From a virus (Duplodnaviria; Heunggongvirae; Uroviricota; Caudoviricetes): a stretch of DNA of 41,455 nt. The notes under the pieces were generated by a model that ran no database searches, had not been told where the DNA came from, and was given only the letters and a program-made list of their open reading frames with translations. Positions 1-41,455 of this stretch are shown one piece after another. The stretch lies in IMG/VR virus record IMGVR_UViG_2585427970_000004, one strand, 5' to 3'. The translations under genes and the position numbers were made by a program. Positions within the stretch are counted from its first letter, which is position 1. The number at the start of each line of letters is the position of its first letter.

Positions 1-774
<774 letters not shown>

Positions 775-1314
775 GTCTTTAAGTGATAAGCATAAACCGC
801 AGCACGATCTTCTTGCATACGACGTGCTACGGTTTTATTTATCTCCGACCGGAAACTTCTTATACAGTGTCGATATACCAACATCATAGATGATCGCCAC
901 CTTCTGGCGAGGAACGCCTGATGCAATTAATCGCCCGGCCTACGCCCATTGTTCTGGTGTAAGTTTGGGACGACGTCCACCAATTCGTCCCTGTGCGCGA
1001 GCAGCTTCCAGTCCAGCTTTTGTTCGTTCAACAATCAGTTCTCGTTCCATTTCAGCCAGGGCACCCATCACATGAAAGAAAAAGCGCCCCATTGGGGTAC
1101 TGGTATCAATTGAATCCGTCAGACTACGAAAGTTGATGCCTCGTTCGCGCAACTCCTCCACCAGCACGACAAGATGCCGCATACTGCGCCCCAGTCGGTC
1201 CAGTTTCCAGACAACCAGAGTGTCACCTGCCGATAATGTCCTGAGCAGTTTTTTCAGTCCCGGCCTTTCGGACTTTGTACCGCTTATCTTGTCTTCAAAA
1301 ATCAGCTCGCATCC

Positions 1315-1339
1315 TGAACCGCCCCGGGTTTCCTGGAGA
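1315..1339. repeat. IS terminal inverted repeat (left)
   Basis: tgaaccgccccgggtttcctggaga; matches the reverse complement of 2600..2624 with 2 mismatches. Confidence 0.8.
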
Positions 1340-1356
1340 GTGTTTTATCTGTGAAC

Positions 1357-2247
1357 TCAGGCTGCCAGATCATCGTTTCCGATGGAAGCATAATAAGCTT
1401 TTTCTGCTTCTGCCGGAGGAGTATGGCCCAGCCTTTCCAGCAATCGTCGATTGTTATACCAGTCCACCCACGTGAGTGTGGCCAGTTCCACTTCTGCACG
1501 GTTTTTCCAGCTCTTACGGTGTATTACCTCCGCTTTGTAAAGACCATTGATGCTCTCCGCCATCGCGTTGTCATACGAGTCGCCTGTACTTCCTGTTGAT
1601 GCCAGTAATCCGGCTTCCTTAAGCCGCTGTGTGTAGGCCAGCGATACATACTGAGAACCTTTATCACTGTGATGGACCGTGCCGGACGGTCGACGGGCCC
1701 ATAACGCCTGCTCCAGTGCATCCAGCACGAATGTCGTTTCCATGGACGATGAGACCCGCCACCCCACGATGTATCCGGCAAACACATCAATGATGAACGC
1801 CACATAGACGAAGCCCCGCCATGTGCTGACGTAAGTAAAATCAGCCACCCACAGCTGGTCAGGTCGTTCTGCCACGAACTGACGGTTTACGCGGTCGCCT
1901 GCGGCAACGGCTTTCCGGCTGATGGTCGTACGGACCTTTTTACCCCGGAGAACACCGGCAAGTCCCATAACCGCCATGAGACGTGCCACAGTGCATCTGG
2001 CCACTCTGATACCTTCCCGTAACAACTGACGCCAGACTTTACGCACACCGTATACCTTGTGATTTTCATCGTATACGCGCTGTATCTCTTTCTTCAGCCA
2101 GTCATCGCGCTGCGCACGGGCACTGCGTTTATCCGGATGATGTCGCTGTTGCTGACAGTGGTAATACGTTGACGGGGCAATATGTAGTTCACTGCATACC
2201 GGTCCGACCCCGTACAGCTTACGCAGCTTATCCAGCAGTGGCATCAC
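1357..2247 (-). CDS. IS3-family transposase OrfB (DDE integrase core), probably expressed as an OrfAB frameshift fusion
   Basis: 296-aa ORF with DDE-type core ([11 protein letters not shown]...HSDKGSQY...[15 protein letters not shown]); overlaps OrfA in the -1 frame at an AAAAAG stretch (2247..2252 on the minus strand). Confidence 0.9.
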
Positions 2248-2570
2248 TTTTTCCAGAGGCGGTCGAACTCCGCCTTCGCAAAATAAGCGGAAGCCTGGCG
2301 AAGGATATCGTTACTGCGGCGCAGTTCACGATTTTCACGTTCCAGCTCTTTCAGACGCTGACGTTCAGCGGTGGTGAGCCCTCCATCACCGCCCCCGGTA
2401 TCCCGCTCATGCTGGCGAACCCAGACACGCAGAGTCTCCGGCGTACAGCCAATCTTTGGAGCAATGGAACAAATTGTCGCCCATTGTGAGTCATATTCGC
2501 TCTGACTTTCCAGAACCATACGGACTGCCCGTTGACGGACTTCGGGGGAAAAACGAGTATTTTTAGTCAT
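2244..2570 (-). CDS. IS3-family transposase OrfA (HTH)
   Basis: 108-aa [53 protein letters not shown]...; leucine-zipper-like C-terminus; recalled as IS629/IS1203-type OrfA. Confidence 0.9.
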
Positions 2571-2599
2571 CCTGTTTACCTCTTTCTCAGGAAGTTTAG

Positions 2600-2624
2600 T
2601 CTCCAGGATTCCCGGGGCGGTTCA
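2600..2624. repeat. IS terminal inverted repeat (right)
   Basis: tctccaggattcccggggcggttca; reverse complement of the left inverted repeat. Confidence 0.8.
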
Positions 2625-2728
2625 TCCTGCACAGTTCAGCGCATTACGTTGTAGATCTGTGTTCTGGTCATTTGTTGACACACGTACATAGCCAATAAGC
2701 ATGGTAGATCTCCCTGACAAAAGCAGGA

Positions 2729-3121
2729 ATGATGCCATTTGCTCGTTATTTCTGCATTTTCATAAACGTTGGTTTGGGAGAAGCGGCTAAAAGGAATGTA
2801 GGGACAGGGGCGAATCAGATACCTGATATGGGTAGCTTCACGCTTTCTGTTTCAGGTACTGGATATCAAAAATTACCATCAGGTTTTATTCTTCAGTGGG
2901 GCTCAATCGGCGCACCAGGCATTGCACAGGATGTAGTAACCCATTTCCCGATTGCATTTCCAAACAGATGTCTGCGTGTTTTGGTCTCACAAGACTACAC
3001 ACCAGATAGCGGGGCTGTTGGTTATATTGCCTGTGCAGGTTTTAGTCCCGACCCGGTTAAATTTATATCCAGAGCCAGTACTCCTGGCCTCGGCGCTTCA
3101 TTTTTAGCGTTAGGCTGTTAA
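2729..3121 (+). CDS. Alternative tail-fibre C-terminal variable segment (silent orientation; expressible only after inversion)
   Basis: Frame is continuous through the crossover site (…INVGLGEA… versus …ENLGLGEG… in the expressed fibre); the ATG at 2729 is probably read-through, functional segment about 2784..3121. Confidence 0.5.
2758..2783. other. gix/hix-like invertase crossover site (left boundary of the invertible tail-fibre segment)
   Basis: rc = CTTCTCCCAAACCAACGTTTATGAAA; shares 19 of its first 20 positions with 4633..4658; AAACC-N-GGTTT core resembles Gin/Hin recombination sites. Confidence 0.6.
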
Positions 3122-3142
3122 TTTAGCTATATGGAGTGAAAA

Positions 3143-3583
3143 ATGAATTACATATATTCCGCGACTACAAACTCTTTCTATCCGCTGGAGATGAAAGAGG
3201 ATTACACTCAAGCTGACTCATGGCCAGATGATGCTGTTGAAGTTGATGAGCAAGTGTATATTGAGTTTTCCGGATTACCGCCGAAAGGAAAAATCCGTAT
3301 CGCTGGAGAAAATGGTTTTCCTGCATGGTCTGAAATTCCACCACCAACATATGAGGAACAGATTGCTGCAGCCGAACTGGAAAAGCAGCAACTGATTAAT
3401 CAGGCCAACGATTATATGAACAGTAAACAATGGCCTGGTAAAGCGGCTATTGGTCGTCTGAAAGGTGAGGAACTGGCGCAATATAATTTGTGGCTGGATT
3501 ATCTGGACGCACTGGAGCTGGTCGATACTTCCGGTGCGCCAGATATTGAATGGCCTACGCCTCCGGCAGTTCAGGCCAGATGA
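3143..3583 (+). CDS. Tail-fibre assembly protein, alternative copy
   Basis: 146-aa ORF directly after the alternative fibre tip; C-terminal motif (LWLDYLDALELVDTSGAPDIEWPTPP) parallels that of the opposing copy (LNAVLDYIDAVTATDTSTVPDVIWPELP). Confidence 0.6.
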   Translation: MNYIYSATTNSFYPLEMKEDYTQADSWPDDAVEVDEQVYIEFSGLPPKGKIRIAGENGFPAWSEIPPPTYEEQIAAAELEKQQLINQANDYMNSKQWPGKAAIGRLKGEELAQYNLWLDYLDALELVDTSGAPDIEWPTPPAVQAR

Positions 3584-4157
3584 CATCCGGCACGGTGCTG
3601 GTATCTGTTGCCGTCACCGCGTCAATGTAATCCAGCACAGCGTTAAGGCGGGTTGTTTCTGCCTGCGTTAGTTTACGTCCGGCCTGCAATTTCAGCTGAA
3701 TCAGACTGATGGAGGCCATTGCAGTATCAATCAGCGACTGGCGCTGTGCTTCTGCTGCATCTACTGCTGCGCCGTGCTGTGCCTCGGTATCCGTCCCCCA
3801 TTTCTCACCATCCCATTTATCGTATGGCGTTAACGGGGCGATAGTGGTTGTATTATCAGGGTAATCACCCGGAGCTGTGATTTCTTTTGATTCCCCTGTT
3901 TCGGTGCTAAAAACGATTTCACCGCGATGGTCTGGCATATATTCCCATGATTTTAAATCTGCTGAACGGCAAATTGTATAACCAGCTTTATGTGTAACTG
4001 GTGCATCTAAACAAGAACATGCCGGGATACCGACGCCAACCGCAAGATATTCAGTTGATGTGGAAATATATTCCCGCGTTTCACCATCATAGTTATAAAC
4101 GGTAATATCCCCTGCCTTTGTAGCAACAAGTCCACTATTTAATATTGCTTTATCCAT
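3555..4157 (-). CDS. Tail-fibre assembly protein (expressed orientation)
   Basis: 200-aa ORF directly downstream of the fibre gene; convergent with its alternative copy. Confidence 0.65.
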   Translation of the reverse strand: MDKAILNSGLVATKAGDITVYNYDGETREYISTSTEYLAVGVGIPACSCLDAPVTHKAGYTICRSADLKSWEYMPDHRGEIVFSTETGESKEITAPGDYPDNTTTIAPLTPYDKWDGEKWGTDTEAQHGAAVDAAEAQRQSLIDTAMASISLIQLKLQAGRKLTQAETTRLNAVLDYIDAVTATDTSTVPDVIWPELPEA

Positions 4158-4936
4158 TATGCTGCTCTCACGATATAGTTAAATGCAATGTTTCTTGGTC
4201 TGTTCTCTGAGGCAGTTGGCACTACTCTTGAAGCATCAAAATTGACTAAATGAGGATTGTTTGGGGTATTTGGAATGATTGTGGTGTTACCTATCGTATT
4301 ACGAAGTGCTGATTGACTTACAAAAACACCACTCGCTGTATTAAAGCTAATAGCCGCATTAGCTTCGGTTTGTCCATTACCAAATGTGCCGGTTATATTA
4401 CGAATAGCATCCCCCTGAGCAGACAGAATTTCGCGCCCCGCGTCAATACCGCGCCCGTCATCCCAACCACGAATAAACTCACCACGTAAATCAGGCAATT
4501 TATTTGTTGGATAAGCCTTTGCCAGTTCCGGGTATTCTTCAGCAGAAAAAACCGCACCGTTGCATTTCAGCCAGCCTGTTGGCGGAGTGGCGGAAGGCCA
4601 CGGAACAGGGACACCAACAGGTAATGCAGAGCCTTCTCCCAAACCAAGGTTTTCGAGAGCCGTTGGTACTGTGCCGTCCGATTTGATATCACCAAACGGA
4701 TTCTTGCGGCTTAACAGCAGCGCACGAAGCGCGGTAAGCAGCTGGTCGTGCCGCGCCTTCTCGAGACTGGCACCGGATGCCTCTACAACGCTGCAAAGCT
4801 CCTCCTGCAACATGTCAAAGTAGTCATCATCCAGATCGGTGGCAGGCGTGCCAGTCTGGGGGTTACCACGGGTAAAACCGTTTTTACCCGCGCCGAACTT
4901 ATCCTTCTGCGCGGTTTTCGTGTCTATACGATGCAT
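4157..4936 (-). CDS. Tail-fibre protein (constant N-terminal part plus current variable C-terminal part)
   Basis: 259-aa ORF; N-terminal region [50 protein letters not shown] typical of Mu/e14-type fibres; contains the crossover site. Confidence 0.7.
4633..4658. other. gix/hix-like invertase crossover site (right boundary, inside the tail-fibre gene)
   Basis: cttctcccaaaccaaggttttcgaga; inverted relative to 2758..2783; encodes ENLGLGEG at the constant/variable junction of the fibre. Confidence 0.6.
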
Positions 4937-4939
4937 GGA

Positions 4940-5524
4940 TTACTCCGGATATTTAAAAATTACGTAGGTATGCGACGGGCAGAGTTTGTTAAGCACGCAC
5001 TCGACAACGGTGTCCCCCCAGATACGCAGTGCGGAATCACAGGGATCGCCACATGTCATCCAGGTGGTGTTGGTGGCGGCTGGCATGTTGACCTGCCAGT
5101 AATACCGCCATTCCGGCGCATTCACTGCATCAGTACAGGCCGATGAGCAGGTGAACGTGCTTTTATCGTATCGCGTGATGGTGGCGTCTGGTCTGCCCAG
5201 GGCAGCAAGCTGTGCAAGGTAAAAATCCTCATTGATGCCGCCCGCCAGATTAACCTTCGCATCCAGCCGTTGCTGACGCTGGCGAAGGGTCTGTGTCCCT
5301 GCGGGAATACATTCATCCGGCAGGCCGCACAGACGCTCCCAGCGATTTATCAGTTCGGTGGTGGTGCGCGGATCCAGCTCCCGCATCAGGGCATCTGCAC
5401 GCTGATGAACGCGGGTTAATGACGGTGCTGCACCGGCAATCGCCGGATCGCTGGCTGACCACGCCGGACCAGGGGGCAGCAGTGCCGACAACAGACGGAT
5501 GTAATCATCGTTTGTCACGTCCAT
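4940..5524 (-). CDS. Mu gp48-like tail protein (DUF2313/YmfQ-like)
   Basis: 194 aa; position between baseplate J and the tail fibre; sequence recalled as YmfQ-like. Confidence 0.55.
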
Positions 5525-6573
5525 GAAATCGTCCCCAGAACCGCCAGTTCATTTTTCGCAATGGTGATATTGTCCGCCGGGGCAAGCAACTGATGGCTGT
5601 ATTCCCCGTTCGCACCGGAAATCGCTTCACTGATACGCGATACCTTCAGCTCTCCCTGCGGATAACCATCACGCAGCAGGAATGAACGCAACTCCGCGGT
5701 GATGGCAGCCCGTATTTCCGGTGTGTCCGGCGTCACGTGGATATGAAAATCCACTTTATGCGCCACCGGCCTGAACACATACAAATCAGAGCCTGCCACC
5801 GGGGCCAGTGGCCCGATATGTTGCCTTGCCGCCGTTTCCGTTGATTCTTCCGGAATGGGATTAATCAGGTCACTGCTGGCAATCATCACACCGACAGTTC
5901 CCGTTCCCATCCAGTGACGGTATGTCCATGCGCGGGTAATGCCGGGCACTTCTTTAGCCCAGACGACATAGTCCCCGTCAGCCCCGCCCTGCGGCGTCCA
6001 GTAATACCGCTCAATGACGCGGGCGCGCCACGTTTCCAGATCTTCAGTATCGAATCCGCCAGTCAGGGTATCTGCCACACCGGAAGACGGCAGACCATTC
6101 ACCGGCGTGACCAGGATTAATGCCATACCGTCGTCAGCGTTACCGACCGCGCCTGCAGTTGAGCAGGCGATCGGCACGCGCAGGACACCACCGGAGCTGG
6201 TTGCATCAGAAGTTGCCGTGTACTGAACCAGGTCATCGCGCTGAATAACACTCCCGGCGGTCACCTTCAGGCCATCGCTGACACCTTCCCAGCGCATATA
6301 CCCGCTGGCAGACGTGGCCCCCTTGCGCGGACACCGTTTCATCGCAGCATGTCGCGCCAGCCAGGACACATCGCACAGGTCAGGCAGCATGTTCATTGCC
6401 AGATAATCGATGTAACCGTAAACCGTATGCAGCGCCGCCGCATACACCTTTGCCCGCACGTCTTCATCCATGCGCCGGAGCGTGTCGCTGACGTCCAGCC
6501 TGGCGAATAAATCGTTACGGAGCATACTGATATTTTCTGCCAGCGTCGGGCGCTGAAATTCACTGTCCGCCAT
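5515..6573 (-). CDS. Baseplate J-like protein (Mu gp47-like)
   Basis: 352 aa; conserved position in the Mu-like baseplate gene order. Confidence 0.65.
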
Positions 6574-6988
6574 GCGTTATCGCACTCCACAGATCATCAA
6601 AAGAAATCATTACCGGTCCGTCACGACGCCAGAGAGTGATACTATTACCCAGTTCATTAATCCCGGTGCGGCGGATATCCAGATCAATACGGGACACCAC
6701 GCCGTCATCAATCATCCATTGCAGGCATTCGCGGATATACCCCCTTACCGTCTGCACCAGCTGATTGGTCAGTTTGCTGCGCTGAAGCAGCCACAGTCGG
6801 GAGCCGTAACGGTCATTCTGTACCGCAGGCCAGGTATCCCCCCACCATCCCATCGGGACGCCGGCGTTGTCATCAGGCTCCGCCCGCCGCCAGGTAAACA
6901 GGGAAATCACCACGGCGCGGGTCAGCGGATCCAGCGGTGCGCTGGCGCAGGTGCGTTTACCGTTCACCGTCAGCCACAGTTCCATCAT
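6560..6988 (-). CDS. Mu gp46-like baseplate protein
   Basis: 142 aa; ATG at 6988; synteny. Confidence 0.5.
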   Translation of the reverse strand: MMELWLTVNGKRTCASAPLDPLTRAVVISLFTWRRAEPDDNAGVPMGWWGDTWPAVQNDRYGSRLWLLQRSKLTNQLVQTVRGYIRECLQWMIDDGVVSRIDLDIRRTGINELGNSITLWRRDGPVMISFDDLWSAITHGGQ

Positions 6989-7533
6989 GCCTCCATCGCT
7001 TTATCAGGTTTGTCGGTGTTACTGCCCTGACCGTTCTCTCTGTGACGATGCCCGTTATAGGCAAGCCGCATCGCTGACATGGTGGTGCCGCTGGAGTCGC
7101 ACAGGTCTTTCACCTGTCCTGTCACTTCTAGGTCCATTTCAAAACGTGCTTTAGGTGAATTGCGAAACGTGATCGTTTTACCTGCACCGTCCACCACGAT
7201 CCCCTCCCGGGTCAGCGTCACGGACTGCCCCTGATCGTCATAGACCGCCACCTCACCCGTCTGCAGCCCTTTCAGGCGGTAGCGCCGGTCCGACACCGTA
7301 ACAACCACCGCATGAGAACGGTCGCCATCCGGAAACAACACCACCGCTTCCGCACCGCTGTTTGCCCTTGCGGTAAAACCGTAGGGTTCAAGATGTTCAA
7401 CCCCGGCTTTGGGTTCACCGGCAATCAGGGACACATCCACGGTCTGACATTTCGTGGCGGCACTGATGCTTTTCACCACTGCCCGCCCAATCAGGCCGAG
7501 GAGTTGTCGCTGCATGGCTTCAATCGTCCTCAT
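6985..7533 (-). CDS. Baseplate assembly/spike protein (gpV-like, Mu gp45-like)
   Basis: 182 aa; synteny. Confidence 0.5.
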   Translation of the reverse strand: MRTIEAMQRQLLGLIGRAVVKSISAATKCQTVDVSLIAGEPKAGVEHLEPYGFTARANSGAEAVVLFPDGDRSHAVVVTVSDRRYRLKGLQTGEVAVYDDQGQSVTLTREGIVVDGAGKTITFRNSPKARFEMDLEVTGQVKDLCDSSGTTMSAMRLAYNGHRHRENGQGSNTDKPDKAMEA

Positions 7534-8612
7534 CAGAACGGGTCCTCCTGTACTCTGGCTTTTTTCTTTTTCCGCGCGCCGGGATCTTCGGGTTCAGGCA
7601 GATAAGCATCAGGCGGGCCGACACGGATTTCCGTCAGGGTGCCGTTCTGGTCCTGAGTAAACGTGACTTCCGAAACAAGCAGTTCGGTATTGTCGAAACC
7701 ACAGACCGGATCAAAGACAATCACCCGCTGGTTGGGCTGCCACAGCGTACCGTTACCCTGTCGCCAGCCCTGCACCACATAGGTGGTTTCATCCGTCCGC
7801 GCCGCCCGTTGCCGGGCTTCAAAGTCAGCACGCGCAATACAGCCTGCCCCCGTAGCCTGCCCTGTCTGCCTGATATACATCGGACGGTAACGGGCAATAA
7901 ATGCGTCCTCTGTGCGGGCCCGCAGCGCGGTGGTGGTGGCCTCACCGAAATCATCGTCGTTTCCGGCACGCTGCCCCGCCACCTGGTAAACAGAAAACCG
8001 CTCCCGGATACTCTTCTCCGTATCGCAGGAAAGGATGTTTTCCCCGAGTACCAGCGCGGTATGTGCCCGCGTTGAGCCAATACCGCCAATCACCAGCCTG
8101 CCGTGCGGGTCGTCGTAAGCCAGTGCCTGCTGCTGACCGAGTATTTTGTTGATTACCTCAATCACCGTTTCACCGTGATCAGGCTGAACATCAGGAATAA
8201 CACCCGACGGCGCACCGCTGTTCACCACCTCAATGCCGAAAGGCGCAGCAAGCGCCTGCGCAATCTGTACCAGCGATCGTCCGTTAAACTGTGTCGGTTC
8301 GGCTGCACAGTCAATCAGGTCAGCGGTCAGACTGCGTCCGGCAATACCGGTGCTGACCGAACGGGCATCGTAACGAACGGGAGTCGCCTCCACCCAGCCG
8401 GTGATCACCAGCTCATCACCAATCAGCACTTCCACTTTTGAACCGTTTTTAATGCGCGGCTGAAGCGTGGTGATACCCTCATCTCCCGGCCACTGGCGAG
8501 TGATCTCCACACTGAAATCCCGCGCCAGCCGTTCAATACCGGCACCGATGCGCACCGATGTCCAGCCATTCCACTCCCGGCCATTTACCCGTAGCGTGAC
8601 ATTGTCGTTCAT
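7533..8612 (-). CDS. Tail protein (Mu P / P2 gpD-like)
   Basis: 359 aa; synteny downstream of the DNA-circulation-like protein. Confidence 0.5.
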   Translation of the reverse strand: MNDNVTLRVNGREWNGWTSVRIGAGIERLARDFSVEITRQWPGDEGITTLQPRIKNGSKVEVLIGDELVITGWVEATPVRYDARSVSTGIAGRSLTADLIDCAAEPTQFNGRSLVQIAQALAAPFGIEVVNSGAPSGVIPDVQPDHGETVIEVINKILGQQQALAYDDPHGRLVIGGIGSTRAHTALVLGENILSCDTEKSIRERFSVYQVAGQRAGNDDDFGEATTTALRARTEDAFIARYRPMYIRQTGQATGAGCIARADFEARQRAARTDETTYVVQGWRQGNGTLWQPNQRVIVFDPVCGFDNTELLVSEVTFTQDQNGTLTEIRVGPPDAYLPEPEDPGARKKKKARVQEDPF

Positions 8613-9937
8613 TGCACTGGCACCTTCAGAGGGATCACCGGCACAAAGCCGGGATGCGTAATGGCATTACGCCGGATAATGTCCGCGTCACGCGCCGCGT
8701 TATCAAACCAGGTCGCCGCCAGCACCAGCGCGGGTAAAACCTCATCCGGTGTGCGCTGAATGATCCGTGCAGACTGTTCAAGGCGCGTGTTGATATCCGC
8801 ATTCAGATCTGCTTTCACCCGGCGCAGCGCCAGAAACAGCGCATCACTGGTTGTACGGGACAACTCCTTATCAATTGCCGTATTCAGTGTGTCGCGAATG
8901 TCAGTCAGTTCTTCCCACGTCGGCAGGTCAACCGTGTTTTTCACCGCCGGTACATTGTTTAGTGCCGGATGCGTGACGGAAGGCCAGCCAGTGCTCTGCG
9001 CGGGTGTTGTTGCCTGCCCCACTGCGGAATTCTGCATCACCGCGGAAATTGTTGGCGCAGGCAATCGGGTGACGGTATACGCCGCTTCGCTGATTGCGGT
9101 CGTACGAAGGGTGCTGGCAACCACGTTACGCTGCTGCGTCGCCGTGGCGGTGGTTTTACTGTCCGTTTTCCAGACGCCGCGCGGTTGCAGATCGCTGCCG
9201 AGGCTGACACCGGAAAGCGTTTTGATCATGGTGACCAGGTCGCTGGCGTTACCATAAAGGCGTTTCCCGGTACGCCACATTTTCTGCACCTGCTCAACGA
9301 AATTTTTGCCTGACGATGGCGGCGGCAGAAGTACCGAGATATCCCCCTGCAACAGCCTGGCGGCATCCGATACGGCAGAATCCACCACTTTCATCGCATC
9401 AGAAACATACCCCAGCATCATGCTGGCATTACCGATAACGTCGTTCTGCACGAAATCCGCCACACCATCGATACTGAAACCGCTGAAGCTGTCACTGATG
9501 CAGTCATCCAGTGCAGAACAGGATGACATCAGCGTCTGCGCCGTCGCCGCACCTGATGTGGGGTAAGAGAGTTCTCCCGCTTCGACAAACTTCAGGTCAA
9601 AGCGGACAATACGCCCTTCACTCTTCGATGTGCTGACCCGAACCTCTCCGTCAACACAGACTTTCAGCTCACCGTAAGTCGGATGGACAAGCGTGCCGGG
9701 ACCGGGTTTATTCAGCGCGTCAATCAGACGATCGCGCTGGTCAAAGCAGTCATCTCCCACCACATAAGCCGTGATGGACGGGCGGAAAGTGATTTTCCCC
9801 AGGTCTTCAGTATAGGGTTTGTCGCGGTTCGGGTATTCGTGCGTTTCCACACGACGACCGGTTCCCGCACTTTCTTCTTCAACCTTAAACGGCACACCGC
9901 GAAATGACGCGTCCTGAAGTCTGTCTTTCCACGTCAT
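8609..9937 (-). CDS. Mu N-like (DNA circulation N-terminal domain) tail protein
   Basis: Likely start at ATG 9937 (MTWKDRLQDASFRGVPFKVEEES…) with GGAG RBS rather than the ORF-track start at 9979; synteny after the tape measure gene. Confidence 0.55.
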   Translation of the reverse strand: MTWKDRLQDASFRGVPFKVEEESAGTGRRVETHEYPNRDKPYTEDLGKITFRPSITAYVVGDDCFDQRDRLIDALNKPGPGTLVHPTYGELKVCVDGEVRVSTSKSEGRIVRFDLKFVEAGELSYPTSGAATAQTLMSSCSALDDCISDSFSGFSIDGVADFVQNDVIGNASMMLGYVSDAMKVVDSAVSDAARLLQGDISVLLPPPSSGKNFVEQVQKMWRTGKRLYGNASDLVTMIKTLSGVSLGSDLQPRGVWKTDSKTTATATQQRNVVASTLRTTAISEAAYTVTRLPAPTISAVMQNSAVGQATTPAQSTGWPSVTHPALNNVPAVKNTVDLPTWEELTDIRDTLNTAIDKELSRTTSDALFLALRRVKADLNADINTRLEQSARIIQRTPDEVLPALVLAATWFDNAARDADIIRRNAITHPGFVPVIPLKVPVQ

Positions 9938-9950
9938 ATAAACTCCGTAC

Positions 9951-9974
9951 ATAAAAAATCCCACCGGAGTGGGA
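9951..9974 (-). terminator. Hairpin plus T-tract between the tape measure and N-like genes (possible partial terminator)
   Basis: Minus strand TCCCAC-TCCG-GTGGGA followed by TTTTTTAT. Confidence 0.3.
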
Positions 9975-9997
9975 CTCATTAACAGATTAATTTTTCA

Positions 9998-11833
9998 TTA
10001 CCTGCCAAAGCGCGTATAGCCAACATCATGGCTGACATCAAAACCGCTGGATCGCGTTTCCATAACCCGCATACCCGGAGGCGAATTCACAAAAGAGACC
10101 TTGATCTCACCATCAACTTTTGGCGCAGTAGCTTTATTAATCATGAAGGGATTCGGGCCTGTGGCATCGGAGGCGTTGTTTGACTGAGCCAGATCTACCG
10201 CCGGATAAGGTGTGTATCCCCGTGCCGGTATTCCCGTCCCATAAGCATCATAAGCACCCGCGCCCCACTGCGCAGAGTTAATGGCATCGACCGTGTCTCC
10301 GGAACTGTCGGTAAACCACTCAATAATTGGCTTCAGCTTGTCCCACATATCCTGAAACCACTTAACAACCGGCCCCCAGTTATTGATCACCATCCCCAGC
10401 GGCGACCAGGCAAAAACTTTCTTAAGGAGTTCCCAGCCAGCCTCAAAATAAGGACCAATGGTTTCCCAGAGCTTCTTGAAATAAGGTCCGACAACATCCC
10501 AGTTAGTGATAATTAATCCCGCAGCCAGGGCTATCGCCGTCGCAATCATGCCAATCGGCGTCATCGACATGATCCTGCTGATAATGCTGATGGCACTGCC
10601 CACGCCCATCAATCCCAGTTTCAGAATCGCAAGACCGGCAGCAAGCCCGACGACGCCGCGAATAACCCGGGGATTTTCATCCGCAAACTTCGTGAATTTT
10701 TCCCCCAACTCCCCCAGCCATTGCGTGATATTTTTAGCGTCACCAGAAAATGCGCCGCCAATAGCTGCAAGACCGTTAGTTGCGGTCCCCGTCATTGCCT
10801 CCCACAGGTTGGACAGCGTACCAAGCTGTGCCTGAACACGTTTATTCAGGCTGGCCTGTTTATGCATCTTCTGCTGGATCTGATCGTAACCATCCTTTCC
10901 TTTATCGATCAGAGCATTGACCACCTGAAGGGTTTCGGCATCATCACCAAATATTGCCTTAAGTACACCGGTTCGCTTAACGTCGGTCAGTTTTCGCAGC
11001 TTTGCCAGTTGCCTGAACATGTTATCAAGACCGCCAAAACTCCCTTTGCCATCAGTAAAATCGAGCTGTACCCCGAGTTTCTGGCGGGCCATGATTTTAT
11101 TGACGTCCCTGATTTTCTTAACGCTTAATCCGGACTGGATAACTTTTCGCAGGGCATTACCTGCCGACTCCCCGTTCATCCCCATCTGATCCATCATGAC
11201 ACTGATGGGGGCAAGACTCTGTGCAGCCTGAAGACCGTCCTTATTCACCATCTTCAGAACAGAGCTGGTTTTAGTGAAGAATGACAGCATGTTGGTGTCG
11301 TCAACGCCCAGATAAAACGCCTTCTGAATTGTGTCGAACAGCCCCATCATGTCTTCTGAGGCCGTTCCGGTAGCATCCTGCATCTTTGCGGCAAACTCGG
11401 CAGCCGCTTCCGGTGTTTTTTTCAGTTGTACCGCAAGATAAGCTGTCGCTTTACCCACACCACCAAGAATGTTTTCTGCCGGGATCCCCTGACGCACCAG
11501 CATCTGCATCATGTTCTGGAAATCAGCCGTTGTACCGGGTAGCTGGTTACCCAGGCCAATAGCCAGTTTATTGATGTCCTGAAAGCTCTTTCCAACCTCG
11601 CCGTTCGCATCCATCATGGCGACTTTCAGCCCGGTGGCGGCGTTTTCCTGATCAGCATAAGATTTCAGGGAAAGCGTCAGACCCGCAGCCAGTCCGCCAC
11701 CAAGCGCCAGCCCACCCTGTGACGCTTCTTCCGCCTGGCGTTTAAATCCCCGGATTTTCTTTTGCATTTTCGACAGCGCGGGAGAAAGCCTGTCGACACC
11801 GGTGATCAACGCCTTAAGCTCAAATTCAGCCAT
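9998..11833 (-). CDS. Tail tape measure protein
   Basis: 611 aa; Ala/Gly-rich with predicted helical segments; position between tail chaperone and baseplate genes. Confidence 0.8.
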   Translation of the reverse strand: MAEFELKALITGVDRLSPALSKMQKKIRGFKRQAEEASQGGLALGGGLAAGLTLSLKSYADQENAATGLKVAMMDANGEVGKSFQDINKLAIGLGNQLPGTTADFQNMMQMLVRQGIPAENILGGVGKATAYLAVQLKKTPEAAAEFAAKMQDATGTASEDMMGLFDTIQKAFYLGVDDTNMLSFFTKTSSVLKMVNKDGLQAAQSLAPISVMMDQMGMNGESAGNALRKVIQSGLSVKKIRDVNKIMARQKLGVQLDFTDGKGSFGGLDNMFRQLAKLRKLTDVKRTGVLKAIFGDDAETLQVVNALIDKGKDGYDQIQQKMHKQASLNKRVQAQLGTLSNLWEAMTGTATNGLAAIGGAFSGDAKNITQWLGELGEKFTKFADENPRVIRGVVGLAAGLAILKLGLMGVGSAISIISRIMSMTPIGMIATAIALAAGLIITNWDVVGPYFKKLWETIGPYFEAGWELLKKVFAWSPLGMVINNWGPVVKWFQDMWDKLKPIIEWFTDSSGDTVDAINSAQWGAGAYDAYGTGIPARGYTPYPAVDLAQSNNASDATGPNPFMINKATAPKVDGEIKVSFVNSPPGMRVMETRSSGFDVSHDVGYTRFGR

Positions 11834-12244
11834 GTGTGCGTTTCTCCTGCTCTATCCTGTTTGCCTGACTGACCAGCAAGGGAATTTCACTGATCGGCAT
11901 ATTCAGCAATTCGAAGGGATTAATGCGCCAGTAGCTGGCGCAGTCAAAGAAGCGATCAGTGAGGTATTCAGCCGTCAGGCCTGGAGGAAAAAACCAGCCA
12001 CAAGCCACGCCGCAGCATTCAGGTCTGCCGGAGACATCTGGTCGACAGAGTTTTGCGGCACTTTCGCCAGCCGCACAATGTATTTCGATACCACATGCGC
12101 CAGAAGTCTGACGGACTCATCCTGATTCATCTGGTAGGGATACCCCAGCTCGCGGACATCTTTCCCGGTGGGCTCATCAAACTCCAGTACGGAGAGTGTC
12201 TCGCCATGAGCGGTAATCGGTTTCTTTAACTCAAGCTCTTTCAT
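11826..12244 (-). CDS. Tail assembly chaperone (two overlapping frames, 11975..12244 and 11826..12008; possible programmed frameshift pair)
   Basis: 89-aa ORF then an overlapping 60-aa ORF in another frame, between tail tube and tape measure, the conserved position of G/GT-type chaperones. Confidence 0.45.
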
Positions 12245-12600
12245 TACTGGTAATCCCCTTCTTCACCGTGGAACTCAAGATCAACCGTGCCTTCTTCGGC
12301 ATTATGGTTCGCTTCGCCGTGCAGCCAGGCAGACGACAGTACATAGACCTGACCGTTCGCCAGCTCGGCAGTGATTGTCATCTCATCAGACGAGGTGATT
12401 TTGTTCACCGGAAAATTCTTCGGCACCTTGAAGGTCCCTTTGACATAAGGCGCACGGTGAGTTTCCTTGCGGTCCACTGAACCGTCCAGGCCGATGATGT
12501 CATCATTGACCGTCCTGTTCATGGGCACCTCAATGCCGCCGGTCAGCGATAGCTGCTGACCGTCAATTTTGAAATAACAGGTTCCCCCGATACGGGCCAT
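12244..12600 (-). CDS. Tail tube protein
   Basis: 118 aa; directly downstream of the sheath gene. Confidence 0.65.
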   Translation of the reverse strand: MARIGGTCYFKIDGQQLSLTGGIEVPMNRTVNDDIIGLDGSVDRKETHRAPYVKGTFKVPKNFPVNKITSSDEMTITAELANGQVYVLSSAWLHGEANHNAEEGTVDLEFHGEEGDYQ

Positions 12601-14096
12601 TATGCAGACTCCTCTGAATACTGAAGACGGAACTGATTAACCACGGCAAAGACACGCAGCTGGTTAACATAGTCAGGCGGGAACAGCGTGTTCAGGCGGT
12701 TCGGATCGCTGGCATCACGCTCCACAACCAGGTACTGCTTAAACAGTTCGTAGTTTTCCACGATCCCCGCACGCTCAAGCTGACGGTAGGTTGCCAGCAG
12801 TTCCCCTTTGATCACCGCCGGGGTGACAATCGCCTGACCGGGACCAAAGCGGGTACCGTCACTGGCAAGCTTGTGACGCCCGTACTTACTGGTAATGACG
12901 GATTTCAGTTTGCGCAGTACATACGCGCTGGTATGCAGTGTCTCACTGTCGAGGTAGCTGTTATCCGCAACCCCGTAAGCGTTTTTCCTGTACGTGGTGA
13001 CATCACGCTGAATGCGCAGTACCCCGCTTTCGACATACGCCGTTGCCACGCCATGAGACAGCAGGGTCTGTTGCTCGGTCATCGTGAACCGTTTCCCCTT
13101 CGGCGCAGGCAGCATACCCACCAGCTCACCGGTCTGCGTGGGACGTGCCGGATCGTTGCGGATAAACACCGCTGCGCGGGCGGTACGGCTTGCCGCCAGC
13201 TCGTCGGCAGGCGTCTGGGTCTCTTTTTCGTACCCCGCCAGGGTAATGTGCTGCTGGTTAAACTGGTCACCTGCGGTCACCAGTTCTGACAGCGAGCCGA
13301 TCTTTGCCGTATACACATGACCATACAGCTGACGCGCATAGCTCCAGCGACCGCTGGTATCGTTCATCTCGGTCACCAGCGTGTTAACGGAGGCCGTGTC
13401 GTTGAACGGCAGGCCGATATAATCAAACGGCTCATCCGCCATTGCAGCCACCGCGCTGGTGAGAACAGGAGCGCCCGTTCCGGCGGTCCCCGTCGCCACG
13501 GCAATCTGTACGCCCGCTGGCAGCACTTCGCCCCCACCAAAGCCGTAGTAATTGAGGCTGACAGGAATTTCATTCCCGCAAAGCCCCTTATGACGCGCGG
13601 TCAGTGTGACCACGCCTGCCGAAGATGAAGCCGTAAACGGCAGGGCCGGAACGGCATTGATGGCATCCTGGATACTGCTGGCAATCGTCGTGACGTTATC
13701 GCCGTTGGTCACCGGAGCCTGCACGCGGGTACGTCCCACATAGACATTCACCGTGCCGCTTTCGGTTGCTTCCCCGGTCACCGTCAGCGTAACCGTTGCC
13801 GCCGCGCCTGTGGCTTCCGGAACGGCAATCACATACAGCTCGCCAAACGGGTCGGTCTGGCGATAAGCCTCGACCATACGCGCCAGCTGACTTCCCGCAC
13901 CACAAATCTGGCGTGCATAGTCTGCCGACGGCATCAGTACCAGACTGTTGGCAACAATCTCTGCACCGTTATTGGCATGACCAATCAGCAGCGATGCTCC
14001 GCTGTCCTGTGCAGTATTCGCCGCCTGGTTATCCATTTCCGCATAAAACAGCGGAACCAGCGTATTCGACGGAATGGTGTTAAAGCTTATCGTCAT
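12600..14096 (-). CDS. Contractile tail sheath protein
   Basis: 498 aa; ATG at 14096; size and position typical of Mu/P2-type sheaths. Confidence 0.8.
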   Translation of the reverse strand: MTISFNTIPSNTLVPLFYAEMDNQAANTAQDSGASLLIGHANNGAEIVANSLVLMPSADYARQICGAGSQLARMVEAYRQTDPFGELYVIAVPEATGAAATVTLTVTGEATESGTVNVYVGRTRVQAPVTNGDNVTTIASSIQDAINAVPALPFTASSSAGVVTLTARHKGLCGNEIPVSLNYYGFGGGEVLPAGVQIAVATGTAGTGAPVLTSAVAAMADEPFDYIGLPFNDTASVNTLVTEMNDTSGRWSYARQLYGHVYTAKIGSLSELVTAGDQFNQQHITLAGYEKETQTPADELAASRTARAAVFIRNDPARPTQTGELVGMLPAPKGKRFTMTEQQTLLSHGVATAYVESGVLRIQRDVTTYRKNAYGVADNSYLDSETLHTSAYVLRKLKSVITSKYGRHKLASDGTRFGPGQAIVTPAVIKGELLATYRQLERAGIVENYELFKQYLVVERDASDPNRLNTLFPPDYVNQLRVFAVVNQFRLQYSEESA

Positions 14097-14250
14097 CGGT
14101 ATTCACCTTTTTATTCACGCGCCGGATATCACCCGCTGCTTCACGGCGCAGCCAGTAGTTGTTCTCGTCAACATTTCGCCCTTCGGCGGGCAAAAGGTCG
14201 CCGCGGGCAGGGTCAGGAACTGACCGCCCTTTAACAGGTTTCACAAACAT
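14080..14250 (-). CDS. Small basic hypothetical protein (57 aa), below the ORF-track threshold
   Basis: ATG at 14250 with GAGGA RBS 6 nt upstream; MFVKPVKGRSVPDPARGDLLPAEGRNVDENNYWLRREAAGDIRRVNKKVNTDDDKL; stop overlaps the sheath start. Confidence 0.35.
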   Translation of the reverse strand: MFVKPVKGRSVPDPARGDLLPAEGRNVDENNYWLRREAAGDIRRVNKKVNTDDDKL

Positions 14251-14258
14251 GAGGATCC

Positions 14259-14819
14259 TCAGGAAGGAAGGGTTATTTCGGTGTGATGTTCGATATCGCC
14301 GTCAGGCCCGTTACCGGGCTCGAGATAATCAACATCAATCGCCAGCGTTTGCAGTTCATCCAGACTGTTCAGGTCATCCTGCTGGCGGGTATCGTCTTCA
14401 GTCAGCTCGCTGATGACCGAAAAATCGAACTGATAAATCAGCTCATGACGATTCAGATCCAGCAGCGTACCGCCGTCATAGGTAATCGGGTTACCGCACG
14501 CTTCCGGGTTCCAGCCCAGCAGGGCCTTAAAGAGCATCTGTCGGACATCGTCCACCACATCATACGAGGCAAACTGACCGCGCTCATCACGCCCGTTACT
14601 CAGTATGACAACCACGGAGAAGCCCTCTTTCAGCTCCTGCCAGTAGTCGGTCTGGCTTTTGTTTTCTCCCGGAGAATCATCACCCGGTACCACATACGCC
14701 GCCGGGAGTCTCAGCTTTCCGACCTCCGGCAGATTTTTGAACTGTGCCGCACCTGCCACCCGGTTTTCAAAATACGGGCAGCGGGCACGCAGCGCAGCAA
14801 TAACAGGCGTCAGTTTCAT
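14259..14819 (-). CDS. Tail completion/terminator-like protein
   Basis: 186 aa; position between head-tail joining genes and the sheath. Confidence 0.4.
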   Translation of the reverse strand: MKLTPVIAALRARCPYFENRVAGAAQFKNLPEVGKLRLPAAYVVPGDDSPGENKSQTDYWQELKEGFSVVVILSNGRDERGQFASYDVVDDVRQMLFKALLGWNPEACGNPITYDGGTLLDLNRHELIYQFDFSVISELTEDDTRQQDDLNSLDELQTLAIDVDYLEPGNGPDGDIEHHTEITLPS

Positions 14820-15322
14820 CTGTGTCGTCGCTCCGGCTTCAGTGATTTACGCAATTCCCGCGCCAGAAAATAGCGTGTCCAGCTGCGGTTCTTTTCAAGA
14901 GTTTCCACCATGAAGTTATTACGTGGAGCCAGTCGCCAGCCGCTGCCACCGGATGCACCACGATGATGACTACGACGACGTTTTGCTCCTCCCCGGACAC
15001 CAAAAAACAGAAACGCCGGATAGAAGTCACCAGAGATCATCCGGTTCCCCTTCCCGTTGCGCTGGTTAGGGGCAATGCGTGTCATAAAACCGGCTCGCTT
15101 TTTACTGGCTCCCGGCACCATATAACCAATCGAACGAGCCAGGCGTCCGGTCTGATAACCGGGGTTTTCACCCGGTGCCGACCGCGCACGGCGCATCACC
15201 AGCCGACGGGCATCACGCATATGACGCTGCCCAATCGTGACAAACGCCCGCCGGACACGGGCGCGGTTAAAGCGCATCTCGGCGGGCTGCTGAACATCAA
15301 CGTGAAAAAAGGGAGTCGCCAT
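14816..15322 (-). CDS. Head-tail joining protein (HK97 gp10-like)
   Basis: 168 aa, basic; synteny. Confidence 0.4.
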   Translation of the reverse strand: MATPFFHVDVQQPAEMRFNRARVRRAFVTIGQRHMRDARRLVMRRARSAPGENPGYQTGRLARSIGYMVPGASKKRAGFMTRIAPNQRNGKGNRMISGDFYPAFLFFGVRGGAKRRRSHHRGASGGSGWRLAPRNNFMVETLEKNRSWTRYFLARELRKSLKPERRHR

Positions 15323-15707
15323 TGCTGCCTCCGTGACTCTGCCTACATTCGCCCAGCTCCGTACACTCCAGCAGCAGAAAGCGCCGCGCCCCGTTCAGAT
15401 CGCGCTGACGTTTCACCCGGTACACACTGTCACCGCAGACCACCTCATAATCAGCGGTGATCCCCCGGCGGTAACGAATGGTGATGTAATGGGTGATGGC
15501 GTCCCCGGTCTGCGCGGTTTCCTGCCAGGTGGTGGCACTGGTCTGGATAACCTTCGCCCATGTCCGGAACGTAACCGGGTATTGAGGCTCCACGCCAAAG
15601 TTATCCGCGGGCATATCCACCCGCAGGCGGATCAGGACGCGTTTATTCAGTTCACCGGGGTCCGGCAGAATGTAGGTTGCGCTGGTCTGCGCCTGACGAA
15701 TTTTCAT
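15297..15707 (-). CDS. Head-tail adaptor/joining protein
   Basis: 136 aa; synteny. Confidence 0.45.
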   Translation of the reverse strand: MKIRQAQTSATYILPDPGELNKRVLIRLRVDMPADNFGVEPQYPVTFRTWAKVIQTSATTWQETAQTGDAITHYITIRYRRGITADYEVVCGDSVYRVKRQRDLNGARRFLLLECTELGECRQSHGGSNGDSLFSR

Positions 15708-16027
15708 TGCGGAAAGTACCTGTACGGGCCGACAAGCCAGCCAAAACTCTGCGGCATGTCGAGTTTCTCCACTTCCGTAACCGACGAGCGGTTTTCGTAA
15801 AAATGGCTGATAAGCATCAGCATCCCCAGACGAATATCATCCGGCAGGTGCAGCCCGTCCGGATCGCTGTCCGGAATGGTTTCATCCGGTGCATAGAGCT
15901 TCCGGTTCAGATACGTTTCCGTCCGCTTTTGTGCCGCACAGGCCAGCAGTTGCAGATGGCGGTCATCAGCATCGAAATCCTCATCCAGCCGGAGTTGGGC
16001 TTTAATCTCTTCCATTGTCAGAAGCAT
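15704..16027 (-). CDS. Head-tail connector protein (gp6-like)
   Basis: 107 aa, acidic; immediately downstream of the capsid region. Confidence 0.5.
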   Translation of the reverse strand: MLLTMEEIKAQLRLDEDFDADDRHLQLLACAAQKRTETYLNRKLYAPDETIPDSDPDGLHLPDDIRLGMLMLISHFYENRSSVTEVEKLDMPQSFGWLVGPYRYFPQ

Positions 16028-16029
16028 AC

Positions 16030-16230
16030 TCAGCCCTCTTTACTGGTCGTGGCTTTTTTCTCTTTTGCCGCTTTACTGCTTTTTGCACTGATTCCGCGCT
16101 CTGCTAACCCGGCCTGAAGTGCAATCTCCTGCACCCGGGCAGGAAGTGCCCCGTCGTCATACTCACCGGCCCGAATGACCTCAACACGCATACCGTCCGG
16201 TGACCATTTCAGATCTTGTTTCAGGATCAT
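16030..16230 (-). CDS. Hypothetical protein
   Basis: 66-aa ORF with ATG start between capsid and connector genes. Confidence 0.35.
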   Translation of the reverse strand: MILKQDLKWSPDGMRVEVIRAGEYDDGALPARVQEIALQAGLAERGISAKSSKAAKEKKATTSKEG

Positions 16231-16279
16231 GATTCTTCACCCGTCAGAACAGGGGGCGCGGTTCCGCGCCCCTGAGTGA

Positions 16280-17485
16280 TTACGCCGCTGCAATCTTCAG
16301 CAGTTTGATGGCCTGCGAATCGACCAACATCCCGCCGGTGCGCTTGGTGGTATAAAAACCGACAAACGGTTTATTGGTGTACGGGTCACGCAGAATGCGG
16401 GTGCCGATACGGTCAACGATGGTGTAACCCCGTTTGAAGTTACCAAATGCAATGGCTTTCGCATCAGCGGCGATATCCGGCATCTGTTCGTTTTCAGCGA
16501 TACCGTAACCCGCCAGAGAGGACGGCTGCCCCAGTTCCAGCCCCGGACGCCACAGATAGTTACCCTCGGTGTCTTTCAGCAGACGGATGGCAAACAGGCT
16601 GTTGTTGTTCATCATGAACTTCGCGCCAGTGCGGTGTGCCTTACGCAGCGTGTAAATCAGTTTGATAATGGCGTCTGCGGTCACCGCGGTCGCTTCGCCG
16701 GATACAATATGCTGAAGTTTGCCGAACGCCCGGACCTTGTCGGTTTCATCAGTGGATTCATACGCCAGGAACCCTTTCGGCTTCTTGGTGCCATCGCCTG
16801 AGGTAAAGGCAATTTCTTCCTGTTCGGCAAATTCGGTTGCCAGCTCGCTGTTGATCCAGGCCTCCACGTTGAAGAAGGCATCGTCCAGCATTTTCTGGGT
16901 AGCCTGCGGGTTGCCGTAGATTTCCCCCATGAGAGGTTCAATCAGCTCCAGTCTGGAGGTGGCAGTCTGGGCTCGCGTATCCGTTTCCCCCACCCATCCG
17001 GAAGCCGTGCCGCCCAGATTCACCAGTTTTTTGTAGTCGGAACCACCAACGGTGATCACCGTGGCTTCCTGGCGCATCACCACTTCATCTTTCAGCAGGG
17101 TGAGAATGTTGCGATCCAGTGCTTCCGGCACGGCATAGCCACCGTCTTCATCGGTGCCCACCTGTAATGCCTTGCGCTCCAGATCGCGCAGACCATCTTC
17201 ACGGCCTTTACGCAGGAAGCCCACAAACGCTTCTTTATGCTCGGTGGCCAGTTTATTTTGCGCACCACCTGCCGGACGTTTCAGCTCAAGCAGCTCTTTT
17301 TCAAGATCGCTTTTGAGGTTTTCCAGCTCGCTGAGTTTCCCGTTCAGGGTTTCCACCTGCCCGGCAAGTTTGCCTTTTTCCTGCTCAATCGCATCCACGC
17401 GCTTGTCGTTCTTTGCTTTGAAGTCGTCAAACTTCTGCTGCAGCTCCTGCGCGACCTGTTCGACATCTTTAATATCAACCGCCAT
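16280..17485 (-). CDS. Major capsid protein, HK97 family
   Basis: 401 aa; N-terminal coiled-coil delta-like region (EQVAQELQQKFDDFKAKNDKRVDAIEQEKGKLAGQVETLNGKLSELENLKSDLEKE); strong RBS; follows the prohead protease. Confidence 0.85.
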   Translation of the reverse strand: MAVDIKDVEQVAQELQQKFDDFKAKNDKRVDAIEQEKGKLAGQVETLNGKLSELENLKSDLEKELLELKRPAGGAQNKLATEHKEAFVGFLRKGREDGLRDLERKALQVGTDEDGGYAVPEALDRNILTLLKDEVVMRQEATVITVGGSDYKKLVNLGGTASGWVGETDTRAQTATSRLELIEPLMGEIYGNPQATQKMLDDAFFNVEAWINSELATEFAEQEEIAFTSGDGTKKPKGFLAYESTDETDKVRAFGKLQHIVSGEATAVTADAIIKLIYTLRKAHRTGAKFMMNNNSLFAIRLLKDTEGNYLWRPGLELGQPSSLAGYGIAENEQMPDIAADAKAIAFGNFKRGYTIVDRIGTRILRDPYTNKPFVGFYTTKRTGGMLVDSQAIKLLKIAAA

Positions 17486-17499
17486 CGTATTTCTCCTGA

Positions 17500-18186
17500 T
17501 TAGAAGTTCAGATTTTTCAGTGCATTCAGTGCAGAGCCCACATCCTCAGCGTCGCGCAGGGACAGTGCGCCATAGCCCCCGGCCATGAATGCTTTGGCCT
17601 GGGTACGGGAGAGTCCGACATCACGCAGGACTCTTTCGATTTTTTTCTGTTCGGGGATTTCCCCGCGGGCCAGTGCGTTCTTGACGTCGCTGATCCGCGC
17701 CTCGTCGTTAGACGGGAACGTCACCAGGCTGACTTCCCAGAGGTCGATTTCTTTCAGCAGAAAGGCTTCTTTGCTCCGGTCGTATTCCCAGTCTTTCAGG
17801 ACGTACCCAATAGAAAGGCCGGTTAACGAACCGGCCTTCATGTGTGCATGTGCGCGTTTTGCGAGGGGATCATCATCAATAAGCAACCGTCCCCTGACGT
17901 AAAGCCCGACATCGTCTTCCTTCATTTCGGTGTAAACACCGATGGGTTCATCCATGCGGTGCTGCCAGAGCAGCGCAGGTAACGCTTTTCTGTCACTCCA
18001 CGCCCGCAGGGAAGCAGCAAATGCCCCGGACATCACCACATCATCGTGGCTGTCCTTTACACCAAAGACGGAGCCATACCCTTCAAACTCACCGGAGTCA
18101 CTGACAGATTTCAGACTCAGCGGTACATCAAGACGTTGTTTCGTCTGCATTGGCGTTATCCTTCTGCTTACCGGCTTTACTGCCAT
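17500..18186 (-). CDS. Prohead protease, HK97 family
   Basis: 228 aa; GYGSVFGVKDSHDDVVMSGAF motif typical of HK97-type prohead proteases; between portal and capsid. Confidence 0.8.
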   Translation of the reverse strand: MAVKPVSRRITPMQTKQRLDVPLSLKSVSDSGEFEGYGSVFGVKDSHDDVVMSGAFAASLRAWSDRKALPALLWQHRMDEPIGVYTEMKEDDVGLYVRGRLLIDDDPLAKRAHAHMKAGSLTGLSIGYVLKDWEYDRSKEAFLLKEIDLWEVSLVTFPSNDEARISDVKNALARGEIPEQKKIERVLRDVGLSRTQAKAFMAGGYGALSLRDAEDVGSALNALKNLNF

Positions 18187-19369
18187 CGGAGGGTTTCGTG
18201 GTCATGTTCATCGGTGTGAGATAGACATCACCACCGGGACGCGGATTCATATCTTCCAGGTCGCGGCAGTCATTGGGAGAGTAAATTCCCCAGTTGATCC
18301 CGGTGGCGTAGGCTTCAAAACGGGACTTCATATCCCCGCGCAGTAACGCCCCGGCGTTAAATTTGGCGTAATAAACGCCCTGCTTACTTTTTCGTACCAG
18401 TCCGGTGTTGATCCGCTGTTCGATGCGGGTCAGATACGGCACCAGTGAATAGTTGATAAATCCCAGCCCCAGCTCTTCGATATTGTTGAAGGTGGCGCGA
18501 TCGGTGTTCTGCACCATGTGCAACGGCACCCGGAACAGACGACAGATTTCTTCAAGCTGAAACTTGCGGGTTTCCAGGAACTGGCTGTCCTCGGCGTTCA
18601 GCGCCATCGACTTCCAGTCCAGCCCCATCTCAAGGATCATCGGGCGGTGAGCATTGCCAAGCCCGGTGTGACGCTCCTCAAAATCTTTCTTCAGGCGCTC
18701 ATAAGCCTGATCTGACAGCGTCTGCTCTGTACGCAACACACCCGACGTCACCGCGCCATTGCTGAACAGTCTGGCCCCGTGCTCTTCGGTCGCTGCCGCC
18801 AGCGATATTGCCTCGCGGGCATAGGCGATGGGATTCAGCCCCACCAGTCCGTCCAGCGTCAGCGTGCGCACATGCCAGATATCCTCCTGGCTCAGTACAT
18901 CCGTGGAGCCATCCGGGAATGTGACCTGATAGACCGGCTCCCAGCTACTGTTAAGCTTCGGTACCACACAGCCGGGATCGACGGGCAGCAGTTCAGCCAC
19001 TTCGCCAAATGCTTTCACTTTGTAGGCGTAAAAGTTTCCCCGCAGGCACAGACAGGTGACCACCAGCTCCCAGAACTCCTGCGGCGTCATATAGCCATTG
19101 GGATGCGTGGAGATCAGCTTATGCAGACGTTCGCCAGTGGCTCTCTGCTTCAGGCTGCCGTTCAGGTGATACAGGTTGCAGGGCAACATCCCGACCGACT
19201 CCGCCAGCACCCTGACGCAGGAAAAAACCGCCGTCAGTCGCATGGCCCTCTGGCTGCTGATCTGCTTTCCGGTATAGGTGTCGTATGACAGCCCGATAGC
19301 ATCCGCCAGCTCTGCTGGCGTGGTCACCGGTGCGTCACTTTTTCGTTGAAATAATCCCGAAAAGAACAC
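18128..19369 (-). CDS. Portal protein, HK97 family
   Basis: 413 aa; GTG start at 19369 with GGAGG RBS; follows large terminase. Confidence 0.8.
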   Translation of the reverse strand: MFFSGLFQRKSDAPVTTPAELADAIGLSYDTYTGKQISSQRAMRLTAVFSCVRVLAESVGMLPCNLYHLNGSLKQRATGERLHKLISTHPNGYMTPQEFWELVVTCLCLRGNFYAYKVKAFGEVAELLPVDPGCVVPKLNSSWEPVYQVTFPDGSTDVLSQEDIWHVRTLTLDGLVGLNPIAYAREAISLAAATEEHGARLFSNGAVTSGVLRTEQTLSDQAYERLKKDFEERHTGLGNAHRPMILEMGLDWKSMALNAEDSQFLETRKFQLEEICRLFRVPLHMVQNTDRATFNNIEELGLGFINYSLVPYLTRIEQRINTGLVRKSKQGVYYAKFNAGALLRGDMKSRFEAYATGINWGIYSPNDCRDLEDMNPRPGGDVYLTPMNMTTKPSDGSKAGKQKDNANADETTS

Positions 19370-19551
19370 TATTTACCTCCACCAACAGACATCTGTGTAC
19401 GGTCGAGATATCGCGCCACCAGCCACGACCAGAACAGGCACAACGCCCCGGCAACAACAAACCCCGCAGGGGGATAAATCAGCCAGGCACCATACGCCAG
19501 CAAAAGCACCCCCAGCACGCCCACCAGAGGCGCGAGAATCAGCATGATCAT
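19369..19551 (-). CDS. Small membrane protein (2 predicted TM helices)
   Basis: 60 aa; ATG with GAGGT RBS; hydrophobic [26 protein letters not shown]…. Confidence 0.4.
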
Positions 19552-19562
19552 AATTACCTCAG

Positions 19563-21296
19563 TTAAAGCGAGCGGATCCCGTAGGACTCAATGTGATCAG
19601 ACAGCGTGTCTTCTTTCTCGTACAGCATGGCTCTGCCAACCGCCATAATCAGCGCAACTGCACCGTCAATTTTGTTTTCCGCCTGCTCTTTGACGGGTTT
19701 CACCACATCATCGTTACCCGGCATGTTTTTGCCGACCACGTTGCCGATACACCAGGTCATGATGGGATTGCCGTCATGATGAAAACGTCCCGATTCAATC
19801 GCTGCTTCCAGCTCTTTCATCGGATCGGACATATTGGTGAAGTTCTGGAAGATAGTGACGGGATTCAGGTCTTCATCAGCAAGGTCATGTGACAGCCCGG
19901 TCGCCCCGAAGGGGTCGATGGGTGACTCGCTGACCGGGCTGATTTTGTTCGCCGCTTTGGCCTCTTCGAGGATGTAGCGATAATCCACCTCTGCACCATC
20001 GGTAACGGTCAGGACGCCCATTTCCACCCATTTCTGAAAGCGTTCGGCTGTCCGGCGATCTTCATTTTTCTCGACGCTGTACACCGTGTCATACGGTACC
20101 CAGAAACGCGGGGCCACACTGTAGTAATGCGTTTTACCGTCAATCTCGCGGGTATAAAGTCGCGCCATGCTGTTCATATCCAGTTTACGCGCCAGGTCAA
20201 AGGCCAGAATGCACGGCTGCCCCTCGAATTGCTCAAGAGTCAGTGATTTATCCTCGCAGCTCTGCCAGCTCACCAGGTTGAAATACGCCGAACGCGCCGA
20301 CACCCAGATATTGAGGTGTTTTGTTTTAAAGACGTTTGCCAGACGGGCGTTATTTTTCGCACGCTGCTGCTGACTTAACAAAAATTCGCGATAAACCGAC
20401 ACGCCAATATTTGGATTGGCTTTTTCCAGCACCTGCGGGTCGGTCCAGTCGTCACCTTCATCAACGGTATAGATGATCCCGAACAGTTCATCGTTGGGCA
20501 CCGAGCCGTTGAGCATCTCGATGACTTCCCGCCGCTTGTCGTAGCACGGCCCCTCAATGTTGTACCCGGCAGTAGTAATGGCCCACATCAGTGGCTGACG
20601 TCGCGCCCCCATCCCGGTAAGCATCGTGGTGTAAAGCGCATCGGTGGCGTGCTCGTGATATTCATCCACCACCGCACAGTGGGGTGATGATCCATCACCG
20701 GGGTTACCGATCAGCGGTTCAAACCGCGCGCCATCCTCCGGACGGTTCATGTTTGAGGCGTTAACCTCAATCCCGAACGCTTCCGTCAGCATGGGTGTGC
20801 GTTTACACATCAGTCGCGCCGGGCGAAAGACTTCCCACGCCTGTTTCTCTGTCGTGGCACCGGAATACACTTCCGCGCCAAACTCGTTATCACAGGCAAA
20901 ACAATACAGGGCGACACCGGCAGAGATTGCCGATTTGCCGTTCTTACGGGGGATTTCGGTATACACCTCACGGAAGCGGCGCAGCCGGGAGCCTTTATTG
21001 ACCCAGCCAAACGCGCAGCAGATCACAAAGAGCTGCCACGGCTCCAGCGTGATGGGCATCCTCTTGAATGCCCACTCACCCTTGGTGTGCGGCAACAGCT
21101 GAATAAATTTGGCGGCCCGTTCAGCCAGGTCCTTGTCGAAGCGGTAACGAAACGACTTACTTTTTTCCGCCATCAGGTCATCAAGATGGCGCTGGCAGGC
21201 CTGAATCACAAACTGGCAGGCCACAATCTTTCCGCGAACGACATCCCGGGCATACTGATTGGCAGCATTTACGTTGGGGTAAGATTTCCGGCTCAT
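19563..21296 (-). CDS. Terminase large subunit
   Basis: 577 aa; ATG at 21296; upstream of portal, overlaps the small-subunit stop. Confidence 0.85.
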
Positions 21297-21787
21297 GATT
21301 CGATGATTTTCAGAAACGGGTTAGTAGCTTTCTTCTGCCCCGCCAGGCCAATCAGACGCTGGCGGCTGCTGGGGTCGAGTCCGAGCATTGCCCCCGTGCT
21401 GCTCATCTCGGACTCCTGTTCTTTTTTGGCGGTCAGCTCCGGGTTTTTGACCATACCGCCCATTGCACCGGTGATGGTGTTGCCCTGGCTGGCAATATTT
21501 TTCACGGCACGTCGCCAGAACTCATAGGCCACGCACCACCGCTCAAGCACCGCGAGGTCAGTCACGCACAGCAGGCCCTGACCGCAGAGTTCTTTAGTTG
21601 TCAGTTGCCACATGATCGTAGCGAGAGGGAGATCTTCTTCAGCGAACCACTCCGGTGGCTCAACACCTTTGATGGGCGTAAAAACAGGTTCATCTTTGTT
21701 CAGGGCTCGCTTGCCGGGGTTTCCGGACAGCGCCTTGCGCGCCGTTGGCTTGGGGCGACGCCCGGAACGCCCCGCCGTTCCAGCCAT
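21293..21787 (-). CDS. Terminase small subunit, P27 family
   Basis: Start refined to ATG 21787 (AGGAG RBS); [30 protein letters not shown] motif typical of P27-type small terminases. Confidence 0.75.
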
Positions 21788-21912
21788 ATGCGGCACTCCT
21801 GGTTAAATTTCATTTTTCGCGGGTATAAAAAAACGATGGGGCGGGCAGTCCGGAAGACGTCAGGTCACAGAGATTTGACCCGCCCCTCCCCTCAGACAGT
21901 TGAGAGTTATTA

Positions 21913-22263
21913 TCACTTAAGCCGTTCACGGGCCGTCTTCGCCTTATGACACGGCCAGCACAGACTCTGCAGATTACTGTCGGCATCAGTGCCGCCATGC
22001 GCTTTAGGGATGATGTGGTCAACAGTTTTCGCCTCACGCACCACACCAGAACGCAGACATAACTGACACAGGCCTTTGTCACGCTTCAACACACGCACGC
22101 GGATAACATCCCACTTCGAACCATAACCGCGCTGATGACGGGATTGTCCTGGCTTGTATTGCTTCCAGCCTTCGCTTTTGTGGCTTTCACAATAGCCTGA
22201 CGGGTCTGTGGTGGTATGGCGGCAGCCACGAACACGGCAGGCTTTTGGGATTCGTGATGGCAT
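21913..22263 (-). CDS. HNH endonuclease (packaging-associated)
   Basis: Start refined to ATG 22263 (GGAG RBS); Cys/His-rich HNH-type motif (…VDHIIPKAHGGTDADSNLQSLCWPCH…); adjacent to small terminase as in HK97-like cos phages. Confidence 0.75.
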   Translation of the reverse strand: MPSRIPKACRVRGCRHTTTDPSGYCESHKSEGWKQYKPGQSRHQRGYGSKWDVIRVRVLKRDKGLCQLCLRSGVVREAKTVDHIIPKAHGGTDADSNLQSLCWPCHKAKTARERLK

Positions 22264-22383
22264 ATGTACTCCAATGAAGAAGCCACCGACATAGCCTCCT
22301 CCATTCATCGTGAAACTATTTTCATCTACCCAGTAATGAATTCTTTGTAGAGTTGTGATCAATACAACTCACTAATGGAGAGG

Positions 22384-22405
22384 CTTGTCCAACACGTTGG
22401 ACAAG
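22384..22405. repeat. Perfect 10-bp inverted repeat with 2-bp spacer in the putative cos/packaging region
   Basis: cttgtccaac-ac-gttggacaag. Confidence 0.6.
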
Positions 22406-22485
22406 TTTCCTGTTTGATTTACTGGACACTATAGAAGGACAGAATGCCTTCATCACTCGAATAACATCAATTAAGGAGGTTCAAC

Positions 22486-22608
22486 ATGTTTCATTCCACA
22501 AATCATCAGGCTGTAATTATGGCTGCATCAGCTTGTACCACAGACCTTTTCCGCTTCACTTTGAGCCTGATTCATTTCTACCTGACCGGCTCGCCTCTAT
22601 CTTTTTAA
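22486..22608 (+). CDS. Small hypothetical ORF (40 aa) with a consensus Shine-Dalgarno sequence
   Basis: TAAGGAGGT 5 nt upstream of ATG 22486; MFHSTNHQAVIMAASACTTDLFRFTLSLIHFYLTGSPLSF. Confidence 0.25.
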   Translation: MFHSTNHQAVIMAASACTTDLFRFTLSLIHFYLTGSPLSF

Positions 22609-22788
22609 TCCCCGCTTTATCCAAATTGCATTGCCAGAATGCCGACAACAGACTGACATTCAAATCCTGACTACCTCCAATAGTCTGACCGTACACCTAT
22701 ATAGTTTTAATTTTCATCAATCCATTTAACTATCGTTTAATTGTTGTCACATAGGATTCTGCCGTTTTTAACAATGCAGGATAATAAG

Positions 22789-23082
22789 ATGAAAAAAATG
22801 TTGTTTTCTGCCGCTCTGGCAATGCTTATTACAGGATGTGCTCAACAGACGTTTACTGTTGGAAACAAACCGACAGCAGTAACACCAAAGGAAACCATCA
22901 CCCATCATTTCTTCGTTTCGGGAATTGGACAGGAGAAAACTGTTGATGCAGCCAAAATTTGTGGCGGCGCAGAAAATGTGGTTAAAACAGAAACCCAGCA
23001 AACATTCGTAAATGGATTGCTCGGTTTTATTACTTTAGGCATTTATACTCCGCTGGAAGCGCGGGTGTATTGCTCACAATAA
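22789..23082 (+). CDS. bor: Bor-family lipoprotein (lambda Bor-like)
   Basis: Start at ATG 22789 (MKKMLFSAALAMLITGCAQQTF…, lipobox LITGC); recalled as near-identical to lambda Bor; opposite strand to the lysis genes. Confidence 0.85.
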   Translation: MKKMLFSAALAMLITGCAQQTFTVGNKPTAVTPKETITHHFFVSGIGQEKTVDAAKICGGAENVVKTETQQTFVNGLLGFITLGIYTPLEARVYCSQ

Positions 23083-23113
23083 TTGCATGAGTTGCCTATC
23101 GATATGGGCAGCG

Positions 23114-23575
23114 CTATCTGCACTGCTCATTAATATACTTCTGGGTTCCTTCCAGTTGTTTTTGCATAGTGATCAGCCTCTCTCTGAGGGTGAAATAATC
23201 CCGTTCAGCGGTGTCTGCCAATCGGGGGGAGGCTGCATTATCCACGCCGGAGGCGGTGGTGGCTTCACGCACTGACTGACAGACTGCTTTGATGTGCAAC
23301 CGACGACGACCAGCGGCAACATCATCACGCAGAGCATCATTTTCAGCTTTCGCATCAGCTAACTCCTTCGTGTATTTTGCATCGAGCGCAGCAACATCAC
23401 GCTGACGCATCTGCATGTCAGTAATTGTCGAGTTCGCCAGCTTCAGTTCTCTGGCATTTTTGTCGCGCTGGGCTTTGTAGGTAATGGCGTTATCGCGGTA
23501 ATGATTAACAGCCCATGACAAGCAAACGATGATGCAGATAACCAGAGCGGAAATAATCGCGGTTACTCTGCTCAT
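23114..23575 (-). CDS. Rz: Rz-like i-spanin
   Basis: 153 aa, N-terminal TM helix then coiled-coil; overlaps the endolysin stop; lambda Rz-like. Confidence 0.8.
23173..23355 (-). CDS. Rz1: Rz1-like o-spanin lipoprotein embedded in Rz (+1 frame)
   Basis: [41 protein letters not shown]: lipobox plus proline-rich segment, nested within Rz. Confidence 0.8.
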
Positions 23576-24048
23576 ACCTCAATCTCTCTGACCGTTCCGC
23601 CTGCTTCTTTGAATTTTGCAATCAGGCTGTCAGCCTTATGCTCGAACTGACCATAACCAGCGCCCGGCAGTGAAGCCCAGATATTGCTGCAACGGTCAAT
23701 TGCCTGACGAATATCACCGCGATCAATCATCGGTAAAGCGCCACGCTCCTTAATCTGCTGCAATGCCACAGCATCCTGGCTTTTCGGAGAGAAGTCTTTC
23801 AGAGCAAGCTGCTTACGGTAAGCATCCCACCAACGGGAAAGAAGCTGGTAGCGCCCGGCTGCTGTTGATTTGAGTTTTGGGTTTAGCGTGACAAGTTTGC
23901 GAGGATGATCGGAGTAATCAGTAAATAGCTCTCCGCCTACAATGACGTCATAACCATGATTTCTGGTTTTCTGCCGTCCGTTATCCGTTCCTTCTGACCA
24001 TGCCACCATATCGAGGAAAGCCTTACGCTGAGGATTAAGATTTTGCAT
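23572..24048 (-). CDS. R: Endolysin, lambda R-type lytic transglycosylase
   Basis: 158 aa; …[46 protein letters not shown]… recalled as near-identical to lambda R. Confidence 0.9.
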
Positions 24049-24352
24049 TTTTCACCCCTGTCAGTCGTTCCCAGAAGTACGTCAGTGCAACCGAACCCAT
24101 CGCACCACTAATCCCCGCTGTCGCGAGAATCATGTAAATACTGAATCCACTTTCGATGCTGATCAGGCCACCAATAACACCGGTGAATCCTGATACCACT
24201 ATCTGAGCCAGAGCATTTATCCAACTCCACGTTGCTTTACTCTGCTTCACATCTATCAGGTAGCGGACCAGACCGCCCCAACCTGCGATGATCAGCAAAA
24301 CGAGCCAGAACGCTCCGGCAAGGCTCTCTTTTTCGTGCATATGAATAGCCAA
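24035..24352 (-). CDS. Holin
   Basis: About 101-105 aa with three hydrophobic segments, immediately upstream of R; track start is TTG at 24352, in-frame ATG at 24340. Confidence 0.65.
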   Translation of the reverse strand: MAIHMHEKESLAGAFWLVLLIIAGWGGLVRYLIDVKQSKATWSWINALAQIVVSGFTGVIGGLISIESGFSIYMILATAGISGAMGSVALTYFWERLTGVKNAKS

Positions 24353-24454
24353 TGTTTCGCCGCCGACAAAAGGCCGGGACGTTAAATGTCAGAAATCAGA
24401 CTCACGGGGTAATTTAACGACAAAGCACGGAGTTGATGCTCCCCGCAAGCCTGG

Positions 24455-24480
24455 AATAAAAAAGCCAGCATGTAGCTGGC
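24455..24480 (-). terminator. Rho-independent terminator, tR'-like (late operon leader)
   Basis: Minus strand GCCAGC-TACAT-GCTGGC followed by TTTTTTATT, about 180 nt downstream of the Q-like gene and upstream of the holin. Confidence 0.55.
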
Positions 24481-24661
24481 AACAGAGGGTTAAGCAATAT
24501 CAACTCAACAGCTGAAGACACCCTGGCTGGGGTACGTTGGAAGGATACTCACCGCCCAGAAACAGAAAAGCCCAAGGCTTTAAACCTCGAGCTTGAATTT
24601 GGATTACTGCCAGTGCGTACAACATTGGCAAAATATCAGATTTATATGAAATATATGCTTT

Positions 24662-25351
24662 TTAATCCAGTTTTGCAATATTTTGCTGTGAAAATGTCGC
24701 CTTTTGTTTTGAACGTGTTCTCGTTAGAAGCAATAAAGCTTCGCTATCAAGCTGTAGAAAAATGTGCTTCATTGCAACCCAGCGTTCAGTGAATGTCTCA
24801 GACCAGTTTTTTGATGTCACTCCCACCAGTGACGCCAGTTCCTGGTATTCATAAGCCTCACGCCCTACCAGTTCGCTCTTCACATCCTGTGCCGCCAGCC
24901 AGATCAACTTCTTCAGGCGTTCCAGTGTTTTACCTGCAATTTTTCTGGTACCCAACAGAGTCTTAAACTCGCTCCATGCCCACTGCGTTATGGTGACCTG
25001 ATGTTCCCAGCGAACACTTTCGCTGTAACTCCACAGCAACCACGCTTTCTGATGTTCTTCGAGAGACAGAACCGCGCGGCGCCATGAAGATGTTGAGAAC
25101 TCAACCTGGCTGACCAGTGCAATGGATGAACCTTTTGCGTACGACTGCTTACCGGAAATCGGCGGATTATCCAGCGTAATCATCTTGCCCGTTACCTCAT
25201 CCAGAATGCGCGGCTTCTTTCGTTTATATTTACCAGTATCAAATTGTGCATGCTCCAGCCAGGCTTCAAGCTGGCCTTTCGTTGCTCCGCTCAAATCAGC
25301 AGTAGCCACAATGAGTTGCTCGCGGACATACTGTAAATATTGGGTATTCAT
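24662..25351 (-). CDS. Q-like late antitermination protein
   Basis: 229 aa; position between the nin/rusA block and the lysis cassette, followed by a terminator; family assignment by position and recall only. Confidence 0.55.
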   Translation of the reverse strand: MNTQYLQYVREQLIVATADLSGATKGQLEAWLEHAQFDTGKYKRKKPRILDEVTGKMITLDNPPISGKQSYAKGSSIALVSQVEFSTSSWRRAVLSLEEHQKAWLLWSYSESVRWEHQVTITQWAWSEFKTLLGTRKIAGKTLERLKKLIWLAAQDVKSELVGREAYEYQELASLVGVTSKNWSETFTERWVAMKHIFLQLDSEALLLLTRTRSKQKATFSQQNIAKLD

Positions 25352-25488
25352 GCGGCAGCTCCTTTCAGTGTTTTGGCGTAATTCTTCAGTATCCGGTAAT
25401 CGGTCAAAACAGAACCGGGGAAACGATATAAGCGCAGGCGTATCCAGCGGTGGCGAAGACGTTCTGCCATATAAGACTCAAACATCAT
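25348..25488 (-). CDS. YlcG-like small protein (46 aa), below the ORF-track threshold
   Basis: [46 protein letters not shown]; start overlaps the rusA stop and stop overlaps the Q start (ATGA). Confidence 0.5.
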
Positions 25489-25847
25489 TCATTCCCCAGT
25501 TCGGTGATGGTCAGCTCCAGCTTCCCACCTTTGGTAACGGGCATCTTCACAACACGGTAATCAACGACCTGAACATCATCCAGCCAGAAACCTGCTTTGG
25601 TGAGTGCGTCAAAAGCGGCTTTTTGCAGATTATCCAGGTCACGGCGACGGCGATCCGGCATGTGGCACTCAATGCGGATTTTCACAGGGATAGCCAGGCC
25701 GATATCCAGCATTGCGTTTTTAATGATTCTGGCGACGTTATCGCGGTATGCCTGCCCCTCTGCGCTGACGTGCGTGCGCCCGCGATTATGGCGGTAATAG
25801 CGATTATTGCTCGGAGGCCAGGGTAATGTGATGCTGTAGGTATTCAC
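25485..25847 (-). CDS. rusA: Holliday-junction resolvase RusA
   Basis: 120 aa; [38 protein letters not shown]… recalled as near-identical to DLP12 RusA. Confidence 0.9.
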
Positions 25848-26173
25848 GCCTTAATAACCCCCTCTTTCAGCCACATAACCTGTGTTCTCGCCATACCTTC
25901 CAGCGCGCATTCTTTTGCATATCCAGCGTCAACAAAATGCGTGCGACGGTCGATCTCATCGTGACAGGCAGAACATGCAATGGTGGCAATCAGGTCTGGC
26001 GGTTTGGTACCGGTGCCGCACAATCCAGCCAGCCGGATATGTGCCAGTACTGACGTTTCAGGATTGCCATTACATACGCCAGGGATTCTTACCTGGCATT
26101 CCCGACCACGCGCTGCTTTTCTCAAATCAGCCATGATTCCTCCTTGCTGCCAGTCGCAACCATTTTTTATCAA
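25844..26173 (-). CDS. YbcO-like protein (DUF1364)
   Basis: Cys/His-rich (…[25 protein letters not shown]…[13 protein letters not shown]…); recalled as DLP12 YbcO-like; true start may be the internal MADLRK. Confidence 0.7.
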
Positions 26174-26297
26174 CCAGGCTGGCGGTATATCCGAGCAGTG
26201 TTGGTATTTCGGATGGTTTCAGCTCAGGCTTACGCTTACGACGATTTGGTACTCTGTAGATGTGTCCGTTCATGACACGAATAAGCGGTGTAGCCAT
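26127..26297 (-). CDS. ninE: NinE-family protein
   Basis: Start refined to [32 protein letters not shown]… at 26297, overlapping the YbcN stop (TAATG). Confidence 0.65.
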   Translation of the reverse strand: MATPLIRVMNGHIYRVPNRRKRKPELKPSEIPTLLGYTASLVDKKWLRLAARRNHG

Positions 26298-26752
26298 TAC
26301 GCCTCCTGCTTGTCGCGCAGTAGCTGGAATTCGCAGCTCTGTGGAATAGTCAGGTGGCAACCAATATTCATCGCCCAGGCTTCAACCTTACACAGGAAGA
26401 CATACATCTCTCCGGTATCGAGATCGGAGGTATGACGTAATGACTGAATGGTGGTGATTTCACCGGTTACGACATCAACCAGTTCTTTGGTTTCATAACC
26501 GAGATAAGTGTGTTTGAGAGCATCTTTTACCCAAGCTGGAGTGGCGAACGTTTTACCCCTGCTGATGAGGTATTCACTGATTTCGCTGTACCACATGTGG
26601 CTGAGTGCATTCTGGGAAAGACTGCGTCTCTCGCGCCACGGTTTAAGCACCATGCGAAAGCATTTGCCGTCCTCCAGATAAGGCTGGATCTGCCGACCGA
26701 TAGCGGTGAAGTTACCGCGATGCAATTTGATACCATCTTGTGGGAGGTTCAC
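26297..26752 (-). CDS. YbcN/NinB-family protein
   Basis: 151 aa; [55 protein letters not shown]… recalled as DLP12 YbcN-like. Confidence 0.75.
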
Positions 26753-27090
26753 GCTTCACCTCCGCAGAGATCAAACGCTGGATGCAAAATATCGCAGGTG
26801 CATTTCTGCATCTGTGAATGGAGAAGAGAGGTTGGATTGTATGTGCGCATAAACGTCCCCGTTTAGCGCAGAAGTCACCGGAGTTGTTCAGGCTCCGATG
26901 ACATGATTATGGCGGGTTGATAACGAAAAATCAAAACTACTTTTTGGTGTTCTGTTCGGCCATTTCGATGTAGCGCGGATCAGATGCGCTGGCTATTCTC
27001 TGGCGACCCGTTCCGCTATCATCGGCATGTTCAAACATTTTGTAAGCGTCACCGGAGGTGGTGAGATCAACGTTACATTACTATATTTAT

Positions 27091-27122
27091 AATAAGCCTC
27101 AATTCAAACATTGAGGCTTATT
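27091..27122 (-). other. Perfect 12-bp-stem hairpin immediately downstream of the RloB-like gene (possible terminator or RNA stability element)
   Basis: aataagcctcaa-ttcaaaca-ttgaggcttatt; 13 nt past the stop codon; no clean U-tract. Confidence 0.4.
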
Positions 27123-27134
27123 ATAATGAAAAAA

Positions 27135-27770
27135 TTACGGCACAAATGAATCTATAGCATCAAGCAACTCATTCACATTCGTATAACACCCAAGAAGAAA
27201 TGGTCTATTAGAATGAGGAGGAGCTGCATTTAAACTTTGTTTATTTAGTGCCTTCGCTCTTTGTCTGGCATAAGGAATACCAAGTCTAATTTTCTTATAC
27301 AACGTAGCATCGGCTTTATTATAATCCTTTATACCCACTGATAGTAAATCTTTTTTCAAAGTAGAGTTTTTCTTTAGATCATCAAAACTTGAGTAAGGTG
27401 TATTCTTAAATGCAAAGTGTTGTAAAATCCACAATTCAAAACAAACATTTGACAACGCAATATTAATATTGTTTGCATGGGCTAAATCCCATGCTTCATG
27501 GTGTAATGTGTGTGGGTATTTTGTGACAGCCTCTCTATCATATACAACCCAAAATTCATCATCATCCGATGTATCACCACTTTCCTTGTGTTTAATTGCA
27601 GCCTTTACTAAGGCTATTGGTGTGTTATATTTTATATCAGGGATATGTATAACTTTTGCTTTCTCACTAGCAAATTCATCGATATAACCCTGCAAGTACA
27701 TAGGTTCTGTTTTAGACCCTTCGCAAAAAATATGCATTCGTTTCTCTAATTTTCTCACGTTTTTTGCCAT
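27135..27770 (-). CDS. RloB-like (Toprim-like) protein, AbiLii-like
   Basis: 211 aa; N-terminal HIFCEGSKTEP and acidic FWVVYDRE motifs consistent with RloB/Toprim; AAGGTGA RBS; starts 6 nt after the ATPase stop; AT-rich. Confidence 0.65.
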   Translation of the reverse strand: MAKNVRKLEKRMHIFCEGSKTEPMYLQGYIDEFASEKAKVIHIPDIKYNTPIALVKAAIKHKESGDTSDDDEFWVVYDREAVTKYPHTLHHEAWDLAHANNINIALSNVCFELWILQHFAFKNTPYSSFDDLKKNSTLKKDLLSVGIKDYNKADATLYKKIRLGIPYARQRAKALNKQSLNAAPPHSNRPFLLGCYTNVNELLDAIDSFVP

Positions 27771-27776
27771 GATCTA

Positions 27777-29117
27777 TCACCTTAAATCTTCTGGAATATC
27801 ATCGATGTTACCAAATACTGTTAAATCAGTATCTTCAGGTTCACCACCTGTTACCCCAATGATAAAATCCTTTATTTTCATATAGTTAATTGATGGGACG
27901 CCACCAAAACGCCCTTCATCATACCACTTGTTAAAAGGTGAATTAGCCTTAACCTTTTCTTTATCAAACTCATCTAAACTATAAACTTCGGTTACACCTT
28001 TTTTCTTTTCAGTAAACCAAATCTGATCTCTTCTCATATTTTCTGATTTCATCAGCTCAATGTTATGAGTTGTAAATATGAGCTGAGAGCCTACTTTATT
28101 AACCTCACTATCGTTAAACAGTCTGATTAAAAGTGCAGCCAAATGTGGATGCATGCTGTGGTCTATTTCATCGATAATTAACACTCGATTTATTAAAAGA
28201 CCAGAAATTAGGGCAGGTGTTAATTCAAATAACCTACGGGTTCCTGCTGACTCATTTTCAATATCTATATCAGCACATTCTCCACCCTCCATGTCATGCT
28301 CAAATTTAAAGCTAAATCGATTTTCAGCCAAAATTCTTCGTTTCATATCTTCCGGCATTTCATCAGGTAGCTTAATATCTAGTTCTTTATTTTCGACAAT
28401 CCTTAGTTGGTTTATACCCGTATCAACCAATGATAAGAAGTTACCGGAAAAACGAATAAGCATGTCTCTAAATTTCTCATCCTCAAGATGAAGAGCATTA
28501 AAACTTGATTCCATTCCAATAGGACAAATTAACTGCGAAAAGTACTCATATACTTCCTTAGCAATCTCTGGAGCCTCAGCGACAGTGCCGATCTTTGATA
28601 GATAAGAGTTATTTTTAGAAAATGGAATTTTCTTTACTCCACCTTTGAATTGCGCCCCAAATTTAATATTCTCCCAACCATTATTCACACGATAGAACAA
28701 ATTCGATGGCTGCTTGGAGTAATAACAATCTAAACTCTCCAATATAATTTCTTTTTGAAGATAATGTATTTTATATTTAAATTTCAAATCATTGATCACA
28801 AAGTCAATTTCAAACTTTACTGGCTTTGAGATTGTTTTTTGACAAAGAGAATATGGTTCATAACAAGGGATATCCTCGCCATCTTTCAACGAAAAGCTAT
28901 CCTCAACAAGATAATTTAATGCAGAAAACACCTTTAGAAGGTTTGACTTCCCTGAAGCATTAGGACCATAAATTCCAACGGTACGTACAACCCGCTCATT
29001 GCTTTTGGGAAGAACAAGCAAATTATCGCTTAAGTGGTTACTTGTTGAACTACGCAGATCAAAGTTAACCTCTTCTTTGATCGACCTAAAATTCTCAACT
29101 TTTAAGGAAATTATCAT
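27777..29117 (-). CDS. ABC/AAA_21-type ATPase, AbiLi-like
   Basis: 446 aa; Walker A GPNASGKS (about aa 51-58), Walker B LIIDEID (about aa 313-319), TTHN H-loop-like motif; long helical insert between them as in OLD/AbiL-type ATPases; AT-rich. Confidence 0.7.
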   Translation of the reverse strand: MIISLKVENFRSIKEEVNFDLRSSTSNHLSDNLLVLPKSNERVVRTVGIYGPNASGKSNLLKVFSALNYLVEDSFSLKDGEDIPCYEPYSLCQKTISKPVKFEIDFVINDLKFKYKIHYLQKEIILESLDCYYSKQPSNLFYRVNNGWENIKFGAQFKGGVKKIPFSKNNSYLSKIGTVAEAPEIAKEVYEYFSQLICPIGMESSFNALHLEDEKFRDMLIRFSGNFLSLVDTGINQLRIVENKELDIKLPDEMPEDMKRRILAENRFSFKFEHDMEGGECADIDIENESAGTRRLFELTPALISGLLINRVLIIDEIDHSMHPHLAALLIRLFNDSEVNKVGSQLIFTTHNIELMKSENMRRDQIWFTEKKKGVTEVYSLDEFDKEKVKANSPFNKWYDEGRFGGVPSINYMKIKDFIIGVTGGEPEDTDLTVFGNIDDIPEDLR

Positions 29118-29473
29118 AAAACGATCCTCTAAAACGTACTTTTACAGTAAAAAAATGACAAAAAATGCCTAATCACGAGATTGTAATCTATAATAATATA
29201 CTTTTATACAACTATTTCTTGGTTTTGTACCCTTATAAGCACAAGAAGAATGCAATCATCATATTGAGTTACTACAAGAGCTGGACTGCCCCCTTCCGGA
29301 AGACGATCTTGCCCGATAGTTTCTTCCCTCCACTCCCACGGGTCTACGCCAGTTGGGCATCCTGAAAACTCCCGACAATCTCGATGGTTTCCAGCGCTGC
29401 TATGGGGTCGTTCATGATAATTATATTAAGTTTGACCAAAAACTGACTTCACCTTCAGAAGGAGCGCAGTTAA

Positions 29474-29674
29474 TCAAATCGATAATTTCTTCAGGTGTCT
29501 CTTTAACGTCGATATACTCGCCAGAGGATATTTCAGAGTTGTAATACCATGCAGAGTCATGATAACGATATGCCCTACGGCAACAAACACAGGCTCGAAG
29601 ACTGTTTCAGGTTCCCAGCCATATTTCCCCTGACGCTCAATCGTCGCTTGCTGGCTCAATTTGATGATTTTCAT
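29474..29674 (-). CDS. Hypothetical protein downstream of ren
   Basis: 66-aa ORF, start overlapping the ren stop; no assignable family. Confidence 0.3.
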   Translation of the reverse strand: MKIIKLSQQATIERQGKYGWEPETVFEPVFVAVGHIVIMTLHGITTLKYPLASISTLKRHLKKLSI

Positions 29675-29964
29675 GTCTTAGCTCTCCCATATACCGCCAA
29701 TACCCGTTTCATCGCGGCACTCTGGCGACACTCCTTAAAAATCAGATTCGTGCTCACCTTTCCTTCCCGTTCTTCTCTGGTAGCGAACCGGTAATACACC
29801 GTTCGCCAGACCTTACCATCAACGACCAGGATTCCTGCCCGCGCCATTTTAGCCGCAGCCTGATTTATGCTGGTTACGGTTGCGCCTGTTACCGCGGCAA
29901 CGTCCTGCGCACAGAAGTTCTTATGAGTCCCCAGGTAATGAATAATTGCCTCTTTGCCCGTCAT
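29671..29964 (-). CDS. ren: Ren-like protein
   Basis: 97 aa; MTGKEAIIHYLGTHKNFCAQDVAAVTGATVTSINQAAAKMARAG… recalled as lambda Ren-like; overlaps the P stop. Confidence 0.8.
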   Translation of the reverse strand: MTGKEAIIHYLGTHKNFCAQDVAAVTGATVTSINQAAAKMARAGILVVDGKVWRTVYYRFATREEREGKVSTNLIFKECRQSAAMKRVLAVYGRAKT

Positions 29965-30662
29965 ACACTTACTCCTTTCAGCCCAAACTTAGCTTTGATT
30001 TCTGCGATCTTCGCCAGAGCCTGTGCACGATTTAGAGGTCTACCGCCCATGACAGGAAGTTGTTTTACTGGTTCAGGTATAGCCTCACCACGGTTAATTC
30101 GTGCGGCCATACAGGACAGTTCATCGGCAGCCTTGCGCCGTAATTCCGCGTCAGTCAACGCATTGGCCCGCATGTTCTGATACAGGTTGGTAACCAGCCA
30201 GTAGTGCGCGTTTGATTTCCACGGATAAGACTCTGCATCCGGATACAGGCCACGCTTCCGGCAATACTCGTAAACCATATCAACCAGCTCGCTGACGTTT
30301 GGCAGCCCGGCGTTAACAGATGCTTCTTCCCGGCACCAGGCGACAAACTGCCCGGGTGATGGCAGGAATGGTCGATTCTGCCGACGGGCTACGCGCATTC
30401 CAGCGTTAACCTGTTCCATTGTGGTGATCCCGTTTTCCCGGAAAGCCAGAACCCACTGGCGGCGGATTTCGTTCAGTTCATTCTGGTCACGGTTAGCCAG
30501 GCTCGCCGGGAAAGTTGCCAGTAACTGGCTGAACACACCGTTGATGATCTGCGCTACCTGCTGTACCTGCGGCTTTTCGTCGTACTGTTCCGGCATATTG
30601 TTGGCGATCCGGCGCATCTGCTCACGGTCAAAGTTAACCATCTGTGCGGCGATGTTTTTCAT
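29961..30662 (-). CDS. P: Replication protein P (DnaB helicase loader), lambda-type
   Basis: 233 aa; MKNIAAQMVNFDREQMRRIANNMPEQYDEKPQVQQVAQIINGVF… recalled as near-identical to lambda P. Confidence 0.9.
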   Translation of the reverse strand: MKNIAAQMVNFDREQMRRIANNMPEQYDEKPQVQQVAQIINGVFSQLLATFPASLANRDQNELNEIRRQWVLAFRENGITTMEQVNAGMRVARRQNRPFLPSPGQFVAWCREEASVNAGLPNVSELVDMVYEYCRKRGLYPDAESYPWKSNAHYWLVTNLYQNMRANALTDAELRRKAADELSCMAARINRGEAIPEPVKQLPVMGGRPLNRAQALAKIAEIKAKFGLKGVSV

Positions 30663-31588
30663 AAATCCACCCCGTAAATCCAGTCAGTGTTCGTCAGGTC
30701 GAGTTTTGGTTTGCCGGCTGTCACGCCAGCCTGTTGCTTGTTTCGGTTGATTTCGAGCTGGGTCCACTTGTCGCGGAGTTTGGCCGGACTCAGCACGTTA
30801 CCGGACCAGAAGTTGTCCTGGCATGCCCAGCGGAACAGCACGCACATGTCGCGGTGGTTACGTCCGTCACGTTCACGCATCAGGCGGATATCGTTAGCCC
30901 ACCCTGCAAAATTCGGTTTTCTGGCTGATGGCGCGATGGTCTTCACCATGTCAAACATCCACTCTGCGGCGGTCAGGTCTTCTGCTGTCCCCCACTTGCT
31001 GCCACTCTGAATTGCAGCATCCGGTTTCACCACAGGAAGGTCGTTTTCTGGCTGGTCAGAGGATTCGCCAGAATTCTCGGACGAAAAAGGTTTTATATTG
31101 TCTTTTGTTAGTTTGTCTTTTGTGTTTACCTGATTCGGGTAAACGCCTTTACCTGTTTTGGGTAAACTTTTCTTACCTGATTCAGGTAAATTTACCTCTT
31201 TCAGGTAAACTTTATTTTTCTTACCTGATTCGGGTAATGTTGACCATTCACTGACCACATTATTAATGCCGATATTCCGCCCGCTCTGAATAAGAATCCC
31301 ACGCTTTACCAGAACGCTTTTTGCAGCAGAACACTTGTGCGGCAATATCCCGGTCAATTCGGAAAGTTGCTCGTTGCTCACCCAATCCAGTTTTTTATTA
31401 AAGCCATATGTTTTGCGCATGACAGCCAGGAAGACCAGAAGCTGGTGCTGTGTTAATCCGGCCAGCATCACAGCTTCCAGCAACTCATTTGCAATGCGCG
31501 TATAACCATCATCGAGATCTGCCACGCGCGGCTCCTTTTGTGCCGCATCCGGCACTGGAAAATTGAATATCTCAGCAGTGTTTGCCAT
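30659..31588 (-). CDS. O: Replication initiator O-like protein (lambda O-type N-terminus, divergent C-terminus)
   Basis: Start refined to ATG 31588 (GGGAGG RBS; MANTAEIFNFPV…ADLDDGY…LRKTYGFNK resembles the lambda O N-terminus); iterons lie inside the gene. Confidence 0.8.
   Translation of the reverse strand: MANTAEIFNFPVPDAAQKEPRVADLDDGYTRIANELLEAVMLAGLTQHQLLVFLAVMRKTYGFNKKLDWVSNEQLSELTGILPHKCSAAKSVLVKRGILIQSGRNIGINNVVSEWSTLPESGKKNKVYLKEVNLPESGKKSLPKTGKGVYPNQVNTKDKLTKDNIKPFSSENSGESSDQPENDLPVVKPDAAIQSGSKWGTAEDLTAAEWMFDMVKTIAPSARKPNFAGWANDIRLMRERDGRNHRDMCVLFRWACQDNFWSGNVLSPAKLRDKWTQLEINRNKQQAGVTAGKPKLDLTNTDWIYGVDL
31125..31237. repeat. Replication origin iterons (five palindromic repeats) inside the O gene, next to an AT-rich tract (about 31080..31124)
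   Basis: Five copies of TTTACCTGATTCGGGTAAA-like palindromes at 31125, 31148, 31172, 31191 and 31219; encode the repeated LPESGKK peptide in O. Confidence 0.75.
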
Positions 31589-31674
31589 AATTCCTCCCGC
31601 AATGAGTGTGTTACGATTTGCACCTGAAAGTCGGTTCTGTTCCAGCAGACCGGCTTTCGCCATTTCTGAACCTG

Positions 31675-32220
31675 TCATATCGCCCCCAGCATGGTAGTAA
31701 CCATCGCCATCAATGGACCAGCCAGATCCGGGTCCACACGAAACATCGACACAATACCTTCACTAATTTCCTTCAGTTTCTGGTGGCGTGGTGCGTTGAG
31801 AATGACCGCCTGCTTTGCCTCACAGAGTTCCTTTTCCATTTCAGCCAGCCGAGCCATGAAGCTATCCTGCTCAACCAGGTGGCCGCGATATTCCAGCGGT
31901 AGTACCGCCAGAATTGCCGGGGTCAGTTCACGCACGTTATTTCGGTATTTTTCAGAATCGAATTTGTTATCGAGGAAGCGGAACAGCTTCTGGCGTGCAC
32001 GGCTGACATCATCAGGGAAATCGATGGTGCCGCCGCCCTGCTCCCGATACTCATTCACAATGAGTGCGGCAACAACATCCTGATTATCTGCAGCCGACCA
32101 GGCGCGAACGGCATCACGGATTTTTTCGTGGCCTGGCGCCTGTTTTGTTTGAGAACGATTTATCACCGCCGTCGGGCTAAATCCGCTAGTCTGTTGGTAT
32201 GTAAGTGATTGCATAGTCAT
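31675..32220 (-). CDS. CII-position regulatory protein (YdaT-like)
   Basis: 181 aa; between cro-like and O; stop overlaps the track-predicted O start; family guess by position and weak recall. Confidence 0.4.
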   Translation of the reverse strand: MTMQSLTYQQTSGFSPTAVINRSQTKQAPGHEKIRDAVRAWSAADNQDVVAALIVNEYREQGGGTIDFPDDVSRARQKLFRFLDNKFDSEKYRNNVRELTPAILAVLPLEYRGHLVEQDSFMARLAEMEKELCEAKQAVILNAPRHQKLKEISEGIVSMFRVDPDLAGPLMAMVTTMLGAI

Positions 32221-32244
32221 TGCCTTATCAGTTAACGCCGCAGT

Positions 32245-32472
32245 TTAGGCGGCAGAATTACTCGCGTTAAACAATGGTGCGAGGTCGGGACGAATATCTG
32301 CTGGTTTAATCTTTCCACCAGTGGCTGAGACAATTTTCATTACATAGCGGGCATCAATTCCGCCACCGTGTAGCCAACGCCAAACAGTGGGTTGGGCTAC
32401 ACCGCATAGATCTGCCAGTCGTTTTTGACTACCTGTAATACTAATTGCGAGTTGAATGGTTTGATTTGTCAT
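32245..32472 (-). CDS. Cro-like HTH regulator (YdaS/Cro family)
   Basis: Start refined to ATG 32472 (AGGA RBS); HTH segment SQKRLADLCGVAQPTVWRW; divergent from cI. Confidence 0.6.
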   Translation of the reverse strand: MTNQTIQLAISITGSQKRLADLCGVAQPTVWRWLHGGGIDARYVMKIVSATGGKIKPADIRPDLAPLFNASNSAA

Positions 32473-32503
32473 TATCAATTCCTATTGGTATTGCAATGAA
32501 TAG

Positions 32504-32532
32504 ATAATAGCAATGCGTATTAACTCAATCAA
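32504..32532 (-). promoter_or_regulatory. PR-like sigma70 promoter for the cro-like operon
   Basis: Minus strand -35 TTGATT (32527..32532), 17-bp spacer, -10 TATTAT (32504..32509); operator-like AATAGCAAT motif in the spacer. Confidence 0.55.
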
Positions 32533-32546
32533 TAGCAAAACGTGTT

Positions 32547-32575
32547 TTGACCATCAATACGCAAGCGTATAAATT
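32547..32575 (+). promoter_or_regulatory. PRM-like promoter for cI; transcript predicted leaderless
   Basis: -35 TTGACC (32547..32552), 17-bp spacer, -10 TAAATT (32570..32575), ending about 7 nt before the cI ATG at 32583, which has no SD. Confidence 0.45.
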
Positions 32576-32582
32576 AAAACTT

Positions 32583-33275
32583 ATGAAAAAAGAAACTCTT
32601 GCTGATCGCTTAAACCTAGCGATGGAACAATCTGGAATGTCTCAAGGCGCTCTTGCAAAGGCGTCTGGCGTAGCTCAACCCACAATCTGGAGACTGACAA
32701 GCGGCAACGCGCGTGGCTCAACAAAAATTGTTGAAATAGCTAATGCATTGGGTGTTCGAACAGAGTGGCTCTCATCAGGCATAGGCCCGATGAGAAATGA
32801 CGGTCAACAATCAGGAAAGCCTGCTGTCAACCATTCCAAATACTTCAAGATTGACGTTCTTGATATAGAAGTGAGTGCCGGGCCGGGAGTCATCAACCGT
32901 GAGTTTGTAGAAGTTCTACGCTCGGTTGAGTACTCGTTTGACGATGCTCGTCACATGTTCGATGGTAGGAAGGCAGAAAATATCCGCATCATTAACGTGC
33001 GTGGTGACAGCATGTCAGGAACGATCGAACCAGGTGATCTGCTGTTCGTTGATATCACGGTTAAATCTTTCGACGGTGATGGTATCTATGCGTTTCTGTA
33101 CGACGACACAGCCCATGTAAAGCGCCTGCAAATGATGAAGGATAAGCTGCTGGTTATCTCTGATAACAAGAGCTACTCACCGTGGGACCCGATCGAGAAA
33201 GACGAGATGAACCGGGTGTTTATCTTCGGGAAAGTTATTGGGAGCATGCCGCAGACGTACAGGAAGCATGGGTAA
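32583..33275 (+). CDS. cI: CI-like repressor (HTH_XRE plus S24 LexA-like peptidase domain)
   Basis: Start refined to ATG 32583 (MKKETLADRLNLAMEQSGMSQGALAKASGVAQPTIWRL…); C-terminal GDSMSGTIEPGDLLFVD…HVKRL autocleavage-type motifs (Ser…Lys); track start is TTG. Confidence 0.85.
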   Translation: MKKETLADRLNLAMEQSGMSQGALAKASGVAQPTIWRLTSGNARGSTKIVEIANALGVRTEWLSSGIGPMRNDGQQSGKPAVNHSKYFKIDVLDIEVSAGPGVINREFVEVLRSVEYSFDDARHMFDGRKAENIRIINVRGDSMSGTIEPGDLLFVDITVKSFDGDGIYAFLYDDTAHVKRLQMMKDKLLVISDNKSYSPWDPIEKDEMNRVFIFGKVIGSMPQTYRKHG

Positions 33276-33320
33276 AAATGGAATTTATGAAACTTTAAAT
33301 TAATCAAATATTGAGTTTAT

Positions 33321-33740
33321 ATGATGCAACATAATATTCATAGTGATTATTTCAAGTGGTGGTGTGGAACGGTAATCATTGGAGCAATCCCTATCTTTAT
33401 TAGATTTATTGCTTATTTCATCACTAATAAAAATATAGAGATGATCAATATAACTGAGTTGATATGTTTTGGCTTTGCCATACAAATATCCAGCATCTAT
33501 TACGGAATGGGCCAACCTAGTAAGCAAACTGAAAACAATATTATTTTAAATACTACTATATCGATTGTTTTCATTGTGATTTTTTCTATAATTTACATTA
33601 TTGTCATGCTGGCTGATAACATCCTTAACATGAATACGACTCGCATATTAGTCGCTATTACTTGTGGTATATCCTTATACATTGGACAAAATTCGGTCAG
33701 GTGTGCTATTATCAATAACAAATTAGCAGCGCAGGAGTAA
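33321..33740 (+). CDS. Small integral membrane protein (4 predicted TM helices), first gene of the cassette in the rexAB-equivalent slot
   Basis: 139 aa; four hydrophobic segments; very AT-rich; immediately downstream of cI. Confidence 0.55.
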   Translation: MMQHNIHSDYFKWWCGTVIIGAIPIFIRFIAYFITNKNIEMINITELICFGFAIQISSIYYGMGQPSKQTENNIILNTTISIVFIVIFSIIYIIVMLADNILNMNTTRILVAITCGISLYIGQNSVRCAIINNKLAAQE

Positions 33741-33743
33741 ATT

Positions 33744-33920
33744 ATGGAGTTCTTAATTACTATTTTATCCATAATAGCTGTTGTGATACCTGCTGTATTG
33801 GCATGGTTTTCAAGAAAAAACCTCAAAAATGCACAGGAAACTTTAATTCACATAGAAAGGATCAGAAAATCAAACAGCGATGACTTTGAAAGAAAGAAAG
33901 AACAACTTAAATATCACTAA
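33744..33920 (+). CDS. Small single-TM protein (58 aa), below the ORF-track threshold
   Basis: AGGAG RBS 6 nt upstream of ATG 33744; MEFLITILSIIAVVIPAVLAWFSRKNLKNAQETLIHIERIRKSNSDDFERKKEQLKYH. Confidence 0.4.
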   Translation: MEFLITILSIIAVVIPAVLAWFSRKNLKNAQETLIHIERIRKSNSDDFERKKEQLKYH

Positions 33921-34830
33921 TGGAATTGGTATGCAGTTAAAAAATATCATTTATATTGATTATGAGAAGGTCTACTCTTTAAGCTCTCAATTATTTGAGG
34001 GCGTAATTCAATCCGCGATGGAGCATAAAGAGTCTACTCTTTCAAATATAGATGCAGTCGAAATTAAGACAAAAAGTAGTTCAAGTAAAACGAGTGACAC
34101 AAAAAAATTATCAACAGTGTTAAACCCTCATGATTACCATTATCTGAAATTTGAAAACGAACTTAGCAATAGAGGAATTCTATCTAACATAACTTCCCCG
34201 ATCGACTCGAACAAAATTAAGGCTAATTGCTTTGTTAAAATCACCTGCCCTATTCAATTTAATGACTATAGTAAATTAAAAAATACCGCGAAGGATTTTT
34301 GTAAAATTCACTATGCTATTAATTTCGTTCATCGAAATGGTGAATTAGAAAACCTAGAATCGATGCTGAAATCGATAAAACCCAAATCCAATGAATTTAA
34401 TATTATCAAGGCAAGACAAGCACAAATCAAAAGTGAGCTTGATAATTTAACTTCTCCAAATAAGAAAAAGTTTCTTGAGCATCTGTCTTCTGTTTTAGAT
34501 TACGCATATGGTGACGAAATAGAAATATCACAAAAAATGCAAGATATTAAATTCACCTCATTCTTAATCAGAGATTTTCTTAAAATCAGCCCAGAAATGT
34601 TTGTAAAGTTATATTCTCGTCGAACGACCTCTGCATTCACTGTCGTAGGGATGATAACGCGTACATCAACGTCTGAAGGCGATCAGGAATCAGAGGCTCG
34701 TGAACTAAGCGGCATTCGCAGTGCGGTCTGGAATATGAATGACAGCCTTTTTGATCTGGAGTCAACATTTTGTGCCCCTGACTCTGATGAATATTTCATT
34801 GAGCCTATTGCTGTTTACAATGAGCTATAA
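33880..34830 (+). CDS. Hypothetical soluble protein (~300-316 aa), third gene of the rex-slot cassette
   Basis: ORF from ATG 33880 overlaps the 58-aa ORF by 41 nt; alternative start ATG 33931 lies 10 nt after that ORF's stop; no motif I can assign; AT-rich; followed by a terminator. Confidence 0.55.
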   Translation: MTLKERKNNLNITNGIGMQLKNIIYIDYEKVYSLSSQLFEGVIQSAMEHKESTLSNIDAVEIKTKSSSSKTSDTKKLSTVLNPHDYHYLKFENELSNRGILSNITSPIDSNKIKANCFVKITCPIQFNDYSKLKNTAKDFCKIHYAINFVHRNGELENLESMLKSIKPKSNEFNIIKARQAQIKSELDNLTSPNKKKFLEHLSSVLDYAYGDEIEISQKMQDIKFTSFLIRDFLKISPEMFVKLYSRRTTSAFTVVGMITRTSTSEGDQESEARELSGIRSAVWNMNDSLFDLESTFCAPDSDEYFIEPIAVYNEL

Positions 34831-34835
34831 AAACA

Positions 34836-34863
34836 ACCCGGCCACTGCGCCGGGTTTTCTTTT
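34836..34863 (+). terminator. Rho-independent terminator after the rex-slot cassette
   Basis: ACCCGGC-CACTGC-GCCGGGT followed by TTTTCTTTT, 6 nt after the stop at 34830. Confidence 0.65.
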
Positions 34864-35004
34864 GCCCTCCCCTCATCACACAAACCGTTCGAAAAACCAC
34901 CACAACCTCGCTTCAGTTACCGCTATGCGATGCAAGTCACAAAATTAATTCTTTTTGCTATCAAACAGTTAATATCAAAACACATCAATCAATAGCAATA
35001 AGTA

Positions 35005-35033
35005 TTGATATCACCAATAGCAATAGCTATTAT
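35005..35033 (+). promoter_or_regulatory. PL-like sigma70 promoter with operator-like repeats (OL)
   Basis: -35 TTGATA (35005..35010), 17-bp spacer, -10 TATTAT (35028..35033); upstream TCAATCAATAGCAA (34985..34998) identical to the OR copy at 32525..32538. Confidence 0.55.
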
Positions 35034-35106
35034 CACCATGTCGCAACAACACAACGATACGGCAACCACCTGATTCACCGTTGCGATGACCGCTTAGATC
35101 CGCAGC

Positions 35107-35517
35107 TTGAATTTCAGCAGGCTACGGGAAGTGCGAGGGGTGAAGCGGACGCGTGAACGTCGGTGTGACCAGCTGAAATCAACTCAACACTTCATACCTC
35201 AGTCGCTTCAACGAGGCGGCTTAGTTATGACAACCGGCGGCCATCCACCGCCTGAATACGCGCAGAAGTCTTTATATGTTCAGCAGCCCAGCTTACGGGC
35301 AGGAGCTTTTATGGTTCATCAACATTACGGAACGCAGACCGTTAATCGCGGTGCGGTCATGCCAGGAATGCTGGTCAAACACAAAGATGGTACCTGGACA
35401 GCATCAGCTAATTTACGCGGACGGCTATATCTGCATCGCGGCATCGAGCGCACTTATACCCGTGATTTGCTCGTGGAAGTTTTTCTCGACGGACGCGGTA
35501 ACGGCCTCAATCACTAA
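35107..35517 (+). CDS. Hypothetical ORF in the N/kil position; probably a 69-aa product from ATG 35311
   Basis: Long open frame with no ATG before 35227; ATG 35311 has AGGAG RBS 5 nt upstream ([32 protein letters not shown]…); upstream segment encodes an arginine-rich stretch (KRTRERR). Confidence 0.3.
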
Positions 35518-35592
35518 TCCCCTTTCCTGTTTTCCTAATCAGCCTGGCATTTCGCGGGCGATATTTTCACAGCCATTTTCAGGAGTTCAGCC

Positions 35593-35889
35593 ATGAACGC
35601 TTATTACATTCAGGATCGTCTTGAGGCTCAGAGCTGGGCGCGTCACTACCAGCAGATCGCCCGTGAAGAGAAAGAGGCAGAACTGGCAGACGACCTGGAA
35701 AAGGGTCTGCCCCAGCATTTGTTTGAATCGCTCTGCATCGATCATTTGCAACGTCACGGGGCCAGCAAAAAAGCCATTACCCGTGTGTTTGATGACGATG
35801 TTGAGTTTCAGGAGCGCATGGCAGAACACATCCGGTACATGGTTGAAACCATTGCTCACCACCAGGTTGATATAGATTCAGAGGTATAA
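35593..35889 (+). CDS. gam: Gam (RecBCD inhibitor), short GamS-type form
   Basis: 98 aa; [34 protein letters not shown]…HQVDIDSEV recalled as near-identical to the lambda Gam C-terminal 98 aa; AGGAG RBS; in-frame stop at 35536..35538. Confidence 0.9.
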
Positions 35890-35894
35890 AACGG

Positions 35895-36680
35895 ATGAGT
35901 ACAGCACTCGCAACGCTGGCTGGGAAGCTGGCTGAACGTGTCGGCATGGATTCTGTCGACCCACAGGAACTGATCACCACTCTTCGCCAGACAGCATTTA
36001 AAGGTGATGCCAGCGATGCGCAGTTCATCGCATTGCTGATCGTCGCCAACCAGTACGGCCTTAATCCGTGGACGAAAGAAATTTACGCCTTCCCTGATAA
36101 GCAGAACGGCATCGTTCCGGTGGTGGGCGTTGATGGCTGGTCCCGCATCATCAATGAAAACCAGCAGTTTGATGGTATGGACTTTGAACAGGACAACGAA
36201 TCCTGCACATGCCGGATTTACCGCAAAGACCGCAATCATCCGATCTGCGTTACCGAGTGGATGGATGAATGCCGCCGCGAACCATTCAAAACCCGCGAAG
36301 GCAGAGAAATTACGGGGCCGTGGCAGTCGCATCCCAAACGGATGTTACGGCATAAAGCCATGATTCAGTGTGCCCGTCTGGCCTTCGGATTTGCGGGTAT
36401 CTATGACAAGGATGAAGCCGAGCGCATTGTCGAAAATACCGCATACACTGCAGAACGTCAGCCGGAACGCGACATCACTCCGGTTAACGATGAAACCATG
36501 CAGGAGATTAACACTCTGCTGATTGCCCTGGACAAAACATGGGATGACGACTTATTGCCGCTCTGTTCCCAGATATTTCGCCGCGACATTCGCGCATCGT
36601 CAGAACTGACACAGGCCGAAGCAGTGAAAGCTCTTGGATTCCTGAAACAGAAAGCCTCTGAACAGAAGGTGGCTGCATGA
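35895..36680 (+). CDS. bet: Bet (Red-beta single-strand annealing protein)
   Basis: 261 aa; [66 protein letters not shown]… recalled as near-identical to lambda Bet. Confidence 0.95.
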
Positions 36681-37357
36681 CACCGGACATTATCCTGCAG
36701 CGTACCGGGATCGACGTGAGAGCTGTCGAACAGGGGGATGATGCGTGGCACAAATTACGGCTCGGCGTCATCACCGCTTCAGAAGTTCACAATGTGATAG
36801 CAAAACCCCGCTCCGGAAAGAAATGGCCTGACATGAAAATGTCCTACTTACACACCCTGCTTGCCGAGGTTTGCACCGGTGTGGCTCCGGAAGTTAACGC
36901 TAAGGCGCTGGCCTGGGGAAAACAGTACGAGAACGACGCCAGAGCCCTCTTTGAGTTCACTTCCGGCGTGAATGTTACTGAATCCCCGATCATCTATCGC
37001 GACGAAAGTATGCGCACCGCCTGCTCTCCCGATGGTTTATGCAGTGACGGCAATGGCCTTGAGCTGAAATGCCCGTTTACCTCCCGGGATTTCATGAAGT
37101 TCCGGCTCGGTGGTTTCGAGGCCATAAAGTCGGCTTACATGGCCCAGGTGCAGTACAGCATGTGGGTGACGCGAAAAGATGCCTGGTACTTTGCCAACTA
37201 TGACCCGCGCATGAAGCGTGAAGGCCTGCATTATGTCGTGGTTGAGCGGGATGAAAAGTACATGGCGAATTTTGACGAGATGGTGCCGGAGTTCATCGAA
37301 AAAATGGACGAGGCACTGGCTGAAATTGGTTTTGTATTTGGGGAGCAATGGCGATGA
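36677..37357 (+). CDS. exo: Exo (lambda 5'-3' exonuclease)
   Basis: 226 aa; [44 protein letters not shown]… recalled as near-identical to lambda Exo. Confidence 0.95.
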
Positions 37358-37536
37358 AGCATCCTCGCGATAATATCCGGGTAGGCGCGATCACTTTCGT
37401 CTACTCCATTACAAAGCGAGGCTGGGTATTTCCCGGCCTTTCTGTTATCAGAAATCCACTGAAAGCACAGCGGCTGGCTGAGAAGATAAATAATAAACGG
37501 GAGGCGGTATGCACAAAGCATCTCCTGTTGAGTTAA
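37348..37536 (+). CDS. Hypothetical small protein
   Basis: 62-aa ORF overlapping the exo stop. Confidence 0.3.
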
Positions 37537-37700
37537 GAACGAGTATTGAGATGGCACATAGCCTTGCTCAAATTGGAGTCAGGTTTGTGCCAATACCAGT
37601 AGAAACAGACGAAGAATTTCATACGTTAGCCACATCCCTTTCACAAAAGCTGGAAATGATGGTGGCGAAAGCAGAAGCAGATGAGAGAGACCAGGTATGA
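37509..37700 (+). CDS. Hypothetical small protein
   Basis: 63-aa ORF. Confidence 0.3.
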   Translation: MHKASPVELRTSIEMAHSLAQIGVRFVPIPVETDEEFHTLATSLSQKLEMMVAKAEADERDQV

Positions 37701-37710
37701 CAACCACTGA

Positions 37711-37992
37711 ATGCATTTTTCTGGCAGCGGGCTTCATATTCTGTGTGCTTATGCTTGCCGGCATGGGGCTTGTTCAGTGACACCTCAGCAAGAAAACGCC
37801 CTTCGCAGCATTGCCCGTCAGGCTAATTCTGAAATCAAAAAAGCCAGACAGCAGTTTCCGGATAAAAACGTCGATGACATTTGCCGTAGCGTACTAAAGA
37901 AGCACCGCGAAACGGTAACGCTGATGGGATTCACACCGACTCATTTAAGCCTGGCGATCGGCATGTTGAACGGCGTCTTTAAGGAACGATGA
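37711..37992 (+). CDS. Hypothetical small protein
   Basis: 93-aa ORF; start uncertain. Confidence 0.3.
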   Translation: MHFSGSGLHILCAYACRHGACSVTPQQENALRSIARQANSEIKKARQQFPDKNVDDICRSVLKKHRETVTLMGFTPTHLSLAIGMLNGVFKER

Positions 37993-38090
37993 ACATGAAA
38001 AGCAAAATCATCAGGGAGCTACAGGCTCCTTTTTTATTATTCGCATTTACCCTCAAGCGTATTAACCAACAATTCAGGGATTAATGAAAG

Positions 38091-38309
38091 ATGGCAGACA
38101 TCATTGATTCAGCATCAGAAATCGAAGAATTACAGCGCAATACAGCAATAAAAATGCGTCGTCTGAACTACCAGACTGTATCCGCAACTCATTGTTGTGA
38201 GTGTGGCGATCCGATAGATGAGCGAAGACGCCTGGCTGTTCAGGGTTGTCGGACTTGTGCAAGTTGCCAGGAGGAGATCGAACTTAAGAACAAACAATGG
38301 GGACTGTGA
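38091..38309 (+). CDS. TraR/DksA-family C4 zinc-finger protein
   Basis: 72 aa; CxxC…CxxC (CCECGDPIDERRRLAVQGCRTCASCQ) typical of phage TraR-like proteins. Confidence 0.7.
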   Translation: MADIIDSASEIEELQRNTAIKMRRLNYQTVSATHCCECGDPIDERRRLAVQGCRTCASCQEEIELKNKQWGL

Positions 38310-38635
38310 TGGCCTCAAAGCAGCAAATTTCAACATCGTCCAACTGGGGTGTAAAAATGTTCAGAATCATTTTTCCTAACACCTGGTACGTCGACCACCA
38401 CGGCACTCCCTGCAAAATCCTGCGTTCTACCCACAACAAAGTTCACTACATCCGAAAAGGCAGAACATGTATCGCCAGCATGTTCCGCTTTAATCATGAC
38501 TTTGAACCTGTGAATAAAGCTGATGCAGATCGGATAGCAGAAGAGATCGAAACGGCAGAACACATTAAGAAGTTACGTGACATGCGTTCAAAAAGCAGAG
38601 GTAACCATGGAATCATACAGCCTCACACTCGATGA
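38309..38635 (+). CDS. Hypothetical protein
   Basis: ATG 38309 overlaps the TraR-like stop (TGATG); track start is ATG 38297 in the same frame. Confidence 0.35.
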   Translation: MASKQQISTSSNWGVKMFRIIFPNTWYVDHHGTPCKILRSTHNKVHYIRKGRTCIASMFRFNHDFEPVNKADADRIAEEIETAEHIKKLRDMRSKSRGNHGIIQPHTR

Positions 38636-38957
38636 GGCCTGTCAGTTTCTTAAGATATCCAGACCAACCGCCACCAACTGGATACGAACAGGCCGCCTAC
38701 AGGCAACACGTAAAGATCCAACCAAGCCAAAATCTCCTTACCTCACAACACGGCAAGCCTGCATTGCGGCGCTTCAGTCTCCGCTGCATACTGTCCAGGT
38801 GAGCGCGGGTGATGGCATAACAGAGGAAAGAAAATGTCACTCTTCCGCAGAAGTGAAATATGGTACGCCAGTTTCACATTGCCGAACGGTAAAAGATTTA
38901 AACAGTCTCTTGGAACAAAGGACAAAAGGCAGGCGACAGAGCTCCATGACAAGCTAA
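38607..38957 (+). CDS. Excisionase-like HTH protein
   Basis: ATG 38607 with GAGGT RBS; [34 protein letters not shown]; immediately upstream of and overlapping int. Confidence 0.5.
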
Positions 38958-39997
38958 AGGCTGAAGCATGGCGGGTCAGCAAACTTGGTGAAATACCTGA
39001 TATAACGTTCGAGGAAGCGTGTGTCAGGTGGCTTGAAGAGAAAGCACATAAAAAATCACTGGACGATGACAAAAGCCGGATCGGATTCTGGCTTCAACAT
39101 TTCGCAGGAATGCAACTAAGAGACATTACTGAATCAAAAATTTATTCAGCAATGCAGAAAATGACGAACCGGCGTCATGAGGAAAACTGGAGACTCAGGG
39201 CAGAAGCATGCAGAAAAAAAGGGAAACCTGTTCCAGAATACACGCCAAAACCAGCGTCCGTTGCAACGAAGGCTACGCATCTTTCATTTATAAAGGCCCT
39301 ACTAAGAGCCGCAGAGCGTGAATGGAAAATGCTGGATAAGGCACCAATTATTAAAGTGCCTCAACCAAAGAATAAACGGATCCGCTGGCTGGAGCCCCAT
39401 GAAGCACAAAGGCTGATTGATGAATGTCCGGAGCCATTAAAGTCTGTTGTTGAATTTGCACTGGCAACAGGCTTAAGACGCTCGAACATCATCAACCTTG
39501 AATGGCAACAAATAGACATGCAGCGCCGGGTGGCATGGATAAACCCGGAAGAGAGTAAATCAAACCGCGCAATTGGCGTTGCGCTGAATGATACTGCATG
39601 TCGCGTTTTGAAAAAACAAATCGGGAATCATCACCGTTGGGTATTTGTGTACAAGGAAAGCTGTACCAAACCAGACGGAACGAAAGCGCCAACAGTAAGG
39701 AAGATGCGGTATGACGCAAACACAGCCTGGAAAGCGGCGCTGAGACGGGCTGGTATTGATGATTTCAGATTTCACGACTTGAGACACACCTGGGCAAGTT
39801 GGCTGGTTCAAGCCGGAGTCCCGTTGTCAGTGTTACAGGAAATGGGAGGCTGGGAGTCTATCGAAATGGTTCGTCGATATGCTCACCTTGCACCTAATCA
39901 CCTTACCGAACACGCACGGCAAATAGACTCGATCCTGAACCCATCGGTCCCAAATTCGTCCCAGTCAAAAAATAAGGAAGGTACTAATGATGTGTAA
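38834..39997 (+). CDS. int: Tyrosine integrase (tRNA-Thr site-specific, IntF-like)
   Basis: 387 aa; C-terminal catalytic motifs (…[42 protein letters not shown]…); ends 15 nt before the tRNA 3' end. Confidence 0.9.
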
Positions 39998-40011
39998 CTT
40001 ATTGATTTAAA

Positions 40012-40087
40012 TGGTGCCGATAATAGGAGTCGAACCTACGACCTTCGCATTACGAATGCGCTGCTCTACCAACTGAGCTATATCGGC
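40012..40087 (-). tRNA. thrW: tRNA-Thr (anticodon CGU), thrW-like; prophage integration target
   Basis: rc = GCCGATATAGCTCAGTTGGTAGAGCAGCGCATTCGTAATGCGAAGGTCGTAGGTTCGACTCCTATTATCGGCACCA; cloverleaf with anticodon loop TTCGTAA, TPsiC-loop TTCGACT, 3' CCA. Confidence 0.9.
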
Positions 40088-40201
40088 CCTGAAAGGACAT
40101 GTTCACGAACGTGAATCACGGTGGACAAGGTTAAAACTAACCGGGCGATGCGTCAATGGCCTTGTGAATCAAATGGCTACTTTTGCATCACCCGGTTTTA
40201 T

Positions 40202-41455
40202 TTACGCACGAATGGTGTAATCACCAATGCCGATCCACTTGTAAGTGGTCAGTGCTTCCAGCCCCATTGGGCCACGCGCGTGGAGTTTTTGTGTGCTTAC
40301 CGCCACTTCCGCACCCAGACCAAACTGGCCGCCGTCGGTAAAACGCGTAGAGGCGTTAACGTAAACAGCGGACGAATCCACTTCGTTAACAAAACGCTGG
40401 GCGTTGCGCATATCGCGGGTCAGGATCGCATCGGAGTGTTGTGTGCCGTGTTCACGAATATGGGCGATGGCATCGTCAAGATCGCTGACGATTTTGACGT
40501 TCAAATCTAATGACAGAAACTCATCGTCATACTCTTCGGCTTTAACAGCAACCACCTTCGCAGGGCCTGCCTGCAACTGCGCCAGTGCAGCTGCATCTGC
40601 GTGTAATGTCACGCCGCTTTCCGCCATTTGTTTGCTTAATGCGGGCAGGAAGCTATCGGCGATGTTTTTATTCACCAGCAACGTTTCAACCGTATTACAT
40701 GTGCTCGGACGCTGAGTTTTCGCGTTGACGATCACTTTTAATGCTTCAGCGATCTCTACACTTTCATCAACGTAAATATGGCATACGCCTATACCACCTG
40801 TGATCACCGGGATTGTCGACTGTTCACGGCACAGTTTATGCAAACCAGCGCCACCACGCGGGATCAGCATGTCGATGTATTTATCCATACGCAGCATTTC
40901 ACTGACCAGCGCACGGTCAGGATTATCAATCGCCTGCACGGCACCCGCCGGTAAGCCGCAGGATTTCAGGGCGTCCTGAATCACCGCCACCGTTGCAGCG
41001 TTAGTGCGACACGTTTCTTTGCCACCGCGCAGGATCACCGCATTACCGGTTTTCAGGCACAGCGAAGCGACATCAACCGTCACGTTCGGGCGCGCTTCAT
41101 AAATCACGCCAATAACCCCCAGCGGTACGCGACGACGCTCAAGACGCAGGCCGCTGTCCAGTACGCCGCCATCGATTACCTGCCCCACCGGATCGGCGAG
41201 GTTGCACACCTGACGTACATCGTCGGCAATGCCTTTCAGCCGTGCGGGCGTCAGTGCCAGACGGTCAAGCATCGCTTCGCTAAGGCCATTGGCTCGCGCG
41301 TCAGCAACATCCTGGGCGTTAGCGTTGAGGATGATTTCGCTTTGTGCTTCCAGTTCATCGGCGATTTTTTCCAGCACGCGATTTTTTTCGCGGCTGGAGA
41401 GTTGCGCTAATTTATACGAGGCTTGCTTCGCGGCAATGCCCATTTGTTCCAGCAT
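40202..41455 (-). CDS. proA: Gamma-glutamyl phosphate reductase ProA (host gene)
   Basis: 417 aa; [66 protein letters not shown]…; start coincides with the window end. Confidence 0.95.

Follow-up and report, generated by a model that had tools for sequence, protein, structure and literature searches.

The window analysed here, 41,455 nucleotides of viral DNA, contains a pin-type DNA invertase gene that is a recent pseudogene within a well-known tail-fibre switch of the PinE/Gin/Cin/Hin type. Two lesions in its coding sequence and a predicted third in its enhancer would disable the switch, and the invertible segment is most likely frozen in its present orientation and poorly rescued by the invertases of other prophages. 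An IS629/IS1203-type insertion between codons 26 and 27 cuts the catalytic Ser9 off the remaining protein, and a CAG-to-TAG change at codon 150 deletes the helix-turn-helix DNA-binding domain. Falling at the dyad centre of a predicted distal Fis-binding site, the insertion would also disable the recombinational enhancer. In the frozen orientation, the fibre tip expressed would be that of Collar type, along with the TfaE-like chaperone.

The interrupted invertase gene

The invertase gene and the insertion sequence (IS) comprise the following features.

2702..835, minus strand: whole span of the pin-type gene, a PinE/Gin/Cin-type serine invertase
2625..2702, minus strand: invertase 5' fragment, codons 1-26 (MLIGYVRVSTNDQNTDLQRNALNCAG), catalytic Ser9 included
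835..1311, minus strand: invertase 3' fragment, codons 27-184 plus the TAA stop at 837..835
940..942, minus strand: amber TAG at codon 150 (CAG to TAG), at the start of HTH_7, corresponding to Hin Gln151
1315..2624, minus strand, same transcription direction as pin: IS3-family insertion sequence of the IS629/IS1203 type, 1310 bp
2244..2570, minus strand: IS orfA, HTH_Tnp_1 domain
1357..2247, minus strand: IS orfB, HTH_21 and rve domains
1312..1314, second copy at 2625-2627: 3-bp target-site duplication TCC, read on the minus strand as GGA, the codon for Gly26

The invertase gene starts with an ATG at 2702..2700 on the minus strand, and codon 26 is followed by a TGA donated by the IS terminus, where translation ends. 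When the IS and one copy of the target repeat were taken out, a frame of 555 nt was reconstructed, with 184 codons and the TAA stop, and its sole defect is the TAG at codon 150 (942..940). The reconstructed protein contains a Pfam Resolvase domain (residues 3-135, E 1.5e-51), with Ser9 lying within GYVRVST, as expected from the YxRVST catalytic serine motif of the Hin, Gin, Cin and Pin invertases, and an HTH_7 domain (residues 138-180, E 4.8e-13). In the real DNA, the Resolvase domain is split after residue 26, and translation of the HTH_7 DNA-binding domain typical of invertases is blocked by the TAG. On these sequence grounds, the gene is a member of the Hin/Gin/Cin/Pin family by descent, yet a pseudogene.

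The reconstructed protein is closely related to characterized invertases. Compared with PinE of the cryptic K-12 prophage e14, residues 1-128 are identical and 7 of the 184 positions differ, the amber counted. Residues 1-181 align without gaps to the Mu Gin structures 3uj3/4m6f (E about 1e-94). Except for the amber (Q150*), the protein is identical to the intact Pin in CP088890.1, with 14 nt differences between the genes, 12 of them synonymous. This near-identity, together with an amber private to the window's allele, suggests that the invertase was inactivated recently.

The IS has TG...CA ends and 25-nt terminal inverted repeats, which are imperfect (92% complementary). An A-rich slippery site marks the overlap of orfA and orfB, which are joined by a -1 frameshift, and the rve domain of orfB is a DDE domain. 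These features, with the 3-bp duplication and a length of ~1.3 kb, place it in the IS629/IS1203 group of the IS3 family, with which it shares the common length of 1310 bp, the termini, the 25-nt repeats, the 3-bp duplication and the orfA/orfB design. It is named here to group level, and is 96% identical to the two annotated IS1203-family copies compared; its relatives are annotated as 'IS3-like element IS1203 family transposase, programmed frameshift'. The insertion point lies after gene nt 78. An 81-nt query across the pin::IS junction found no equivalent among 5,426 complete E. coli genomes, and the two best whole-region matches have an intact pinE and IS copies at other places.

Codon 150 encodes Gln in K-12 PinE, Mu Gin (including structures 3uj3/4m6f) and P1 Cin, and also, as CAG or CAA, in six other E. 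coli/Shigella alleles. A single C-to-T substitution accounts for the amber; the best genome matches depart from the window by one base, position 942, which is A here and G in them. By alignment offset, Pin Q150 is equivalent to Hin Q151, which is among the residues placed beside the beta-hairpin arm of Fis (PMC3798978). With the TAG at its midpoint, a 72-nt query had 0 exact matches in the 5,426 complete E. coli genomes, and a 32-nt query had no match in IMG/VR or JGI metagenomes. An amber allele lacking the IS, sought in order to place the two events in sequence, was not found in the E. coli genomes, IMG/VR or JGI metagenomes. Across these collections, the allele appears to be confined to one lineage. 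Given the amber, even precise loss of the IS would not restore invertase activity.

The original prediction had described a Pin/Gin-type invertase split after codon 26 by an IS and, independently, a TAG in place of the family Gln. The complete IS with its TCC duplication and the alignments confirm both statements. The two lesions are independent, and either one alone would inactivate the enzyme: the IS separates the 26-aa peptide carrying Ser9 from the rest, and the amber removes HTH_7. The further claim that no functional invertase is available in cis also holds, as no second invertase was found within the 41-kb window.

The invertible segment and its prophage

The substrate of the switch consists of the following features.

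2757..2782, minus strand: invertase-proximal recombination (pix) site, 26 bp, TTCTCCCAAACC AA CGTTTATGAAAA, identical to the K-12 e14 site
4634..4659, plus strand: second recombination site, 26 bp, TTCTCCCAAACC AA GGTTTTCGAGAG, located within the tail-fibre gene, with the same sequence as in K-12 e14
2770..4646: P-like invertible segment of about 1.88 kb, with two fibre tips and two chaperone genes
4157..4936, minus strand: tail-fibre gene as now assembled, 259 aa, with a 101-aa constant part and a Collar-domain tip
3555..4157, minus strand: tail-fibre assembly chaperone of the expressed tip, TfaE-like, 200 aa
3143..3583, plus strand: chaperone of the alternative tip, 146 aa
2729..3121, plus strand: alternative fibre tip with a gp53-like C domain, now a 130-aa ORF fused to a short StfE-type leader

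The two sites are inverted relative to each other and share the central dinucleotide AA. The constant 5' part of the fibre gene lies outside the segment, and the two tips with their cognate chaperones are opposed inside it, the arrangement of tail-fibre switches of the Mu G, P1 C and e14 P type. The tips belong to the Collar and Gp53-like_C domain families, and the two chaperones to Caudo_TAP. A simulated inversion produced a 213-aa in-frame fibre with the same first 101 residues, and the fibre is in frame in either orientation. Neither tip and neither chaperone is truncated or out of frame. The current 259-aa fibre shares 75.6% identity with K-12 StfP2, and the window orientation corresponds to the K-12 "inverted" (StfP2/StfE2) state.

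The locus follows the gene order of the e14 P segment: constant fibre part, tip, chaperone, inverted chaperone, inverted tip and invertase. The pix sites are identical in the two systems. Relative to e14, the prophage here is full length, its invertase is IS-split and carries Q150*, the gp53-like tip is represented by a divergent allele, and the segment has the 'inverted' orientation. The neighbour of the locus is PD-T4-3, whereas that in e14 is mcrA. The logic of alternative tail-fibre tips is also that of Mu and P1, but the invertases and enhancers that serve the G and C segments of those phages are undamaged, and the cix site of P1 is at the 3' end of cin. The Salmonella Hin system flips a promoter rather than fibre tips.

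The surrounding prophage combines a lambdoid early region with an HK97-like head and a Mu-like tail, and is integrated at tRNA-Thr by a proA-like gene. Integration at icd, as in e14, was considered and rejected, since the flank is an aldehyde-dehydrogenase-family (proA-like) gene and a tRNA-Thr lies beside the integrase. Measured against a comparator prophage, every head, tail and packaging gene has its full length, and the structural genes show 92-100% identity. The lysis, Q, O, P, cI, recombination and integrase genes are all present, and the prophage appears otherwise complete. It also encodes other defence genes, PD-T4-3 and an AbiL-like gene.

The recombinational enhancer

Invertases of the Hin/Gin class require an enhancer in cis, composed of two correctly phased sites bound by Fis. 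This element lies in the first ~90 nt of the invertase gene; the homologous 5' ends of gin and cin hold it, the annotation of the P1 record puts the Cin enhancer at cin nt 19-90, and pin, gin and cin align without gaps over the stretch. The Hin enhancer is a 65-bp element with one Fis site at each end, 47 bp from centre to centre, and AT-rich ATTTA/TAATG segments between them (PMC3798978). In the window, the predicted Fis cores are as follows.

2666..2680, minus strand: predicted proximal Fis core, intact, gene nt 23-37, TGTCAACAAATGACC
2625..2632, minus strand: predicted distal Fis core, left half and centre, gene nt 71-78, GTGCAGGA, abutting the IS end
1305..1311, minus strand: predicted distal Fis core, right half, gene nt 79-85, TGCGAGC, 1.3 kb from the left half

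These sites were assigned in the window's pin allele by homology, consensus match and synonymous-site constraint, and the enhancer was placed from the P1 annotation, the geometry in PMC3798978 and our own synonymous-site analysis. The cores are 15 bp each with 48 bp between their centres, and the centre of the proximal core is ~97 bp from that of the pix site. This geometry resembles that of Salmonella Hin, with two Fis cores 48 bp apart, ~100 bp to the nearest recombination site and AT-rich sequence between the cores; in the window, the distal core is interrupted. A proximal core at nt 22-36 was rejected for its 49-bp spacing and poor consensus match, while the register nt 23-37 matches the consensus at 7/7 positions with 48-bp spacing.

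The synonymous-site analysis covered 80 distinct invertase genes and 44 conserved fourfold-degenerate codon families. The lowest third-position entropies were found at codons 9, 10, 26 and 25 (0.19-0.40 bits; median about 1.7), whose third positions are positions -3 and 0 of the two Fis cores. Conservation at the Fis sites is confounded by coding constraint, and a PWM score of the hybrid site was therefore dropped.

The IS cut, after nt 78, falls at the dyad centre of the predicted distal core (nt 71-85), a position overlooked in the original prediction. The native form of this core, GTGCAGGATGCGAGC, is replaced by a hybrid with the IS end, GTGCAGGATGAACCG. In Fis recognition, Arg85 contacts a G/C at +/-7, a Y-R step is needed at +/-(3-4), and a G at +/-8 is inhibitory (PMC4784862). 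In the hybrid, formed by the pix-side half and the IS end, the +7 C and one Y-R step are lost and a G is placed at position 8. It retains 10/15 core positions at the correct spacing, including the -7 G, the -4/-3 Y-R step and the centre. Fis is highly abundant in growing cells, so some enhancer activity may remain. Both predicted cores, 48 bp apart, are present in the ancestral sequence, and in the window the distal one is cut; we infer that enhancer function is lost in cis.

Orientation of the switch and rescue in trans

Because this class of invertase needs a phased two-site Fis enhancer in cis and the distal site is cut, the segment is most likely frozen, and foreign invertases would be poor rescuers. 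We infer that inversion is absent, with a consequence for host range. The original prediction that the host-range switch is probably locked was sensible, supported by an enzyme that is doubly broken and a switch substrate that is otherwise intact. It had also allowed for rescue in trans by another prophage. That route is legitimate in principle, since in K-12 PinQ and PinR, which come from other prophages, invert the e14 P segment (PMC12529663), but it is less likely than had been assumed, as the IS bisects the distal Fis site.

Trans rescue is also the core of a first alternative, in which the local gene no longer works, yet a Pin-family invertase encoded elsewhere in the host, either PinQ/PinR-like or from a Mu-, P1- or e14-like prophage, keeps inverting the segment at a useful rate. 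We consider this unlikely. The pix sites are intact and the same as those of e14. According to PMC12529663, the e14 P segment is a substrate for PinQ, PinR and PinE, the Hin segment for Fin, and the Mu G and Salmonella H segments for PinE. Enhancers are able to act over kilobases, and Fis-independent invertase variants exist in the laboratory (PMC3798978). However, the local enhancer has its predicted distal Fis site cut in two, inversion proceeds at <0.001 inversions per molecule per minute without Fis, and no second invertase is present in the 41-kb window. In K-12, a pinE deletion, which removed the enhancer too, left the P segment locked even with pinQ and pinR on the chromosome (Kirigo et al., NAR 2025, PMC12529663), in agreement with enhancer loss limiting rescue in trans. 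That deletion was engineered and locked the non-inverted state, whereas the window carries a natural IS plus nonsense allele in the inverted-type state. An invertase supplied in trans would probably work poorly on this locus.

A second alternative, which seems improbable, holds that the lock is adaptive rather than neutral decay, with the StfP2/StfE2-type orientation keeping the leader plus gp53-like ORF (2729..3121) permanently assembled as what would be, by analogy with K-12 StfE2, a constitutive blocker of phage adsorption. The orientation is indeed the K-12 'inverted' state, the 130-aa ORF combines an StfE leader with a gp53-like C domain, K-12 StfE2 blocks T2 adsorption (PMC12529663), and the other defence genes, PD-T4-3 and the AbiL-like gene, are on the same prophage. 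The gp53-like tip, however, is only about 34% identical to StfE2, the inverted state costs fitness in K-12, a second inactivating hit after the first is the pattern expected from neutral decay, and the allele is limited to one lineage. There is little chance that the switch, dead in cis and in trans through loss of its enhancer to the IS, would have been fixed for lysogen protection as a natural 'locked-ON' form of the recombinase-activated defence described in 2025. The locus is otherwise ordinary prophage decay in a single lineage.

It is very improbable that errors of sequencing or assembly produced either lesion, or both, and that the gene is intact in the organism: short-read assemblies are often confused by IS elements and the amber rests on one base, but the 3-bp target duplication is clean, the IS ends are complete, and the independent public assembly GCA_000714975.1 is identical to window positions 1..10936 and carries both lesions on a 4.74-Mb contig. 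The 5' pin::IS junction recurs in GCA_000599805.2 and in IMG/VR UViG 2636416110_000004, which may be the same assembly as both contigs start at window position 2379.

With the invertase inactivated and the segment most likely frozen, the prophage should be annotated as carrying a fixed tail-fibre type, and its host range should be predicted from the Collar-type tip alone. Because the invertase gene also houses the Fis enhancer, damage to its 5' end by insertion or deletion can abolish the cis element along with the enzyme. For invertase switches in general, rescue in trans by the enzyme of another prophage is not to be taken for granted, and enhancer loss may also bear on the published lock of the K-12 pinE deletion despite pinQ and pinR.

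The prophage and the neighbours of pin

The window is essentially one prophage. The head, packaging and tail genes are all full length and share 92-100% identity with those in the comparator prophage record ON470584. A holin, an ORF in the endolysin position, Rz and Q represent the late and lysis genes. The early genes include lambda P-type and O-type replication genes, a NinB-like gene, RusA, an S24-type repressor, RecT with a YqaJ exonuclease, and a tyrosine integrase. The 41,455-nt window has no other invertase gene. ON470584.1 ('Escherichia phage vB_EcoM-689R6') is itself a prophage region flanked by host genes (icd, mnmA, hflD and others) rather than a packaged genome; the invertible segment is apparently missing from it, since the record places the fibre gene directly beside mcrA and pin. 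The attachment end is marked by the following features.

38834-39997: tyrosine integrase
40012..40087, minus strand: tRNA-Thr(CGT)
within 38834-41455: aldehyde-dehydrogenase-family (proA-like) gene, 417 aa

Since the integrase adjoins tRNA-Thr(CGT) and the proA-like gene, icd was ruled out as the integration site, and the e14-like tail module sits in a tRNA-Thr-site prophage.

The gene convergent with pin (1-774, plus strand) is a full-length match to the PD-T4-3 anti-phage defence protein (PADLOC E 2e-140; Pfam LEM-3-like GIY-YIG). In the K-12 e14 prophage the same position, next to pinE, is occupied by mcrA, suggesting that this site serves as a slot for defence cargo. The identical 257-aa PD-T4-3 protein is present in thousands of assemblies, with at least two kinds of neighbours among the loci compared: pin with a fibre switch, or acyltransferase-3 with a different fibre module. 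This suggests that PD-T4-3 travels between the tail ends of prophages as a cassette. Between the PD-T4-3 gene and pin lies an imperfect hairpin with a 13-bp stem (794-834; AAACCGCAGCACG ... CGTGCTACGGTTT) and T-rich flanks, likely a bidirectional terminator. A candidate second defence system is located between the NinB-like gene and the lambda P-type replication gene (27135-29117, minus strand), consisting of a 446-aa AbiLi-like ATPase (PADLOC AbiLi E 2e-83; Pfam AAA_21) and a 211-aa AbiLii/RloB-like protein.

IS insertion and amber codon in pin

The serine invertase gene pin, on the minus strand, begins with ATG at 2702 and runs for 26 codons (MLIGYVRVSTNDQNTDLQRNALNCAG) up to 2625. The next triplet, TGA, comes from the terminus of an insertion.

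1315..2624: IS, IS629/IS1203-type, 1310 bp, TG...CA ends
2244..2570: orfA of the IS, HTH_Tnp_1
1357..2247: orfB of the IS, overlapping orfA, HTH_21 and rve

The terminal inverted repeats are 25 nt long and 92% complementary, and the element is 96% identical to copies labelled 'IS3-like element IS1203 family transposase, programmed frameshift'. It is flanked by a 3-bp direct repeat, TCC (1312-1314 and 2625-2627), corresponding to the Gly26 codon GGA. The split after codon 26 in the original prediction was thus correct, including its coordinates. An identical junction occurs in three public records (GCA_000714975.1, GCA_000599805.2 and IMG/VR UViG 2636416110_000004), which argues against an assembly artefact. 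The contigs of the latter two, which both start at window position 2379, possibly come from a single assembly. The junction was not found in any complete E. coli genome searched.

Removing the IS and one repeat copy gave a 555-nt frame. Its product matches K-12 PinE without difference over residues 1-128 and contains Resolvase (residues 3-135) and HTH_7 (residues 138-180) Pfam domains. The sole internal defect is a TAG at 942..940, codon 150. As had been predicted, the family has Gln here: gapless alignments place Gln at this position in K-12 PinE (CAA), Mu Gin, P1 Cin, the Gin crystal-structure sequences 3uj3 and 4m6f, and six further E. coli/Shigella alleles. The Hin DNA-binding-domain chain aligns to Pin with an offset of one residue, so Pin Q150 corresponds to Hin Q151, which is placed beside the Fis beta-hairpin arm in the invertasome (McLean et al., PMC3798978).

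None of 5,426 complete E. coli genomes exactly matched a 72-nt query centred on the amber codon; the best matches differ only at window position 942 (A in the window, G elsewhere). A TAG-containing 32-nt pattern was not found in IMG/VR or JGI metagenome contigs. At the protein level, Pin equals the intact Pin of CP088890.1 except for Q150*, and the 14 nucleotide differences comprise 12 synonymous changes, the amber and a change of stop-codon type. The gene has otherwise not drifted, so its inactivation, which is certain, is recent.

The predicted Fis enhancer within pin

Hin-class invertases require a Fis-bound enhancer in cis. The Hin enhancer spans 65 bp, with one Fis site per end (47 bp centre to centre) and AT-rich ATTTA and TAATG segments between them, and its distance to the nearest recombination site is about 100 bp; without Fis, the rate stays under 0.001 inversions per molecule per minute (PMC3798978). 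The Cin enhancer is annotated in the P1 genome record at 31678..31749, nt 19-90 of the cin coding sequence, where the alignment of pin, gin and cin contains no gaps. The classical degenerate Fis consensus, reportedly that of Hubner and Arber in 1989, is (G/T)NNYRNNWNNYRNN(C/A). Two 15-bp cores in pin match it at all specified positions.

pin nt 23-37, centre nt 30: predicted proximal Fis core, TGTCAACAAATGACC
pin nt 71-85, centre nt 78: predicted distal Fis core, GTGCAGGATGCGAGC

The core centres are 48 bp apart, and their midpoint has ATCTA on one side and TAATG on the other, which correspond to the AT-rich segments of Hin. About 97 bp separate the proximal centre from that of the nearest recombination site. 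Conservation was evaluated in 80 distinct invertase genes from Enterobacterales plus Mu, P1 and K-12 (63-98% protein identity), using third-position entropy at 44 conserved fourfold-degenerate codon families within codons 2-135. The lowest values (0.19-0.40 bits against a median of about 1.7) belong to codons 9, 10, 26 and 25, that is nt 27, 30, 78 and 75, positions -3 and 0 of both cores; the remaining, fifth fourfold codon inside the cores has the 7th-lowest value. For both cores, each of the seven consensus positions is kept by 75 or more of the 80 genes when A and T at the centre are treated alike.

The IS is inserted between pin nt 78 and 79, hence at the centre of the predicted distal core, a lesion that the original prediction overlooked. 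The hybrid site on the recombination-site side, GTGCAGGA|TGAACCG followed by C, still has the centre, the -7 G and the Y-R step at -4/-3. The +7 C that Arg85 contacts is gone, as is the Y-R step at +3/+4, and the opposite strand now carries a G at position 8. The ±7 contact with Arg85, the Y-R step and the position-8 G all matter for Fis binding (Hancock et al., PMC4784862). On the far side (1305-1319, minus-strand reading), the IS right end and the duplicated GGA restore 14 of the 15 core positions (GTTCAGGATGCGAGC versus GTGCAGGATGCGAGC). For this copy the required fixed phasing is lost, because its partner core is 1.3 kb away. Judged from these sites, enhancer function is probably substantially reduced; some activity may remain, since Fis is abundant and one half-site survives with the right spacing. 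The target site resembles the IS terminus, which may be coincidence or an IS3-family preference for end-like targets.

The fibre switch and its present state

The remaining components of the invertible tail-fibre segment are as follows.

2757-2782, minus strand: invertase-proximal pix (recombination) site, TTCTCCCAAACC AA CGTTTATGAAAA
4634-4659, plus strand: second pix site, TTCTCCCAAACC AA GGTTTTCGAGAG
4157..4936: fibre gene crossing the second pix site, 259 aa (101-aa constant part plus Collar-domain tip)
3555..4157: TfaE-like chaperone after the fibre gene, 200 aa
3143..3583: chaperone for the gp53-like tip, 146 aa
2729..3121, plus strand: ORF with a StfE leader fused to a gp53-like C domain, 130 aa

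The two 26-bp pix sites share AA as their central dinucleotide and match the K-12 e14 sites at every base. Simulated inversion yields an in-frame 213-aa fibre with the gp53-like tip, and the switch components other than pin and the enhancer are intact. The window orientation equals the K-12 'inverted' state, and the fibre is 75.6% identical to K-12 StfP2.

The segment is probably locked in its present orientation. The original caveat that invertases of other prophages could act in trans is legitimate: the e14 P segment is inverted by PinQ (Qin) and PinR (Rac), the Hin segment is acted on by Fin, and the Mu and Salmonella segments by PinE (Kirigo et al., NAR 2025, PMC12529663). Residual flipping through such foreign invertases is nevertheless unlikely, as in the K-12 pinE mutant the segment keeps a single orientation despite the presence of pinQ and pinR (PMC12529663). 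Kirigo et al. make no mention of Fis or an enhancer; in our reading, the pinE deletion also removes the enhancer, which agrees with a need for the enhancer in cis but does not prove it. In the locked orientation, ORF 2729-3121 would stay assembled permanently. It shares the layout of K-12 StfE2, an adsorption blocker (Kirigo et al. 2025, PMC12529663), but an adaptive lock that constitutively assembles such a blocker is very improbable, given an overall identity of only ~34%.

The phage looks complete, so a lock on fibre choice could influence which hosts its released particles can infect; in Mu, the hosts of G(+) particles differ from those of G(-) particles. The Pin/P segment system, the IS and decay of this kind are all well known already. 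The one point worth keeping is that a 5'-end insertion in such invertase genes would take out the cis enhancer along with the enzyme.

Follow-up and report, generated by a model that had tools for sequence, protein, structure and literature searches.

The window, by which we mean the whole 41.5-kb stretch of viral DNA analysed here (41,455 nucleotides), holds a complete E. coli prophage that combines lambdoid early genes with a Mu-like contractile tail. A tail-fibre segment lies at the end of its late operon (Table 1), and the Pfam domains found in the window are Collar, Gp53-like_C, two Caudo_TAP, Resolvase, Mu Gp48 and Baseplate_J. From its ymfQ, pinE and tfaE counterparts the prophage had been assumed to be e14 itself. 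This assignment was rejected, since the Pfam, tRNA and BLAST results place it at thrW/proA, with a tRNA-Thr(CGT) gene (40012-40087) and proA flanking the integrase end. While e14 is found at icd, the present prophage is full length at thrW/proA, and where e14 has mcrA it carries, beyond pin, a GIY-YIG gene and no mcrA. The locus corresponds to e14 in its tail and switch module, but the prophage that carries it is another one.

Table 1. Features of the tail-fibre segment and the neighbouring invertase gene, in window coordinates.
Feature	Position	Strand	Details
pin 3' fragment, codons 26-184	835..1314	-	Pfam Resolvase 4.5e-42; tblastn aa 25-184, 95%
IS3-family insertion sequence, 1310 bp	1315..2624	-	interrupts pin; two transposase ORFs; Pfam HTH_Tnp_1, rve
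pin 5' fragment, codons 1-26	2625..2702	-	tblastn with PinE: aa 1-26, 100%
alternative tip Sv', 130-aa ORF	2729..3121	+	Pfam Gp53-like_C 4.3e-15; exon proper 2771-3121
pin-proximal crossover site (pix-type)	2757..2782	.	TTTTCATAAACG-TT-GGTTTGGGAGAA; core dinucleotide 2769-2770
invertible segment	2770..4646	.	1877 bp, centre to centre of the two cores
second chaperone Tfa', 146 aa, silent as oriented	3143..3583	+	Pfam Caudo_TAP 4.8e-37
assembly chaperone of the expressed tip, TfaE-like, 200 aa	3555..4157	-	Pfam Caudo_TAP 1.1e-31
expressed tail-fibre gene, 259 aa	4157..4936	-	Sc + Sv; Pfam Collar 1.8e-15
fibre-gene crossover site	4634..4659	.	TTCTCCCAAACC-AA-GGTTTTCGAGAG; core 4646-4647; minus strand encodes ENLGLGE

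Upstream of the 259-aa fibre gene, and on the same strand, lie the Mu gp48/YmfQ and baseplate J genes. The constant part of the fibre, Sc (about residues 1-97, i.e., about 100 aa; 4936-4647), is located outside the segment and shares 96% identity with the N-terminus of K-12 StfP, ending at ENLGLGEG. The variable tip, Sv (4646-4157), carries a Phage Tail Collar domain and is similar to StfP2/StfE of K-12; the chaperone gene behind it has counterparts annotated tfaE in related genomes. In the opposite direction, the 130-aa ORF starts at an ATG; its first 13 codons, a leader lying beyond the segment boundary, are near-identical to the stfE leader of K-12, and the ORF then continues into the silent tip, an architecture known from K-12 “StfE2” (PMC12529663). 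Identity between this second tip and that of K-12 StfP is only 27%. The 3' end of its chaperone gene overlaps the tfaE-like gene by 29 bp, and the exact Tfa' protein recurs in cassettes of both orientations. As a separate observation, this tip/chaperone cassette, with an identical chaperone, is common to Mu-like and P2-like tail modules.

The arrangement is that of a putative host-range cassette, with Sc outside, two convergent tip/chaperone pairs inside, and both possible fusions in frame. A prior sequence-only reading of this DNA had described the same anatomy, and our analysis bears it out: the right site falls within the expressed fibre gene at ...ENLGLGEG..., the left site is in frame with an alternative C-terminal segment at ...INVGLGEA... 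whose tip proves to be gp53-like, and the two Caudo_TAP genes converge mid-segment. As oriented in the window, the Collar-domain tip is the one expressed, which corresponds to the “inverted” (StfP2/StfE2) state of K-12.

The segment is bounded by inverted repeats. A repeat search of the window returned inverted arms of 20 nt at 2764-2783 and 4633-4652 that are 95% complementary, in agreement with the 19 of 20 matching positions claimed previously. Around these arms, both crossover sites follow a 12+2+12 layout, which the annotated records of Mu gix and P1 cix also show. The earlier 26-bp boxes (2758-2783 and 4633-4658) mark these sites one base out of this register, and the proposed AAACC-N-GGTTT core has to be rewritten as AAACC-NN-GGTTT, the core being a dinucleotide. 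As in the Gin/Hin/Cin/Pin systems, the two inverted 26-bp sites are imperfectly palindromic and share the same central dinucleotide (AA/TT). Compared with one another, they are identical at 12/12 positions in their inner half-sites and at 7/12 in their outer ones. The alignment with gix, cix and pix that had been suggested as a check extends this resemblance to full identity: the left site matches the K-12 e14 site adjoining pinE at 26/26 positions (L007 5606-5631, reverse complement), and the right site likewise matches the e14 site within stfP (L007 3779-3804, reverse complement).

A 20-nt site pattern, allowing up to 3 mismatches, occurs at exactly two places in the window against a chance expectation of 0.01, and none of 100 shuffled windows gave two matches. 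A weight matrix for half-sites, derived from gix, cix and pix, gives the two sites scores of 31.7 and 27.8 and the next best 26-mer 13.9; the test is partly circular because the pix sites went into the matrix. No further crossover sites of the kind used in Min/p15B-type multi-site shuffling were found in the window. A shufflon, with Rci and several 19-bp sfx repeats, was ruled out as well, the window having only two sites and an adjacent recombinase of the serine resolvase type.

The repeat lies in coding sequence, with the peptide GLGE encoded on each of its identical inner arms, so that two tips might merely share a conserved ...LGLGE... coding motif in the absence of any recombination. The chance expectation given above argues against such a coincidence, as do a serine invertase gene adjoining the segment and the complete identity to proven e14 sites, which extends into the outer, non-coding half-site on the left. 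Moreover, precisely this segment is found flipped between related prophages, with breakpoints in the repeat. Incidental similarity, named beforehand as an outcome that would undo the switch interpretation, is contradicted by the e14 site identity and the inverted relatives, and we give it practically no weight.

Evidence for the inversion comes from simulation and from comparison between genomes. Inverting the segment in silico fuses Sc in frame to the second tip, giving a 213-aa fibre; an annotated protein of E. coli STK39-3-E (L002) agrees with it at 213 of 214 aligned positions. An uninterrupted match to the Sc-Sv' junction created by this simulation was found in 382 E. coli genomes, with 99.0% as the best value. 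Searched as a whole at a query coverage of at least 80%, the cassette is present in the native orientation in 24 genomes and inverted in 14. In L002 and two further genomes (L006 and L018), the four-gene cassette has the reverse orientation with respect to its two flanks and the breakpoints fall within the 20-nt repeat; BLAST of L002 and L006 locates them there at both ends. Two assemblies, L016 and L018, carry the same prophage at the same chromosomal site with the segment in opposite orientations; the 1879-bp segment itself aligns collinearly at 99.84% identity, whereas the sequences on either side have changed places and direction. Both orientations are thus documented for the family of cassettes (L002, L006, and L016 versus L018) rather than for the window copy itself. 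Three assemblies with an identical fibre protein (L003-L005) all show one orientation, a biased sample because they were retrieved via the protein of that orientation. Phage vB_EcoM-689R6 (L009), considered as a free-living relative, could not be used for comparison because its record is without an invertible segment between fibre and invertase.

Among known switches, the closest is the e14 P segment (stfP-tfaP-tfaE-stfE-pinE), whose inversion has been demonstrated experimentally (PMC4272514; PMC12529663). In addition to both crossover sites and Sc, the two share gene order (ymfQ-like, Sc, two convergent tip/chaperone pairs, and a pin gene reading away from the segment), a TfaE-like module with 88-90% DNA identity, and the same 29-bp overlap of the convergent chaperone genes. 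They differ in the second tip and chaperone, which form a different module in the window with no DNA match to e14 over 2784-3405 and with the CPS-53 gp53-like/yfdK region as the nearest K-12 DNA match. They also differ in segment length (1877 bp versus 1827 bp in K-12, by the same measure), in orientation, which is opposite to the K-12 reference, and in the state of pin, inactivated here by an insertion sequence (IS) and an amber codon.

The G segment of Mu likewise has Sc outside, convergent S/U and S'/U' pairs inside, 26-bp sites with AAACC-NN-GGTTT centres, an adjoining invertase gene that reads away, and Mu-like baseplate genes (gp44-48) upstream. However, the G segment measures ~3 kb and serves much longer fibres, the gix core is GA/TC instead of AA/TT, the tips show no sequence relationship, and Mu is a transposing phage with an intact Gin. 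The C segment of P1 shares the TT/AA core dinucleotide, with an inner half-site of TTCTCTTAAACC compared with TTCTCCCAAACC in the window, and Cin is 83% identical to the reconstructed window Pin. Unlike the present cassette, the C segment spans 4.2 kb and belongs to a different virion backbone; in P1 the 3' end of cin points toward cixL and the enhancer lies ~0.5 kb from the site. The Salmonella H segment uses an invertase of the same family and 26-bp sites, but Hin flips a promoter and hin itself and thereby switches flagellins, whereas the window invertase lies outside the segment and it is a coding 3' end that is swapped.

We conclude that the locus is most likely a Pin-dependent e14-type P segment, i.e., an invertible tail-fibre cassette, and that the window copy is most likely frozen (we put this reading at about 85%). 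Its support for the window cassette lies in anatomy, site identity, and the occurrence of both orientations among related prophages. The Mu G/P1 C/e14 P-type fibre switch proposed from the sequence alone is upheld by the same site identity, by the in-frame 213-aa fusion, and by the inverted relatives.

In such a switch, late transcription of the minus strand would run through the baseplate genes into the fibre gene, of which the first ~100 codons (Sc) lie outside the segment and the tip, with its matching chaperone, inside. Recombination between the AA/TT cores of the two inverted sites would turn 1877 bp around. Through the LGLGE codons that both tips share, Sc would then read on in frame into the gp53-like tip, which has its own chaperone behind it, and this tip swap would be expected to alter the receptor-binding end of the fibre. 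By analogy with the family, we infer that Pin dimers bind each site and that, with a Fis-bound enhancer, strand exchange proceeds through a 2-nt staggered cut and a 180-degree rotation.

The invertase gene of the window copy is homologous to pinE but, judging from its reading frame, is not functional, having been disabled twice. It is split after codon 26 by an IS with 25-nt terminal inverted repeats and a 3-bp target duplication (TCC at 1312-1314 and 2625-2627); 100% identical copies, annotated “IS3 family transposase”, are found in many E. coli genomes. Comparison of the reconstructed ORF with K-12 PinE, from whose gene it differs at 34 of 555 nt, further reveals an amber codon at 942-940 (pin codon 150), which would remove the C-terminal HTH DNA-binding domain. 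Two sister prophages (L020 and L011) are without the IS and encode an intact invertase of 184 aa. Because the IS and the stop codon broke the flipping enzyme, the window copy is probably stuck in one position.

The same insertion may also have affected the recombinational enhancer. Two Fis-consensus matches in pin (nt 23-37 and 71-85) have conserved counterparts in gin (at the same codons in Mu gin as in pin) and in cin, and both fall in the region homologous to the annotated P1 enhancer (cin nt 19-90). A 48-bp spacing rule for Fis sites was reportedly set out by Johnson, Glasgow and Simon in 1987. The Fis consensus is degenerate, matching ~1 in 128 positions by chance, and support for the predicted sites comes from this conservation and the P1 annotation. 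The IS target duplication corresponds to pin nt 76-78, the centre of the second match. Consequently, the predicted proximal Fis site (2666-2680) and 8 of the 15 bp of the distal one (its first half, 2625-2632) are what is left beside the crossover site. The presumed enhancer lies 96.5 bp from the near site, comparable to the two-site Fis enhancer in the 5' end of hin, at ~100 bp (PMC3798978).

These observations bear on whether the switch still works, driven in trans by another Pin-family invertase (PinQ/PinR-type, from another prophage) with a partial enhancer or none. Both 26-bp sites are intact and identical to the functional e14 sites, the predicted proximal Fis site and half of the distal one still adjoin the left site, and PinQ of prophage Qin flips the e14 P segment in trans (PMC12529663). 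However, no second invertase was found within the window, the predicted distal Fis site is split by 1310 bp, and wild-type Hin performs <0.001 inversions per molecule per minute without Fis (PMC3798978). Because the IS also splits the presumed Fis enhancer, an invertase supplied in trans, including Gin or Pin, may not flip the window copy efficiently. We therefore regard a switch operated in trans as rather unlikely and favour a frozen e14-type cassette.

A different question is whether the frozen state benefits the host. By hitting pin and the predicted distal Fis site together, the IS might have locked the cassette, in trans as well as in cis, in the orientation from which K-12 makes StfE2, such that ORF 2729-3121 would be made constitutively and would act as an anti-adsorption (superinfection exclusion) factor against other phages; the loss of pin would then be adaptive rather than decay. 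This scenario draws on the StfE2 architecture with its K-12-like stfE leader, on a second locked copy (L001, with a truncated invertase) in the same orientation, and on the block to T2 adsorption seen in K-12 when a plasmid overproduces StfE2 (PMC12529663). That effect depends on plasmid overproduction (PMC12529663), however, and the low identity of the window tip to the K-12 StfP/StfE2 tip weakens the parallel. No sigma-70-like promoter was found on the plus strand upstream of 2729, in a scan that is itself uninformative, its overall counts equalling the shuffled expectation. Furthermore, two locked copies offer no statistics, and decaying prophages ordinarily acquire IS insertions and nonsense mutations. 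We consider this scenario very improbable; if true, it would make the cassette the domesticated descendant of a host-range switch, locked on and bearing a tip that has only 27% identity to its K-12 counterpart.

In sum, the window carries a switch of a type already known from Pin/e14, Gin/Mu and Cin/P1, most likely in a frozen state. Because the tail-fibre inversion switches of e14, Mu and P1 have been textbook material since the 1980s, the finding adds little to general biology, and its value is one of annotation. What might pass for independent genes, the 259-aa “phage tail protein” and the 130-aa “gp53-like” ORF, belong together as the halves of a single switch, and in the window copy one IS disables the recombinase and, probably, its cis enhancer. 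We note that this is useful for predicting prophage host range and for interpreting recent claims that P-segment orientation affects phage defence.

A repeat search of the region recovers two 20-nt inverted arms (2764-2783 and 4633-4652) that are complementary at 19 of 20 positions. Allowing up to three mismatches, the 20-nt site pattern matches these two arms and nothing else in 41,455 bases, with 0.01 matches expected by chance, and none of 100 shuffles contained two. The paired inverted sites that the sequence-only reading had placed at the ends of an invertible tail-fibre segment (2758-4658) are therefore real, and its description of them is accurate except that its boxes lie one base off the 12+2+12 register and that the core comprises two bases, not one. 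The inner half-sites (inside the segment) are identical at 12 of 12 positions and the outer half-sites at 7 of 12; the two cores share one dinucleotide, which is inverted in one relative to the other. The alignment with gix, cix and pix that the same reading had proposed shows that Mu gix and P1 cix, as given in annotated records, share this layout, the P1 cix core being TT/AA as in the window. In the K-12 e14 region, two sites of the same kind are each 26/26 identical to their window counterparts, including the non-coding outer half of the site proximal to pin, the Pin/PinE-type serine invertase gene.

The right site lies inside the expressed fibre gene and the left site in frame with the coding sequence of the gp53-like tip, as had been claimed, and the segment indeed holds two convergent tip/chaperone pairs (Collar and gp53-like tips, two Caudo_TAP chaperones). 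The two chaperone genes run towards each other and their 3' ends have 29 bp in common (3555-3583); K-12 tfaP and tfaE show the same overlap (e14 region, L007, 4518-4546). The constant N-terminal part of the fibre, outside the segment, shares 96% identity with the N-terminus of K-12 StfP, a similarity that extends precisely as far as ENLGLGEG. In-silico inversion of 2770-4646 joins the first ~100 fibre codons to the second tip in an uninterrupted 213-aa ORF; this predicted fusion matches an annotated protein of E. coli STK39-3-E, which also has an intact pinE, at 213 of 214 aligned positions.

Coordinates of the switch, its neighbours and the integrase-proximal end of the prophage
Feature	Coordinates	Strand	Remarks
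IS3-family element, 1310 bp	1315-2624		two IS3-family transposase ORFs; 25-nt terminal inverted repeats; 3-bp target duplication TCC
gp53-like C-terminal tip	within ORF 2729-3121	plus	convergent with minus-strand pair; domain search
Left crossover site	2757-2782		12+2+12 register; TTTTCATAAACG-TT-GGTTTGGGAGAA
Second Caudo_TAP chaperone gene (Tfa'), 146 aa	3143-3583	plus	domain search
Caudo_TAP chaperone gene, 200 aa	4157-3555	minus	directly after fibre gene; domain search
Fibre gene, 259 aa, Phage Tail Collar domain	4936-4157	minus	downstream of baseplate genes
Right crossover site	4634-4659		12+2+12 register; TTCTCCCAAACC-AA-GGTTTTCGAGAG
Mu Gp48/YmfQ-like gene	4940-5524	minus	domain search
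Baseplate_J gene	5515-6573	minus	domain search
Tyrosine integrase	38834-39997		prophage end
tRNA-Thr(CGT), thrW	40012-40087		100% identical to E. coli
proA	40202-41455		right end of window; 100% identical to E. coli

Both orientations are found in other genomes. An uninterrupted match to the simulated junction of the constant part with the alternative tip exists in 382 complete E. coli genomes (best 99.0% over 900 bp), and at least 80% of the four-gene cassette query is covered in 24 genomes for the window orientation and in 14 for the simulated inverted one. BLAST comparison of the window with STK39-3-E and a related locus (L006) reveals collinear flanks and a reversed segment; at both ends the alignments overlap in the 20-nt repeat and nowhere else. 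The cleanest case of inversion is the same prophage at the same dusA-type/integrase/dinI flank in two loci, L016 and L018, whose 1879-bp segment is 99.84% identical with both flanks exchanged and inverted. The e14 segment inverts in growing K-12 cultures (PMC4272514), and this inversion needs PinE and PinQ, pinE and pinE pinQ mutants being locked (PMC12529663). In sum, sites identical to those of K-12 e14, the in-frame fusion, and related cassettes inverted with breakpoints in the repeat support the interpretation of an invertible tail-fibre switch.

The pin gene runs from 2702 on the minus strand, transcribed away from the segment, and is interrupted after 78 nt by the IS. Many E. coli chromosomes and plasmids contain 100% identical copies of this IS, annotated as IS3 family, in which RefSeq records a frameshift element, the "AL1L pseudoknot". 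Without the IS and one duplication copy, pin reads as PinE, differing from K-12 pinE at 34 of 555 nt; codon 150 of this reconstruction is TAG (window 942-940) versus CAA in K-12. The amber codon is a second, independent inactivating lesion and would deprive the enzyme of its C-terminal HTH domain. No further invertase was found in the window, and the sister prophages L020 and L011, with the same neighbours, lack the IS and encode an intact invertase of 184 aa. Another locked copy occurs in E. coli strain E14 (L001, CP121149), where the invertase is a 114-nt fragment (3967-4080) beside an AAA ATPase gene and the segment is 99.8% identical to that of the window, in the same orientation.

In the GenBank entry for P1, nt 19-90 of cin are annotated as the enhancer of Cin-mediated inversion; across this stretch pin, gin and cin DNA is nearly identical. 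Each of the three genes matches a degenerate Fis consensus, KNNYRNNWNNYRNNM, at nt 23-37 and nt 71-85. The two matches are 48 bp apart, which is reportedly the Fis-site spacing of the Hin enhancer, as Johnson, Glasgow & Simon are said to have described in 1987. The first is centred 96.5 bp from the left-site core. The IS target duplication (pin nt 76-78) is the exact centre of the second, whose halves are thereby split 1.3 kb apart, the IS terminus replacing five of the seven following bases. We infer that the cis enhancer, with its predicted Fis sites, is probably impaired by the IS, so that wild-type invertase supplied in trans, as the sequence-only reading had proposed, may flip the window segment little.

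Reconstruction of the K-12 inverted state yields StfP2 (262 aa) and StfE2 (125 aa, gp53-like domain 47-125), the proteins of PMC12529663. The window appears fixed in the equivalent state, its 259-aa fibre corresponding to StfP2. ORF 2729-3121 has the StfE2 architecture, since it fuses the same leader to a gp53-like tip. No promoter-like site was found upstream of this ORF, the scan being no better than chance. A defence role for the predicted ORF is improbable.

The second tip/chaperone module differs from K-12 StfP/TfaP, with a tip only 27% identical and no DNA match to that pair found; its nearest K-12 DNA match is the CPS-53 gp53-like/yfdK region. A chaperone identical to Tfa' occurs in invertible cassettes beside a different Mu-like baseplate (L012 and L013, 4344-7125) and beside a P2-type baseplate (L014, 4020-7153). 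All three cassettes share the window's architecture, the L014 fibre being longer (319 aa, Phage_tail_fib N-terminus). An identical chaperone behind such different baseplates means that the cassette moves between tail modules, the tip cassette being exchanged among those of myoviruses. The record of the isolated e14-like myophage vB_EcoM-689R6 (ON470584, 1-2309) opens with the invertase (95.7% to Pin), next to which come mcrA and a "side tail fiber" gene that is truncated; the invertible segment is missing from the interval. Because this record also extends into icd and other bacterial genes, it resembles an assembled prophage region whose segment collapsed or was lost.

A 4.74-Mb contig of assembly GCA_000714975.1 contains the window with 100% identity. 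The element is a complete prophage integrated at thrW, since its right end consists of tRNA-Thr(CGT) and proA beside a tyrosine integrase; it combines lambdoid early genes (O, P, CI-like repressor, RecT) with a Mu-like tail. It shares the tail end and switch of e14 type, but e14 at icd is rejected, as the integrase end adjoins thrW/proA. Just beyond pin, where K-12 e14 has mcrA, 1-774 encodes a protein of 257 aa that carries a LEM-3-like GIY-YIG nuclease domain; the gene may serve as cargo or in defence, and in L011 and L020 it stands beside an intact invertase gene. In the early region, 27135-29117 holds neighbouring genes for an AAA_21 ATPase (446 aa) and an RloB-like protein (211 aa), a pair that resembles an accessory anti-phage or abortive-infection module, and a DUF6414 protein lies at 33880-34830.

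The type of switch is already known from e14 P/Pin, Mu G/Gin and P1 C/Cin. The window copy stands out only in that pin is inactivated twice over, the IS has probably also cost it the enhancer, its integration site is not that of e14, and its second tip is a variant one.

Follow-up and report, generated by a model that had tools for sequence, protein, structure and literature searches.

An AbiL-type ATPase–RloB gene pair as probable anti-phage cargo in a lambdoid Escherichia coli prophage

AbiL was already a named defence system in 1999, and standard tools detect it routinely. It is grouped with PARIS and OLD as a combination of ABC ATPase and Toprim (PMC11464382, PMC13064643), and its founding member gives phage resistance, according to the account of Deng et al. 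1999 in PMC13064643. AbiL acts after phage transcription (PMC13064643), and both AriB and P2 OLD cleave tRNA (PMC11464382; bioRxiv 10.64898/2026.07.10.737580). In the PARIS model, a sensor scaffold sequesters the nuclease and releases it on binding the trigger (PMC11464382). A NetFlax pair from Clostridium algidicarnis offers a further precedent, limited to a toxin–antitoxin assay, in which the nuclease was toxic and the AAA ATPase neutralized it (PMC10440598). The trigger, target and architecture of AbiL itself have never been worked out, and reviews from 2024 to 2026 leave it as an open case beside PARIS. Our literature search turned up no experimental work on AbiL/RloB from E. coli or from a prophage.

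Here we describe such a pair in a window of 41,455 nucleotides, by which we mean the whole stretch of viral DNA that was analysed. The pair fills a variable slot with ren on one side and ybcN on the other, between the replication and late-control genes of a lambdoid E. coli prophage that is integrated at tRNA-Thr/proA. As an earlier note on this DNA had stated, two co-directional genes stand 6 nt apart. On the minus strand, the gene for an AbiLi-like ABC (Rad50/SMC-type) ATPase (29117..27777; 446 aa, ATG start) is followed, after the spacer (27771..27776), by the gene for an AbiLii-like RloB protein, a predicted Toprim nuclease (27770..27135; 211 aa, ATG start). A Shine–Dalgarno-like AAGG(TG) for the RloB gene can be read inside the 3′ end of the ATPase gene, which suggests that the two genes are translationally coupled. 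The ATPase ATG is preceded at 7 nt by AGAGGA, and upstream of the gene runs a non-coding leader of 356 nt (29118..29473, minus strand), of which about 56 nt (around 29262-29200) are identical between E. coli and Klebsiella. Under our promoter-scan rule no sigma-70 site was found upstream of the ATPase gene, and relaxed rules returned weak candidates only; a weak promoter-like GGTACA-17-TATAAA at 29231..29203, itself only a candidate, falls within the identical stretch. Transcription of the cassette could be restricted to pR in lytic growth. An Rfam scan of 26700-29800 found no RNA family. Beyond the leader, a small ORF of 66 aa (29474..29674, minus strand) overlaps the stop codon of ren. Its match to phrog_8458, a profile of 75 positions, is confined to the first 49 residues, and a 1-nt indel relative to Klebsiella shifts its frame. 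As judged from its sequence, this ORF is probably a frameshifted neighbour outside the AbiL system. The opposite-strand ORFs inside the module (112, 72 and 57 aa) matched no Pfam family, and the 112-aa ORF also matched no PHROG.

Its motifs mark the first protein as an ATPase of the ABC/Rad50 class in which the residues for binding and hydrolysing nucleotide are intact. The Walker A and Walker B motifs quoted in the earlier note are in place (GPNASGKS, G51-S58; LIIDEID, 312-318, with D316-E317), accompanied by a signature-like E289-S-x-G-T293 and an H-loop histidine, H351, and these residues are invariant across 44 homologues. The two lobes are separated by a helical insert of about 110 aa. 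In Pfam, the protein scored above the cut-offs of both families that had been named for it, AAA_21 (4.8e-28, 99.5 bits, cut-off 27) and AAA_15 (3.4e-09). We rejected a transport or DNA-repair family for this protein, as none passed its cut-off in Pfam or NCBIfam; ABC-transporter profiles in NCBIfam matched below threshold only. Among PADLOC models the best match was AbiLi (PDLC02335; 1.8e-83, 278 bits), with the next model, AriA, far behind (1.6e-28). The predicted structure (pLDDT 81.9) matched the heads of Rad50, PtuA and Ts OLD in Foldseek searches.

The second protein is, in its predicted model, a Toprim-fold RloB with an intact acidic catalytic set, and is a predicted nuclease. It matched PF13707 over the whole domain (4.3e-30, 105.8 bits, cut-off 31.5; profile positions 3-194 of 195), and its only PADLOC match was AbiLii (PDLC02337; 9.2e-21). 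Neither Pfam nor PADLOC returned a match to DUF4435 (PF14491) or AriB at E<=0.1. The N-terminal glutamate that had been singled out is E17, within FCEGSKTEP at residues 15-23, and it is invariant. In the model it follows β1 and an acidic motif follows β3, as expected of a Toprim nuclease; the latter motif is D78-R-E80, also invariant, rather than the classical Toprim DxD. Further invariant residues are E22, D71, H90, E112 and H118. The model (pLDDT 93.4) was nearest to the Toprim domains of OLD, GajA and AriB. Neither protein had a meaningful relative in the PDB by sequence or profile search, so both folds were reached through predicted structures. The nearest solved Toprim relatives include DNA nucleases (GajA and class 2 OLD), so that DNA is also a possible substrate.

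Profile E-values of 1e-83 and 4e-30 exclude chance, and the sequence evidence supports the AbiLi/AbiLii-type pairing that had been proposed from the letters alone: PADLOC assigned both proteins to AbiL, far ahead of any next model. A Lactococcus prophage pair that carries an abortive-infection annotation scored no higher against AbiLi and AbiLii. The ATPase gene preceded the RloB gene in every genomic context inspected, and an RloB ORF lay directly downstream of the ATPase in 72/79 related viral loci, with four of the seven exceptions running off the contig. ATPases and RloB proteins matched by contig or organism diverged in step (69/73, 50/57, 49/56 and 46/46% identity). The two genes thus stay together across Gammaproteobacteria and on mobile elements of many kinds. 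More distant pairs were found in a P2-like phage, a probable conjugative element and a Lactococcus prophage, and ATPase homologues of about 44% identity, compared for the ATPase gene only, were found on E. coli and Klebsiella plasmids of 3.9-5.3 kb. One plasmid homologue is annotated RloA. A megablast search of the module against 50,697 phage records returned nothing, and relatives there were distant and at the protein level only.

The ATPase carries an acidic C-terminal tail (about residues 415-446) that is predicted to be disordered. Enterobacterial AbiLi tails end in D-[VIL]-F-G-x-[ILVM]-[DNSE]-[DNG], often followed by [IL]-P; in this ATPase the end reads DLTVFGNIDDIPEDLR. The lactococcal AbiLi ATPase that we examined has no such acidic tail. 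The tail-end motif resembles the C-terminal tip of single-stranded-DNA-binding proteins (SSB). It is conceivable, although we think it quite doubtful, that the enterobacterial branch acquired the tail as a sensing or auto-inhibitory element with new trigger logic. If so, the tail might mimic nucleic acid or an SSB tail and occupy the nuclease or ATPase until displaced by a phage protein, or might alternatively bait phage proteins that hijack SSB partners; this logic would be one undescribed for PARIS, OLD or lactococcal AbiL.

The composition and distribution of the module mark it as cargo. GC content was 0.33-0.35 over 27000-29200 (about 0.34), compared with 0.49-0.55 in ybcN/ninE and P/ren, in line with the AT-richness relative to YbcN and Ren that had been described. 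The module was present in 2/5,426 complete E. coli genomes, whereas its flanks were present in 3,807/5,426. Sibling prophages share the flanks and carry other genes between ren and ybcN, which bears out the reading of a cargo site in the nin region. The extent first assigned to the module, 27091-29117, captured the gene pair, but the exchanged block is larger: blastn break-points delimit a 2.65-kb cassette at about 26981..29632 (minus strand), whose counterpart in Klebsiella lambdoid prophages is roughly 90% identical. The cassette falls inside the stretch (26936-29684) where sibling prophages of E. coli have a different sequence. When we sought the boundary repeats of a discrete mobile element, we found only short, chance-level matches, which favours mosaic recombination between lambdoid phages as the origin of the cassette. 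The features of a moron that we observed are foreign composition, absence from relatives and a strong hairpin; promoter scans yielded no convincing promoter. The hairpin (27087..27126, minus strand; arms 27087-27103 and 27110-27126, 6-nt loop) begins 9 nt past the RloB stop codon, where the earlier note had placed one, but its perfect stem is 17 bp long and not 12 bp. As RNA it folds with a dG of -22.6 kcal/mol (z = -6.85), and none of 200 shuffles folded equally well (0/200). The Klebsiella cassette keeps only the inner 10-bp stem (AAGCCTCAAT/ATTGAGGCTT). This 10-bp core contains G+C and a U/A-rich stretch comes next, which makes the hairpin terminator-like; a strict terminator scan did not call it.

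We propose that the two genes are probably an anti-phage module of the AbiL type, and that the prophage carries them as a moron, a self-contained block of additional genes, in the ren-ybcN slot. By analogy with PARIS (AriA/AriB), P2 OLD and the validated AAA:RloB-type toxin–antitoxin pairs, an ATPase oligomer in the lysogen would bind the nuclease and keep it silent until a product or DNA structure of the infecting phage altered the state of the ATPase. The nuclease, released or activated, would then cut nucleic acid, and the infected cell would stop growing or die before the phage cycle was complete, thereby protecting the population of lysogens and, with it, the prophage. The most likely target would be tRNA or another RNA of the translation apparatus, given that AriB and P2 OLD are tRNases and that lactococcal AbiL takes effect after transcription of the phage. 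A system of the same family could instead act by other chemistry, with RloB nicking or cutting phage DNA in direct interference, as in Gabija-like or class 1/2 OLD-like systems. We consider this unlikely, given the timing reported for lactococcal AbiL and the finding that P2 OLD, long regarded as a DNase, is like AriB a tRNase in vivo. A translation block has been measured for AarT, a different AAA-neutralized toxin, and not for the RloB-type toxin (PMC10440598).

A selfish toxin–antitoxin or addiction module that stabilizes its mobile element, with no significant anti-phage role, would fit the small plasmids that carry ATPase homologues and the behaviour of AAA:RloB-type pairs in neutralization assays (PMC10440598). 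We nevertheless regard it as improbable: the founding member gives phage resistance, in the account already cited (Deng 1999, via PMC13064643), the pair occupies recognized phage defence slots such as the P2-like replication-gene/portal hotspot (PMC9519451), and the two functions are compatible, PARIS being both. Silent or decaying cargo with no current function seems very improbable, since both ORFs are full length with every family-invariant residue and the ATPase sequence, listed in 48 blocks of the collection, was identical on 24/24 contigs read, the 10 places shown being in mosaically different prophages. Points in favour of decay are the lack of a strong promoter in our scans, the frameshifted small ORF next door and truncated copies in Klebsiella and Raoultella (P0006, P0008 and P0142). 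AT-rich foreign DNA is commonly silenced. To a role in phage DNA metabolism, as a Rad50/SbcC-like ATPase and nuclease working with the nin recombination genes (YbcN/NinB-like, RusA), we give the least credence. The best structural matches of the ATPase are Rad50 heads and the nin region does hold recombination functions (rusA and, by a weak NinB-like match, ybcN), but a long coiled coil and an Mre11/SbcD partner are both lacking, and the profile matches are to defence families. The rarity of the module beside its widespread flanking phage genes, its foreign base composition and the presence of the same pair on a conjugative-type element, a P2-like phage and a Gram-positive prophage, with related ATPases on plasmids, also argue against such a role.

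The find in itself is what a defence-annotation pipeline would report. Its value lies in having AbiL intact and within 2.65 kb in a lambdoid prophage of E. coli, the host with the best genetic tools. Such a compact cassette would be a handy model for asking if a PARIS-like mechanism is common to all split ABC-ATPase/Toprim systems. The ren-ybcN slot also represents a second variable cargo site of this lambdoid prophage family, beside the slot next to cI.

Among known systems, the closest is lactococcal AbiL (AbiLi/AbiLii of Lactococcus lactis plasmid pND861, Deng et al. 1999, as modelled in PADLOC and DefenseFinder), in which the gene for an ABC ATPase likewise precedes that for an RloB/Toprim protein in an AT-rich module on a mobile element. 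Identity between the E. coli pair and the Lactococcus prophage pair of this type is only about 27% for the ATPase and 24% for RloB, and lactococcal RloB has D-Y-D after β3 where the E. coli prophage RloB has D-R-E. The host differs as well, being here a Gram-negative lambdoid prophage. Campylobacter jejuni RloA/RloB shares the Pfam family of the second protein and also includes an ATPase partner; these genes reportedly lie in type I restriction-modification loci (Miller et al. 2005). We rejected a Campylobacter-type RloAB identity, as no hsd or restriction-modification genes adjoin the pair, whose neighbours are ren/P/O and ybcN/ninE/rusA/Q. Septu (PtuAB) was set aside too: the only partner is RloB, with no HNH nuclease, and PtuA models scored far below AbiLi. 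The C. algidicarnis AAA(D29):TOPRIM_OLD(D44, RloB-like) pair has the same two domains, a likeness of domains in a distant organism. In the OLD nucleases (P2 Old, GajA of Gabija and retron-associated OLD), the ATPase and Toprim domains are fused; here a stop codon and a 6-nt spacer separate two genes, which led us to reject OLD classes 1-4, and the AbiL module has no UvrD-like or reverse-transcriptase partner. PARIS was rejected as the identity of the locus for want of an AriB/DUF4435 match in the effector, but AriA/AriB resembles it in pairing a separate ABC ATPase with a separate Toprim nuclease, often on a phage or satellite.

Profile searches supported the AbiL-like assignment made in the earlier note for two minus-strand ORFs separated by 6 nt, an ATPase gene (29117..27777, 446 aa) and an RloB gene (27770..27135, 211 aa), both present as it had described. 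The ATPase matched Pfam AAA_21 (4.8e-28, with 99.5 bits where the cut-off is 27) and AAA_15, and its best PADLOC model was AbiLi, the ATPase component of AbiL (1.8e-83; runner-up AriA, 1.6e-28). NCBIfam returned sub-threshold ABC matches only, and PHROGs placed the protein in phrog_5836, where function is unannotated. The second protein matched Pfam RloB over nearly the complete profile (4.3e-30) and PADLOC AbiLii, the RloB component (9.2e-21), with no other Pfam or PADLOC match. Every sequence-testable feature of AbiL membership was found, and on these grounds the module is a further AbiL member, detectable by standard defence annotation. The AT-richness claimed for it was also borne out: GC is 0.33-0.35 across ~27000-29200 versus 0.49-0.55 in ybcN/ninE/rusA and P/ren. 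Plus-strand ORFs within the module region matched no family, and an Rfam search found none there. AGAGGA lies 7 nt 5' of the ATPase ATG, and AAGG(TG) precedes the RloB ATG within the 3' end of the ATPase gene, a position that suggests translational coupling.

An alignment of 44 ATPase homologues revealed invariant or near-invariant Walker A residues (G51, N53-S58), a signature-like E289-S-x-G-T293, Walker B D316-E317, the H-loop H351 and an R362-R-D-Q365 block. The AlphaFold model (pLDDT 81.9) shows an ABC head into which ~110 helical residues are inserted; its nearest matches were Rad50 heads, PtuA from Septu and retron complexes, and Thermus OLD. Residues ~415-446 (27780-27875) form an acidic tail, predicted to be disordered, with the tip motif DLTVFGNIDDIPEDLR. 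Of 119 close homologues, 37 conserve this tip as [VILF]-F-G-x-[ILVMF]-[DENSTG]-[DENSG], frequently with [IL]-P after it and always behind a linker that is acidic and otherwise variable; the others terminate ~15 residues sooner and lack the motif, three of them ending in ...FDDLF. In a more speculative reading, the tip may resemble the C-terminal ends of SSB proteins, which are acidic and aromatic.

Among 53 RloB homologues, C16-E17-G18, T21-E22-P23, N49-T50, D71, W74, V76-Y77-D78-R79-E80, H90, C110-F111-E112 and H118 were invariant. No solved structure was detected for RloB by sequence or profile search. In the predicted model (pLDDT 93.4, pTM 0.89), beta1 (12-16) is followed by a helix, a short strand, a helix, beta3 (72-78), a helix and beta4 (103-107). 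E17 falls directly past beta1 and D78-x-E80 directly past beta3; as modelled, this placement is the Toprim signature that has been described for RloB (PMC12065111).

A hairpin does follow the module, as the earlier note had proposed, and its 12-bp stem was an underestimate: the minus-strand repeat is perfect, with 17-nt arms (27087-27103 and 27110-27126) and a 6-nt loop, and begins 9 nt past the RloB stop codon. The RNA fold has a predicted energy of -22.6 kcal/mol (z = -6.85), a stability that none of 200 shuffles reached. A strict terminator scan did not call it, because its U-rich stretch overlaps the outer stem; we class the element as terminator-like, a candidate terminator. Promoter scans found no good sigma-70 promoter 5' of the ATPase gene. 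The leader of this gene contains a weak promoter-like GGTACA-17-TATAAA within a ~56-nt stretch (about 29200-29262, minus strand) that also shows TCTTG...CAAGA symmetry. Between E. coli and Klebsiella the identity of this stretch, a possible promoter or operator, is 100%, versus ~85-90% for the rest of the leader, marginal evidence since just two lineages were compared. The module is aligned with the pR operon and may therefore additionally be transcribed by read-through from pR when the phage grows lytically.

The window is a complete lambdoid prophage at tRNA-Thr(CGT), adjoining proA, with the gene order O, P, ren, 66-aa ORF, [ATPase, RloB], 33-aa ORF, ybcN, ninE, ybcO, rusA, ylcG, Q. The 66-aa ORF (29474-29674, minus strand) overlaps the ren stop codon, and its match to the phrog_8458 profile (75 positions) is confined to positions 1-49. 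The ORF is probably a small gene that has undergone a frameshift: compared with the Klebsiella cassette, a 1-nt indel displaces its reading frame, and the Klebsiella frame stays readable in the window. Near the left end, on the tail-fibre side, lies an IS3-family transposase gene (rve, HTH_21; 1357-2247, minus strand). Between the lysis and terminase-side genes, a lower-GC patch holds a Bor/Iss-type lipoprotein gene (Lambda_Bor 9.9e-31; 22741-23082, plus strand), a classical lambdoid moron.

Break-points against four sibling prophages delimited a variable segment at ~26936-29684. The siblings hold other genes in this ren-ybcN slot, as expected from the earlier note's view of the nin region as a cargo site: ead/Ea22-like genes, a DUF4041 protein, a P22AR/Bro-N antirepressor-like gene, the ybcK recombinase, zinc-ribbon or TagO-like genes, or insertion sequences. 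Of 5,426 complete E. coli genomes, megablast found the module in just two, those of the bovine strains NADC1036 (100%) and OkiPb01685 (99.9%), and a 5.6-kb query with flanks matched 3,807 genomes at ~51% coverage. The exact ATPase sequence was found in 48 blocks of an assembly collection; at all ten places listed it sits in the ren-ybcN slot, in prophages otherwise differing in immunity-region cargo and late genes. The NADC1036 prophage locus (L001, 18542-19951) has an extra ~1.5 kb between module and ybcN, with an antirepressor-like gene of the Bro-N/P22AR type as well as a duplicated piece of the ybcN-proximal flank, which shows serial cargo stacking at the slot. A second AT-rich cargo block (GC ~0.31; 33321-34830, plus strand) lies just 3' of the cI-like S24 repressor gene (32547-33275) and encodes a 139-aa ORF without a family and a 316-aa DUF6414 protein (1.2e-18). 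PADLOC matched nothing in this block; its site looks like a defence slot because siblings carry BstA-C, SIR2, HipA-like plus DUF3037, or DUF6932 genes there.

Klebsiella lambdoid prophages share one block (29632..26981, 2.65 kb) at ~90% identity and have different replication and nin genes, so the exchange unit is the whole cassette, leader and hairpin included; in Klebsiella the hairpin is reduced to the inner 10-bp stem. Among more distant ATPase-RloB pairs, one (55%) lies where a Yersinia prophage ends and another (44%) in Salmonella, surrounded by TraI/TraG-type conjugation genes. A P2-like Klebsiella phage has a pair (31%) in its replication-gene/portal hotspot, and a Lactococcus prophage encodes one (27%) whose products carry the annotation of abortive-infection proteins. 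Comparison of the ATPase gene also revealed ATPases ~44% identical on E. coli and Klebsiella plasmids of very small size (3.9-5.3 kb; matches H53-H61), where they may have a toxin-antitoxin-like stabilising role. Relatives are encoded on 218 IMG/VR contigs; an RloB-profile ORF lies directly downstream on the same strand in 72 of the 79 loci kept, and four of the seven exceptions run off the contig end.

The pair is strictly co-inherited, mobile and foreign in character, and occupies phage cargo slots; its sequences indicate a competent-looking ABC ATPase and a competent-looking Toprim nuclease. We consider it likely that the ATPase would act as sensor and antitoxin for RloB, a Toprim RNase whose release would lead to abortive infection. 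We infer this scheme from relatives. In PARIS, an AriA hexamer sequesters AriB until AriA senses the trigger Ocr, whereupon released AriB cleaves tRNA-Lys (PMC11464382, PMC12409363); the closed tetramer of P2 OLD opens into an active tRNase (bioRxiv 10.64898/2026.07.10.737580); in E. coli, an AAA ATPase neutralises the RloB-type NetFlax toxin (node D44) with which it is paired (PMC10440598); and AbiL of Lactococcus acts at a stage past phage transcription (PMC13064643). We are less confident that RNA would be the target than of the scheme as a whole, and a serious rival, which concerns the chemistry, is that RloB cuts DNA instead, as in Gabija.

Among related systems, PARIS was ruled out by the absence of DUF4435, an OLD protein by the unfused ATPase and Toprim parts, Septu by the lack of an HNH partner and restriction-linked RloAB by the absence of hsd genes. 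The module offers a tractable E. coli model for the mechanism of the AbiL family. Its proteins are only 24-27% identical to those of the lactococcal type, which has D-Y-D after beta3 where the window RloB has D-R-E, and whose ATPase lacks the C-terminal tail found here.

Follow-up and report, generated by a model that had tools for sequence, protein, structure and literature searches.

In phage lambda, cI and cro are divergent genes whose start codons lie 100 nt apart. In phage 434, the repressor and Cro have nearly identical recognition helices, and the operators are 14 bp long with the form ACAA-N6-TTGT. Two further systems bear directly on the locus described here. In CP-933P, a cryptic prophage of E. 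coli O157:H7 with a toxin-antitoxin pair downstream of the repressor gene, the repressor gene diverges from genes for YdaS (Cro) and YdaT (a cII analogue) across a 97 bp intergenic region that contains PR, PRM and four repeats (PMC8630535). The paaR2 repressor mRNA of CP-933P is leaderless, with 5'-RACE and N-terminal sequencing placing the start at the first nucleotide, and YdaT switches on a PRE promoter whose transcript runs into the gene for the repressor (PMC8630535). The recognition helices of YdaT proteins are reported to be variable (PMC9986795). BTP1, a P22-like Salmonella podovirus that occurs in epidemic S. Typhimurium ST313, has a conventional small cII (c2) rather than YdaT. The BTP1 cI-bstA operon is strongly expressed in lysogens and has a single transcription start site (TSS) by dRNA-seq (PMC7067206); the BTP1 literature that we searched describes neither the operators nor a leaderless start.

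Gene content of the immunity region

The window is the whole stretch of 41,455 nt in an IMG/VR virus record (IMGVR_UViG_2585427970_000004). We read in it the two start codons named in a preliminary description, the ATG of a cro-like gene at 32472 on the minus strand (CAT at 32470-32472) and the ATG of cI at 32583 on the plus strand; in the ORF list, 110 nt separate these divergent start codons, slightly more than in lambda. The cro-like gene (32245..32472, minus strand; ORF list and Pfam) encodes a 75-aa protein of the YdaS/P22_Cro family (PF15943, E 9.6e-15) with the helix-turn-helix (HTH) GVAQPTVWRW, and this protein also matches the Xfaso Cro structures 3bd1 and 5w8y in the PDB (E about 1e-3). 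The cI gene (32583..33275, plus strand), identified from Pfam, the PDB and its translation, encodes a 230-aa repressor in which an N-terminal HTH_3 domain (PF01381, E 1.8e-6; HTH GVAQPTIWRL) is joined to a C-terminal Peptidase_S24 domain (PF00717, E 1.3e-18), and its translation contains the S24 autocleavage motifs: the cleavage-site motif SAG, GDSM and VKR. The closest solved structure to the DNA-binding domain is that of the 434 repressor (PDB, E about 2e-5), and the HTH is 434-like rather than lambda-like; identity to 434 is low, however, with a recognition helix of AQPTIWR here and QQSIEQL in 434. The translations of cI and Cro have a common recognition helix, GVAQPT(I/V)WR.

The cII slot is occupied by a YdaT-family gene (31675..32220, minus strand; PF06254, E 1.6e-29; PDB 8bt1, E 2.5e-4), followed by O- and P-like genes. 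By BLASTP, the encoded protein is 35% identical to CP-933P YdaT (E 9e-11) and Cro is 31% identical to CP-933P YdaS (E 4e-4), so that the right arm is of the YdaS/YdaT type of Rac and CP-933P. We presume that the YdaT-family protein is the activator of a PRE-type promoter, a function inferred from PMC8630535 and PMC9986795. Near the cro/ydaT junction, the consensus scan found no plus-strand site for such a promoter, and the inverted repeats there are short. The sole near match in this region to the CP-933P YdaT operator, TTGATT-N6-AATCAA, is TTGATTtgtcatTATCAA (32461-32478, 1 mismatch), which lies over the cro start rather than at the junction and is not kept in phage 4A7 or in Klebsiella. The matches total 34, with 23.8 expected, and include another with 1 mismatch elsewhere in the window; we treated the site as chance. 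Homology of cI to PaaR2 was likewise rejected (BLASTP E 0.92); PaaR2 is 123 aa long and has no alignment to the S24 domain of cI.

Downstream of cI are three AT-rich accessory ORFs on the plus strand (33321..34830; ORF list), encoding proteins of 139 aa, 58 aa and 316 aa, the last a DUF6414 protein (E 1.2e-18). These ORFs are probably cotranscribed with cI from PRM, as in the BTP1 cI-bstA operon, and a bidirectional hairpin that resembles an intrinsic terminator (34835..34856) would end the operon. The accessory ORFs occupy the position of rexAB or bstA. A PADLOC search found no defence systems among the genes downstream of cI, and there were no Rfam matches near 32-35 kb.

We consider it probable, at about 80%, that 32473-32582 is the OR of a lambdoid prophage, integrated beside tRNA-Thr, and works as a lambda-like switch with a leaderless cI. 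The claim of a lambda-like PR/PRM switch with a predicted leaderless cI is supported by gene content, operator placement and comparative conservation. The gene identities fit: an S24 cI, a YdaS-type Cro, YdaT in the cII slot and O- and P-like genes. The locus combines divergent genes, a repressor with HTH and S24 domains, at least three dyad operators over both promoters, and a second operator cluster at PL.

Promoters and operators between cro and cI

A consensus scan independently recovered both promoters that had been proposed for this interval. On the minus strand, PR consists of a -35 element TTGATT (32532..32527) and a -10 element TATTAT (32509..32504) separated by 17 nt, with a TGn extended -10 at 32512..32510. 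On the plus strand, a PRM-like -35 element TTGACC (32547-32552) is followed after 17 nt by the -10 element TAAATT (32570-32575), which ends 7 nt before the cI ATG, as had been described. The ranking of the minus-strand promoter as strong and the plus-strand promoter as weaker found no support, as the hexamers score 9/12 in each. From promoter geometry, PR is predicted to initiate at the A at 32497 (minus strand), the 7th nt past the -10 and preceded by C, which would give cro a leader of 25 nt. The cro Shine-Dalgarno (SD) sequence, AGGA, is at 32483..32480 on the minus strand, and the predicted secondary structure of the cro leader is not more stable than that of shuffles.

By themselves, the promoter matches are weak evidence. 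With random AT-rich 110-mers as the null model, a plus-strand match occurs in about 23% of sequences, a minus-strand match in 22-30% and both in 5-8%; requiring in addition that the -10 end 5-8 nt from the ATG lowers the figure for both to 0.3-0.4%. If the promoter-like and operator-like matches were chance features of an AT-rich spacer with no regulatory role, the overall count of promoter-like matches would be unremarkable, and indeed there are 10 between 31.5 and 36.5 kb compared to 9.4 expected from shuffles. The dyads described below argue otherwise: they cluster only at OR and OL, they keep their 25-bp spacing across six genera, and a heteroimmune locus lacks them. We therefore give a chance origin almost no credence, as it is effectively refuted already by the comparative data.

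The operator consensus is a 16-bp dyad, AATAS-N6-STATT. The operator-like AATAGCAA(T) motifs that had been reported in and between the promoters are present there, and of the 5 copies of AATAGCAA in the 41 kb window, 4 lie in OR and OL; the motif is the left half of the 16-bp dyad, however, and not a whole operator. Our own initial 14-bp operator model (ATASSMAWRCGTRT) was dropped in favor of the 16-bp dyad after we read the OL sites. OR1, AATAGCAATGCGTATT (32506-32521), overlaps the PR -10 and spacer and is centered at -16.5 from the predicted PR start. OR2, AATAGCAAAACGTGTT (32531-32546), shares bases with the PR -35 and directly adjoins the PRM -35; its center lies at -41.5 relative to the predicted PR start and at -44.5 relative to the cI ATG. 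OR3, AATACGCAAGCGTATA (32556-32571), lies within the PRM spacer and the first 2 nt of the -10, centered at -19.5 from the cI ATG. The three sites are spaced 25 bp apart.

The second cluster is about 2.4 kb from OR, where OL2, AATAGCAATAAGTATT (34991-35006), and OL1, AATAGCAATAGCTATT (35016-35031), a perfect dyad, overlap a plus-strand PL-like promoter found by the consensus scan (TTGATA at 35005-35010, 17 nt, TATTAT at 35028-35033). A position weight matrix (PWM) for the dyad has six matches of at least 14.4 bits, all of them in OR or OL, while 0.135 are expected per 41 kb, so that the dyads go well past what chance would give. At homologous loci, OL is a cluster of 2-3 sites lying 1.9-2.9 kb from OR; the clusters at other loci contributed nothing to the PWM training set and score 15-21 bits. 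In some loci of Klebsiella and Raoultella, OL has three sites. The best candidate for a third OL site here, at 34947-34962, scores only 8.9 bits and was rejected. In the heteroimmune locus L008, the PWM found none of these dyads.

The OR region thus holds three dyad operators or, if a candidate site is counted, four. The candidate, AATTCCTATTGGTATT (32477-32492), overlaps the cro SD at approximately +6 to +21 of the predicted PR transcript and has a PWM score of 16.8 bits, although it was outside the training set. Of 42 distinct related regions, 38 carry it with a score of at least 12.6 bits; in sequences of the BTP1 type it is weak, at only 6-9.4 bits. Because the left half of this site is also constrained by the SD sequence, its status as an operator is tentative.

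We examined conservation in an alignment of 10 sequences from six genera (Escherichia, Klebsiella, Kluyvera, Citrobacter, Raoultella and Salmonella). There are zero indels from OR1 through the ATG, OR1-3 are invariant or nearly so, and the hexamers TTGACC and TAAATT do not change; the 8-nt spacer between OR1 and OR2 and the 7 nt before the ATG are free to vary. In related loci, the PR -10 TATTAT is kept in 117 of 117; only the TTG of the PR -35 is conserved, its remaining bases lying within the variable OR1-OR2 spacer (TTGCTT in 43, TTGCTA in 23, TTGCCT in 22 and TTGATT in 11). The BTP1 locus, like those of ST104 and SE1, encodes a cI with an N-terminal domain 88% identical to that of cI here and with the identical HTH GVAQPTIWRL, and a homologous Cro also has the same HTH as here. 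The same OR1-3, TTGACC, TAAATT and 7-nt gap are found in BTP1, with PWM scores of 14-20 bits across its OR1-3 and OL sites; by operator sequence and repressor recognition helix, this locus belongs with the BTP1/ST104 homoimmunity group. In both loci an accessory or defence gene follows cI, bstA in BTP1 and the DUF6414 gene here. The half-site of the CP-933P operator is different, GTTTAGTAA.

The predicted start of the cI transcript

The claim that no SD sequence precedes cI holds: the best anti-SD duplex within the 22 nt upstream of cI has a free energy of -0.1 kcal/mol, compared to -4.2 (cro), -8.4 (O) and -6.6 kcal/mol (P). Among cI homologues, this duplex is never better than -2.7 kcal/mol. 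The 5'-most 13 nt of the predicted cI mRNA are unpaired in both the MFE and centroid structures, and the fold of the 5' end is no more stable than that of shuffles (z 0.20). The stretch between the -10 and the ATG is AAAACTT (32576-32582). In a sample of 120 IMG/VR loci that were picked by the PRM/OR3 pattern, TAAATT included, so that only spacer length and sequence constitute independent evidence, the gap between TAAATT and the ATG is exactly 7 nt in all 120, and its 12 sequence variants each end in two pyrimidines before the A; the start codon is ATG in 120 of 120. The comparative data amount to a strong prediction that the cI transcript from PRM starts at the A of the ATG (32583) and is leaderless.

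If, instead, cI were made mainly from a leadered transcript starting upstream, either at a YdaT-activated PRE-type promoter or at a promoter inside cro, translation would be SD-independent and would use the AU-rich sequence upstream of the ATG together with ribosomal protein S1, and TTGACC-17-TAAATT would be conserved only through its interleaving with operators. Indeed, the region 5' of the ATG is AU-rich, 9/12 matches arise by chance at the frequencies given above, and OR3 extends over the initial TA of TAAATT, whose conservation could therefore be partly operator-derived. Moreover, the PRE of CP-933P is a precedent from which leadered cI transcripts very probably exist during establishment; since a PRE-type transcript must encode cI, also without an SD, leadered SD-less translation must be possible too. 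Four observations argue that such transcripts are not the main source of cI. First, TTGACC lies wholly outside the dyads, yet it is invariant in the 10 homologues, while the equivalent OR1-OR2 spacer varies. Second, a gap of fixed length and free sequence, with a fixed pyrimidine-pyrimidine-A junction, is predicted by a constraint on the start point and not by an S1-dependent or AU-rich leader. Third, the same geometry is found in heteroimmune relatives with the same C-terminal domain (TTGATG or TTGCCG, 17 nt, TA(A/C)ATT, 6 nt, ATG, with no SD) and at the RACE-proven CP-933P promoter (GATAAT, 6 nt, ATG). Fourth, BTP1 lysogens have the single cI-bstA TSS while PR is repressed, and with it YdaT or cII. 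We consider a mainly leadered origin of cI unlikely.

The exact start was weighed separately. In E. coli the modal start is the 7th nt after the -10, which for PRM is T32582, and the A of the ATG is at the 8th position; initiation at T32582 would leave a leader of a single nucleotide. Thus, PRM could be real and the transcript could start 1-2 nt upstream (5'-UAUG), or the protein could start at the in-frame TTG at 32547, from which the ORF is open and which the BTP1 record annotates as the start of c1. RNA polymerase, however, favors a purine start with a pyrimidine before it, and every variant has pyrimidines at -1 and -2. The TTG is itself part of the -35 hexamer and has no SD, the 12 extra codons differ non-conservatively among homologues (LKL, FEI, LNI), residue 6 of the protein started at the ATG aligns to residue 2 of 434 (helix 1), and the RefSeq start of cI in phage 4A7 is the same ATG. 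Either of these variants seems to us less probable still than a mainly leadered cI, and the leaderless start at 32583 is the reading that we carry forward.

Proposed operation of the switch and comparison with lambda

In a lysogen, LexA-like dimers of cI would bind the 16-bp dyads. At OR1 and OR2, cI would occlude the -10 and -35 of PR, turning off cro, the YdaT-type cII analogue and the replication genes, and it would also bind OL1 and OL2 over PL. cI at OR2 abuts the PRM -35 and may stimulate PRM as in lambda. In the order of occupancy that we infer, OR3, inside PRM, would be filled at high cI and would shut PRM off. The likeliest start point for PRM is the A of the cI ATG, and the maintenance transcript, cI plus the three accessory genes, would have neither a 5' leader nor an SD sequence and would be translated by the leaderless route, in which the ribosome binds the 5'-terminal AUG. 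Upon induction, RecA-stimulated self-cleavage would remove cI, and Cro would be expected to bind the same dyads, because its recognition helix is the same as that of cI, and to repress PRM.

This layout is close to that of lambda, for which we took the operator positions from the NC_001416 annotation. As in lambda, three dyad operators lie about 2.4 helical turns apart over both promoters, OL/PL is separated from OR by about 2.4 kb, with the accessory genes sitting in the stretch from cI to OL, and the repressor carries a self-cleaving S24 domain; its gene lacks an SD and has a -10 immediately 5' of the ATG. OR3 is at -19 from the cI ATG in lambda and within the PRM spacer and the first 2 nt of the -10 in both phages, while OR1 and OR2 of lambda are at -17 and -41 from the PR start, nearly the positions seen here. 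There are also differences. The operators are 17 bp in lambda and 16 bp here, Cro is of the YdaS/P22_Cro type with a YdaT-family protein in the cII slot, and the gap from the -10 to the ATG is 6 nt in lambda and 7 nt here. Only two OL sites were found in the window, and there may be a fourth OR site over the cro ribosome binding site. Lambda OR2 is at -42 from the cI start; OR2 here is 2.5 bp further out, which makes lambda-style activation of PRM uncertain. The PRM -35 is a poor TAGATA in lambda and a good TTGACC here, which might make PRM independent of an activator.

It is rather unlikely, in our view, that this immunity type works measurably differently from lambda by virtue of a fourth operator, a near-consensus PRM -35 and a more distant OR2. 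Two further differences belong to the same list: the two OL sites detected here and a cI that has no SD on any transcript. BTP1 is reported to have exceptionally high spontaneous induction, about 0.2% of cells (PMC5322425), and such differences from lambda, if true, could underlie it.

The immunity region is common. At coverage of at least 80% of the query, it is present in 721 of 5,426 complete E. coli genomes, and the same immunity region is also found in prophages of Klebsiella, Kluyvera, Citrobacter, Raoultella and Salmonella. The operator sequences of this immunity type are printed nowhere in the open-access literature that we searched; the operator and promoter map is therefore of practical use, as a ready design for footprinting and reporter work. 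The map also corrects the annotation of start codons, since BTP1 c1 is annotated to begin at the TTG of the -35 hexamer, and it adds many natural sequence variants of an mRNA that is probably leaderless. Conceptually, the map upholds the lambda paradigm and does not alter it: the switch is an ordinary design in a common, undissected immunity type.

Genes and promoters of the immunity region

The window is an almost complete prophage of lambdoid type, in which an integrase-sized ORF (38834-39997, plus strand) directly adjoins a tRNA-Thr gene (anticodon CGT; 40012-40087, minus strand), a junction that is probably the prophage attachment site. Near the left end, an Rfam ALIL pseudoknot (116 bits; 2173-2289, minus strand), a frameshift element of IS3-family transposases, occurs with an ORF at 1357-2247 (minus strand) and indicates an insertion sequence.

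The start codons given in the preliminary description, 32472 (minus strand) for the cro-like gene and ATG 32583 for cI, were both confirmed in the sequence. The cI gene (32583-33275, plus strand) encodes 230 amino acids with HTH_3 and Peptidase_S24 domains, the latter with SAG, GDSM and VKR motifs. The N-terminal domain has a PDB match in the 434 repressor (E about 2e-5), and since cI residue 6 aligns with 434 residue 2, ATG 32583 is required to encode helix 1; the RefSeq start of the repressor in phage 4A7 is the same ATG. The 75-aa Cro (32245-32472, minus strand), of the YdaS/P22_Cro family, has a recognition helix in common with cI, GVAQPT(I/V)WR, as would be expected if both recognise the same operators. 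A hairpin (GCCGC-N7-GCGGC, 32237-32253) lies across the cro stop codon, between cro and the ydaT-like gene, at the place on the PR transcript that nutR boxB takes in lambda; it may be a nut site or a terminator. Beyond it, the cII slot (31675-32220, minus strand) holds a 181-aa YdaT-family protein instead of a lambda-type cII, with 35% identity to CP-933P YdaT, followed by O- and P-like ORFs.

The divergent promoters proposed between cro and cI were both recovered as independent matches in a consensus scan, each scoring 9/12: TTGATT (32532..32527), 17 nt and TATTAT (32509..32504) on the minus strand, flagged with a TGn extended -10, and TTGACC (32547-32552), 17 nt and TAAATT (32570-32575) on the plus strand. 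As described, the ATG of cI follows TAAATT by 7 nt (AAAACTT) and is preceded by no Shine-Dalgarno; complementarity of the 22 nt upstream to the 16S rRNA 3' end is essentially nil (duplex -0.1 kcal/mol), where the cro, O-like and P-like genes give -4.2, -8.4 and -6.6 kcal/mol. The predicted cI mRNA has 13 unpaired nucleotides at its 5' end. PR is predicted to start at A32497, which is the 7th nucleotide after the -10 and follows a C.

Promoter matches by themselves carry little weight as evidence. In the 5-kb neighbourhood there are 10 promoter-like matches, with 9.4 expected, and random sequences with the composition of the 30%-GC spacer gave a plus-strand match in 23%, a minus-strand match in 22-30% and both together in 5-8% of trials. 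Both matches together with a plus-strand -10 that stops 5-8 nt short of the ATG arose in only 0.3-0.4% of trials.

Operators and their geometry

The operator-like AATAGCAA(T) motifs noted previously are present, but each forms the left half of a dyad 16 bp long, not a whole operator. The dyads are OR1 (32506-32521, AATAGCAATGCGTATT), OR2 (32531-32546, AATAGCAAAACGTGTT) and OR3 (32556-32571, AATACGCAAGCGTATA), spaced 25 bp centre to centre, and OL2 (34991-35006, AATAGCAATAAGTATT) and OL1 (35016-35031, AATAGCAATAGCTATT, a perfect dyad), which overlap a PL-like promoter, TTGATA-17-TATTAT, at 35005-35033. When a symmetric PWM trained on these five sites was run over the 41-kb window, the six top matches all fell in OR or OL, while random Markov windows give 0.135 at that threshold. 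Separate promoter matches are frequent in random sequence, as a chance origin would have it, but with the operator clustering, it is highly improbable that the promoter and operator matches arose by chance.

The sixth match (AATTCCTATTGGTATT, 32477-32492; 16.8 bits) was outside the training set and covers the cro Shine-Dalgarno, corresponding to roughly +6 to +21 on the predicted PR message. Of 42 distinct related sequences, 38 score at least 12.6 bits at this site, with conserved outer bases and a variable centre, and its counterpart in BTP1-type sequences scores only 6-9.4 bits. Because its left half doubles as the cro Shine-Dalgarno, we grade it only as a candidate fourth operator. The 22 distinct sites pooled from ten loci give a consensus half-site of A-A-T-A-(G/C)-(C/G/T)-n-A.

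The arrangement closely follows that of the lambda operators annotated in NC_001416. Relative to the cI start, the OR3 centre is at -19.5 (lambda -19) and that of OR2 at -44.5, 2.5 bp further out than in lambda (-42); relative to the predicted PR start, the positions are -16.5 for OR1 and -41.5 for OR2 (lambda -17 and -41). In both, OR3 lies across the PRM spacer and takes in the first two -10 bases. The -10 to ATG gap is 7 nt, compared to 6 in lambda (TAGATT-TAACGT-ATG), and the PRM -35, TTGACC, is far better than TAGATA of lambda. Unlike lambda, only two OL sites were found in the window, as in 4A7 and BTP1; homoimmune Klebsiella/Raoultella loci have three, 20 and 25 bp apart (L002 5734-5794, L003 5212-5272 and L007 5180-5240).

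Conservation and the predicted start of the cI message

Across an alignment of ten sequences from six genera, the operators, TTGACC and TAAATT are invariant and the interval from OR1 to the ATG has zero indels, with free variation in the 8-nt OR1-OR2 spacer and in the 7 nt before the ATG. The variable OR1-OR2 spacer reduces the PR -35 to TTG plus three variable bases, of which the window carries a minority version, TTGATT. Scanning IMG/VR with a pattern yielded 120 loci with 65 distinct OR sequences. In all 120, the gap between TAAATT and the ATG of ATGAAAAAAGA is exactly 7 nt and the start codon is ATG; the 7-nt spacer has 12 variants, all with two pyrimidines before the A. Since these loci were picked via the PRM/OR3 pattern, the independent evidence is only the fixed spacer length with free sequence. 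Heteroimmune relatives, with the cI C-terminal domain in common but different operators, have the same layout (TTGATG/TTGCCG, 17 nt, TA(A/C)ATT, 6 nt, ATG) without a Shine-Dalgarno.

If transcription starts at the A of the ATG, one expects a fixed distance with free sequence, a pyrimidine-purine junction and an AUG that is obligatory. A leader that merely lacks a Shine-Dalgarno predicts neither the fixed gap, nor the junction, nor the obligatory AUG. Such a leader would be made if cI were read from a PRE-type promoter, an origin that we regard as unlikely. No binding site for the YdaT-like protein and no PRE promoter were found in the window; in CP-933P, YdaT does activate a PRE-type promoter (Jurenas et al. 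2021, PMC8630535). The same study provides a precedent for the leaderless start: in the PaaR2-YdaS-YdaT switch of CP-933P, the PRM start mapped by 5'-RACE is the first base of paaR2, the N-terminus of PaaR2 was sequenced as MQKKE, and the 97-bp intergenic region holds four equally spaced repeats. At that locus, which we found via a primer given in the paper, the repressor promoter is TTGCTT-17-GATAAT-TACCAC-ATG. CP-933P YdaS and YdaT are homologous to the window proteins (E 4e-4 and 9e-11), but PaaR2 is unrelated to cI (E 0.92). The sequence TTGATTtgtcatTATCAA (32461-32478), over the cro start codon, comes within one mismatch of TTGATT-N6-AATCAA, the YdaT operator of CP-933P; homologues do not conserve it, and we consider it a chance match.

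In its N-terminal domain, cI shares 88% identity with its counterparts in the Salmonella P22-like phages BTP1, ST104 and SE1, and BTP1 has the same OR1-3, TTGACC, TAAATT and 7-nt gap. Owen et al. 2020 (PMC7067206) report that in BTP1 lysogens cI-bstA is one highly expressed operon for which dRNA-seq shows a single start site; coordinate transfer predicts FN424405 379527, minus strand, for it. Neither the operators nor a leaderless start are described in the BTP1 literature examined, and none of these operator sequences is printed in the open-access literature searched. Public records annotate the repressor start inconsistently: BTP1 c1 (LT714109.2, 2965-3690) from the TTG of the PRM -35 hexamer, the phage Turner CDS (L010, 339-1094) from further upstream, through the operators, and the RAH1 and ST101-KPC2phi6.1 repressors (the cI genes of L003 and L013) without the HTH domain. 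A TTG start as annotated, or a near-leaderless start 1-2 nt upstream, is quite unlikely given the helix 1 alignment and the junction at the A; the BTP1 c1 annotation likely needs correction.

The probable switch and its distribution

Comparative evidence thus supports the preliminary interpretation of a lambda-like PR/PRM switch with a predicted leaderless cI, and the lambda mechanism is the most likely one. The genes and their domains, the dyads, the promoter hexamers, the lack of a Shine-Dalgarno and the conservation were seen directly in the sequences; the start points, the order in which operators are occupied, activation from OR2, leaderless translation and the fourth site are inferred. 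Dimers of cI at OR1 and OR2 would block PR, and cI at OL1 and OL2 would block PL. PRM would initiate at the A of the cI ATG, so that cI and three accessory genes would share a leaderless mRNA ending at a terminator (34835-34856), with negative autoregulation through OR3. Once RecA-stimulated cleavage of cI had occurred, Cro would bind the same dyads.

The accessory genes, which take the rexAB/bstA 'moron' position, are three AT-rich ORFs (33321-34830) of 139, 58 and 316 aa, the last a DUF6414 protein. None had a PADLOC match, and the 139-aa ORF had no Pfam match either; they are possibly an uncharacterised prophage module for defence or exclusion, driven by the cI promoter. Downstream of PL, an ORF at 35107-35517 (plus strand; start either TTG 35107 or ATG 35228) has an arginine-rich GVKRTRERR near its N-terminus that recalls the RNA-binding motif of N antiterminators.

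The immunity region is 97-98% identical in E. coli phages 4A7, 4C10, Perceval, D2, 1W, 3W and PhiR30_1, and about 76% identical in Klebsiella phages; among 5,426 complete E. coli genomes, 721 match it over at least 80% of the query, and homoimmune prophages also occur in Kluyvera, Citrobacter and Raoultella. The analysis yields a concrete operator and promoter map, and existing BTP1 dRNA-seq data offer a cheap, decisive test of the cI start. The window represents a new, uncharacterised and very common immunity specificity of the textbook switch type, not a new kind of system.

Follow-up and report, generated by a model that had tools for sequence, protein, structure and literature searches.

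A horizontally exchanged three-gene cassette around a DUF6414 protein in the cI-to-PL slot of a prophage, a candidate anti-phage module

Between the cI-like repressor gene and the PL/OL-like region of the viral genome IMGVR_UViG_2585427970_000004 (41,455 nucleotides, analysed over its whole length and referred to as the window) lies a cassette of three genes, here called A, B and C, which raises the question of whether they form an anti-phage system carried by the prophage. The first-pass annotation had placed this cassette in the slot equivalent to that of lambda rexAB, and this position was confirmed: the genes occupy the cI-to-PL interval on the cI strand, and the ORFs, the hairpin and the promoter that it had listed are all present. 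Mosaic exchange is documented for the cI–N region, a hotspot where the Abi systems rexAB and bstA are found (PMC8585504). In the window, the repressor gene (32547..33275, plus strand) encodes a cI-type protein with an HTH_3 domain (Pfam, E=1.5e-6) and an S24 peptidase domain (Peptidase_S24, E=1.5e-18); its start is likely Met13 at 32583, and the copy in Escherichia coli NADC1036 is 229 aa long according to PGAP.

The three genes, co-oriented and tightly packed, are flanked by the stop codon of cI on one side and by a strong terminator on the other, a bidirectional intrinsic terminator-like hairpin with a T-run (34835..34866, plus strand; hairpin 34835-34856). Because the terminator scan revealed no such site between cI and A, we infer that cI, A, B and C may be co-transcribed, with this terminator as the predicted end of the transcript. 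Further downstream, the promoter and repeat scan delineated an OL/PL-like region (34990..35033, plus strand), in which two 17-nt operator-like repeats (34990-35006 and 35015-35031) overlap a sigma-70-like, PL-like promoter (35005-35033; TTGATA-17-TATTAT, 10/12 consensus match) directed away from the cassette. A promoter-like site within A, near its 3′ end (33683-33712), was a consensus match only and was dropped; because the promoter scan found 9 sites against 9.8 expected in shuffled sequence, a yield that is no higher, no claim is made for it.

The limits of the exchangeable cargo (33277..34829, plus strand) were taken from blastn breakpoints against prophages with the same cI allele and other cargo. 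Specifically, the ~97-98% identity of two such prophages (L048 and L046) to the window stops at 33276-33279 and returns at 34825-34830, and the sequence from 34825 onward is common to 1311 E. coli genomes bearing other cargo. Both junctions, one at the stop codon of cI and one at the terminator of the backbone, are sharp and support a cargo that is swappable and moves horizontally. The clean terminator that had been proposed to end the cassette thus stands as a hairpin with a T-run, but as judged from these comparisons it is part of the conserved phage backbone and not of the cargo. Together with the breakpoints, the low GC content of the cassette (0.33, versus 0.47 for cI and 0.50 for the whole window) bears out its earlier description as AT-rich, horizontally acquired cargo. 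At the same breakpoints, other E. coli prophages that share this cI carry another DUF6414 gene (the family of C, see below), an ImmA/IrrE gene together with a DUF4411 gene, or a gene for a 337-aa protein of unknown function.

Gene A (33321..33740, plus strand) encodes a 139-aa integral membrane protein, in which the AF2 model (pLDDT 76.5) places four long helices (residues 6-34, 44-62, 71-97 and 104-138) that agree with hydropathy and with the four TM helices originally predicted. Residues W13, T17, G21, R28, G51 and S118 are invariant among distant homologues, and searches of Pfam, PADLOC and NCBIfam returned zero matches for A. In NADC1036, the A ORF is intact yet was left unannotated by PGAP. 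Gene B (33744..33920, plus strand) encodes a 58-aa single-pass membrane protein; as the first-pass annotation had noted, it is preceded by a consensus AGGAG RBS, located 7 nt upstream of the ATG and overlapping the end of A. Its one N-terminal TM helix covers about residues 3-23 (mean KD 2.67 for residues 3-21) and is followed by a charged tail of basic and acidic residues that is predicted to be cytoplasmic. Because 58 aa is too short for a word-index search (B alone as query gave two matches), conservation of B was shown by locus position, with a positional equivalent of 35-60 aa in every locus examined (139 aa in L040 and L044). The only PADLOC match of B was PycTM (E=0.0067, a short hydrophobic match), and its NCBIfam match to KwaA (E=0.054) reached 13 bits against a cut-off of 100. 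NCBIfam gave no match above cut-off for A, B or C, and the possibility that A or B is a GtrA-like protein, a transporter or a holin was rejected, having no Pfam or NCBIfam support.

Gene C (33931..34830, plus strand) encodes a 299-aa soluble protein. Its longest ORF runs from 33880 to 34830 (316 aa), and the ATG at 33931 is the likely start because Pfam coverage starts at residue 20 of this long ORF and because the PGAP start in the 96%-identical copy of E. coli NADC1036 is equivalent. No motif had been recognised in this protein on first reading, but it is in fact a full-length match to Pfam DUF6414 (PF19952; profile positions 1-283 of 283, 68.3 bits against a cut-off of 25, E=1.2e-18). Moreover, PGAP names the NADC1036 protein "DUF6414 family protein", and PF19952 was found in 39/39 word-index homologues of C. 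In the model of C, a long helical hairpin (residues 113-192) is inserted into a weakly OB-like beta-barrel, and residues 25-63 form a disordered loop. The residues that are near-invariant across the family (S16, Q20, G24, D68, E75, D112, R230, G240, E287 and P292) include a cluster of acidic and arginine residues. A "QKGPxGSG" loop, present in ~85% of the DUF6414 family and replaced in the enterobacterial clade that includes the window, was considered as a P-loop and rejected, since it is not a Walker A motif and has no S or T after the K. Sequence searches found no solved structure, Foldseek against PDB and BFVD gave nothing at E<=0.001, and PHROGs matches were to families of unknown function only. 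The DUF6414 family comprises about 965 clusters at 50% identity, and a literature search on DUF6414, PF19952 and the RefSeq protein accessions returned one review sentence only.

According to the passage on Dodola in a review preprint (bioRxiv 10.1101/2024.10.26.620412; PMC11514479), DUF6414 is the family reported for DolA of this system, in which DolB is a ClpB-like ATPase. Dodola was validated in Bacillus against SPP1. C falls in the same Pfam family as DolA with full-length coverage, and both cassettes are small, multi-gene and found in mobile and defence contexts. However, in our loci a four-TM and a one-TM protein are invariably encoded ahead of C, the clade is Gram-negative, and no ClpB-like or AAA+ DolB partner was found in or near ~40 loci (the window, NADC1036, the Klebsiella loci, and within <=3.5 kb in 19 others). 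PADLOC v2 includes DolA, and it returned no match for C at E<=1 or for 23 relatives of C at E<=10; C thus lacks a match to a DolA-type defence HMM as well as an adjacent DolB gene, and because PADLOC matched neither C nor its relatives the link to Dodola consists of the shared Pfam membership given in the review preprint. Since C belongs to the family of DolA, the cassette is better called a new arrangement built on a known family with defence links than wholly unassigned, as its initial label had it. Dodola was reportedly described by Millman et al. in 2022, and the text of the Millman preprint does not mention it by name.

Loci recovered via N-terminal motifs of C carried A, B and C in this fixed order in 17/17 GTDB loci and 19/19 IMG/VR loci, a constancy that, because of this mode of retrieval, is a property of the clade and not of all DUF6414 proteins. 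Two further loci (L006 and L007) also carry the trio, and another (L008) has A and C with a gap at the position of B. The recovered loci come from Gamma-, Beta- and Alphaproteobacteria, Bacteroidales and Bacteriovorax, and the trio persists across four phyla with identity down to about 25%. Compared with 96%-identical copies, dN/dS was 0.09-0.11 for A, 0.35 for B and 0.17 for C, which indicates that all three genes are under purifying selection and are more than chance ORFs. The genes are always adjacent, frequently with overlaps of a few bases, and this would imply coupled translation and a stoichiometric complex.

Such small, overlapping and translationally coupled genes would also fit an addiction or toxin-antitoxin-like module that stabilises the element and has no specific anti-phage function, in which toxic A and/or B, or C, is held in check by a partner. 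The L048 cargo, in which the DUF6414 gene comes after an overlapping 59-aa ORF, resembles an antitoxin-toxin pair, and C is recurrently disrupted in copies of the trio in which A is intact. However, we regard this reading as improbable: none of the genes matches a toxin-antitoxin family in Pfam, NCBIfam or PADLOC, and many chromosomal copies stand alone between housekeeping genes (e.g. alaS, uvrA, ylqF and leuS), where there is no element to stabilise. Moreover, toxin-antitoxin behaviour and abortive infection can coexist. In the same slot of E. coli 13TMH22, the partner of DUF6414 would be a small soluble protein.

Within phages, at least 6 distinct repressor alleles precede the trio, in prophages of lambdoid, Rac-like and 186-like type. 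Further copies lie in filamentous phages, in other phage backgrounds and in chromosomal islets; the trio is not specific to lambdoid prophages. It was found in 1/5426 complete E. coli genomes and in one sequenced phage, no copy was found on plasmids, and the cassette is AT-rich relative to its host in all cases. Patchy spread, AT-richness and occasional C pseudogenes would be typical traits of defence cargo. Among the non-phage neighbours, PD-T4-4 A and B stand directly upstream of the trio (E=1e-77 and 5e-15), and other adjoining genes encode PIN_8, a GmrSD_N/PDC-M55C protein (E=2e-73), a DndB/DpdB-like protein and a weak TIR match. AbiL, in turn, is carried by the window's own prophage. Because it recurs across many bacteria and adjoins known anti-phage genes, the trio is a good candidate for a new phage-defence system, and its genomic associations are compatible with a phage-exclusion or defence role; this guilt by association is weaker for the lone copies, flanked as they are by housekeeping genes.

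Those same lone copies, several of them isolated islets with no defence neighbours, could instead point to lysogenic-conversion or physiological cargo unrelated to phages, with an envelope, stress or transport function for the host. Some morons of lambdoid prophages, bor and lom among them, are not defence genes, and A and B are membrane proteins without a family match. Against this stand the lack of similarity to GtrA, transporters or envelope-modification families, the repeated adjacency of the cassette to defence genes and repressors, and the tie of DUF6414 to Dodola made in the review preprint passage, and we give a host function only a slim chance.

How the cassette relates to systems of similar layout was examined by comparison with RexAB, Kiwa and BstA. 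It shares with RexAB the slot between cI and OL/PL, the cI strand, a terminator at the end, a ~140-aa four-TM membrane protein next to a ~280-300-aa cytoplasmic protein, and presumed expression in the lysogen. RexA has been described as the sensor and RexB as the channel that it activates (PMC8585504). In contrast to rexAB, the cassette has the membrane protein gene first, as the reversed order in the first-pass annotation had it, contains an extra one-TM protein, and is found far outside lambdoid phages. The absence of sequence resemblance, also claimed there, was corroborated by hhalign, which gave probabilities below 1% (0.3% over 24 aligned columns for A2 against lambda RexB, and 0.1% for C against RexA), and homology to either protein was rejected. 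Kiwa consists of the four-TM membrane protein KwaA, as the sensor, and the soluble DUF4868 protein KwaB, as the cytoplasmic effector. The cassette likewise has a small multi-pass membrane protein gene directly upstream of a gene for a ~300-aa soluble protein, but it counts three genes instead of two, and C belongs to DUF6414 and not to DUF4868. Membership of Kiwa was rejected, with no significant PADLOC or NCBIfam match to KwaA or KwaB and no Pfam DUF4868 match in C. BstA is encoded directly downstream of the prophage repressor with a Rho-independent terminator at its end and is probably co-transcribed with the repressor (PMC8585504). The cassette shares the repressor-proximal downstream position, the terminator and, putatively, co-transcription, whereas BstA is one protein, with a KilA-N domain and a DNA-encoded self-immunity element; Pfam gave none of the three cassette proteins a KilA-N match at E<=1, and a BstA identity was rejected. 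The known Abi, PDC and HEC candidate systems in PADLOC-DB v2.0.0 were likewise discarded, with 0 matches for A, 0 for C and only PycTM for B.

Taken as a whole, we favour, with slightly better than even confidence, the reading that the cassette encodes an anti-phage module, exchanged horizontally and expressed in the lysogen, of the exclusion or abortive-infection type, in which three proteins cooperate. That the trio is moreover a distinct and previously unnamed system is plausible, with confidence somewhat short of even. The maintenance and establishment promoters that drive cI would also transcribe the cassette, which would therefore be on in the lysogen and off in lytic growth. A and B might form a small inner-membrane complex on which C docks, perhaps via the charged tail of B or the helical hairpin of C. 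Upon infection by another phage, this complex might collapse membrane integrity or potential, or block the incoming genome, so that phage production would stop. The sensing and acting parts are assigned by inference: in the polarity that we prefer, C would be the conserved core recognising a phage cue and A/B an exchangeable effector in the membrane, a scheme known from Rex, CBASS and Pycsar. In the opposite, Kiwa-like polarity, the membrane part would sense and C would act on nucleic acid via its barrel and acidic cluster.

A related but unlikely explanation is superinfection exclusion at the envelope, in which the A/B complex and cytoplasmic C would block phage DNA entry without killing the cell, in the manner of P22 SieA, HK97 gp15 or T4 Imm. 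It would accommodate two of the three proteins, A and B being small inner-membrane proteins, as well as the apparent expression of the cassette from the repressor operon in the lysogen and the position of the trio downstream of the repressor in many temperate phages. However, a known Sie system usually consists of one small membrane protein directed at relatives of the carrier phage, while here a 300-aa cytoplasmic C with its near-invariant acidic and arginine cluster is always kept. Moreover, chromosomes carry the trio too, in defence islands and in islets with no relation to phage, and the review preprint passage gives DUF6414 a cytoplasmic ATPase as partner in Dodola.

If the cassette, as an exclusion or abortive-infection module, proves protective, a compact membrane-coupled system with a coding region of about 1.5 kb, apparently absent from current detection models, would be added to the defence catalogue, and it would provide an experimental handle on DUF6414 as a Dodola component. 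If it is a distinct system, DUF6414 would be a shared core with at least 3 kinds of partner (a membrane pair, a Clp-like ATPase and a small soluble protein), solving the trio would also reveal the role of DolA in Dodola, and the rexAB slot itself would hold a second, unrelated soluble-plus-membrane solution to the Rex design. Protection would also strengthen the case for the repressor-proximal slot of temperate phages as a general docking site for defence cargo. Because its breakpoints (the stop codon of cI and the terminator that these prophages have in common) are sharp and reusable, this slot should be easy to mine systematically for candidates.

The window is a lambdoid prophage, oriented so that cI is on the + strand. 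To the left of cI, on the − strand, are cro-, O- and P-like genes; to its right, on the + strand, are kil-like, gam, bet, exo and int genes, and then tRNA-Thr. The integrase ORF (38834..39997, + strand) abuts tRNA-Thr(CGT) (40012..40087, − strand), and the counterpart of a 417-aa ORF at 40202..41455 is proA in NADC1036, an E. coli genome with a 96%-identical copy of the cassette. Together, integrase, tRNA-Thr and the proA-like ORF mark the right boundary of the prophage and its attachment site.

The interval from the cI stop codon (33273–33275, + strand) to a terminator-like hairpin with a T-run (34835–34856) is filled by three + strand ORFs: gene A (33321..33740; 139 aa), gene B (33744..33920; 58 aa) and gene C, whose long ORF (33880..34830; 316 aa) likely starts at ATG 33931 to yield 299 aa. 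This start is preferred because the Pfam match to C starts only at residue 20 of the 316-aa ORF, and because the PGAP annotation of NADC1036 chooses the equivalent start. An AGGAG serving B just precedes the stop codon of A, and 10 nt separate the end of B from the start of C. No predicted terminator was found between cI and A-B-C, and the PL-like promoter (35005–35033), overlapped by two 17-nt operator-like repeats, is directed away from the cassette, which is insulated from it by the strong terminator. The GC content of the cassette is 0.33, versus 0.47 for cI and 0.50 for the window. The first-pass annotation had described these ORFs, AGGAG, terminator, promoter and AT-richness correctly in every structural detail, and its assignment of the cassette to the rexA/rexB position agrees with the location between cI and the PL-like promoter.

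All three are real genes, and A and B encode membrane proteins. The AF2 model of A (pLDDT 76.5, pTM 0.70) consists of four long helices (residues 6–34, 44–62, 71–97 and 104–138), and B has a single, strongly hydrophobic segment at its N terminus and then a basic and acidic tail; no hydrophobic segment was found in C. Compared with copies of ~96% nucleotide identity, dN/dS was 0.09–0.11 for A, 0.35 for B (resting on five differences only) and 0.17 for C, and the NADC1036 copy of A is an intact ORF that PGAP leaves unannotated. A word-index search recovered 22 homologues of A, in Enterobacterales, and 39 of C, often on the same contigs. A and B from distant loci could be aligned with the window proteins, with W13, T17, G21, R28, G51 and S118 invariant in A.

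The cI–N interval has been described as a mosaic hotspot housing rexAB and bstA, with the repressor promoter ranking among the most active ones of lysogens (PMC8585504). Two E. coli prophage loci, L048 (strain 13TMH22) and L046 (strain SCU-152), share essentially the same cI with the window, at about 97–98% nucleotide identity over 31500–33276. This identity ends at 33276–33279 and resumes at 34825–34830, so that the exchanged segment starts with the base that follows the cI stop codon and extends into the final codons of C. Such sharp breakpoints bear out the earlier proposal of horizontally acquired cargo. The backbone sequence at 34825–34900 is common to 1311 of 5426 complete E. coli genomes, which opens the slot to systematic mining. 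The terminator is thus part of the phage backbone and not of the cargo; the hairpin that was said to end the cassette is indeed present, but it belongs to the shared backbone.

Other cargo occupies the same breakpoints elsewhere: an ImmA/IrrE metallopeptidase (PADLOC capP match, E=1e-14, plus RmrA matches) with a DUF4411 protein in L046 (2354..4002), and a 337-aa hypothetical protein, for which PADLOC gave no match, in E. coli SK1144 (locus L047, 2565..3578). The same slot in L048 (2981..3980; NZ_CP019256.1 595065–596064) holds a different, distantly related DUF6414 protein of 285 aa (20% identity), which aligns over the full length with the C family (hhalign E=8e-5). An overlapping 59-aa non-membrane ORF lies just upstream of its gene and is a third partner type for DUF6414.

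C itself, in which no motif had initially been recognised, spans the entire Pfam DUF6414 profile (PF19952; E=1.2e-18, 68 bits versus a cut-off of 25, profile positions 1–283 of 283). A profile search of 1.84 billion representatives returned 965 clusters at E≤1e-3 and 241 at E≤1e-30, and nearly all of the best 150 clusters were single-domain proteins of about 300 aa. Sequence searches found no solved structure for any C relative. In the AF2 model (pLDDT 79.9, pTM 0.70), a long helical hairpin (residues 113–192) interrupts a beta-barrel, and residues 25–63 form a disordered loop; Foldseek with this model against PDB and BFVD returned nothing below E=0.1. Across 142 representatives (median identity to the window protein 26%), S16, Q20, G24, D68, E75, D112, R230, G240, E287 and P292 are 94–99% conserved; these residues are read as a putative functional site, catalytic or ligand-binding. 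The model-disordered loop (C residues 25–63, window 34003..34119) carries a "QKGPxGSG(K/R)" motif in about 85% of the DUF6414 clade; in the enterobacterial branch, which includes the window, a Ser/Thr/Lys-rich stretch has taken the place of this motif.

The literature mention of DUF6414 that we found was confined to the description of Dodola, which pairs a DUF6414 protein with one related to ClpB (bioRxiv 10.1101/2024.10.26.620412; PMC11514479) and protects Bacillus subtilis against SPP1. The cassette shares the DUF6414 family with Dodola but is without the DolB partner: no ClpB-like gene flanks the trio in the window, NADC1036 or the Klebsiella copies, and none lies within 3.5 kb in 19 further loci. 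Moreover, no defence-system HMM matched C, and the cassette matched no PADLOC system or candidate. With RexAB it has in common the slot, the pairing of membrane and soluble proteins and the presumed expression in the lysogen; membership of RexAB was ruled out, as a test for homology to RexA/RexB found none, in keeping with the first-pass annotation.

Loci were retrieved by the C profile, after which the upstream DNA was read for A and B. The trio was present in 17/17 loci from GTDB species representatives and in 19/19 from IMG/VR, a constancy that holds for this clade rather than for every DUF6414 protein, since retrieval relied on N-terminal motifs of C. The GTDB loci (Buttiauxella, Aliiglaciecola, two Methylobacter, Vreelandella, a Piscirickettsiaceae MAG, two Psychrobacter, Bacteriovorax, Salinicola, Marinobacterium, two Bacteroidales, Pseudomonas, Sphingobium, Nitrosomonas and a Pseudomonadota MAG) encode a 131–168-aa protein with three or four hydrophobic helices, a 35–58-aa single-TM protein and the DUF6414 protein, in that order and usually with overlapping stop and start codons. 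The trio also occurs in a GC-rich phage-like contig (28% identity), a metagenome contig and Klebsiella pasteurii; in another metagenome contig (L008), genes A and C were called, and a 118-nt gap lies at the position of B. At every locus, the DUF6414 gene has a lower GC content than the locus around it (0.28–0.47 versus 0.37–0.61). A-B-C is a real, conserved and mobile three-gene cassette. It is also rare, being present in 1/5426 complete E. coli genomes, in no plasmid record, and among sequenced phages in none at the DNA level and only one at the protein level.

In temperate phages, a repressor lies directly upstream of the trio: at least six different repressor alleles precede it in lambdoid and Rac-like prophages of Escherichia, Klebsiella, Buttiauxella and others, and the 186-like Vibrio phage 10N.286.54.E4_PE001 has the order cI, A, B, C, int. 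Other viral copies follow a tape-measure gene (L042) or, as read from the sequence, adjoin a Zot-like gene (L023 and L043, which are the same sequence). Outside phages, neighbours of defence type include PD-T4-4 A and B directly upstream (E=1e-77 and 5e-15), PIN_8 proteins downstream in both Bacteroidales loci, a GmrSD_N/PDC-M55C protein (E=2e-73) at one locus, a DndB/DpdB-like protein at another, and one weak TIR match. The remaining copies form isolated AT-rich islets amid housekeeping genes (alaS-lysC, ylqF-mutY, uvrA, leuS; read from sequences). Related taxa share some of these sites, again by sequence reading: after alaS in two Methylobacter (L011/L012), after a YlqF-like GTPase gene in two Psychrobacter (L015/L021), and after uvrA in Sphingobium and the Pseudomonadota MAG (L022/L025), with no integrase visible within 3.5 kb of these six islets.

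On balance, this context speaks for A-B-C being a candidate anti-phage module, that is, a new architecture around a defence-associated family that occupies the classic exclusion slot of lambdoid prophages. The tightly coupled operon, which encodes A and B as membrane proteins and C as a soluble DUF6414 protein, would be expressed together with cI in the lysogen, and its products may form a membrane-associated complex acting against superinfecting phages. Because DUF6414 is constant across three partner types (TM pair, Clp-like ATPase and small soluble protein), we tentatively favour C as the conserved core detecting a phage cue, with A/B as a swappable membrane effector; small TM proteins are a common class of interchangeable effectors in Rex, CBASS and Pycsar. 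The reverse polarity is possible as well, with A/B sensing membrane events and C acting on nucleic acid, as in Kiwa, which resembles the cassette in layout only. This would fit the weakly OB-like barrel of modelled C, its near-invariant acidic cluster, the antitoxin-like small ORF upstream of the DUF6414 gene in L048, and the recurrent inactivation of C. Indeed, C is disrupted next to an intact A in four loci, by an in-frame stop (L017) or frameshifts (L021, L023 and L041). Possible causes are selection against a C that is costly or toxic, and errors in assembly.

Elsewhere in the prophage, a leader of ~280 nt separates the PL-like promoter from the KilR-like gene (35313..35517; 68 aa); it had no Rfam match at gathering thresholds, and no N-like antiterminator ORF was evident in 34866..35313, nor does PGAP annotate one in NADC1036. 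An ALIL pseudoknot (Rfam RF01497, 116 bits; 2173..2289, − strand) lies close to the window's left end, together with an ORF at 1357..2247 (− strand). We take this pseudoknot for the frameshift element found in insertion sequences of the IS3 family, and an IS therefore appears to have inserted there. Finally, the nin region, between ren/P and Q, houses a second defence system (27135..29117, − strand), comprising AbiLi (445 aa; PADLOC E=2.9e-82) and AbiLii (210 aa; E=1.2e-20), which in NADC1036 are labelled only "AAA family ATPase" and "RloB family protein".

What the first reader, a model, noticed from the sequence alone, without database searches (positions are those of the whole stretch)
33744..33931. 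Hidden 58-aa single-TM ORF and ambiguous start of the ~300-aa gene
The ORF 33744..33920 has the best Shine-Dalgarno sequence in the cassette and overlaps by 41 nt the track-predicted start (33880) of the large ORF in another frame. Either the large protein starts at ATG 33931 (10 nt after the small ORF stop, suggesting translational coupling) or the two overlap. A small TM peptide between a membrane protein and a soluble effector could be a regulator or antitoxin-like component.
Basis: seen in the sequence. Interest (0 to 1): 0.5.

Follow-up and report, generated by a model that had tools for sequence, protein, structure and literature searches.

The report
Conserved micro-gene in prophage exclusion-type cassette
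The 58-codon ORF is a real, conserved gene for a tiny single-pass membrane protein, and the DUF6414 protein after it starts at 33931, not 33880; together with a four-helix membrane protein they form a three-gene cassette that prophages carry directly behind their repressor gene, probably as an anti-phage exclusion module.

Summary
ORF 33744..33920 has the strongest Shine-Dalgarno sequence in the cassette. It overlaps the ORF opened by ATG 33880 by 41 nt and ends 10 nt before ATG 33931.

Comparative data settle the start at 33931. All relatives are about 300 aa and begin at the conserved MxLKNIIYLD motif. Many have in-frame stops 1-12 codons upstream. ATG 33880 has no SD.

The small ORF is not chance. 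An N-terminal-TM ORF of 41-63 aa abuts or overlaps the DUF6414 start in 49 of 53 viral loci, against 1.8% of random anchors. A 4-TM ORF1 homologue precedes it.

Two metagenomic lineages and a rare E. coli variant (loss of one GAAA unit at 33888..33899) fuse the small protein in frame to DUF6414. That suggests it anchors or partners DUF6414 at the membrane rather than acting as an antitoxin.

The AT-rich cassette lies between oR and oL in lambda's rexAB slot, and also behind 186-type repressors in Vibrio and other phages. DUF6414 is the Pfam family of DolA (Dodola defence), but there is no ClpB-like DolB here and no PADLOC hit. One distant relative pairs with a TIR effector instead.

Most likely this is an uncharacterised Rex-like exclusion module. 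The gene structure itself is already annotated in RefSeq.

The parts
32506..32538 (+). oR-side operator-like repeats (AATAGCAA at 32506 and 32531, 25 bp apart), between the divergent cro-like gene and the repressor gene
   Evidence: Four of the five AATAGCAA matches in the 41-kb window lie in the two regulatory regions flanking the repressor plus cassette.
32583..33275 (+). Lambda-type prophage repressor (HTH_3 + Peptidase_S24), 230 aa from ATG 32583. The mechanical ORF list opens it at TTG 32547.
   Evidence: Pfam Peptidase_S24 1.5e-18 and HTH_3 1.5e-6. Called as 230 aa in other assemblies. No terminator-like site between it and ORF1.
33321..33740 (+). ORF1: small multi-pass (about 4 TM) membrane protein, 139 aa (138 aa if it starts at ATG 33324). 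First gene of the AT-rich cassette.
   Evidence: Compared with the 96%-identical copy, 14 of 19 substitutions fall at third codon positions. Homologues precede the small ORF in all loci examined, with P24 and R28 invariant and W13, T17, G51, S57 and S118 nearly so. BLASTP to the Vibrio phage ORF gives 8e-8.
33683..33712 (+). Promoter-like element TGGACA-18-TATTAT with TG extension, inside the 3' end of ORF1 and 31 nt upstream of the small-ORF ATG (candidate internal promoter; inferred)
   Evidence: It recurs at the same place in cassettes that are only 55-65% identical. Synonymous sites inside the hexamers are conserved while spacer third positions vary.
33733..33737 (+). Shine-Dalgarno AGGAG of the small ORF, overlapping the last codons of ORF1 (ORF1 stop at 33738-33740)
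   Evidence: -6.9 kcal/mol.
33744..33920 (+). Small ORF: 58-aa single-pass membrane protein (N-terminal TM, basic/acidic cytoplasmic tail). Proposed membrane anchor or partner of DUF6414.
   Evidence: Fusions.
33880..33930 (+). In-frame upstream extension of the DUF6414 frame (ATG 33880; frame open from 33856). Not the native start; it acts as the linker in the rare fused E. coli variant.
   Evidence: No SD. The extension is absent or closed by stops in relatives. The 316-aa form exists only as an alternative annotation. Fusion P0218.
33888..33899 (+). (GAAA)3 tetranucleotide repeat in the overlap. Loss of one unit fuses the small ORF in frame to DUF6414 (360 aa).
   Evidence: An in-silico deletion reproduces P0218 at 359 of 360 residues.
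33931..34830 (+). DUF6414-family protein, 299 aa, true start ATG 33931. Soluble, with a partial OB-like beta-barrel.
34835..34856 (.). GC-rich hairpin with T-runs on both strands: bidirectional intrinsic terminator closing the cassette
   Evidence: The same element follows the cassette in L019.
34990..35033 (+). oL-side operator-like repeats (CAATAGCAAT at 34990 and 35015, 25 bp apart), overlapped by a pL-like promoter (TTGATA-17-TATTAT, 35005..35033)

Best explanation
**Gene structure (shown).** The AT-rich cassette 33321..34830 holds three tightly packed genes:
- ORF1, a roughly 4-TM protein of 139 aa
- a 58-aa single-pass membrane protein, 33744..33920
- a 299-aa DUF6414 protein that starts at ATG 33931

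The ATG at 33880 is not the start. The three genes are spaced for translational coupling: 3 nt between ORF1 and the small ORF, and 10 nt between the small ORF and DUF6414.

**Role of the small protein (inferred from gene fusions).** It is the membrane anchor or partner of DUF6414. Its TM helix sits in the inner membrane. Its charged tail faces the cytoplasm and holds the highly conserved N-terminus of DUF6414 at the membrane, next to the 4-TM protein.

**System (inferred from position and family).** The trio sits inside the immunity region, between oR and oL, directly downstream of the repressor gene. It is therefore probably expressed in the lysogen. This is the slot that rexA-rexB occupy in lambda. 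It most likely acts as a prophage-encoded exclusion or abortive-infection module. In this model the cytoplasmic DUF6414 protein (DolA family, with an OB-like barrel) senses an infection cue and the membrane proteins execute by membrane permeabilisation.

**My confidence by layer:** gene structure about 0.95; anchor/partner role about 0.7; anti-phage function about 0.55; sensor-versus-effector assignment about 0.4. The overall figure of 0.6 is for the statement as a whole.
For: **Start at 33931**
- Pfam DUF6414 profile position 1 aligns 2 residues after that ATG.
- The 39 homologues are 290-311 aa with 98-100% coverage.
- There are 325 representatives at E<=1e-3; almost all full-length ones among the 150 listed align from query residue 1-3.
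- The N-terminal motif Y8, D10, K13, S16, S18, Q20-L21-F22, G24 is invariant in the alignment of the closer homologues (A2; also A1).
- In-frame stops lie 1-12 codons upstream in many loci.
- SD energies are -4.1 at 33931 and +0.2 at 33880.
- PGAP and most gene callers use this start.

**The small ORF is real**
- It meets the test in 49 of 53 loci, against 1.8% of random anchors.
- Relatives show the same architecture, 41-63 aa with a TM at residue 1 and a basic tail, down to 24% DUF6414 identity.
- Orthologous pairs show a third-codon-position excess, for example 10/10/31, 12/4/17 and 12/8/22.
- Substitutions against the 96% copy are conservative: F3Y, I35M, I40V.

**Coupling**
- Gaps or overlaps between the small ORF and DUF6414 range from +12 to -26 nt, often ATGA.
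- ORF1 overlaps or abuts the small ORF, from -35 to +8 nt.

**Anchor role**
- Natural 1TM::DUF6414 fusions exist: P0107 (11 contigs from JGI and ENA samples) and P0132.
- Each is still preceded by an ORF1 homologue.
- E. coli fusion P0218 arises by loss of one GAAA unit.

**Lysogen expression and Rex slot**
- The cassette is 31% GC against about 50% in the flanks.
- There is no terminator after the repressor gene, and one directly after DUF6414.
- Operator repeats lie on both sides.
- The lambda layout was read for comparison.
- In every locus checked, the next large ORF upstream on the same strand is a repressor. These are of two unrelated types: HTH_3 + S24, and Phage_CI_repr + Phage_CI_C. 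In three loci (L056, L058, L062) one further ORF lies between the repressor and the cassette.

**Link to defence**
- The experimentally verified Dodola DolA sequences (supplement of bioRxiv 10.1101/2022.05.11.491447) match Pfam DUF6414 over its full length at 3.7e-29 and 1.2e-21.
- A distant relative, P0159, lies directly downstream of a TIR effector (PADLOC 1.2e-45; Pfam CAP12-PCTIR_TIR 6.7e-32).
- Another three-gene copy lies next to an AAA_21 ATPase.

**Fold**
- AF2 model: pLDDT 87.2, pTM 0.81.
Against: - There are no expression or phenotype data.
- No PADLOC model matches any of the three proteins, or any of 184 family members, apart from a weak PycTM hit to the small ORF at E 0.0067.
- A profile built from this clade does not detect DolA directly. 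The link to Dodola rests on the broad Pfam model only.
- The small proteins of different clades are not alignable by BLAST. Their conservation is architectural and positional only.
- TM helices were called by simple hydropathy, not with a dedicated predictor.
- The OB-like match covers only 70-95 of 299 residues. Foldseek finds nothing significant in the PDB or BFVD.
- The fusions could be tolerated accidents. P0218 is seen on only 2 contigs.
- The TIR association rests on one lineage (the 2 contigs shown of the 3 that carry P0159).
- The cassette is rare: 1 of 5,426 complete E. coli genomes.
Confidence: 0.6

Rival explanations
1. The large protein starts at ATG 33880 (316 aa) and overlaps the end of the small ORF by 41 nt. 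Alternatively, both starts are used and give two isoforms.
For: The frame is open from 33856 and contains an ATG. Some public annotations use the 316-aa form: P0212 on 31 contigs, and P0210.
Against: There is no SD at 33880 (+0.2 kcal/mol). The 17-residue extension occurs only in the 95-100% identical E. coli clade. Relatives at 24-65% identity have stops or no ATG there. The Pfam model and all homologues begin at the 33931 Met.
Confidence: 0.04
2. The small ORF is a chance ORF in AT-rich DNA or an untranslated spacer. DUF6414 would be translated independently.
For: It is short. It has no Pfam, NCBIfam or PHROG match above thresholds. It shows no BLAST similarity between clades.
Against: It meets the test in 49 of 53 loci, against 1.8% of random anchors. 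Length, N-terminal TM and basic tail are conserved across 23 distinct sequences. Orthologous pairs show a third-position substitution excess. It has the strongest SD in the cassette. It is fused in frame to DUF6414 in other lineages.
Confidence: 0.03
3. Kiwa/Zorya-like polarity. The two membrane proteins are the sensor, detecting phage DNA entry or envelope perturbation. DUF6414 is the effector, binding phage nucleic acid through its OB-like barrel to block replication or transcription without killing the cell.
For: There is a 4-TM partner, as in KwaA. DUF6414 has an OB-like barrel. It is tethered at the membrane where phage DNA enters (fusions). In Dodola the family pairs with an ATPase, not an obvious killer.
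Against: A relative pairs with a TIR effector, which makes DUF6414 look like the common sensor or adaptor. No nuclease or other catalytic motif was recognised in DUF6414. No PADLOC Kiwa model matched any of the three proteins, and the only NCBIfam KwaA match (small ORF, E 0.054) is far below cut-off. The OB match is partial.
Confidence: 0.2
4. The small TM peptide is an antitoxin-like or regulatory antagonist that restrains a toxic partner (ORF1 or DUF6414).e. a three-part toxin-antitoxin or addiction module of the prophage.
For: It is a small protein encoded upstream of, and coupled to, a larger one, as in many type II TA operons. A possible internal promoter (33683..33712) could set a small-ORF to ORF1 ratio, as P_LIT does for rexB.
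Against: Covalent fusion of the small protein to DUF6414 in three independent cases is hard to reconcile with a titratable antagonist. There is no DNA-binding or protease-labile domain. No TA family matched.
Confidence: 0.1
5. The cassette is a lysogenic-conversion or phage-physiology module unrelated to defence, such as a membrane transport or stress function, or control of the prophage's own lysis or induction.
For: Function is unknown. There is no hit in PADLOC. Moron slots also carry non-defence cargo.
Against: The family is shared with the verified defence protein DolA. There are TIR and AAA_21 neighbours. It is placed repeatedly behind repressors of unrelated phages. AT-rich, patchy distribution is typical of defence morons.
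Confidence: 0.15

Closest known systems
Lambda RexA/RexB exclusion system
   Same: It sits in the same genomic slot: inside the immunity region, downstream of and co-oriented with the repressor gene, and upstream of oL/pL. The parts list is similar: a roughly 140-aa 4-TM protein (RexB is 144 aa) plus a roughly 280-300-aa soluble protein (RexA is 279 aa). A candidate internal promoter ahead of the downstream genes recalls P_LIT (my recollection of the lambda literature; the element itself is).
   Different: There is no detectable homology: hhalign probability is 0.1% for ORF1 versus RexB and 0.2% for DUF6414 versus RexA. No Pfam RexA or RexB hit was found. The gene order is reversed (membrane genes first). 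An extra 58-aa single-pass protein is present.
Dodola (DolA/DolB) anti-phage system (Millman et al. 2022)
   Same: The third gene belongs to the same Pfam family as DolA. DUF6414 matches over its full length for both (window 1.2e-18; DolA 3.7e-29 and 1.2e-21). The N-terminal beta-strand motif is similar (IIYFDE versus IIYIDYE).
   Different: There is no ClpB-like DolB. The partners are two small membrane proteins. No family member matched any PADLOC Dodola (DolA) model. A profile built from this clade does not find DolA. DolA is shorter (256-260 aa). This cassette is carried by prophages of Proteobacteria rather than by Firmicutes chromosomes.
Rst_2TM_1TM_TIR (Rousset et al. 2022, P2-like prophage hotspot system)
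   Same: It is a prophage-borne three-gene layout with a multi-pass TM protein, a single-pass TM protein and one soluble protein. The architecture is recalled from memory. The existence of the system and its TM content are cited. A DUF6414 relative does pair with a TIR protein.
   Different: The soluble protein here is DUF6414, not TIR. ORF1 has about 4 TM helices, not 2. Homology of the TM proteins could not be tested (no reference sequences), and PADLOC gave no hit.
Kiwa (KwaA/KwaB)
   Same: A small 4-TM membrane protein is paired with a soluble protein of unknown enzymology. The proposed logic is membrane-associated sensing.
   Different: No PADLOC Kiwa model matched any of the three proteins. 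The only NCBIfam hint is the small ORF versus KwaA at E 0.054 against a cut-off of 100 bits. Kiwa has no single-pass third component.
Pycsar/CBASS effector swapping (PycTM versus PycTIR)
   Same: A conserved non-effector component is found with either TM or TIR partners (versus 97-100). This is the hallmark used to assign effector roles in those systems.
   Different: There is no cyclase or nucleotide-signalling gene. The only hit is the small ORF versus PycTM at E 0.0067, which is weak and driven by TM composition.

Membership tests
Pfam DUF6414 (PF19952) | Full-length match to the family HMM above the gathering score (25 bits) | tested here: met
   68.3 bits, E 1.2e-18, profile positions 1-283 of 283. 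All 39 homologues carry PF19952.
Dodola defence system | DolA-type protein (DUF6414) | tested here: inconclusive
   It shares the Pfam family with the verified DolA. However, no PADLOC Dodola (DolA) model matched any of 184 members scanned, and the clade HMM misses DolA.
Dodola defence system | Adjacent ClpB-like ATPase DolB | tested here: not met
   The cassette holds only ORF1, the small ORF and DUF6414, bounded by the repressor gene and a terminator. No AAA/ClpB gene is adjacent to the cassette in the E. coli loci whose called genes carry Pfam labels, and no ORF large enough to be one lies between the repressor and the cassette in the loci inspected.
Lambda RexAB | Sequence or profile homology to RexA and RexB | tested here: not met
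Lambda RexAB | Location downstream of cI inside the immunity region, co-oriented with cI, terminator before oL/pL | tested here: met
   The same placement behind repressors holds in all other loci checked.
Lambda RexAB | Infection-triggered membrane depolarisation by the 4-TM protein upon activation by the soluble partner | not testable with these tools
   This needs phage challenge and membrane-potential assays.
Rst_2TM_1TM_TIR | TIR-domain third protein | tested here: not met
   No TIR domain occurs in any cassette protein. TIR is found only next to the distant relative P0159.
Kiwa | KwaA and KwaB (DUF4868) family membership | tested here: not met
   No PADLOC Kiwa model matched any of the three proteins. 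NCBIfam KwaA scored 13.3 bits against a 100-bit cut-off, and only for the small ORF.
Translationally coupled operon (general) | Stop of the upstream cistron within a few nt of, or overlapping, the downstream start, conserved in relatives | tested here: met
   3-nt and 10-nt gaps in the window. In relatives the small-ORF stop lies from 12 nt before to 26 nt past the DUF6414 start, including ATGA overlaps. Actual coupling of translation is not testable here.
Type II toxin-antitoxin module | Small labile antitoxin with DNA-binding or neutralising domain plus a toxin of a known family | tested here: not met
   No TA family was hit in Pfam, NCBIfam or PADLOC. The small protein is a membrane anchor type and occurs fused to its neighbour.

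The most novel reading that the evidence does not exclude
The 4TM + 1TM + DUF6414 trio is a previously undescribed anti-phage system. It would be a membrane-tethered DolA-family sensor with an OB-like barrel that gates a small membrane effector. It is carried as a repressor-linked moron by both lambdoid and 186/P2-like prophages, and it belongs to a wider DUF6414 sensor family that swaps effectors (TM pair, TIR, ClpB-like ATPase). This would give Dodola's orphan DolA protein a general role and provide a second, unrelated solution to the classic RexAB design. A more speculative extra: the (GAAA)3 tract plus the open linker frame lets E. coli lineages toggle between split and fused anchor-sensor forms.
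Probability: 0.4. Interest if true: 0.6.

Novelty: new variant of a known kind. Interest (0 to 1): 0.42.

Why it matters
For annotation, this fixes the start of a DUF6414 gene that public records give in two versions, 299 aa and 316 aa. It also shows that the 58-codon ORF, and the ORF1 that PGAP skipped in one genome, are real genes.

For biology, it turns an anonymous AT-rich insert into a defined three-gene module with a testable architecture: anchor, sensor and membrane partner.

The module occupies the rexAB slot of a lambdoid prophage and the equivalent post-repressor slot of 186-like phages. It ties the uncharacterised DolA family of the Dodola defence system to membrane and TIR partners. 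That suggests what DUF6414 proteins do in general, namely sensing or adapting rather than killing.

If a defence phenotype is confirmed, it adds a compact system of about 1.5 kb to the catalogue of prophage-encoded immunity. It would also offer a second model beside RexAB, whose mechanism is still debated after 60 years.

Tried and rejected
**1. Nucleotide and plasmid searches.** Nucleotide searches of the cassette against phage genomes found nothing useful: megablast gave none, and blastn gave only a 42-nt terminator match. tblastn against plasmids found none.

**2. Failed remote calls.** Two of three homologous-protein runs, and the only genome-contig scan, were lost to machine failures. As a result the small ORF and ORF1 could not be searched on their own in the large protein database. 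Their conservation was assessed by synteny instead.

**3. Structure prediction.** The single-sequence AF2 model of DUF6414 was useless (pLDDT 34.7). An alignment of representatives worked.

**4. Fold searches.** The afdb50 library was unavailable. Foldseek against the PDB and BFVD gave no significant match.

**5. RexA/RexB homology.** Rejected by hhalign.

**6. Direct link to DolA.** hhalign and a clade HMM both failed. Only the Pfam model links the two.

**7. Programmed ribosomal frameshift joining the small ORF to DUF6414.** I considered this because the DUF6414 frame is open across the overlap. It is rejected as a conserved mechanism: relatives have stops in that frame and no canonical slippery heptamer is present. 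The fused E. coli form is explained by a 4-nt genomic deletion.

**8. Weak hits judged to be compositional noise.** For the small ORF: 7tm_7, PycTM, LysB, KwaA and ZipA.

**9. Terminator-like hairpin inside ORF1 (33637..33654).** It has only 5-6 bp with 3 GC pairs, and the count of such sites is close to that of the shuffles (4 found against a mean of 2.4, sd 1.4).

Full report
**Setting.** The window is a lambdoid prophage. Around the finding lie:
- a cro-like gene on the minus strand (32245..32478)
- a lambda-type repressor (HTH_3 + Peptidase_S24; 230 aa from ATG 32583)
- a cassette of about 1.5 kb
- kil, gam, bet and exo

. The cassette, 33280..34830, is 30-33% GC, against about 50% in the flanks. 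No terminator-like site separates the repressor gene from the cassette. A strong bidirectional hairpin terminator follows it at 34835..34856.

Operator-like repeats (AATAGCAA, pairs 25 bp apart) occur at 32506/32531 and at 34991/35016. These are four of the five matches in the whole window. The second pair is overlapped by a pL-like promoter. The cassette therefore lies inside the immunity region between oR and oL. That is the slot rexA-rexB occupy in lambda.

**Checking the observation.** Every coordinate in the finding is correct.
- The ORF is ATG 33744 to TAA 33920, 58 aa.
- AGGAG lies 6 nt upstream, overlapping the end of ORF1 (stop at 33738-33740).
- The overlap with the ORF opened by ATG 33880 is 41 nt.
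- ATG 33931 lies 10 nt after the stop.

Duplex energies with the 16S 3' end are -6.9 (33744), -4.1 (33931), -2.2 (ORF1) and +0.2 kcal/mol (33880).

**Where the large protein starts.**
- The Pfam DUF6414 model (E 1.2e-18, full length) begins two residues after the Met of 33931.
- With the 299-aa form as query, all 39 homologues in the 5.8-billion-protein set are 290-311 aa and cover 98-100% of the query.
- In the exhaustive representative search, 325 clusters match at E<=1e-3, and almost all full-length ones among the 150 listed align from query residue 1-3.
- The N-terminus is the best-conserved stretch of the family: Y8, D10, K13, S16, S18, Q20, L21, F22 and G24 are invariant in the alignment of the closer homologues.
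- In 54 related viral loci, the frame upstream of this Met is closed by a stop 1-12 codons away in many lineages. The 17-residue extension exists only in the 95-100% identical E. coli clade.
- PGAP and most other gene callers use the 299-aa form.

The start is 33931.

**Is the small ORF a gene?** A Vibrio 186-like phage (PQ189350.1) carries the same arrangement behind its CI repressor and before its integrase:
- a 147-aa multi-TM ORF (BLASTP 8e-8 to ORF1)
- a 60-aa ORF with an N-terminal TM helix and a basic tail
- a DUF6414 homologue (33% identity, 2e-37)

ATGA-type overlaps join all three genes.

I tested the viral loci found with a DUF6414 alignment. An ORF of 38-90 aa with an N-terminal TM helix ends within -16..+30 nt of the DUF6414 start in 49 of 53 loci, giving 23 distinct sequences. 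The same test is met at 1.8% of 10,074 random anchors. The four exceptions are:
- a 51-aa version with a 29-nt gap (L055)
- a 139-aa single-TM version (L039 and L066)
- a decayed copy (L053)

Orthologous pairs show third-position excess, for example 10/10/31, 12/4/17 and 12/8/22. Against the 96% E. coli copy the three amino-acid changes are conservative. The small proteins of different clades are not alignable by BLAST. What is conserved is length, topology, charge pattern and position.

ORF1 homologues (112-166 aa, 3-4 hydropathy peaks, P24 and R28 invariant) precede the small ORF everywhere, with -35 to +8 nt spacing. ORF1 itself shows 14 of 19 substitutions at third positions, yet PGAP left it unannotated in NADC1036.

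**What the small protein does.** Two DUF6414 representatives carry the small protein as an N-terminal extension:
- P0132, 365 aa
- P0107, 335 aa, with an STRRNS motif like the DTRRK(F/Y)S motif of the free peptides

P0107 is on 11 contigs from independent JGI and ENA samples. Both fusions are still preceded by an ORF1 homologue.

In E. coli itself a 360-aa form (P0218, two GenBank accessions) joins the small ORF to DUF6414 through the 33880 extension. Deleting one unit of the (GAAA)3 repeat at 33888..33899 in silico reproduces it at 359 of 360 residues.

Three independent fusions argue for two points. First, the C-terminal tail of the small protein and the N-terminus of DUF6414 sit together on the cytoplasmic side. 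Second, the small protein serves as a membrane anchor or partner, not as an antitoxin-like antagonist.

**What the system is.** DUF6414 is the family of DolA, one of the two proteins of the Dodola defence system (review). I took the experimentally tested DolA sequences from the supplement of Millman et al.. Both match Pfam DUF6414 over its full length, at 3.7e-29 and 1.2e-21.

This is nevertheless not Dodola:
- There is no ClpB-like DolB.
- No PADLOC model hits any of 184 family members.
- A profile of this clade does not detect DolA directly.

Context is informative:
- In every locus checked, the next large ORF upstream on the same strand is a prophage repressor. These are of two unrelated types, HTH_3/S24 and Phage_CI_repr/Phage_CI_C. 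In three loci one further ORF lies between the repressor and the cassette.
- A 24%-identical copy of the trio lies next to an AAA_21 ATPase.
- The distant relative P0159 lies directly downstream of a TIR effector instead of TM proteins (PADLOC 1.2e-45; Pfam 6.7e-32).

Swapping of TM and TIR partners around a constant protein is the pattern that marks the constant protein as sensor or adaptor in systems such as Pycsar and CBASS.

**Best explanation and its limits.** Shown: three real, tightly packed genes; the start at 33931; conservation of the trio; fusions; the post-repressor location; and membership in the DolA Pfam family.

Inferred, in decreasing confidence:
1. The small protein anchors or partners DUF6414 at the membrane.
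2. The cassette is expressed in the lysogen with the repressor.
3. It is an exclusion or abortive-infection module that works like RexAB.
4. DUF6414 is the sensor and the membrane proteins are the effector.

A Kiwa-like reverse polarity (membrane sensor, OB-like effector) remains a serious rival. A non-defence role cannot be excluded, because no phenotype data exist and the cassette is rare (1 of 5,426 complete E. coli genomes).

**Novelty and score.** The gene structure is already in RefSeq as hypothetical proteins, so the literal finding is ordinary. The module itself is not in PADLOC 2.0.0 (2023). The only paper in the searchable library that mentions DUF6414 is a review that lists it under Dodola. 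I rate it a new variant of a known kind: a DUF6414/DolA-family system with membrane partners, in a Rex-like slot. Interest is moderate.

Noticed in passing
window 33683..33712 (+); also L019 2753..2782, L021 2752..2781: A promoter-like element, TGGACA-18-TATTAT with a TG extension, lies inside the 3' end of ORF1, 31 nt upstream of the small-ORF ATG. It recurs at the same place in cassettes only 55-65% identical. Synonymous sites inside the hexamers are conserved while spacer third positions vary (L015 has TGGGCA/TATAAT). It is a possible internal promoter for the small ORF plus DUF6414, reminiscent of lambda P_LIT inside rexA. It would explain why the small ORF carries the strongest SD.
   Followed up: partly
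window 33888..33899: A (GAAA)3 repeat lies in the overlap between the small ORF and the DUF6414 frame. Loss of one unit gives an in-frame 360-aa small-ORF::DUF6414 fusion, which exists in public E. coli records (P0218; EFC2156621.1, HHV0732037.1). It could be a slipped-strand switch or just a rare mutation.
   Followed up: partly
window 33321..33740; L001 4001..4466: ORF1 (139-aa multi-TM protein) is left unannotated by PGAP in E. coli NADC1036, although it is conserved and under purifying selection. In that genome the first ATG is ATA, so the start there is the second ATG (window 33324).
   Followed up: yes
window 32506..32538 and 34990..35033: Operator-like AATAGCAA repeats occur in pairs 25 bp apart on both sides of the repressor plus cassette. 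The right-hand pair is overlapped by a pL-like promoter (TTGATA-17-TATTAT).
   Followed up: partly
window 32547..32583: The mechanical ORF for the repressor opens at TTG 32547 (242 aa). Other assemblies call ATG 32583 (230 aa). The same cassette also occurs behind a different repressor allele (229 aa, paired with a 76-aa cro-like gene), so the cassette moves between immunity types.
   Followed up: partly
L076 3..698 and L077 2..706: A DUF6414 relative (P0159, from wastewater metagenomes) sits 30 nt downstream of a TIR-domain protein (CAP12/Pycsar-type TIR; also PADLOC candidate PDC-S35). An unknown 229-aa ORF overlaps its 3' end.
   Followed up: partly
L039 2570..2989 and L066: In one lineage the small protein is replaced by a 139-aa protein with the same N-terminal TM helix and a long, probably coiled-coil, tail.
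   Followed up: no
L053 2995..3899; L063 3004..3901: These are decayed copies of the cassette. DUF6414 is split by frameshifts, and in L053 the small ORF is truncated.
   Followed up: no
L080 686..1942: A 24%-identical copy of the three-gene module lies just downstream of an AAA_21/AAA_15 ATPase gene, a class common in defence islands.
   Followed up: no
L005 7768..8177: In one E. coli prophage carrying the cassette, a DndB-family gene follows the exo/DUF1317 region. This suggests further defence-type cargo in the early-left operon.
   Followed up: no
window 38834..40087: A 387-aa ORF (38834..39997, +) ends 15 nt before a tRNA-Thr(CGT) gene (40012..40087, -). I take the ORF to be the integrase and the tRNA gene to be the likely attachment site, but I did not run the ORF against any family library.
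   Followed up: no
L068 61..1074: A RelA_SpoT-domain gene lies on the far side of the repressor in a 186-like element that carries the cassette (P0040 context).
   Followed up: no

Follow-up and report, generated by a model that had tools for sequence, protein, structure and literature searches.

The short AT-rich stretch that lies ahead of kil, gam, bet and exo in this prophage raises the question of whether it is the left operator and promoter (OL/PL) of the phage and whether one repressor governs both it and the right operator (OR) between cro and cI. We examined it within the window, that is, the whole 41,455-nucleotide stretch of DNA that was analysed (IMG/VR record IMGVR_UViG_2585427970_000004), a lambdoid prophage whose immunity region runs the opposite way round from that on the standard lambda map. 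A repressor carrying HTH and S24 domains adjoins a divergently transcribed cro (Pfam), and the N-terminal domain of CI matched the 434 repressor by sequence (E = 1.6e-5). The genes and gene-sized features surrounding the two control regions were as follows:

30659-31678, minus strand: O
31675-32220, minus strand: YdaT-type CII analogue
32245-32472, minus strand: cro, YdaS-type HTH, 75 aa (Pfam)
32583-33275, plus strand: cI repressor, 230 aa (Pfam HTH_3 and Peptidase_S24)
33321-34856, plus strand: cargo region (139-aa ORF, DUF6414 protein and two-way terminator)
33321-33740, plus strand: cargo ORF, 139 aa, no family match
33880-34830, plus strand: DUF6414 protein, 316 aa (Pfam)
34835-34856: two-way terminator
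35042-37357, plus strand: PL operon with a conserved leader of ~185 nt
35227-35517, plus strand: kil
35593-35889, plus strand: gam
35895-36680, plus strand: bet
36677-37357, plus strand: exo
38834-39997: integrase
40012-40087: tRNA-Thr (CGT)

The position of the integrase beside tRNA-Thr (38834-40087) probably marks the prophage attachment site, and repeated 14-18-mers of the CCCGAATCAGGTAAGAAA type inside O (31126-31237) are probably lambda-type origin iterons. An Rfam ALIL pseudoknot, the frameshift element of IS3-family insertion sequences, was detected on the minus strand at 2173-2289 (116 bits); thus, an insertion sequence lies at the far end of the window.

An earlier note on this DNA had reported an exact 14-mer, TCAATCAATAGCAA, shared by the two control regions, and we recovered exact copies at 32525-32538 and 34985-34998 with no third copy in the window at up to 2 mismatches; the PL spacer also contained another AATAGCAAT (35016) as well as the palindrome AATAGCTATT (35022-35031). 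One such repeat is not rare, as the 41-kb window contained 34 repeated 14-mers compared with ~6 in shuffles, whereas a shared word of at least 14 nt between the two ~110-bp control regions arose in 0 of 5000 shuffles. The core 8-mer, AATAGCAA, occurred five times in the window, four of them within the two control regions and on the same strand. Because the 5-nt TCAAT flank of the 14-mer was not kept in the closest relatives, PhiR30_1 and 4A7, the conserved unit is an 18-bp operator rather than the 14-mer itself. This operator is a near-palindrome, yAATAsCwA/TwGsTATTr, and it recurs within a 49-nt direct repeat (71% identical) that aligns 32506-32554 with 34991-35039, with the operator pairs lying 25 bp apart in both regions. 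The shared motif of the operator set first described was therefore retained and its 14-mer unit replaced by the 18-bp near-palindrome, and the sites outnumbered those originally noted:

34985-34998, plus strand: left copy of the 14-mer, an exact match comprising the 5-nt flank and the left half of OL2
32525-32538, plus strand: OR copy of the 14-mer, comprising the reverse complement of the PR -35 hexamer and the left half of OR2
34990-35007, plus strand: OL2, CAATAGCAATAAGTATTG; training site, ranked first (asymmetric) and second (symmetrised)
35015-35032, plus strand: OL1, CAATAGCAATAGCTATTA; training site, ranked second (asymmetric) and first (symmetrised)
34970-34987, plus strand: degenerate OL3-like site, TAATATCAAAACACATCA; weak (7.2 bits), 20 bp from OL2
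34946-34963, minus strand: distal operator-like site, TGATAGCAAAAAGAATTA as read on the minus strand; 16.2 bits asymmetric, 10.0 bits symmetrised
32505-32522, plus strand: OR1, TAATAGCAATGCGTATTA; spans the PR spacer and -10 hexamer, kept in the Klebsiella phage and BTP1
32530-32547, plus strand: OR2, CAATAGCAAAACGTGTTT; shares 3 nt with the PR -35 hexamer and adjoins that of PRM
32555-32572, plus strand: weak OR3, CAATACGCAAGCGTATAA; within PRM, over its spacer and -10 hexamer, 11.3 bits symmetrised
32476-32493, minus strand: extra operator-like site; 18.1 / 19.8 bits, best non-training match in the window

The scores derive from a weight matrix trained on OR1, OR2, OL1 and OL2 and applied in asymmetric and symmetrised versions to both strands of the whole window (83,000 positions), and the ranks of OL1, OL2, OR1 and OR2 are accordingly those of training sites. 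In the search for the operator consensus that had been set beforehand as a check, the top two non-training matches of the asymmetric scan were 32476-32493 and 34946-34963, one in each control region, so that repeated, partly symmetric operators flank the repressor gene at 32476-32572 and 34946-35032. OL2 is kept in phages of the same immunity, and its last 3 nt (TTG) form the start of the PL -35 hexamer; OL1 occupies the PL spacer, its outer end coincides with the -10 hexamer, and it stands 25 bp from OL2 just as OR1 stands from OR2. The OR2 sequence is identical in BTP1 and the Klebsiella phage. Taken on their scores alone, 34970-34987, OR3 and, with the symmetrised matrix, 34946-34963 were at or below chance level. 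OR3, at chance level by score, lies exactly 25 bp from OR2 and is conserved, with a counterpart of 13-14 bits ~24 bp from OR2 in more distant relatives, and the position of 34970-34987 is occupied by a strong site in Klebsiella phages and by a moderate one in BTP1. The distal site, which was the second-best non-training match in the asymmetric scan and at chance level (10.0 bits) in the symmetrised one, is situated within the immunity-specific cassette 44 bp upstream of OL2, and a AAATTCnTTTnGCTATCAA-like element is retained in most divergent OL cassettes. The extra site at 32476-32493 covers the cro ribosome-binding site, downstream of where PR is predicted to start, and most relatives keep it at position -107 relative to the cI start.

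Three promoters were predicted in and around these operators:

35005-35033, plus strand: PL (predicted), TTGATA-17-TATTAT; from the promoter scan, with a start placed near 35040
32504-32532, minus strand: PR (predicted), extended TG, TTGATT (32532-27)-17-TATTAT (32509-04), directed toward cro, with a start placed near 32497
32547-32575, plus strand: PRM (predicted), TTGACC (32547-52)-17-TAAATT (32570-75), with a start placed near 32582-3

The near-consensus promoter proposed for the left region was present at 35005-35033 on the plus strand, agreed with the consensus at 10 of 12 positions and pointed toward kil-gam-bet-exo, genes for which there was no other obvious promoter. A scan of 32200-35700 returned 9 promoter-like sites against 9.7 expected, with no enrichment in the AT-rich stretch, and because promoter-like sites thus equal the shuffle expectation, the PL match alone is not significant and draws its support from position and conservation: TTGnnn-17-TATTnT was interwoven with the operators in all eight of the eight OL cassette variants read by eye. 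A leftward promoter starting from TTGATT at 34992-34987 was rejected by eye, its -10 hexamer being ACTGTT. On the right, PR stands to OR1 and OR2 as the mirror image of the geometry of PL and OL1/OL2 (consensus matches only), and PRM adjoins OR2 and contains OR3. The cI ATG at 32583 is preceded by no Shine-Dalgarno sequence and the predicted PRM start falls at or beside it, which suggests that the cI message is leaderless or nearly so. The deposited cI of PhiR30_1 (L001 3348-4076) starts at a TTG 36 nt upstream of this ATG, within both OR2 and the PRM -35 hexamer; the ATG start in the 4A7 record is a better fit to the promoter map.

That one repressor specificity serves both regions, as the note had proposed, was borne out by natural exchanges in which the OL motif co-varied with the CI N-terminal domain, Cro and OR. 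Ten phages share the same cI-cro-OR and the same OL (97% identity) and differ in cargo; changes of the OL motif tracked neither cargo nor flanking DNA. In alignments A1 and A4, sequences on either side of one short segment were nearly identical in 5-6 phages, while the segment itself was replaced in PhiR5_1, PhiR47_2 and NADC1036:

34946-35041, no strand assigned: immunity-specific OL/PL cassette, ~96 bp

PhiR5_1 and PhiR47_2 share with the window the terminator, the PL leader with kil, gam, bet and exo, a YdaT-like protein (97% identical) and a CI C-terminal domain that shows no differences across the alignment; they differ from it in the CI N-terminal domain, Cro (48% identical), OR and exactly 34946-35041. 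Their own OR and replacement OL cassette share a different motif, AAAACAAC/ACAACC, and the window's operator matrix found nothing convincing in either phage (the highest scores, 10.6-11.0 bits, fell outside OR and OL). E. coli NADC1036 carries DUF6414 cargo that is ~95% identical to that of the window, yet it has a CI N-terminal domain, OR and OL cassette of the PhiR5_1 type; thus, the OL cassette follows the DNA-binding domain of the repressor and not its neighbours. The CI recognition helix, AQPTIWR, was kept in every relative with this motif, among them Klebsiella phage ST11-VIM1phi8.2, Salmonella BTP1 and E. coli phage SaltyDalty, and reads SQAAIQK in PhiR5_1. The Cro recognition helix (VAQPTVWRW) is close to that of CI (VAQPTIWRL), a near identity in keeping with the lambdoid rule of operators common to the two proteins. 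Since CI and Cro always swap together, these comparisons cannot assign sites to CI, to Cro or to both.

The same motif was found well beyond the closest relatives. Klebsiella phage ST11-VIM1phi8.2 and Salmonella BTP1 carry it at OR with the 25-bp spacing and also at OL, where the surrounding DNA was unmatched by megablast, and the BTP1 OL promoter reads TTGATA-17-TATTGT. A scan of IMG/VR for AATAGCAA-N17-AATAGCAA yielded 120 loci, 85 of them with a homologue of the CI N-terminal domain (56-100% identical); in 83 of these 85 the match fell between cro and cI, ~45-80 nt before the cI start, and in the other two the exact pattern was fitted by the OL pair alone. Among the 57 loci that extend 3300 nt or more past the cI start, a second cluster, defined as at least 2 sites 15-60 bp apart, was present 600-3300 nt downstream of the cI start in 54, compared with 0 of 50 loci for an equal-sized control interval on the cro side. 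Pooled over the IMG/VR loci, the half-site was again yAATAsCwA; its A3, T4 and A5 are invariant. Four IMG/VR loci (L079, L087, L031 and L092) combine a 100% identical CI N-terminal domain with an unrelated OL cassette ~2670 nt after the cI start, in which the operators are inverted (CAATACTAATTGCTATTG, CAATAGCCATTGCTATTG) and the promoter reads TTGACT-17-TATTGT; site orientation thus appears not to be important. When genome contigs were scanned for AATAGCAA-N17-AATAGCAA, the matches listed all came from AT-rich or otherwise unrelated genomes, almost every one with a single match, and were uninformative on taxonomic spread.

We consider it highly probable (about 90%) that 34946-35033 is the OL/PL region of a lambdoid prophage whose switch would follow the lambda model with different operators, a reading derived from sequence comparison. 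The competing notion that the shared 14-mer and repeats are a chance likeness of two AT-rich intergenic stretches with no common binding protein draws on the abundance of repeated 14-mers in the window, the variable TCAAT flank and the lack of enrichment in the promoter scan; it is scarcely credible given the shuffles of the control regions, the left-out sites that ranked first and second outside the training sites in the window, the return of the motif at both OR and OL in distant phages, and the clusters found beyond cI but not on the cro side. A protein other than CI or Cro, such as the YdaT-like CII analogue or a host factor of the IHF or Fis kind, is a highly improbable binder. YdaT proteins bind TTGATT-N6-AATCAA (PMC9986795), of which AATCAA forms part of the 14-mer, but neither copy of the 14-mer carries a full YdaT-type site, the sole copy with 1 mismatch near the control regions lying at 32461-32478, and the YdaT-like protein was ruled out as the binder because it stays the same (97% identical) between phages of different immunity type with entirely different OL and OR motifs. 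The case for IHF comes from TATCAAACAGTTA at 34959-34971, inside the distal OL element, which appears to fit the IHF consensus, WATCAANNNNTTR; this match was retained in only about half of the cassette variants read by eye, however, and a host factor would leave the exchange of the cassette with immunity type unexplained.

It is also very unlikely that the left sites are used by Cro alone, with CI acting otherwise, or that they form an auxiliary cluster for looping to OR with no promoter of their own. The constant co-variation of CI and Cro makes the two inseparable by comparison, and lambda OL has a looping role too, but the sites overlap a good promoter-like match in the geometry seen at PR, that geometry was retained in every cassette variant read by eye, the mosaic boundary at 35041/35042 coincides with the predicted PL start, and kil-gam-bet-exo would otherwise be left with no obvious promoter.

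Under the OL/PL reading, dimers of CI would bind the 18-bp near-palindromic operators, and, with adjacent operators 25 bp apart, binding is probably cooperative. Occupancy of OL1 and OL2 would cover the spacer, -10 and -35 hexamers of PL and keep kil-gam-bet-exo off in the lysogen, while CI at OR1 and OR2 would turn off PR and cro. From OR2, beside the PRM -35 hexamer, CI would probably activate its own leaderless transcript, the centre of OR2 lying ~44 nt upstream of the predicted PRM start (~42 nt in lambda), and at the weak OR3 inside PRM it would exert negative autoregulation. Cro, with almost the same recognition helix, would probably use the same sites during lytic growth. The sites, their placement on promoter-like hexamers and their co-variation with the DNA-binding parts of CI and Cro are observed, whereas binding, repression, cooperativity, PRM activation and looping, together with promoter activity and start sites, are predicted.

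This arrangement resembles lambda in having several operators on either side of cI, with operator 1 in the spacer and -10 hexamer and operator 2 at the -35 hexamer, OR2 abutting PRM, OR3 inside PRM and cI apparently leaderless; in the spacing of neighbouring operators (~24-25 bp) and of OL from OR (~2.5 kb); and in the presence of accessory genes between cI and OL (rexAB in lambda) and of kil-gam-bet-exo after PL. It is unlike lambda in that the window's operators are 18 bp long and of another sequence, the CI N-terminal domain is 434/P22-like, Cro is of the YdaS type and the CII analogue of the YdaT type, neither an N gene nor a nut site could be recognised behind PL, and there are two further sites, an extra one downstream of where PR is predicted to start and a distal one 44 bp upstream of OL2. 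With P22 c2 and 434 it shares a near-palindromic operator with conserved outer bases and a variable centre, and P22 operators are also 18 bp long; the half-site yAATAsCwA, however, is neither ACAA (434) nor the P22 consensus, and the 434 operator is 14 bp. The immunity region of the P22-like Salmonella phages BTP1, ST104 and SE1 encodes a CI whose N-terminal domain is 76% identical to that of the window. BTP1 has an identical OR2, the 25-bp spacing, the same motif at OL and a defence gene (bstA) in the same slot, and unlike the window it has an N gene, a lambda-type CII and a different virion and replication backbone. We predict that the BTP1/ST104/SE1 group belongs to the same operator specificity class.

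CP-933P (PaaR2/YdaS/YdaT) likewise combines a CI-like repressor, a YdaS-type Cro, a YdaT-type CII analogue and accessory genes after the repressor, but its repressor and operators are different, and the YdaT site was mapped there to the end of ydaS and not to OL or OR (PMC9986795). In the window, TTGATTTGTCATTATCAA at 32461-32478, 1 mismatch from TTGATT-N6-AATCAA, straddles the cro start codon and overlaps the 32476-32493 site; the CII analogue may bind there. Many lambdoid repressor specificities are still unknown according to a recent survey (PMC12315714), and a literature search covering the BTP1 operators, the motif and the set of phages with GevT/GevA returned no paper that describes these operators or maps those of BTP1. 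The OL/PL arrangement is a textbook one with a binding-site sequence not found described in the literature.

The PL leader (35042-35226, ~185 nt), which begins at the cassette boundary, was nearly identical in phages of both immunity types, and related phages had nothing annotated between OL and kil. No N-family gene was found directly after PL (ORF 35107-35517 had no Pfam match, and ORF 35131-35517 matched Kil, PHROG 294, only), nor was a nut site recognised there. Rfam searches of the whole window at the gathering threshold and of 34800-35650 at E-values up to 5 gave nothing relevant at OL or the leader, at the sequence level neither the PL leader nor the PR side shared more than chance words with HK022 27500-32500 (put region), and the fold of 35040-35240 was not exceptional (z = -1.4). 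Terminator-like hairpins at 35460-76 and 35542-59 lie on the route from PL to gam-bet-exo-int, along which there is no N gene.

A hairpin, AGTCGCTTC-AAC-GAGGCGGCT, is located at 35195-35229, immediately ahead of the conserved ATG at 35227 (MTTGGHPP...), and may be a translational control element for kil. In phi80 a homologous segment directly follows the N gene, and Klebsiella phage KO-TP1 has one too, in which changes on both sides preserve the stem (read by eye); in phi80 and KO-TP1 a terminator precedes the hairpin, and this terminator is missing in the window. The frame 35131-35226, which continues into kil, begins with an arginine-rich stretch of 13 residues. This start of ORF 35131-35517 recalls the RNA-binding motif of lambda N, but an N-like role was unsupported, as only residues 53-128 match a family (Kil). 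The segment 35131-35226 has no family match, homology with the more distant phi80 and KO-TP1 begins only at 35191, and the segment is probably non-coding.

The note's placement of a cassette in the rex slot, between cI and OL, held as well: the cargo occupies 33321-34830, and the content of the slot differs among otherwise near-identical phages, with HipA/HipD, GevT/GevA, an ASCH-domain protein, DUF4411, DUF6932 or bstA in relatives and DUF6414 in the window. Because the distance from the cI start to the promoter-proximal OL site spans 874-3014 nt among the IMG/VR loci, the slot can be empty or filled. A variable slot at this place is genuine and was known before: the interval from cI to the left operon is a mosaic hotspot, occupied by rexAB in lambda and by the defence gene bstA in BTP1 (PMC8585504). 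Both cargo proteins were without PADLOC hits or a match to a described defence family (Pfam: DUF6414 only), and a promoter-like site of their own is present at 33683-33712. The 139-aa ORF and DUF6414 protein are a candidate for an uncharacterised defence or exclusion system.

A more elaborate version, in which the switch would differ from lambda both in having four sites per side and in carrying an RNA-based control element in the PL leader, seems to us rather doubtful. If it were true, the sites at 32476-32493 and 34946-34963 could together give a more extensive looped complex for repression or act as an additional roadblock, and the N-less PL leader could hold an RNA-based element, as yet undescribed, for antitermination or translational control of kil-gam-bet-exo.

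The understanding of phage regulation is unchanged by these results, since the design is that of lambda with a different binding-site sequence. What they yield is a predicted operator consensus and promoter map for an immunity group that extends over E. coli lambda-like, Klebsiella and Salmonella P22-like (BTP1) phages, which can be used to annotate such prophages to forecast which of them are mutually immune, and to help fix the right-hand edge of the accessory-gene slot that holds candidate defence genes such as the DUF6414 cassette.
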